Virus record (IMG/VR): IMGVR_UViG_3300014806_000004
DNA: 64,000 nt
From: a virus
Direction: 5' to 3' (one strand)
Shown: positions 1-64,000 of the stretch, one piece after another
Position numbering within the stretch: the first letter of the stretch is position 1
Layout of the letters: every line of letters starts with the position of its first letter
Made by a program: the position numbers and the translations under genes
The notes under the pieces: model-generated
Databases searched by the model: none
What the model saw: the letters and a program-made list of their open reading frames with translations, nothing else
What the model was told of the DNA's origin: nothing

Positions 1-35416: not shown

Positions 35417-36271
35417 ATGGGATATAGTATCAAAAAACATAGTCTCTATTCTTATGTTCAAATTGTAACAATTCCCTTCACAGACATTGAAAAAATTGAC
35501 TTTGCCTTATGCAATCAACCGACGGAAACTCCAGATGCTTATTATAAAAGACAGGCTACTAAACCAGATATTATTACTAATGGAGGTTTCTTTGCCATGA
35601 ATAATGGCAACACTTGCTTTAGTTATAAAGACGAAGGAACTGTTATTTAGTCTGATTTTCGTCATGGAGTTGCAATTAGCGGCAATAAAACACTTATATA
35701 TACAACATTAAAAGATTATGAAACCGCTAGAGATTTTATCGCAGCTTATCCTGCATTAATTGTAGATAGCAAAAAAGTAGTTATAACAGATGGAAAAGAA
35801 TTAGATTATAAAGCCCGCAGGACTTGTATTGGATGGAATAAAAATAATTATTATATTGTAACCGTAGATTCTCCAGGTCTTGTTTATGCTGCCCTATAGC
35901 AAATTTTTCTTGAATTGAAAGTAGAATATGCTATTAATTTAGATGGAGGCGGATCTACTAGATTACTAATAGATGGGAAAAGAAAAACTTCTCAAATTTA
36001 TGCAAGACCAGTTGATAATGTAATGTGTGTATATTTTAAGAAAGAACAAGAGGTAGTTCTTTACAGAGTTCAAGTAGGAGCATTTCTATCTAAAACCAAT
36101 GCAGAGAATATGTTAAAGGAATTGGAAGAGAAAGGATTTAGCGGGTATGTCAAGAAAGTAGGAATTTTTTATAAAGTTCAATTAGGTGCTTTCTCTGTGA
36201 AATTAAATGCAGAAAGACTAAAAGATAAATTAAAATCTGCTGGATATAGCTCTTTCATTACAAAAAAATAA
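35417..36271 (+). CDS. phosphodiester glycosidase-family domain + C-terminal SPOR domains; 2 in-frame TAG
   Basis: NLDGGGST motif; two SPOR-like repeats (YRVQVGAF..., YKVQLGAF...). Confidence 0.5.
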
Positions 36272-36273
36272 AA

Positions 36274-37683
36274 ATGACTAATGCTCAAATTATTTGGAAA
36301 TACTTTAAAGGCAAAGGTTTTAGTGATCGCGGAATTGCCGGTTTAATGGGTAATCTTTATGCCGAAAGTGGTCTTAATTCTATTAACTTATAGAACACCT
36401 ATGAAAAAAAATTAAAAATGACCGACGCAGGATATACCTCCGCAGTTGATGATGGAAGGTATAAAAACTTTGTAAAAGATGGGGCGGGATATGGATTGGC
36501 TCAATGGACATTTTGGAGCAGAAAACAAAATTTGCTTTAGTTCTGTCAAAGTCGAGGTAAATCCATTGGAGATTTAAATACTCAATTAGATTTTTTATAT
36601 TAGGAGTTAATTACAAGTTTTTCTAGTTTAGTTAAAATTTTGATTTCTGCCACTTCTGTCACAGAAGCCTCTACCGCAGTATTACTCTAGTTTGAAAGAC
36701 CTTCAGACTAGAGTTTTTCTATGCAACAAAAGAGAGCTAATTATGGTCAATAGTATTATAATAAATTTGCTAACATTTCAAATGTAATTGAAGGAGGTAA
36801 TAAAATGAAATATAGCGATAGCAATAAACCACTTCAATGTATGATGACAAATAGCACTTGCTATAAACAAACACGCACCATGCAAGTTAAAGGAATCTTA
36901 TGGCATAGTACTGGTGCAAATAATCCTAATTTAAAAAGATATGTATAGCCAAGCGATAATGATCCTAACTACACCAGTTTAATAAATAAATTAGGAAAAA
37001 ATACTAGCAAGAATGACTGGAATCATATATCTGTTCAAGCTGGATTAAACTGTTGGATTGGTAAATTGGCTGATGGAACAGTAACAACAGTATAGACAAT
37101 GCCATGGAATTATCGTCCTTGGGGATGCGGTTCTGGGTCTAAAGGTTCTTGTAATAATGGATGGATTCAGTTTGAAATTTGCGAAGATGGATTAAATGAT
37201 GCAAATTATTTTAACAAAATTTATGAAGAGGCTTGTCAAATTACTGCTTATTTATGTAAAATGTATAACATAAATCCATTGGGAACCACTACTTTAAATG
37301 GTATCACCGTTCCGACTATTTTATGTCATGCTGATAGTCACAAGCTAGGATTAGGATCTAATCATGCAGATGTAAACCATTGGTTTCCAAAATTTGGGAA
37401 AAGCATGGAAACCGCAAGAACAGATGTTTATAATTTAATGTCAAATATCTAGGAGGATGATGAAGATATGACTGACGAGAAATTCGCTGAACTTATGAAT
37501 ATTTGGCTTACTAATAAAGCTAATGAAAAAGAAACTTGGGGCACCGATAATCTTGAATGGGCTAAAGCGAATGGGATTATGGCTGGAGACAGTGCTGGAA
37601 GAATGATGCCAAATAAATTCTGTACTAGATTAGAAACTGTAACTATGTTAAGAAGATTGGCTGAAAAGCTGGGTTTAAAATGA
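36274..37683 (+). CDS. multi-domain endolysin: phage-tail-lysozyme-like domain + N-acetylmuramoyl-L-alanine amidase + SLH-like wall-binding motif; 9 in-frame TAG, TGA stop
   Basis: GLMGNLYAES...GYGLAQWT lysozyme block; ...LLQFERPSDQS.SMQQKRANYGQQYY (Q = TAG); amidase block ILCHADSHKLGLGSNHADVNHWF; C-terminal W..ANGIM.G...GRMMPN..CTR.E.V.ML.RLAE; strong internal SD GAAGGAGG before in-frame ATG 36805. Confidence 0.5.
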
Positions 37684-38015
37684 AAAAATTAGAATTTTCC
37701 AAAAAACTTATAAATGATATTCGTATGTTATTATGGGTCGTGACTGTGTCAGGTATCCTTTTGGCATTTATGTGTGTTTATATGGGATATTTAGGAACCC
37801 TTCCATGGATTAGTGCTCTTGTTGGTCTACCATGGAGCGCCCACGGAGTAGTTTGTTCTTTTTATTTAGCAATGGCTAAATCAGATCACAAAAAGGGCGG
37901 CATTACTTATGACCTAGCTTTAAAAGAAACTGAATTCAATTCTGCATATAACATCCCCGCAGAAGATTTTTCAGCCTCTAATGATATTCCCATTGATCTC
38001 GATGGTCCTATTTAA
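37680..38015 (+). CDS. holin-like membrane protein (no TAG)
   Basis: ATGA overlap with endolysin stop; two predicted TM helices; small size. Confidence 0.45.
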   Translation: MKKLEFSKKLINDIRMLLWVVTVSGILLAFMCVYMGYLGTLPWISALVGLPWSAHGVVCSFYLAMAKSDHKKGGITYDLALKETEFNSAYNIPAEDFSASNDIPIDLDGPI

Positions 38016-38017
38016 TA

Positions 38018-38055
38018 TAAAGGCTTAATGAGTTAAATACTCATTAAGCCTTTAT
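38018..38055 (+). terminator. rho-independent terminator
   Basis: AAAGGCTTAATGAGT-taaat-ACTCATTAAGCCTTT + ATTTGTTTG. Confidence 0.55.
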
Positions 38056-38141
38056 TTGTTTGTAGTTTGATTTTTCTTAAAATATATGATATTATATATT
38101 AAGAAAATAAAAAGAATAAAAATAAAGGAGCATTTGTATTT

Positions 38142-38606
38142 ATGACTATATATACTGATGGTTCTTGCTTAGGAAATCCCGGCCCAGGAGGTTTTGGGGT
38201 TATAGTAGTTGATGATAATGGTATCGTTATAGCTGCTTATGCAGAGCGTGAACCTAAAACTACTAATAATAGGATGGAAATGTCTGCTATAATTTATGCT
38301 CTTGAAAACTATGGAGCTAAAGATGGAGATTTCTTTGCCCCTATTGTTTATAGCGATTCCGCTTATTGTGTAAATAGTTTTACTTCATGGATTAAAGGAT
38401 GGAAAGCTAATGGTTGGACAAGAGCTGGAGGTAAAAAGCTAGAAAATCTTGATTTAATTAAGACCTATGATATGTTAAGCAAAGACTATAGAATTGATTT
38501 AAGAAAAATCAAAGGTCATGACGGAGAGCTTTATAATGAACTAGCTGATGCATTAGCTACTGGAAGAATGACCTCAGAAGAAATTTTAAGAGAGTATGGT
38601 GAATAA
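38142..38606 (+). CDS. rnhA: ribonuclease H
   Basis: IYTDGSC...G.G, EMSAI, YSDS, HDG..N..AD catalytic DEDD pattern. Confidence 0.7.
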   Translation: MTIYTDGSCLGNPGPGGFGVIVVDDNGIVIAAYAEREPKTTNNRMEMSAIIYALENYGAKDGDFFAPIVYSDSAYCVNSFTSWIKGWKANGWTRAGGKKLENLDLIKTYDMLSKDYRIDLRKIKGHDGELYNELADALATGRMTSEEILREYGE

Positions 38607-40496
38607 ATGTCAGATAAGTTATATAATGAAAAAAGTATTGAGTCATTAAGTCCTCTAGAATTTACTCGTTTAAGACCTGGGGTATATTGCGGAGATACAT
38701 CAACTTCTACTCAATTAGTAGTAGAGATTGTATCAAACTCGGTAGATGAATTTAGATTGGGTCACGGTAATGAAATAGACGTACAAATTAATGGTGCCAG
38801 AGTGTCTGTCAGCGATCATGGTCAAGGATTTATTCCTAATTCTTTTAGAGAAGATGGGAAAACAATTTTGGAAGCCGCATTTAGTGTATTAAATACCAGT
38901 GGTAAATATAGAGAAGATGGAACTTATGAGGGAACTTCTCTTGGTAGTTTTGGTATTGGTAGCAAACTTGCAACTTATCTTAGTCATGAATTAACTGTGT
39001 GGACATATAGAGATGGAGAAGGAGAACAAGTAAGATTCAAAGAGGGCATTTTTGAATCTAGAGATTCTTGTAAGGTTGATAAAAATGTTCATGGAACTTC
39101 TGTTTTCTGGATTGCAAGTGAAGAGTTTTTTACTGATCCAAAGCCAGACGCAAAAGCATTAAACTCCTTATTTAAAACTATTGTATGTCTTTGTCCGGGG
39201 CTAACTATCAAACTAGATGATAATGGAAAAAAGACAGAGTTCTTCTCTAAGAATGGCCTTATGGATTTGTTAGATGAAGGCGTTAAGGGAAAAGAGATTC
39301 TGAAAAATCGTTTCTCAATTAATTTTTCCGAAGGTAAAAATAAGTTGGATTTAGCTCTAACTTACACAAATAACTACTCTTCTACGATTGTTCCATATGT
39401 AAATACTGGTTTAACAGAAGCAGGTCCGCATATTACGCAAATTAAAACCCTTTTAACAAGAGAATTTAATAAATTCTTCCGAGAAAAAGGGTGGCTAAAA
39501 GATAAGGATGAAAATCTCTCTGGAGATGATTGCCAAGAAGGAATGTATCTTGTTTTTAATATTACAGCACCAAATATTGGATATGATGCTCAAGTAAAAT
39601 CTCGTGTCACAAAACTAGATATGAAACCTTTTACACAAGCAATAGCAGAAGAGCTGCAATATTGGTTCACAACAAATGAAAAAGAAATTAAAAGTATCGC
39701 GGATAAAGCATTAAATGCTAGAAAAGCAAGAGAGGCAGCTCGTAAAGCAAGAGAGGCAGCAAGAGGAATAAAGACAAAGAAAGAAACCGGATTAAAGGCA
39801 AAAATGAAACTTAGTAATAAGTTTATTGATTGCGGAAATCGTAGTCCTAAAGATCGTAATCTCTTGCTTGTTGAGGGACTATCAGCAGGAGCTTCCGCAG
39901 TAGAAGCACGAAATCCTAAAACTGATTGCATTTATATGTTGCGAGGAAAGATTATCAGCCCATTAAAGACTGCTATTGATAAGCTGCTTTCTAACCAAGA
40001 AATGTCTGATATTATTAGGATCCTTGGTGGAGGTTTTGGTAAAGATTTTGATATTAGTAAATTGACCGTTGATAAAGTTGTAATCACGGCCGATGCAGAT
40101 AGTGATGGTGCAGATATTGAATTAATGCTTATTACTTTCTTCTATACATATATGCGTCCTCTTATTGAAGCTGGTAAGTTATATAGAGCTGTAACTCCAT
40201 TATATATTATTCGACAAAAAGGAAAAGAGTATTACTGTTATAGTGACAATGAACTTGAAGAGTGGAAAAAGAATCATAGCGGCAGTTATGATTTACTTAG
40301 AGCTAAGGGATTGGGAGAATTAAATCCAGAGGATCTGCAAAAAGTATGTTTTATGAATGAAAGATATAAACGCATTACTATTAGTGATGCCAAAGCTACC
40401 ACAGAATTGCTCGAAATTTTGATGGGAAGCGCAGTTGAACCCCGCAAGCAATATATCTATGATAATGCAGAAGAATTAGGATTTAATTTTGAATGA
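38607..40496 (+). CDS. type II DNA topoisomerase, ATPase/TOPRIM subunit (GyrB/ParE/gp39-like)
   Basis: GHKL ATPase region, TOPRIM LLLVEGLSAGASA..., C-terminal GyrB-like tail. Confidence 0.7.
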   Translation: MSDKLYNEKSIESLSPLEFTRLRPGVYCGDTSTSTQLVVEIVSNSVDEFRLGHGNEIDVQINGARVSVSDHGQGFIPNSFREDGKTILEAAFSVLNTSGKYREDGTYEGTSLGSFGIGSKLATYLSHELTVWTYRDGEGEQVRFKEGIFESRDSCKVDKNVHGTSVFWIASEEFFTDPKPDAKALNSLFKTIVCLCPGLTIKLDDNGKKTEFFSKNGLMDLLDEGVKGKEILKNRFSINFSEGKNKLDLALTYTNNYSSTIVPYVNTGLTEAGPHITQIKTLLTREFNKFFREKGWLKDKDENLSGDDCQEGMYLVFNITAPNIGYDAQVKSRVTKLDMKPFTQAIAEELQYWFTTNEKEIKSIADKALNARKAREAARKAREAARGIKTKKETGLKAKMKLSNKFIDCGNRSPKDRNLLLVEGLSAGASAVEARNPKTDCIYMLRGKIISPLKTAIDKLLSNQEMSDIIRILGGGFGKDFDISKLTVDKVVITADADSDGADIELMLITFFYTYMRPLIEAGKLYRAVTPLYIIRQKGKEYYCYSDNELEEWKKNHSGSYDLLRAKGLGELNPEDLQKVCFMNERYKRITISDAKATTELLEILMGSAVEPRKQYIYDNAEELGFNFE

Positions 40497-40508
40497 GGAA
40501 GTGTATAA

Positions 40509-42875
40509 ATGAGTAGTTTAATTACAGAAGTAGATATTCTTGATGAAGCAAAAAACACATTCTTAACATATGCAGAAGAGGTTTTAACTGATAGAGCCAT
40601 TCCTGCGGCGGAGGATGGGCTGTTAAGCGCGCAAAGAAAAATCATTTGGACTATGGAAGATTATTTAAAGATGAATAATAAAAGTAAAACCAAAAAGTGT
40701 AATGCTATTGTTGGTTCTACTCTAGCCACCTCTTACTTTCATGGCGATATTGCTTGCTATGGTGTTCTTCGAAAGATGGCGCAACCATTTTTAATGCGTT
40801 ATCCTCTTATTACAGGACAAGGACAATTAGGAACTCAAGAAAATAATGATATGTTTTCTTCTTCTCGTTATACAGAGGCAAAACCTTCACTATTTGCTGA
40901 TATAATGATGAATGATTACAAGAAAAATGTAGTTCCAATTAAAGAAACATATAATGGAGAATTTATGGAGCCAGTGATTTTACCAGCCCTTTTTCCAAAT
41001 GCTATTTGCAATGGAAGACAAGCCATTGGTATTTCCATGGCCCATAATAGCGCTCCACATAATTTAACAGAAGTATGTAATGCAGCAATTGCTCTAATTC
41101 AAAAAGGCTCGCTCACTATTGATGAATTACTAACCTATATTCCTGGCCCAGATTTCCCTCTTGGCGGAACTGTTCTAAATATCAAGGATGTAAAGAGCGC
41201 GTTTAAAACGGGAAAATCCACAATCTCTTTGAAAATTCAAGGCGACTATGAGATTGATGGGCAAAAAATTATCTTTACAAGTATTCCTTATAGAACCTAT
41301 CGAAATAAAATAAAAGAGCAAATAGAGAAGAATATTGAAACATTAAGTGAGATTATTGAAGATTTTGATGATGAATCAAATATCGGTAATAATAGGCTTG
41401 TATTTTATGTAAAAGATGGTGTTTCTGTATCTAAAGCATTAAATCAATTATTTGTATTAACTGACTTACAATCTTCTATTTCTTATAATATGAATTATAT
41501 TGTAAATGGAACTCCTAGACTTTGCTCAATGATAGATTTATTACAGATTTATGTCAGCCATCAGGAAGATGTATTAATTAAAGCAACTCAGTTTGATAAG
41601 GAAAAAGCTGAGGCCCGCAAACATATTCTTGAGGGATTGATCGCTGCTGTTGATAAAATTGATGAAGTTATCAAAATTATTAAAAGTGCAAATAACACTA
41701 ATGAAGCAAAGAAAGAACTAATTGCTTTCTTAGATGTAGATGATATTCAAGCTAAAGCTATTTTAGATATGAAACTTGGCAAATTAACTCGCATTGATAA
41801 ACAAGAGTTAGTTGATGAGCTAAACGAAAAAATAGAATTTATAGCTAAGTGTAATGAGTTGTTAAATAATAAAGAAGTAAGGAATAATAAGTTAATTAAA
41901 CTTATTACCGAACTTAAAGATACATATGGAGATGCTCGCCGCACAAAACTTATTAATACAGAAATCCCTAAACAAGAGAAAGAACAAGTAGTTATAGAGC
42001 CAGAAGATTGCGTTGTTATTATTTCTAGTAAAGGCACAGTAAAAAGAATTGCGAAAAAAGCCTTTAAACCTCAAAAAAGAAATACTACTGGAATGAAAAT
42101 TAATGACATTATAGCATTTTCTTCTGCTACAAATACACAAGATACTTTGATGATATTTTCATCAAAAGGAAAGATGTATAGACTGCTCGTGGATAATATT
42201 CCAGAAGGAAATAACAATTCTATTGGCGTACCCTTATCTACTTTGATTACTTTTGAAGATAATGAAACTCCTATGGCATATACTACTTTAACAAGAGATA
42301 CAAATAAGAAGTTTATATTCTTTGCTACTAAAAAAGGAATAGTCAAAAAAGTTCCTCTGGAAGAATATGACGCAATGAAGAGAACTGGAATTGTATCAAT
42401 TAAGTTAAAAGATGGTGATGAACTCGCCGCAGTAACTTTTATAAATCAAGAGGAAATGATACTTGTTACTAAAAATGGAATGATTATAAGATTTAATACT
42501 GCGGAAATGCCAATTTCTTCTAGAACCGCGCAAGGAGTAAAAGGAATGAATATATCCGATGATGATAGTATTATCGCTGCATTACCAATAAGCAATAATG
42601 CAGATTACCTTGCTATTATTTCAAAAGATGGTCTTGGAAAGAAAATTGAGTTAAAAGAGTTTAATAAACAAAACCGCGGTGGCAAAGGAGTATCATGTTA
42701 CAAAGGAACAGTTGTCGGAGCAGAATTGGTGTCTGATGATAATGATATTTTAATTTCTGGTAATAAAAGTTCTATTGTCGTTAGTGTAAAAGATTTTCCC
42801 AAGCTATCAAGAATTTCTATGGGAAATATAATGATAAAAAATAATGATAAGATTATTTCAGTAGCCAAGATTTAA
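40509..42875 (+). CDS. type II DNA topoisomerase, DNA breakage-reunion subunit (GyrA/ParC-like)
   Basis: N-terminal AIPAAEDGLLSAQRKIIWTM (cf. GyrA RALPDVRDGLKPVHRR), size and C-terminal beta-pinwheel-like repeats. Confidence 0.7.
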   Translation: MSSLITEVDILDEAKNTFLTYAEEVLTDRAIPAAEDGLLSAQRKIIWTMEDYLKMNNKSKTKKCNAIVGSTLATSYFHGDIACYGVLRKMAQPFLMRYPLITGQGQLGTQENNDMFSSSRYTEAKPSLFADIMMNDYKKNVVPIKETYNGEFMEPVILPALFPNAICNGRQAIGISMAHNSAPHNLTEVCNAAIALIQKGSLTIDELLTYIPGPDFPLGGTVLNIKDVKSAFKTGKSTISLKIQGDYEIDGQKIIFTSIPYRTYRNKIKEQIEKNIETLSEIIEDFDDESNIGNNRLVFYVKDGVSVSKALNQLFVLTDLQSSISYNMNYIVNGTPRLCSMIDLLQIYVSHQEDVLIKATQFDKEKAEARKHILEGLIAAVDKIDEVIKIIKSANNTNEAKKELIAFLDVDDIQAKAILDMKLGKLTRIDKQELVDELNEKIEFIAKCNELLNNKEVRNNKLIKLITELKDTYGDARRTKLINTEIPKQEKEQVVIEPEDCVVIISSKGTVKRIAKKAFKPQKRNTTGMKINDIIAFSSATNTQDTLMIFSSKGKMYRLLVDNIPEGNNNSIGVPLSTLITFEDNETPMAYTTLTRDTNKKFIFFATKKGIVKKVPLEEYDAMKRTGIVSIKLKDGDELAAVTFINQEEMILVTKNGMIIRFNTAEMPISSRTAQGVKGMNISDDDSIIAALPISNNADYLAIISKDGLGKKIELKEFNKQNRGGKGVSCYKGTVVGAELVSDDNDILISGNKSSIVVSVKDFPKLSRISMGNIMIKNNDKIISVAKI

Positions 42876-42912
42876 AGATAAGAGTGGTTTTACCACTCTT
42901 ATCTTTAGTTGA
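42876..42912 (+). terminator. rho-independent terminator
   Basis: AAGATAAGAGTGGT-ttt-ACCACTCTTATCTT. Confidence 0.5.
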
Positions 42913-42956
42913 TTTTTCTTTTTTATTATTATAATATATTTATATAAAGAGAAAAA

Positions 42957-43163
42957 ATGAGGTTTTATATGATTGATAAATTAAAAAATTCTACTCTTAT
43001 TAAATTCATACTAGTTGACATTCTTCTTGTCTTCGTTTTAGCTATGACAATATTTTTACCAATCATCTTATGTTTTACTGTTAGTCCTTGGTTTTTATTT
43101 TTATATGCCATTCCTATAGGAATTTACTTTGGATATAAAGAATATAAGGAGTTTGATAAATAA
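42957..43163 (+). CDS. small membrane protein
   Basis: Two hydrophobic helices. Confidence 0.4.
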   Translation: MRFYMIDKLKNSTLIKFILVDILLVFVLAMTIFLPIILCFTVSPWFLFLYAIPIGIYFGYKEYKEFDK

Positions 43164-44269
43164 TGTATCCTGAAGCTAAAATGATAGATGCTATGAAGGT
43201 GTGGAAATTACCTGCTGGTAAAGAATCTATGCTTTCTGAAATGTGCCAATCTGGAGATTATTTTCTCGAAGAAAAAATTGATGGATATTGGTATGAGTTT
43301 GAAAAGACAGATAACTACAGTTATCTATTTTCTCGTAATACAAGTACAACAACTGGATTACTCTCTGAAAAAGGTGCAAATGTGCCTCATATTATTGAAG
43401 CCTTAAATTGTATGCCATCAAATACAATTTTAATTGGCGAGATTTATTATCCTGGAGGGACATCTAAAACAGTAACAAGCATAATGGGATGCCTACCAGA
43501 TTTAGCTATCAAAAGGCAAAAAGATAATCCTATTCATTATTATATACATGATATAATTGAATATGATAATATTAATTTAGTAAATGTCGGTGCAGAAGAT
43601 AGATATAAAATCCTTGCGGCAGTATGGGAAAAACATAATTTATCACAATATAGTTTCTTGCGGCTAGCAGTAAAAGTAGACACTAATCTTGAAGAAGAAA
43701 TCTCTCGAATCTTGAAAAGTGGCGGCGAAGGCGCGGTTTTAAAGAAAAGGGATTATCCTTATACTCCTGGAAAACGTCCCGCTTGGTCTACAATTAAAAT
43801 TAAACAGATGGATTCTATTGATTTAATCTGCATAGGTTTTTGTCCTCCAACAAAAGAATATACAGGAAAAGAGATAGATACATGGGAGTATTGGGCTATT
43901 GAAAAACAAGGCGAGAATGGAGTATGGGTAGAACAAGAAAAAATAAATTCCTATAAAGCAATTAGATCTCCCGATTATAGAACAATCCCTATTAGTAGAT
44001 ACTATTTCTATGGATGGAATACAGCAATTAAAGTTGGCGCTTATGATAATCAAGGCGAACTAATAGAATTAGGTACGGTTAGTTCTGGTCTAACTGATGA
44101 CATGAAGCGCGATATGACTGAAAATCCGCAGAACTATCTTAATAAAGTTGTTTCTCTTGATTGCATGTCTATTGATAAAAAAGAACATACATTAAGACAC
44201 CCAGTATTAAAGTTGTGGAGAGAAGATAAAGACACAAAAGATTGTATTATAGATGAAATTTTCTCATAA
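43163..44269 (+). CDS. ATP-dependent DNA ligase
   Basis: Adenylation motif EEKIDGYW (KxDG), EGAVLK motif IV-like, K-rich motif V region. Confidence 0.6.
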   Translation: MYPEAKMIDAMKVWKLPAGKESMLSEMCQSGDYFLEEKIDGYWYEFEKTDNYSYLFSRNTSTTTGLLSEKGANVPHIIEALNCMPSNTILIGEIYYPGGTSKTVTSIMGCLPDLAIKRQKDNPIHYYIHDIIEYDNINLVNVGAEDRYKILAAVWEKHNLSQYSFLRLAVKVDTNLEEEISRILKSGGEGAVLKKRDYPYTPGKRPAWSTIKIKQMDSIDLICIGFCPPTKEYTGKEIDTWEYWAIEKQGENGVWVEQEKINSYKAIRSPDYRTIPISRYYFYGWNTAIKVGAYDNQGELIELGTVSSGLTDDMKRDMTENPQNYLNKVVSLDCMSIDKKEHTLRHPVLKLWREDKDTKDCIIDEIFS

Positions 44270-44367
44270 AATCTAACTTTGCTGAGATATTTACCTAAAA
44301 TTCTTGACTTAAAAAAATATTTTAGATATAATATATATGTAATTCAGGGATAAAGGATAGAAATTAT

Positions 44368-44571
44368 ATGACCCGAAAATAGATGAAAAAGCTCGCTCAA
44401 GAACTTTATAAATGTGAGCAAATTCACCAAAATGAAACTTCCTCAAAGGAAGAAAAATCCCGAGCCGATAATCGAATTATGCAGATTACCAATCAAATTA
44501 TGTCATTAAGCGACGGGATAAATATTATGCTAGAAATTGACACTATGGTTCAAGATTTAGCAACAAATTAA
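44368..44571 (+). CDS. hypothetical protein whose 5th codon is TAG
   Basis: SD AAAGGA 10 nt before ATG 44368; ORF-track start 44383 has no SD. Confidence 0.3.
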
Positions 44572-44599
44572 ATTAAAATAAATTTATTATTAAAGGAGA

Positions 44600-44875
44600 A
44601 TGTCTACTATGGCAGCTATGAAAGAAAATACTCGTAAGGTTTTAGATTATTTAAAGGAGCATAATGGTGAAAATTTAACAGCGGCAGATGTTGCTGAAGC
44701 TCTTGGACTTGAGAAGCGTCAAGTTGATGGTATTTTTACTTCTGCTTTCCAACGCAAGGGACTTGGAGAGCGCGTTCCTGATGAGGTAACTCTTGAAGAT
44801 GGTTCTCATCAGAAGGTAAAGTATCTCCATTTAACTCAAAGCGGGCTAGATCTCGACCCAGACGCTCAAGAGTAA
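44600..44875 (+). CDS. hypothetical protein
   Basis: SD AAAGGAGAA. Confidence 0.5.
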   Translation: MSTMAAMKENTRKVLDYLKEHNGENLTAADVAEALGLEKRQVDGIFTSAFQRKGLGERVPDEVTLEDGSHQKVKYLHLTQSGLDLDPDAQE

Positions 44876-44880
44876 TTTTG

Positions 44881-44913
44881 TTCGGGGAGAGTTAACCTCT
44901 CCCCGAATTTTTT
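44881..44913 (+). terminator. rho-independent terminator
   Basis: TTCGGGGAGAG-ttaac-CTCTCCCCGAA + TTTTTT. Confidence 0.6.
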
Positions 44914-44917
44914 AAAT

Positions 44918-45829
44918 ATGATTATAGGGTTATTATTAATTACTATAATCGGGTTAATAATTTATATCTATTATCTCAAGAAACAAGAGCATCAAATAAT
45001 TGAAGTTAATATAGATAATTAGAGGAAAAACTCAGAGATAGAATAGGAAATAAAACATAATAGAGAAGTATTATCTAATATAAAAGAAAATATATACTCT
45101 GAAAATGAAATTCTTTCTTCTCTAGTAAAATCTTAGGAAGAAATGCGGGAAAATGCACAAAAGCAAGCTGATGAGGCATACTAGATTCGCATTTCCGCAC
45201 TTTTAAAATCCTATGAAGAAAAAGAAAATGAGCTTACTATGACTTTTGATGCTAAAAGTCAAGATTTATCAAATAAAATTTCTATCGAATCCAGTAAATT
45301 AGCGGATTTACAAGCTAAACAACTTGCTTATATTTAGGCTCAACAAAGATAGGAAGAGATTGACTCTAATCAAGATTACTATCGTTTAGCTCTTGATGAA
45401 ATTGATATAAATGATATTACATTATTGCGTGAGTTGCAACCTAGATTTGTCAAAAAAGAAAGCATAGATAAGTTAATATGGGAAGTGTATTATAAACCAG
45501 CTTATGATATATTAACAGCTCGGTTATTCCCAAAAGCAATTAAATATTGTGGGATTTATAAGATAACTGATTTGACCACTGGGAAATCCTATATAGGATA
45601 GTCAGTTGATATAAAAGAACGTTTTAGACAACATATTAAATCTGCTTTAACTTACGGAAAAGCAACCAATAAACTATATTCTACCATGTAGAAATCTGGA
45701 GTTCATAATTTTACCTTTGAGATTTTAGAAGAAGTTTCAAGGGAAAATTTAAATGAGAGAGAAACTTATTGGATTGAGTTTTATAAAACGAAAGATTTTG
45801 GTTTAAATACTACTCGCGGAGGATCTTAA
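44918..45829 (+). CDS. GIY-YIG homing-endonuclease-like protein (N-terminal TM helix + coiled coil, C-terminal GIY-YIG); 8 in-frame TAG
   Basis: GIYKITDLTTGKSYIG-(TAG)-S...R..H...YG...N, a classic GIY-YIG core; invisible in ORF track because of TAGs. Confidence 0.55.
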
Positions 45830-46104
45830 TGTTTAGAATTATTGGTAACAGATGTACTGGAAAAACCTATCAACTAATGCAATATGCTAAAGATAATGAT
45901 GCTATTTTTGTATGTAGCAATCCACGCTCAATGAGAATTAAAGCAGAACAATATGGAATTATTGGACTAAATTGTATTAGTTATTCTGAATTTCTAAAAA
46001 GTAGAGATTTGAAGGAAAAATTCGTAATTGATGAAGTAGAGATATTATTGCGATTAATAAATCCTTGTATGGAACTTATTGGATATAATTTAAGTGAGGA
46101 ATAA
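45829..46104 (+). CDS. small protein with degenerate Walker-A (GNRCTGKT), possible fragment
   Basis: 91 aa; immediately 3' of HEG. Confidence 0.4.
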   Translation: MFRIIGNRCTGKTYQLMQYAKDNDAIFVCSNPRSMRIKAEQYGIIGLNCISYSEFLKSRDLKEKFVIDEVEILLRLINPCMELIGYNLSEE

Positions 46105-46105
46105 T

Positions 46106-46732
46106 ATGAAAATTATTAAGCCAGATGTTGAACTGATTACACCTATTGACGGTGAGATAATTCTTAAACGAATTGAACAGTGCGGTAGAGTTTGTTATAA
46201 ATCTGAAGATAAGATTACAGAAGATAGTGCTGTAAAATTTGTTTAGAATATTATTAAAAGAGGACATGAAGCAGTCCTCGAGCATTGCTCTTTTACTCTT
46301 AAATTTATTTGCGATAGAGGTGTTAGCCATGAAATTGTTCGTCATAGATTGGCTGCCTATTGTCAAGAATCTACAAGATATTGCAATTATTCGAAAGACG
46401 GGTTCGGAAATGAAATTACTGTTATTGAACCCTGTTTCTTAATCAAGAGTAATCCAGCTTACGATCATTGGTATAATGCCTGCCAAAATGCGGAAGAGGA
46501 ATATTTTAATATGCTCTCTACTGGATGCACACCCCAAGAAGCAAGAGCAGTTCTACCTAATAGTTTAAAAACAGAAGTAGTTATGACTGCGGATTTGCGG
46601 GAATGGCGGCATTTCTTCAAGCTTCGCTGCTCTCCAGCCGCCCATCCGCAAATGAGAGAAGTAGCAATTATTGCACTTAATAAAGTCAAGGAAAAAATCC
46701 CTGTAATCTTTGATGATATTGCTCTTGATTGA
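46106..46732 (+). CDS. thyX: FAD-dependent thymidylate synthase ThyX (1 in-frame TAG)
   Basis: ThyX motif IVRHRLAAYCQESTRY (RHR...S.RY); ...RGHEAVLEH; TAG at 46247 joins ORF 46349..46732. Confidence 0.6.
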
Positions 46733-46785
46733 CAATCTTTATTTTATATGTTATTATATTTATATAAAATAAAGAGGAAAATGAT

Positions 46786-47181
46786 ATGAACAAATGTGAG
46801 ACTTTTTTAAATTATTTTGATTGGCTTATAGCTAATTGTAAAGAACCTGTTATTATCCCGGATGAAGTAAAAGAATTTTATGATATTCTTCGTTCACAAC
46901 AAGACAAGCATATTGATAAACCTCTTTTTACTGAAACTGGATTTCAAATCCTTGAGTATCTTCAAAATAGTAATGCTAAATCTTTAAAAGCAAAAGATAT
47001 AGCTGATGGGATGGAGATTTCTTCCAGAAAAGTTTCTGGTTCTATTAGAAAGTTAGTTTCTGATGGTTTTGTTGAGAAGTTTGGTTCTAATCCTGTGGTT
47101 TATACCCTGACCGAAAAAGGTAAAAATTTTGATATTGAAAAGTATAGAGGAGAGTTAAATAATGAAAAAGAAAATGATTAA
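46786..47181 (+). CDS. winged-helix (MarR-like) DNA-binding protein
   Basis: ISSRKVSGSIRKLVSDGFVEK recognition-helix/wing pattern. Confidence 0.45.
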   Translation: MNKCETFLNYFDWLIANCKEPVIIPDEVKEFYDILRSQQDKHIDKPLFTETGFQILEYLQNSNAKSLKAKDIADGMEISSRKVSGSIRKLVSDGFVEKFGSNPVVYTLTEKGKNFDIEKYRGELNNEKEND

Positions 47182-48118
47182 TGCTACTCATATTGAAGGG
47201 TATGTCTATGAGCATAAGCTCGAAAAGAAAGTTTCTGGAGAAAATTCTAAAAATCCTGGAACAGAGTTTATTAACGGTATTTTGAGAATTGCAACCGATG
47301 ATGAAATGCTCAATGTAGTTGATGTTCATTTTAGTTATGTAACTGAGACTACTAAAAATGGAAAAGCAAATTCTACCTATGGAGTTCTTTTGAATATTAT
47401 TGAGGGAAAGATTGGCTCTGTAATGGAGCATGGTAAAGAAAACGCAGGAAAGCTCCGTATTGATTCTGCTATTGGTCTAAATGAGTGGTATGATAATAAT
47501 ACTACTGGTCACCCTCTTGTAAGTGTAAAAAGAAATGAGGGTGGGTTTATCCATGTGACTCAGGAGCTCGCGGAAGAAAAGAATCGTGCAACATTTGATA
47601 CTGATATGGTTATTACTAATGTAATTCGTACAGAAGCTGATGAAGAGCGCGATTTACCTGAAAAGGTAACTGTAAAAGGGTGTATTTTTGATTTCCGTGG
47701 ATCTCTGCTTCCTGTTGAATTTAATGTATATACTCCTTATGCACCAGAAAAGGCTCTTGATTATTTTGAGAATCTTGGAGCAACTTCTAGTTCTCCAGTA
47801 TTTACTAGAGTACAAGGTGTTCAAATTTCTAAGACAGTAATTCGCAAAATTGAAGAAGAAAGTGCTTTTGGTGATACAAAGGTAAAAGAGGTTCGTAACT
47901 CTCAGCGAGATTTTGTGATTAACTGGGCACAACCTGAAACTTATGCGTGGGATAGCGAAGAGACTCTTCTTGTTTCTGAACTTAATGAAAAGATGGCGGC
48001 TCGCGAAGTTACTCTTGCAGAAATTAAAAAGCGTCAAGACGAGTATCAGGCTACAAAGGGTAACGCACTTAGCGGCACTTCTACTTCCGCTCCTGCAAAG
48101 GGAGAATATAAATTCTAA
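47162..48118 (+). CDS. hypothetical protein (possible ssDNA-binding partner of Sak4-like ATPase)
   Basis: Position 5' of AAA_24 gene; no clear motif. Confidence 0.35.
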   Translation: MKKKMINATHIEGYVYEHKLEKKVSGENSKNPGTEFINGILRIATDDEMLNVVDVHFSYVTETTKNGKANSTYGVLLNIIEGKIGSVMEHGKENAGKLRIDSAIGLNEWYDNNTTGHPLVSVKRNEGGFIHVTQELAEEKNRATFDTDMVITNVIRTEADEERDLPEKVTVKGCIFDFRGSLLPVEFNVYTPYAPEKALDYFENLGATSSSPVFTRVQGVQISKTVIRKIEEESAFGDTKVKEVRNSQRDFVINWAQPETYAWDSEETLLVSELNEKMAAREVTLAEIKKRQDEYQATKGNALSGTSTSAPAKGEYKF

Positions 48119-48148
48119 AAAAGGGAGATTTTCTCCCTTTTTTCCCAA
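48117..48148 (+). terminator. terminator-like hairpin
   Basis: AAAAGGGAGA-tttt-CTCCCTTTTTT. Confidence 0.5.
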
Positions 48149-48174
48149 TTAATTTTAGAAGGAGCGATTAATAA

Positions 48175-49155
48175 ATGAGTTTATTAGATATTAAACCACA
48201 TGAGGTATCAAGAGATTTAAGAGGTTATTCAGTATTTTTCTATGGGGATCCAAAGTCTGGCAAAACAACTATTGCTAGTAAGTTTCCAAAAGCGCTACTA
48301 CTTGCTTTTGAGAAAGGTTATAATGCCTTGCCAGGAGTATATGCTCAACCAATCAATAGTTGGGGTGAATTTAAGAAACTTTTTAGTGAATTAAAAACTC
48401 CAGAAGTTCAAGAAAAATTCCAAACTATTGTAATTGATACAGCAGATATTGCATATGGCTATTGTGAGAAGTTTATTTGCGGACGCGAGGCTGTTGATAC
48501 TATTGGTGATATTCCTTATGGAAAGGGATACGCACTTGTTAGTACAGAATTTGATGAAGCAATTCGTAAAATTCTACAACTTAATTATGGTCTTATTTTG
48601 ATTTCTCATGCCAAAGTAAAGACAGAAAAAAATGCAAAAGGAGAAGACGTCGCTTCTCAAATTGTACCAACTCTTGACAATAGAGGTAGATTAATTTGTG
48701 AGAGAACTTGTGATATTATTGGTTATTCTCGTTCTGTAACCAATGAATCTGGAGGCACAGAAACTCGTCTCTTTATGCGCGGAACTCCGCAATATGTTGC
48801 CGGTTCAAGATTTAAATATGTTCCAGAATCTATTGAATTTACATATGATAATCTTGTAAAAGCAATTTCTGATGCTATTGATAAGCAAGCAGAAGAAACT
48901 GGTGGCAAGTATATTACAGATGAGGCAACACAAGTTGTCACAGAAGATGTTACTTATGATTTTGATTATCTAATGACAAGATTTAATGATTTAGTTGGAA
49001 ATCTTATGTCAGAAAATCAATCCAATGCAGTTAAAATTACTGCTATTGTTGATAAATTTTTAGGCAAAGGGAAAAAAGTTGGAGACTGCACTCCCGAACA
49101 GTCTGAACAATTGGATCTAATTATTCATGAATTAGAAGACTTAATTAAAACCTAA
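48175..49155 (+). CDS. RecA-like ATPase of the Sak4/AAA_24 type
   Basis: Walker A YGDPKSGKTT, Walker B IVIDT. Confidence 0.55.
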   Translation: MSLLDIKPHEVSRDLRGYSVFFYGDPKSGKTTIASKFPKALLLAFEKGYNALPGVYAQPINSWGEFKKLFSELKTPEVQEKFQTIVIDTADIAYGYCEKFICGREAVDTIGDIPYGKGYALVSTEFDEAIRKILQLNYGLILISHAKVKTEKNAKGEDVASQIVPTLDNRGRLICERTCDIIGYSRSVTNESGGTETRLFMRGTPQYVAGSRFKYVPESIEFTYDNLVKAISDAIDKQAEETGGKYITDEATQVVTEDVTYDFDYLMTRFNDLVGNLMSENQSNAVKITAIVDKFLGKGKKVGDCTPEQSEQLDLIIHELEDLIKT

Positions 49156-49257
49156 ATAAAAGGAAGGAGAGTATCAAGGATATTTCTCCTTCCTTGATTT
49201 TTTATCTAAAATATGATATTATATTTATATAAGGTTATAAAGAAAGGAGCGTAATGT

Positions 49258-49791
49258 ATGGCGAAACACATGGTAAAATGTTTTTACTGTGGAGAAGTAT
49301 TTGATGCATCAACCACCCCATACGTTAAACCAAACTCAAGACGTTACGCTCATAAAACTTGTGCGCAAACGGCAGAAGAAAATAAAACTCAAGAAGAAAA
49401 AGATAAAGAATTATTAGAAAAATATATAAAGGATTTATTTGGAATTAATTGTATCTCCCCAAAAATTAAAAAACAAATAGAAACTTTTAAAAAAGATAAA
49501 AATTATTCATATACAGGGATATATAAAACATTAAAATATTTTTTTGAGATAAAAGGAAATTCTATTGAAAAGGCCAATGGTGGAATTGGTATTGTTCCTT
49601 TTGTTTATGATGAAGCATATCTATATTGGAGAGCATTGTGGGAAGCAAGAGAAAGAAATGAGCAGGTAGATATAAAAGAATTTATTTTGCCTGTAAGAGA
49701 AGTTCATATAGAGCCTCCTCAGCGACAACCAATGAAACATATACGAAAGCTATTTACTTTCTTAAATGAGGAGGAAACACATGAAGAGTAA
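49258..49791 (+). CDS. zinc-finger hypothetical protein
   Basis: CFYC...HKTC. Confidence 0.45.
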   Translation: MAKHMVKCFYCGEVFDASTTPYVKPNSRRYAHKTCAQTAEENKTQEEKDKELLEKYIKDLFGINCISPKIKKQIETFKKDKNYSYTGIYKTLKYFFEIKGNSIEKANGGIGIVPFVYDEAYLYWRALWEARERNEQVDIKEFILPVREVHIEPPQRQPMKHIRKLFTFLNEEETHEE

Positions 49792-51319
49792 CTATGTAGA
49801 TACAGCAGCAATTACTCAAATAATTGGGTGTGTATTTAATAATGCCTCTATTCTCGATGATGCAGATAAATATATAATTCATGAAGATGATTTTCAAGAG
49901 GATTTTCACAAAATTATCTTTGGGAGTATCTATAATATTCATCTAACAGGCAGTCAAGTCAATATTGATGCAATTATAGATTATTTAGCGAATAGACCCA
50001 AATTTGATGCTATATTTAAACAAAATAAAGGTGTAGATTATCTTCTTGAAGCATCACAAAACGCTCGATAGGATACTTTTAATTACTACTATAATAGATT
50101 AAAAAAATTTACTCTATTAAGGGCATATAATAATTTTGGCCTTGATGTAACCTATCTTTACGATCCAAATAATATTCTTGATACTAAAAAGAGACAAATG
50201 CAAGAAGATTGGTTAGATAATACAAGTTTAGTTGAAATAGCTCATGCTATTGATGTAAAAATAGATGAAATCAAGAGTAAATATATTGAAGATGATTTAG
50301 GATTAGGGTATCAAGCCGGAGACGGAATCGACGATTTAATCAGTGATTTAGAACAACATCCAGAAGTTGGTATTCCTTTATATGGCCCATTGATTAATAC
50401 AGTAACAAGAGGCGCAAGATTGCGAAAATTTTATTTGCGGTCAGCTGCTACAGGAACTGGAAAAACTAGATCAATGATTGCAGATGCTTGTAATTTTGCG
50501 TGTAATGAGATCTATCATGATCAATTTGGCTGGATTAAAAACGGAACTTCTCAACCAACTTTGTTTATCGCGACAGAGCAAGATAAAGGAGAAGTGCAAA
50601 CTATGATGTTAGCATTTCTTTCTGATGTAAATGAAGAACATATCTTGAATGGCCAATATTTTGATGGAGAAAAGGATCGAGTTCTCAAAGCCGCGGAAAT
50701 TATTAAAAGAAGTCCGATTTGGATTGAAGAATTGCCGGATTTTTCTTTGCAAGATGTAGAAAATAAGATAAAAAAGAATATCCGTGAACATGAAGTTAAG
50801 TATGTTTTATTCGATTATTTACAAACATCTCTCAAGATTCTTGAAGAAATTAGTAAGAAATCTGGCGGAGTTAAATTAAGAGAAGATAATATCTTATTCA
50901 TGCTTTCCGCAAGATTAAAAGATTTAGCAAATAAATATGGTATATTCATTATGTCTGCAACTCAATTAAATGCAGATTATTAGAATAGTGAAACACCAGA
51001 TCAAAATTTGTTGCGTGGAGCTAAAAGTATTGCAGATAGAATTGATGTTGGCATGATTCTTCTTGGAGTTACAGATGAAGATTTGGTAAAACTTGATCCA
51101 ATACTTGATAGCAATAAAAATCTTCTTCGTCCTAATTTAAAATTATCTATTTATAAGAATAGACGAGGATCATATAAAGGAGTTTACCTATGGTGTTCAG
51201 CAAATTTAGGTACTTGTCGTATATTACCACAATTCTGTACTAATTGGAGACATGAAATGATTAGTATTGAAGATATTAGAGTAATTGTAGATGAAGGTCC
51301 TGCGGCATGGGAAAAATAA
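49781..51319 (+). CDS. DnaB-family replicative helicase (2 in-frame TAG at 50069 and 50981)
   Basis: Walker A RSAATGTGKT, H3 ...SATQLNADY-(TAG)-..LRGAKSIADRIDV; joins ORF fragments 49766..50071, 50198..50983, 51008..51319. Confidence 0.6.
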
Positions 51320-51335
51320 TTTTGGAGGAATTAAT

Positions 51336-51512
51336 ATGAAAAACAATCAATCTTTAGAGTATCGTATGAGTAAAAAAATGTTTAATGCTATGCTTGCCGA
51401 TAGAAGCGAGACGGAGAAGAAACAAAATCCTAAAGATTATGTTGCAAAAGTAATTAATGAGCAATTTGGTCTTAAAGGAACTGTAACAAATGTTTCCGTA
51501 TATGATGCTTAA
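51336..51512 (+). CDS. hypothetical protein
   Basis: SD TTGGAGGAA. Confidence 0.35.
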   Translation: MKNNQSLEYRMSKKMFNAMLADRSETEKKQNPKDYVAKVINEQFGLKGTVTNVSVYDA

Positions 51513-51514
51513 TT

Positions 51515-52618
51515 ATGTCACGCTATTATGATAAAGATGAACTAAAAGGAAAATTAGAGTTAGAACAAATTTATGATTTAATTGAAGCATGGGGCGGTGA
51601 GCCTGAATATGTAGATGGTGGGCTCATCTCCCAAACTATATGTCATAATCTTCCAGGAGAGGGATCAAGAAAGTTATATTATTACGAAAATACAAAACTT
51701 TTTAGATGTTATACTGGATGTATAGATCCTACTTTTGATATATTTGATTTATGTATAAAGGTTAAAAAAAAGCAAGAAGGTAAAAAGTGGGAACTATATA
51801 ATGCTATGGATTATATAGCTGGATATTTTGGTTTTGATGGAATAGAACTAGAAGATGAAGAACAAGAATTAGAAGATTGGGATATCTTTAAAAGACATAA
51901 TATTCAGTTACCAAAACCTAAACAGCCTATTTGCTTGAAGGAATATAATCCGATTATTCTTACTCGATTTTCTTATCCTAGAATTGCTGGATGGGAAGCA
52001 GAAGGAATCTTACCCGAGGTTAGTAAAAGAAATTTTATTGGGTATTATCCGGGAGGAGGACAAATAACAATTCCTCACTTTGATATTAATAATAGATTAG
52101 TAGGAATTAGGGGAAGAACATTATCTTCTGAAGATGCAGAAAGATATGGAAAATATAGACCTCTTATGGTGAACAGACAATTATATAATCATCCTTTAAG
52201 TATGAATTTATATAATTTAAACCATAGCAAAGAAAATATAAGAAAAGTAAAAGCTGCAATTATATTTGAATCTGAAAAGAGTTGTCTTATGTATCAGTCT
52301 TACTATGGGTACGATAATGATATATCTGTAGCTTGTTGTGGAAGTAGTATATCTAGTTATCATATAGATTTACTTAAATCTTTAGGAGTTAATGAAATCA
52401 TAGTTGCTTTTGATAGACAATTTGTCGAAATTAGCGATGATGAATTTAAGAGATTGAAAGCAAAGTTAATTCATATATATAACAAATATAGTAAGAATGT
52501 ACGCATATCTGCTATCTTTGACAAACGAATGATTTTGCCATATAAAGCAAGTCCTATAGACAAGGGACCGCAGATTTTTGAAGAGTTACTAAATGAAAGG
52601 ATAATTCCTTATGAGTAA
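51515..52618 (+). CDS. DNA primase-like (zinc-binding + TOPRIM-like)
   Basis: CHN...C..C zinc motif, later IIFESEKSCL / IIVAFDRQ acidic TOPRIM-like blocks. Confidence 0.4.
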   Translation: MSRYYDKDELKGKLELEQIYDLIEAWGGEPEYVDGGLISQTICHNLPGEGSRKLYYYENTKLFRCYTGCIDPTFDIFDLCIKVKKKQEGKKWELYNAMDYIAGYFGFDGIELEDEEQELEDWDIFKRHNIQLPKPKQPICLKEYNPIILTRFSYPRIAGWEAEGILPEVSKRNFIGYYPGGGQITIPHFDINNRLVGIRGRTLSSEDAERYGKYRPLMVNRQLYNHPLSMNLYNLNHSKENIRKVKAAIIFESEKSCLMYQSYYGYDNDISVACCGSSISSYHIDLLKSLGVNEIIVAFDRQFVEISDDEFKRLKAKLIHIYNKYSKNVRISAIFDKRMILPYKASPIDKGPQIFEELLNERIIPYE

Positions 52619-52895
52619 AGAGATTTTAAATCTAGTACCTGCTATTAGAGCAATAGAAAAAGAAATAGGAAAATTAGCAGATGATTATAATAAGAGAATA
52701 CAACCCTATTTTGACAGTTTAGAGAAACTTAGAGAAATTAATCAAGCATGTGAGTACTGTAACGGAACTGGTCATGTTTTAAGATCTAGATCTTGCGCGG
52801 AAGATGATAGGCCAGATCCAAACGATCTTAATGACTATATAAAATGTAGAGCTTGCAAAGGAACTGGATTATCACATAATAAGGAGAGTGATTAA
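52611..52895 (+). CDS. zinc-ribbon protein
   Basis: CEYCNGTG...CRACKGTG. Confidence 0.4.
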   Translation: MSKEILNLVPAIRAIEKEIGKLADDYNKRIQPYFDSLEKLREINQACEYCNGTGHVLRSRSCAEDDRPDPNDLNDYIKCRACKGTGLSHNKESD

Positions 52896-52898
52896 AGA

Positions 52899-54650
52899 TT
52901 GGAATATTCATTAATTAACCCAAGAAATTAGGATTATAGTGCTTTAGAGTAGGTATTAGTTAATAGAGGTATTAAATATGGTGATATATAGCATTATTTA
53001 ACAGTATCAGAAAAAGATAATTTATCTCCCTTACTTCTTAATAATATTGAAAGCGCTGCTAAGCTAATTATTAAGCACATTTTAAAAGATGATTCTTATA
53101 TCTATGTCTAGGTAGATAGCGACTGCGATGGTTACACCTCTTCTGCATTATTGCTAAATTATCTTCATGCGCAGTTTCCCTCTGCAATTAACAAGTTTGT
53201 TTATAACTTCCATTCTGGTAAAATTCATGGAATAAAACCAGAATTAATCCCCGATAATATTTCTCTTGTTATTGCACCGGATTCAAGCTCTAACGACTAT
53301 CAAGAGCATGAAGAATTGGCTAATCGCGGAATTGATGTATTAGTTATAGACCATCACTTAGCTGATAAAATATCTGAATACGCCTGTGTTGTTAATAATC
53401 AGTTATGCGATTATCCAACAAAATCGTTATCTGGTGTAGGAGTAGTTTATAAATTGTGTTAGTATATGGATAGTATTTGCGGAACTGCCTATGCGGATAA
53501 TTACCTTGATATTGTAGCCACCGGTCTTGTAGGAGATATGATGGATATTAGAGATTTTGAAACTCATTATCTTATTCAATAGGGGCTACAGAGGTCAAGT
53601 CTCCGCAATCCTTTTATTAAAGGTATGGCTGATAAAAATGCTTATTAGTTAGGCAGAGGAGATTTATCTCCTATTGGAGTAGCGTTTTATATTGTTCCTC
53701 TTGTTAATGCCATTACTCGTATGGGTACTCAAGATGAAAAGTAGATTTTATTTGAAAGTATGCTTGAATGGAAAGCATATGATCTTATTCCTTCTACTAA
53801 ACGAGGATGTAAAGGGCAAGAGGAAACTAGATTAGAGCAAGCATTAAGAGTTTGCACTAATGTTAAGAATCGTTAGACTAGAACTAGAGATGCCGAAGTT
53901 GAACAAATAGAAAATATTATTCAAGAAAAAAATCTATTATAGCATAAACTTTTAGTAATTAAACTAGAAGATATGTAGGTTGATAGAGGTATTACTGGTT
54001 TAATTGCTAATGAATTAATGAGTAAGTATAAGCGCCCCGTTATTCTCTTATCAAAGACTGTAAACAATGAACAAGATGCTTGGGAGGGATCAGCTAGAGG
54101 ATACGAAAAGTCTAAATTAAATGATTTTAGACAATTTGTAAGAGATTCAAATTTAGTCTTTTTAGCTGAGGGGCACGCAAATGCTTTTGGCTTTGGCATT
54201 TATGAAAAAGATTTTGAAGATTTTATTATATGGTCAGACAATCAATTAAAAGATATAGAATTTTCACCAAGCTATAAGGTAGATTTTATTTACTCTATGT
54301 CAGATATTAATTCTAAAGATATATTAGAACTAGGTAATTCTAAGTATCTTTGGGGATAGAATATCGACGAACCGTTAATTGCGGTAGAAAATGTTGCAGT
54401 AACAAATGACATGATTAGTCTTATGTCACGAGACAAGAATCCTACTTTGAAGATTCAATTACCAAATGGAGTTACTTGCATCAAGTTTAAATCAAGCGAA
54501 GAGGAGCTAGAAGATTTATCTAGCGAATTAGGTTGCGTGAGTATAAATTTGATTGGTAAACCAGAAGTAAATAGATACTTCGGTAGTGTGACACCACAAA
54601 TTATTATTACAGATTATGAAATTATAAGTAGATAGAAGTATTACTTTTAA
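52899..54650 (+). CDS. RecJ-like DHH-family phosphoesterase (about 13 in-frame TAG; TAA stop)
   Basis: DHH motifs DSDCDGYTS, D..DHH (LVIDHHL), GVGVVYKL; SD AAGGAGAG + TTG start; ORF track shows only fragments. Confidence 0.5.
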
Positions 54651-54689
54651 TGATTGCGCAACCTCTTACTAAAGGAGGAAACAATCACA

Positions 54690-55457
54690 ATGAGACGTTT
54701 TATGAGTATTATACTAAGTTTAATCATTTTATTATCTATAATGTGTAGTTGCAATAGTCCATTTATTTCTGTTGCATCAGCATACTCAGTTCAGTATAAC
54801 AGCAATACAAGTTATACCTATAATGATTTAGATACATTGATTGAGCTTATTGCGGAACAAATTTCTAACATGAATGCCGCACATCAAATGGCTGATGCCG
54901 CTAGGCAATTAGGTTATTCTGAAAACCATGATGTTATTGAGTTAGCCGTAAATGAATATGATAAAGCTAATGAATTAAGACAATCCTATCAAAACGTATA
55001 TGATAACCTCATGGAACACTGGCATCAAAAGGAAAAAGAGTACCCAGTAGCAACATATATATGGAGCTATTTCAAAGACCTAGGTTATAATAATCAAGTG
55101 TGTGCTGGAATACTTGGTAATATAATGACTGAAGTTGGTGGTAATACCTTGAACATTCAATATGAATTAGGTAATTCTTCATATTATGGGATGTGTCAAT
55201 GGAATAAGGCGTATTCTGAGGTTTGGGGAGCCTCATTAGAAGAGCAATGCAATTATTTGGAAAATACTATTGAATATGAATTTAATACATTCGGTCATGC
55301 CTATAAGAGAGGGTTTGATTATGAAGATTTTCTAAATATGACAAGTATAACTGATGCTGCTTTAGCGTTCGCGAAATGCTATGAAAGATGCAGTTCTGGA
55401 AGTTATACAGTACGACAAAATAATGCGATAATCGCATATAATTATTTTGTAAGTTAA
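54690..55457 (+). CDS. secreted phage-tail-lysozyme-family protein
   Basis: Signal peptide MRRFMSIILSLIILLSIMCS; GILGNIMTEVGG...GMCQWN block. Confidence 0.5.
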   Translation: MRRFMSIILSLIILLSIMCSCNSPFISVASAYSVQYNSNTSYTYNDLDTLIELIAEQISNMNAAHQMADAARQLGYSENHDVIELAVNEYDKANELRQSYQNVYDNLMEHWHQKEKEYPVATYIWSYFKDLGYNNQVCAGILGNIMTEVGGNTLNIQYELGNSSYYGMCQWNKAYSEVWGASLEEQCNYLENTIEYEFNTFGHAYKRGFDYEDFLNMTSITDAALAFAKCYERCSSGSYTVRQNNAIIAYNYFVS

Positions 55458-55460
55458 AAT

Positions 55461-55500
55461 AAAATATCTGCGGACTGGCCGGAACCTAGACGACCGTCCG
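55461..55500 (+). terminator. terminator-like hairpin
   Basis: TCTGCGGAC...GTCCGCAGA 9-bp stem. Confidence 0.4.
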
Positions 55501-55540
55501 CAGAAACTAAAATTGGTTTTACTATTTTTTGAGGTAAAAT

Positions 55541-55801
55541 ATGGAAGAATTAAAACAAACTATAAAATTTTTAGATTCTATTCAAATAGATAAGTATATA
55601 ATAGGTTATATGGATATACACGATATTATGGATAGAATAGAAGATGATTATGGCGCATTTTTAGAAGATCATCCTATTTTTGAAGGATATGTTTTTAATT
55701 GGATGACTTCTGATGAATTTGCTGATTATTTAAGGAAAAAGGGTTATAGAGTTCAAGAAAATATTAGTTATGAGGTTTGGAAAAATGGAATTAACTCGTA
55801 A
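55541..55801 (+). CDS. hypothetical protein
   Basis: ORF. Confidence 0.4.
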   Translation: MEELKQTIKFLDSIQIDKYIIGYMDIHDIMDRIEDDYGAFLEDHPIFEGYVFNWMTSDEFADYLRKKGYRVQENISYEVWKNGINS

Positions 55802-56966
55802 ACAAGAGGAAGGATTGCGCATTGCAATAGATAGATATAATCACAACGAGCCCTATACTGTAATAGCGGGTTACGCAGGTACTGGAAAAAGTACCTTGAT
55901 TAATTTTATTATAGCAGCTCTTGAGGTAGATCCAGAAGAAGAAGTTGCATATATTACTTTTACAGGGAAAGCCTCAGAGGTATTGCGAGAAAAAGGTTGC
56001 CATAATGCTATGACCGCGCATAAATTGTTATATTATAGTAAGCAAATGCCAAATGGTAAATTTTTCTATAAACCAAGGACTGTTCTTGAAAAGCCTTATA
56101 GAGTAATTGTTGTAGATGAAGTAAGTATGCTTCCTAAAGATATGTGGGATTTGCTTTTAAGTCATAATATCTATGTAATAGCTTGCGGAGATCCTTTTCA
56201 GATTCCTCCAATAGATAAGAAACAAGATAATCATATTTTGGATAATCCACATATTTTTCTTGATGAAGTAATGCGTCAAGCAAAAGAAAGTGATATTATT
56301 TGCCTTAGCATGGATATTAGAGAAGGAAAGAGATTATCTCCTTTTAGCGGTCATGATGCTCAAGTTTTTAAGAAAAATGATCTGTGCGATGGAATGTATT
56401 TTTGGGCAGACTAGATTCTTGTATCTACCAATAAAAGTAGACATGATATTAATTCTTATATTAGAGATGATTTAGGCAGAGGATTTGAGCCAGAAATAGA
56501 CGATAAGATTATTTGTTTGCGGAACTGTTGGGATACTTGCTCTGAAAAACATGAAAATCCACTCATAAATGGCTCTGTTGGATATATTAAAACTAAAAGA
56601 ATGGAATCTATTGATTATATCCTCGCTGGAAAGTTAGTATCTGCTCCTGTTTTATTTGCAGATATTGAAACAACAAATGATACATATAGAGAAGTTGGTA
56701 TTGACTATACCGCTTTAACTACTGGAGAAAAGTTTTTTACTCCTCAACAAGAATATTTAATTAGGAGAAATAAAGAAAATCCAGATCTCCCTATTGAGTT
56801 TAATTTTGGTTATGCAATTACTGGACATAGAGCGCAAGGTTCACAATGGGATAAGGTTTTAGTATTAGAAGAATCATTTCCATTTGATAAAATTGAACAC
56901 GCTAGATGGATATATACTACAGTTACAAGGGCCATTGAAAAACTTACATTGATATTAAAGAATTAA
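55785..56966 (+). CDS. SF1 DNA helicase, Dda/RecD-like (1 in-frame TAG at 56412)
   Basis: GYAGTGKST, VVDEVSM, GDPFQIPP, TGHRAQGSQWDKV, YTTVTRA. Confidence 0.6.
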
Positions 56967-57009
56967 TATGCTATAATGTAAGTATAAAGAAAATAAGAGA
57001 GGTATAATT

Positions 57010-64000: not shown

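Follow-up and report, generated by a model that had tools for sequence, protein, structure and literature searches.

A TAG-recoded endolysin gene with two conserved candidate internal starts in the lysis module of a gut phage

Internal translation start sites (iTSS) of endolysin genes fall into two classes: at Type I sites the short isoform consists of a catalytic and a binding domain, and at Type II sites of the binding domain only (PMC12203907, PMC9430671). Ply2638A of the staphylococcal phage phi2638A has a Type I start, and both its short and full-length isoforms have been shown experimentally (PMC12203907). CD27L, CTP1L, CS74L, Lys170 and LysIME-EF1 have Type II starts, and in these enzymes the free binding-domain polypeptide oligomerises with the full-length chain (PMC4777826, PMC4110038, PMC7098653, PMC9430671). 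LysBT1, from a Brevibacillus thermoruber prophage, combines an amidase with a single SLH motif that is reported to mediate trimerisation; its authors state that no SLH endolysin had been reported earlier, and the paper reports no internal start, the word 'internal' occurring 0 times in its text (PMC12285257). Separately, Borges et al. (10.1101/2021.08.26.457843) found that lysis genes are preferentially recoded in crAss-like (TAG) and Agate (TGA) phages. Taken one by one, the features of the endolysin gene described here are phage tricks of known kinds; the literature searched describes no gene that combines them, nor any endolysin gene with both published internal-start classes.

The window analyzed here, a stretch of 64,000 nucleotides (IMG/VR record IMGVR_UViG_3300014806_000004), belongs to a TAG-to-Gln recoded phage of ~148 kb from gut metagenomes, the host of which is probably a species of the Oscillospiraceae or related Clostridia. 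The reading that we favor, and hold to be fairly probable, is a three-gene lysis module (35417–38015) in which a single recoded, three-module endolysin ORF contains two internal starts and gives rise to three nested products. This central gene (36274..37683, + strand; 469 codons, nine of them TAG read as Gln, with a TGA stop) is predicted to encode a lysozyme-like glycosidase, an Amidase_2 N-acetylmuramoyl-L-alanine amidase and one SLH wall-binding motif, and the signals for internal initiation are present at both inter-domain linkers, such that the gene probably yields nested products of 52.8, 33.0 and 8.1 kDa.

The order of lysozyme-like domain, amidase and SLH-like tail given in the original prediction was borne out by domain searches. 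Residues 3–165 match Phage_lysozyme2 in Pfam (PF18013; phi29 gp13-type; E = 1.8e-35, 122.6 bits against a cutoff of 28.2), the family profile of the domain matches phi29 gp13 at E = 3.1e-7, and a Foldseek search with the predicted structure recovered 3csr (E = 3.8e-5, TM(target) 0.67). The A30-E31-S32 motif is invariant, and by profile and model the domain is a Phage_lysozyme2 member and a putative glycosidase. Residues 202–353 match Amidase_2 (PF01510; E = 1.7e-11, 45 bits against a cutoff of 26), and the predicted structure matches AmiE, PlyP100, AmiA, PlyL, PlyG, XlyA and LytA (Foldseek E between 2.7e-6 and 1e-3, highest TM(target) 0.76), which places the middle domain, as modeled, in Amidase_2 with a PGRP/T7-lysozyme fold; the invariant H211, H352, H364 and D366 are compatible with a putative metal site. 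The SLH match (PF00395, residues 422–454) is just under the cutoff in this protein (19.8 against 20.8 bits), but SLH was found in 15/16 members of the endolysin family (best E = 4.8e-7), and three conserved elements, W429, G434-x-x-x-G438 and T451-R452-x-E454, correspond to the W / GIIxG / TRAE signatures (PMC12285257). In the AF2 model only two inter-domain segments have a pLDDT <50, the linkers at residues 168–176 and 392–400, and the two candidate internal starts described below are found at the ends of these linkers.

The first candidate internal start lies in the low-confidence linker between both catalytic domains, where a Shine-Dalgarno (SD) motif, GAAGGAGG (36790..36797, + strand), is followed after a 7-nt spacer by the ATG at 36805. 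This ATG, encoding Met178, opens a nested ORF (36805..37683, + strand) for a predicted amidase and SLH isoform of 292 aa and 33.0 kDa with three TAGs. The original prediction had singled out 36805 as a strong SD with an in-frame ATG at the start of the amidase domain, and among 312 internal in-frame ATGs, drawn from 49 ORFs of the window, it is indeed the one with the strongest preceding SD. The ATG at Met178 is unchanged in 38 distinct versions of the gene (50–97% identity). When SD duplex energy is ranked against the windows of the same gene, 79% of versions place in the top 2% and 95% in the top 5%, though the versions compared are related and such counts overstate their independence; one version (L008) has a weak SD only (-4.8). 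The linker residues before Met178 vary (EGGNK, KEEMAK, IGGISG, QEVSK, EKGDGGT and others) and the motif occurs in different codon registers. The same junction SD and ATG are also found in standard-code genomes, including isolate genomes (L097–L099, L101), and the Met of MKY at this position is the start codon of stand-alone amidase endolysin genes in bacterial (Oscillospiraceae) genomes. Because the SD and ATG are kept while the linker residues change, and because the same Met begins stand-alone amidases, a separately translated C-terminal product from 36805, which had been proposed as possible, is plausible. Synonymous resampling of the SD gave p values shifted toward the low end, with a median of 0.15, 37/38 versions <0.4 and per-sequence values mostly between 0.05 and 0.35. 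Most of the signal resides in the encoded residues (Gly-Gly, Glu, Lys), and a flexible linker rich in Gly may account for part of the pattern. A conserved ribosome-binding site (RBS) and in-frame start between catalytic domains is, at the level of sequence, the arrangement of a Type I iTSS.

The second candidate, at 37468, was missed by the original prediction. An SD motif, AGGAGGA (37451..37457, + strand), is contained within TAG GAG GAT in the acidic low-confidence linker ahead of the SLH motif, with its GGAGG 11 nt 5' of the ATG encoding Met399, which opens a nested ORF (37468..37683, + strand) for a predicted SLH-only isoform of 71 aa and 8.1 kDa without TAG. All SLH-type versions have GAGGAGGA 8–11 nt upstream of this ATG. 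The Glu codons at the SD are GAG in 86 cases and GAA in 4, compared to 390 and 714 elsewhere in the same genes, while in the three codons nearest the ATG they are GAG in 1 case and GAA in 38. Of the two internal starts, Met399 has the better-supported codon-level signal. The two internal sites rank 1st and 4th of the 312 internal ATGs in the window, and mRNA accessibility at both is only ~1 SD (standard deviation) above the gene mean. The Met399 site also occurs in the stand-alone amidase-SLH endolysins of Dulem virus 33, Colidextribacter and Acutalibacter. A conserved RBS and in-frame start before a wall-binding domain is the sequence arrangement of a Type II iTSS. It should be noted that the spacing at Met399 in the window is long (11 nt) and that the acidic linker is possibly conserved for protein reasons.

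Set beside the described enzymes, the gene resembles Ply2638A in having two catalytic domains and a wall-binding domain, with an in-linker RBS and ATG leading to an isoform of Amidase_2 and binding domain. Ply2638A has an M23 peptidase and SH3b, the standard code and a single internal start, and its isoforms have been shown, whereas those of the present gene are predicted. The resemblance to CD27L, CTP1L, CS74L, Lys170 and LysIME-EF1 lies in the RBS and ATG in the linker ahead of the wall-binding domain, but each of them has a single catalytic domain, their binding domains are unrelated, and in the present gene, which also has a Type I site, a lone SLH motif would form the free module. As in LysBT1, an Amidase_2-type domain is followed by one C-terminal SLH motif with the W / GIIxG / TRAE signatures; LysBT1 has neither a second catalytic domain nor recoding. 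While the LysBT1 paper knows of no earlier SLH endolysin, the present family has thousands of metagenomic members.

The internal SD and ATG pairs may also be inert scars of gene fusion, left where a lysozyme module was joined to an amidase-SLH endolysin gene that already existed and kept its own RBS and start codon, with only the full-length protein of consequence. We judge this unlikely, but several observations are what a fusion would leave behind. Stand-alone amidase genes begin at the very Met178 of the junction, and fusion has been raised as an origin of Type I iTSS in the phi2638A paper (PMC12203907). The endolysin of the Faecalibacterium phage FP_Lagaffe (phrog_20388), which is in the standard code, shares the lysozyme-like N-terminal domain (51% identity) and the same junction, with GGAGG and ATG at aa 184, but its second catalytic domain is another one and it carries SPOR repeats. 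Further, the modules occur in reverse order in Lachnospiraceae and Butyrivibrio genomes, which points to frequent shuffling. A scar should decay, however, and yet the Met178 ATG is invariant and its SD is kept at 50–97% identity while the linker turns over. The 39-fold synonymous bias to GAG exactly at the Met399 SD positions likewise argues against an inert remnant, as does the fact that both types of site are functional in other endolysins (PMC9430671, PMC12203907).

It is very unlikely, in our estimate, that the SD-like motifs are intragenic pause sites that aid co-translational folding at domain boundaries and take no part in initiation. Each motif does follow immediately on a folded domain, within a linker predicted to be flexible, and at Met399 the motif stands 11 nt from the ATG in several versions, beyond the optimum spacing. 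A pause site needs no start codon, though, and both motifs are followed 5–12 nt on by an in-frame start in every version (invariably ATG, except for GTG at Met399 in L030); moreover, the same Met is the real start codon of stand-alone genes.

The nine in-frame TAGs are at 36391, 36538, 36601, 36688, 36709, 36751, 36946, 37093 and 37450 (codons 40, 89, 110, 139, 146, 160, 225, 274 and 393), and the first TAA or TGA in the frame is the TGA at 37681–37683, consistent with the original count of nine TAGs and no other stop over 1.4 kb. A run of 469 stop-free codons has a chance probability of ~4e-12, given a combined TAA and TGA share of ~5.4% among the window's codons in this frame. Window codons 225 and 274 are Gln in 28/28 TAG-free orthologs and codon 40 in 23/28, and a suppressor tRNA with anticodon CUA, the presumed decoder, is encoded in the phage tRNA array (14850..14925, + strand). 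TAG is Gln in this phage, since the TAG columns align with ortholog Gln, the tRNA-CUA is present and one ortholog (L010) is free of TAG; in-frame TAGs aligned with Gln and a suppressor tRNA are what is expected of a code-15 (TAG to Gln) phage. The identity of the tRNA-CUA to the phage tRNA-Gln(UUG) (64%) and to tRNA-Trp (65%) was uninformative as to the amino acid carried.

Homologs of the endolysin at E ≤ 0.001 number 7895 among 8000 candidates scored, and all 120 among the matches listed have both catalytic domains on one protein. In 89/89 fetched loci where the amidase motif was found, window included, a single uninterrupted frame of at least 468 codons is present; the TAG count among orthologs is 0–12. 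Based on the fused architecture in thousands of homologs and the ortholog with zero TAGs, the comparison indicates that 36274–37683 is one recoded gene, not two. The contrary reading, in which 36274–36804 and 36805–37683 are separate genes or the locus a pseudogene in decay, with the TAGs acting as true stops, could draw on the standard-code pieces of ≤117 codons and on three TAGs clustered in the linker just 5' of the SD in one version (L083), but is already refuted by the comparative data, with TAGs inside conserved domains at conserved Gln columns, the improbable length of the frame, an encoded tRNA-CUA, L010 and 27 other orthologs fused and unbroken under any code, and a first TAG at codon 40 that would leave a useless 39-aa peptide.

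The recoding of this two-catalytic-domain endolysin is as heavy as had been predicted, with TAG at 9/23 of Gln-type codons compared to 39/492 in the other ORFs (window 16–64 kb; Fisher p = 7.6e-5). No TAG occurs in the neighboring genes for gyrase, ligase, RNase H and PhoH. As in the phages of Borges et al., recoded stops cluster in lysis genes, next to replication genes in the standard code, a suppressor tRNA is present and a homing-endonuclease-type gene is also heavily recoded. The present phage differs from crAss in lineage and in probable host phylum, and unlike the phages of Borges et al. its lysis module is an island within a replication and nucleotide-metabolism region; its heavily recoded RecJ-like gene (13 TAGs) is at odds with a simple rule of 'late genes only'. 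Searched by blastn against 50,697 phage records, the cassette matched none of them; a tblastn search found no record covering at least 80% of the endolysin, and the phAss-1 recoded-phage paper (PMC10607447) gave no evidence of describing the present lineage.

The interpretation of the locus as a lysis module is supported, and a terminator-like hairpin marks each of its boundaries. The upstream boundary is a 12-bp stem and T-run 3' of a PhoH-like gene (35367..35394, + strand) and the downstream boundary a 17-bp stem and T-run (38017..38055, + strand). An accessory wall enzyme gene precedes the endolysin (35417..36271, + strand; 284 aa), with a NAGPA phosphodiester-glycosidase domain at residues 52–206 and a SPOR domain at 216–282; this glycosidase-SPOR gene does carry TAGs, as claimed, with two in frame (35648 and 35897), and is limited to the closest relatives (L001, L011, L095). 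The endolysin ATG at 36274 lies 2 nt past the TAA of this gene and has no SD (duplex energy +2.0), which had been overlooked. A promoter scan found 27 sites, no better than the 22.8±4.3 of shuffled sequence. A 13-bp hairpin and U-run at 36684–36714, with TAG codons 139 and 146 in its arms, resembled a translation-coupled terminator and was considered as an attenuator. At -16.5 to -17.0 kcal/mol it is shared only by the window, L001 and near-identical copies; as 91%-identical and more distant relatives lack it, it was rejected as a conserved feature.

Following the published model of recoded lysis, the nine TAGs would tie the catalytic protein to the phage tRNA-CUA, so that no active enzyme would be made before the infected cell reads TAG as Gln. 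With two conserved RBS and ATG sites at the inter-domain linkers, three nested products would be expected. By analogy to Ply2638A, the amidase-SLH isoform may add amidase activity, and by analogy to CD27L, CTP1L and Lys170 the free SLH isoform may co-assemble with enzyme-bearing chains into a wall-binding unit, a role proposed also on the grounds that a single SLH motif functions in trimeric form (LysBT1, SlpA). The SD-less start at 36274 is probably coupled translationally to the upstream NAGPA-SPOR gene, in which case the internal starts may dominate output.

A bolder extension, to which we give only a slim chance, is that recoding and internal initiation make the endolysin gene a code-sensitive device with three outputs, a translational rheostat of lysis timing. 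The segments before Met178, between Met178 and Met399, and after Met399 contain 6, 3 and 0 TAGs, such that the SLH-only ORF could be translated ahead of the code switch, the amidase-SLH isoform would require 3 TAG read-throughs and the full-length enzyme 9, plus 2 in the coupled upstream gene. The isoform ratio would then track suppressor-tRNA activity and, as SLH must trimerise, early, catalytically empty SLH trimers would gradually give way to enzyme-bearing heterotrimers. The scarcity of TAG in the SLH ORF (1/29 compared to 46/174; p = 0.004) was considered as a sign of code-independent expression and downgraded, because TAG is generally rare in the last 15% of window genes (2/54 compared to 29/224).

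Should both internal starts work, three nested products would come from one endolysin gene in which Type I and Type II are combined, and the supply of extra SLH subunits in trans would provide a rationale for endolysins with one SLH motif. The uneven TAG distribution would make the isoforms unequally dependent on the code switch, a testable link between recoding and lysis. Uncultured gut Clostridia phages are the source of this very large family, whose gene is shredded by standard-code annotation in phages like the present one. Expression of such enzymes would need TAG to CAG recoding, and multiple products are to be expected.

The third gene of the module (37680..38015, + strand; 111 aa) has an ATG that overlaps the endolysin TGA (ATGA) and is likely a holin, judging from its position and two hydrophobic segments (~16–36 and ~41–64; maximum KD19 hydropathy 2.28). 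It has a basic N-terminus (net +3) and an acidic tail (C-terminal 40 residues, net -6), and small size, predicted hydrophobic segments, adjacency to an endolysin and a charged C-terminus are the features of the functional class. The holin label of the original prediction fits in position and topology but has no counterpart in a described holin family, with no match in Pfam, PHROGs (E ≤ 1) or NCBIfam and no name or Pfam domain on any of the 120 homologs listed (best 120 of 353). That the gene is 'unrecoded' is correct insofar as it has no TAG, but the contrast drawn with the endolysin has no evidential weight and is no designed feature: the gene has no CAA or CAG codon either, hence no opportunity for TAG, and its orthologs carry 0–4. 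In 58 of the loci fetched, some of them in bacterial genomes of standard code, a homolog lies 3' of an endolysin. In Dulem virus 33, the 'PGrP protein' is an amidase-SLH endolysin that stands alone (44.5% identity) and shares the SD and ATG of the SLH linker, differing from the present enzyme in the standard code and the missing lysozyme module, and the next gene is a 65%-identical homolog of the putative holin.

The endolysin frame runs on the + strand from ATG 36274 to TGA 37681–37683 (469 codons) and contains nine in-frame TAGs (codons 40, 89, 110, 139, 146, 160, 225, 274 and 393) with no internal TAA or TGA, a stop-free run that has a chance of ~4e-12 given the ~5.4% of codons that are TAA or TGA in the same frame of the window. 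When TAG is decoded as Gln, the translation matches Pfam Phage_lysozyme2 (residues 3–165, E = 1.8e-35), Amidase_2 (residues 202–353, E = 1.7e-11) and, weakly, SLH (residues 422–454; 19.8 bits, below the 20.8-bit cutoff), in agreement with the lysozyme-like, amidase and SLH-like frame of the original prediction. A protein search returned 7895 relatives at E ≤ 0.001, and among the matches listed all 120 relatives carry both catalytic domains in a single chain of 442–487 aa, often on contigs of about 145–149 kb. The same single frame occurs in eight distinct orthologs (63–99% identity) with 0 to 12 TAGs; one of these counts, the zero of ortholog L010, indicates that the fusion is an intact ORF whatever the code. 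Among 28 distinct TAG-free orthologs, Gln occupies the columns of TAG codons 225 and 274 in all 28 and of codon 40 in 23, and is found in 14 at codon 146 and 11 at codon 139. A tRNA with anticodon CUA is encoded at 14850–14925, within a 23-tRNA array that includes tmRNA. Further, 9 of the endolysin's 23 Gln-type codons are TAG, versus 39 among 492 for the remaining ORFs of the 16–64 kb stretch (Fisher p = 7.6e-5); no TAG occurs in the PhoH, RNase H, gyrase B/A or ligase genes that flank the lysis module. Interpretation of the region as a pseudogene or as two genes, with 36274–36804 standing separately, is excluded by the orthologs that keep one fused frame, the Gln columns, the tRNA-CUA and the TAG counts; by these several lines of evidence the endolysin is one recoded gene.

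The claimed SD and in-frame ATG beside the amidase domain are present, with GAAGGAGG (36790–36797) located 7 nt upstream of ATG 36805 (codon 178, Met178), and are conserved over 38 distinct versions. These versions are the distinct 30-mers of 89 loci with 50–97% protein identity, all of which keep the ATG and the Lys-Tyr after it unchanged; the linker in front is highly variable (EGGNK, KEEMAK, IGGISG, QEVSK, TGGTK, EKGDGGT, SGGK and others). Retained 5–12 nt 5′ of the ATG is an SD-like, purine-rich element, at times in a shifted codon register; its predicted anti-SD duplex energy ranks within the top 2% of windows of its own gene for 79% of versions and within the top 5% for 95%. When the seven codons upstream were resampled synonymously, p-values came out skewed low (median 0.15; <0.4 in 37 of 38), a supportive rather than decisive result, as amino-acid choice carries much of the signal. 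Because dozens of stand-alone amidase genes in bacterial genomes start at exactly the MKY Met178 equivalent, and because the endolysin of Faecalibacterium phage FP_Lagaffe has GGAGG and then ATG (residue 184) at the same junction with another second domain, the 36805 site is the start that an amidase endolysin kept when a lysozyme module was fused to it. Sites of this type also occur in standard-code genomes, isolates included (L097–L099 and L101), and the start is therefore not an adaptation to recoding. In the recoded relative L083 (239-kb contig), the linker holds tag tag caa tag (2985–3015), with the three TAGs directly ahead of the Met178-type start and its SD; such a cluster could be a leaky split point between the catalytic domains.

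The original prediction was accurate as a description and largely right in its interpretation, yet incomplete, in that a second conserved candidate start inside the gene was missed. ATG 37468 (codon 399, Met399) opens a 71-codon TAG-free SLH module (37468–37683) and is preceded by an SD at 37451–37457, where the codons TAG GAG GAT GAT GAA GAT contain AGGAGGA; GGAGG lies 11 nt upstream of the ATG, a distance that is 8 nt for several relatives. Among 50 distinct genes of the same type, the SD-forming Glu codons are GAG 86 times versus GAA 4, while Glu in the last three codons before the ATG is GAG once versus GAA 38 times and elsewhere in the same genes 390 versus 714 (odds ratio 39 for the GAG bias at the SD; the p of 1e-31 is nominal, the sequences being related). 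The site is shared with stand-alone amidase-SLH endolysins of Dulem virus 33 and of Colidextribacter, Acutalibacter and Oscillospiraceae genomes. A three-codon out-of-frame mini-ORF (37460–37471; ATG AAG ATA TGA), whose stop overlaps the Met399 ATG, is kept in several relatives (‘gatgaagaYATGA’) and is missing from others such as L010.

SLH was found in 15 of 16 family members (best E = 4.8e-7), and the published SLH signatures W, GIIxG and TRAE (PMC12285257) have their equivalents in the conserved residues W429, G434-x-x-x-G438 and T451-R452-x-E454. Against Sap SLH the family profile reached only E = 0.7, and assignment of the tail to SLH rests on sequence. A 2025 paper presented LysBT1, which joins an amidase to a single SLH motif, as the first endolysin with SLH, and it is reported to form SLH-mediated trimers (PMC12285257); on this precedent, a free SLH product may reasonably be proposed to complete a trimeric binding unit.

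Among 312 internal in-frame ATGs in 49 window ORFs, 36805 ranks first and 37468 fourth in the strength of the preceding SD, with only five sites attaining −10 kcal/mol. The AlphaFold2 model of P0002, a 99%-identical homolog, has five segments with pLDDT <50; three are short loops inside domains and the other two, 168–176 and 392–400, end at Met178 and Met399. Both candidate starts therefore combine the strong RBS, inter-domain linker position and within-cluster conservation by which a published survey picked out endolysin internal starts (PMC9430671). Published examples are either Type I, where the short product retains a catalytic and the binding domain (Ply2638A, Ms6 LysA), or Type II, where it is the binding domain only (CD27L, CTP1L, CS74L, Lys170, LysIME-EF1) (PMC12203907, PMC9430671, PMC4777826). 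Unlike these, the window gene has candidate sites of both types, a binding module of a single SLH motif and superimposed in-frame TAGs (six before Met178, three from there to Met399, none beyond), such that the three predicted products would depend unequally on suppression. This combination was not found in the open-access literature searched, which is weak evidence; each trait is of a known kind and the combination appears new, with the internal-start products predicted from sequence signals.

Using one representative per recoded SLH-type lineage, TAG makes up 1 of 29 Gln-type codons in the SLH segment versus 46 of 174 upstream (p = 0.004). This scarcity may have no special link to the SLH isoform, since TAG is also rare near the ends of other window genes, the last 15% of which hold 2 of 54 TAGs versus 29 of 224 CAA/CAG. 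TAGs lean to the 5′ half of window ORFs generally (mean relative position 0.42 vs 0.50). Within the lysozyme domain, 36684–36714 holds a 13-bp hairpin with TTTTCT after it and with TAG codons 139 and 146 in its arms; it is terminator-like but was rejected as a conserved element, being limited to the window and its nearest relatives.

The annotated start at 36274 lies 2 nt past the TAA of the upstream NAGPA phosphodiester glycosidase-SPOR fusion ORF (35417–36271) and has no SD (duplex energy +2.0; region 36260–36276), and thus full-length synthesis probably depends on termination-reinitiation from that gene, which itself carries two TAGs, in line with the TAGs that the original prediction noted there. 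SD-less starts of this kind occur only in lineages with the NAGPA-SPOR gene (the window, L011, L013 and L077), whereas most relatives that lack it have a clear SD, e.g. GGAGGTGA, ahead of the endolysin. The NAGPA-SPOR protein is confined to the closest relatives. SPOR domains bind glycan strands whose peptides amidases have stripped, and a phosphodiester glycosidase could free wall polymers joined to peptidoglycan via GlcNAc-1-phosphate; speculatively, the protein may therefore work after the amidase.

Downstream, a 111-aa protein (37680–38015), the ATG of which overlaps the endolysin TGA, has a basic N-terminus, hydrophobic stretches at ~16–36 and 41–64 and an acidic tail. Searches of Pfam, PHROGs and NCBIfam gave no match, and none of the 120 listed of its 353 homologs has a name or Pfam domain. 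In 58 fetched loci a homolog follows an endolysin gene, the endolysins being of several architectures; among these loci are Dulem virus 33 (40 kb; 65% identity) and bacterial genomes with the standard code, some from cultured isolates. Holin is the best functional guess. The predicted absence of TAG was borne out, as the window copy has no Gln codon whatever, but the recoded/unrecoded contrast is not a conserved design, given 0–4 TAGs in orthologs.

The three genes, bounded by terminator-like hairpins at 35367–35394 and 38017–38055, form an island amid nucleotide-metabolism and replication genes that are nearly TAG-free. Preferential recoding of lysis genes beside standard-code replication genes has been described for crAss-like and Agate phages, as has a heavily recoded homing endonuclease (10.1101/2021.08.26.457843), the window counterpart of which is a GIY-YIG gene (44918–45829; eight TAGs, hydrophobic N-terminus) amid TAG-free replication genes. 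Similarly placed is the one further heavily recoded gene, for a RecJ-like DHH/DHHA1/RecJ_OB exonuclease (52899–54650; 13 TAGs), which is at odds with a simple ‘late genes only’ rule. Adjoining it is a second Phage_lysozyme2 protein (54654–55457; 267 aa, domain 132–265, E = 1.4e-17) without TAG.

Genome matches to the endolysin family are overwhelmingly to Oscillospiraceae and other Clostridia, with cultured isolates that include Oscillospiraceae bacterium 50-58, Colidextribacter, Acutalibacter, Flintibacter, Muriventricola and Pseudoflavonifractor. Identity is 84% and 77% for two ~148-kb contigs that were binned with MAGs of Eubacterium and Oscillospiraceae, and annotated single-module relatives belong to Faecalibacterium, Acutalibacter, Evtepia and Oscillospiraceae phages. 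These matches point to a host among the Oscillospiraceae or other Clostridia. The reverse module order (amidase, then lysozyme-like) occurs in L104, L105, L114, L115, L120, L122 and L141, from Butyrivibrio, Lachnospiraceae and some MAGs binned as Christensenellaceae, Succinivibrionaceae and Clostridia, and thus the catalytic modules shuffle frequently.

Elsewhere in the window, the tRNA array (180–15983; 23 ARAGORN calls, tRNA-CUA included) contains a tmRNA at 4123–4438 with the tag DNDYFENYFAA and a 117-nt Rfam tRNA match (6989–7105) without an ARAGORN call, which may be an interrupted tRNA. Two adjacent TAG-free genes at 16227–20600 match DUF2828/DUF7788 (506 aa) and Major Vault Protein shoulder/repeat domains (813 aa), an unusual pairing in a phage. 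A run of tail-fibre-like genes (9197–13398) carries 5, 2, 5 and 2 TAGs, the first gene having a Major tropism determinant N-terminal domain (Mtd_N, E = 2.8e-13).
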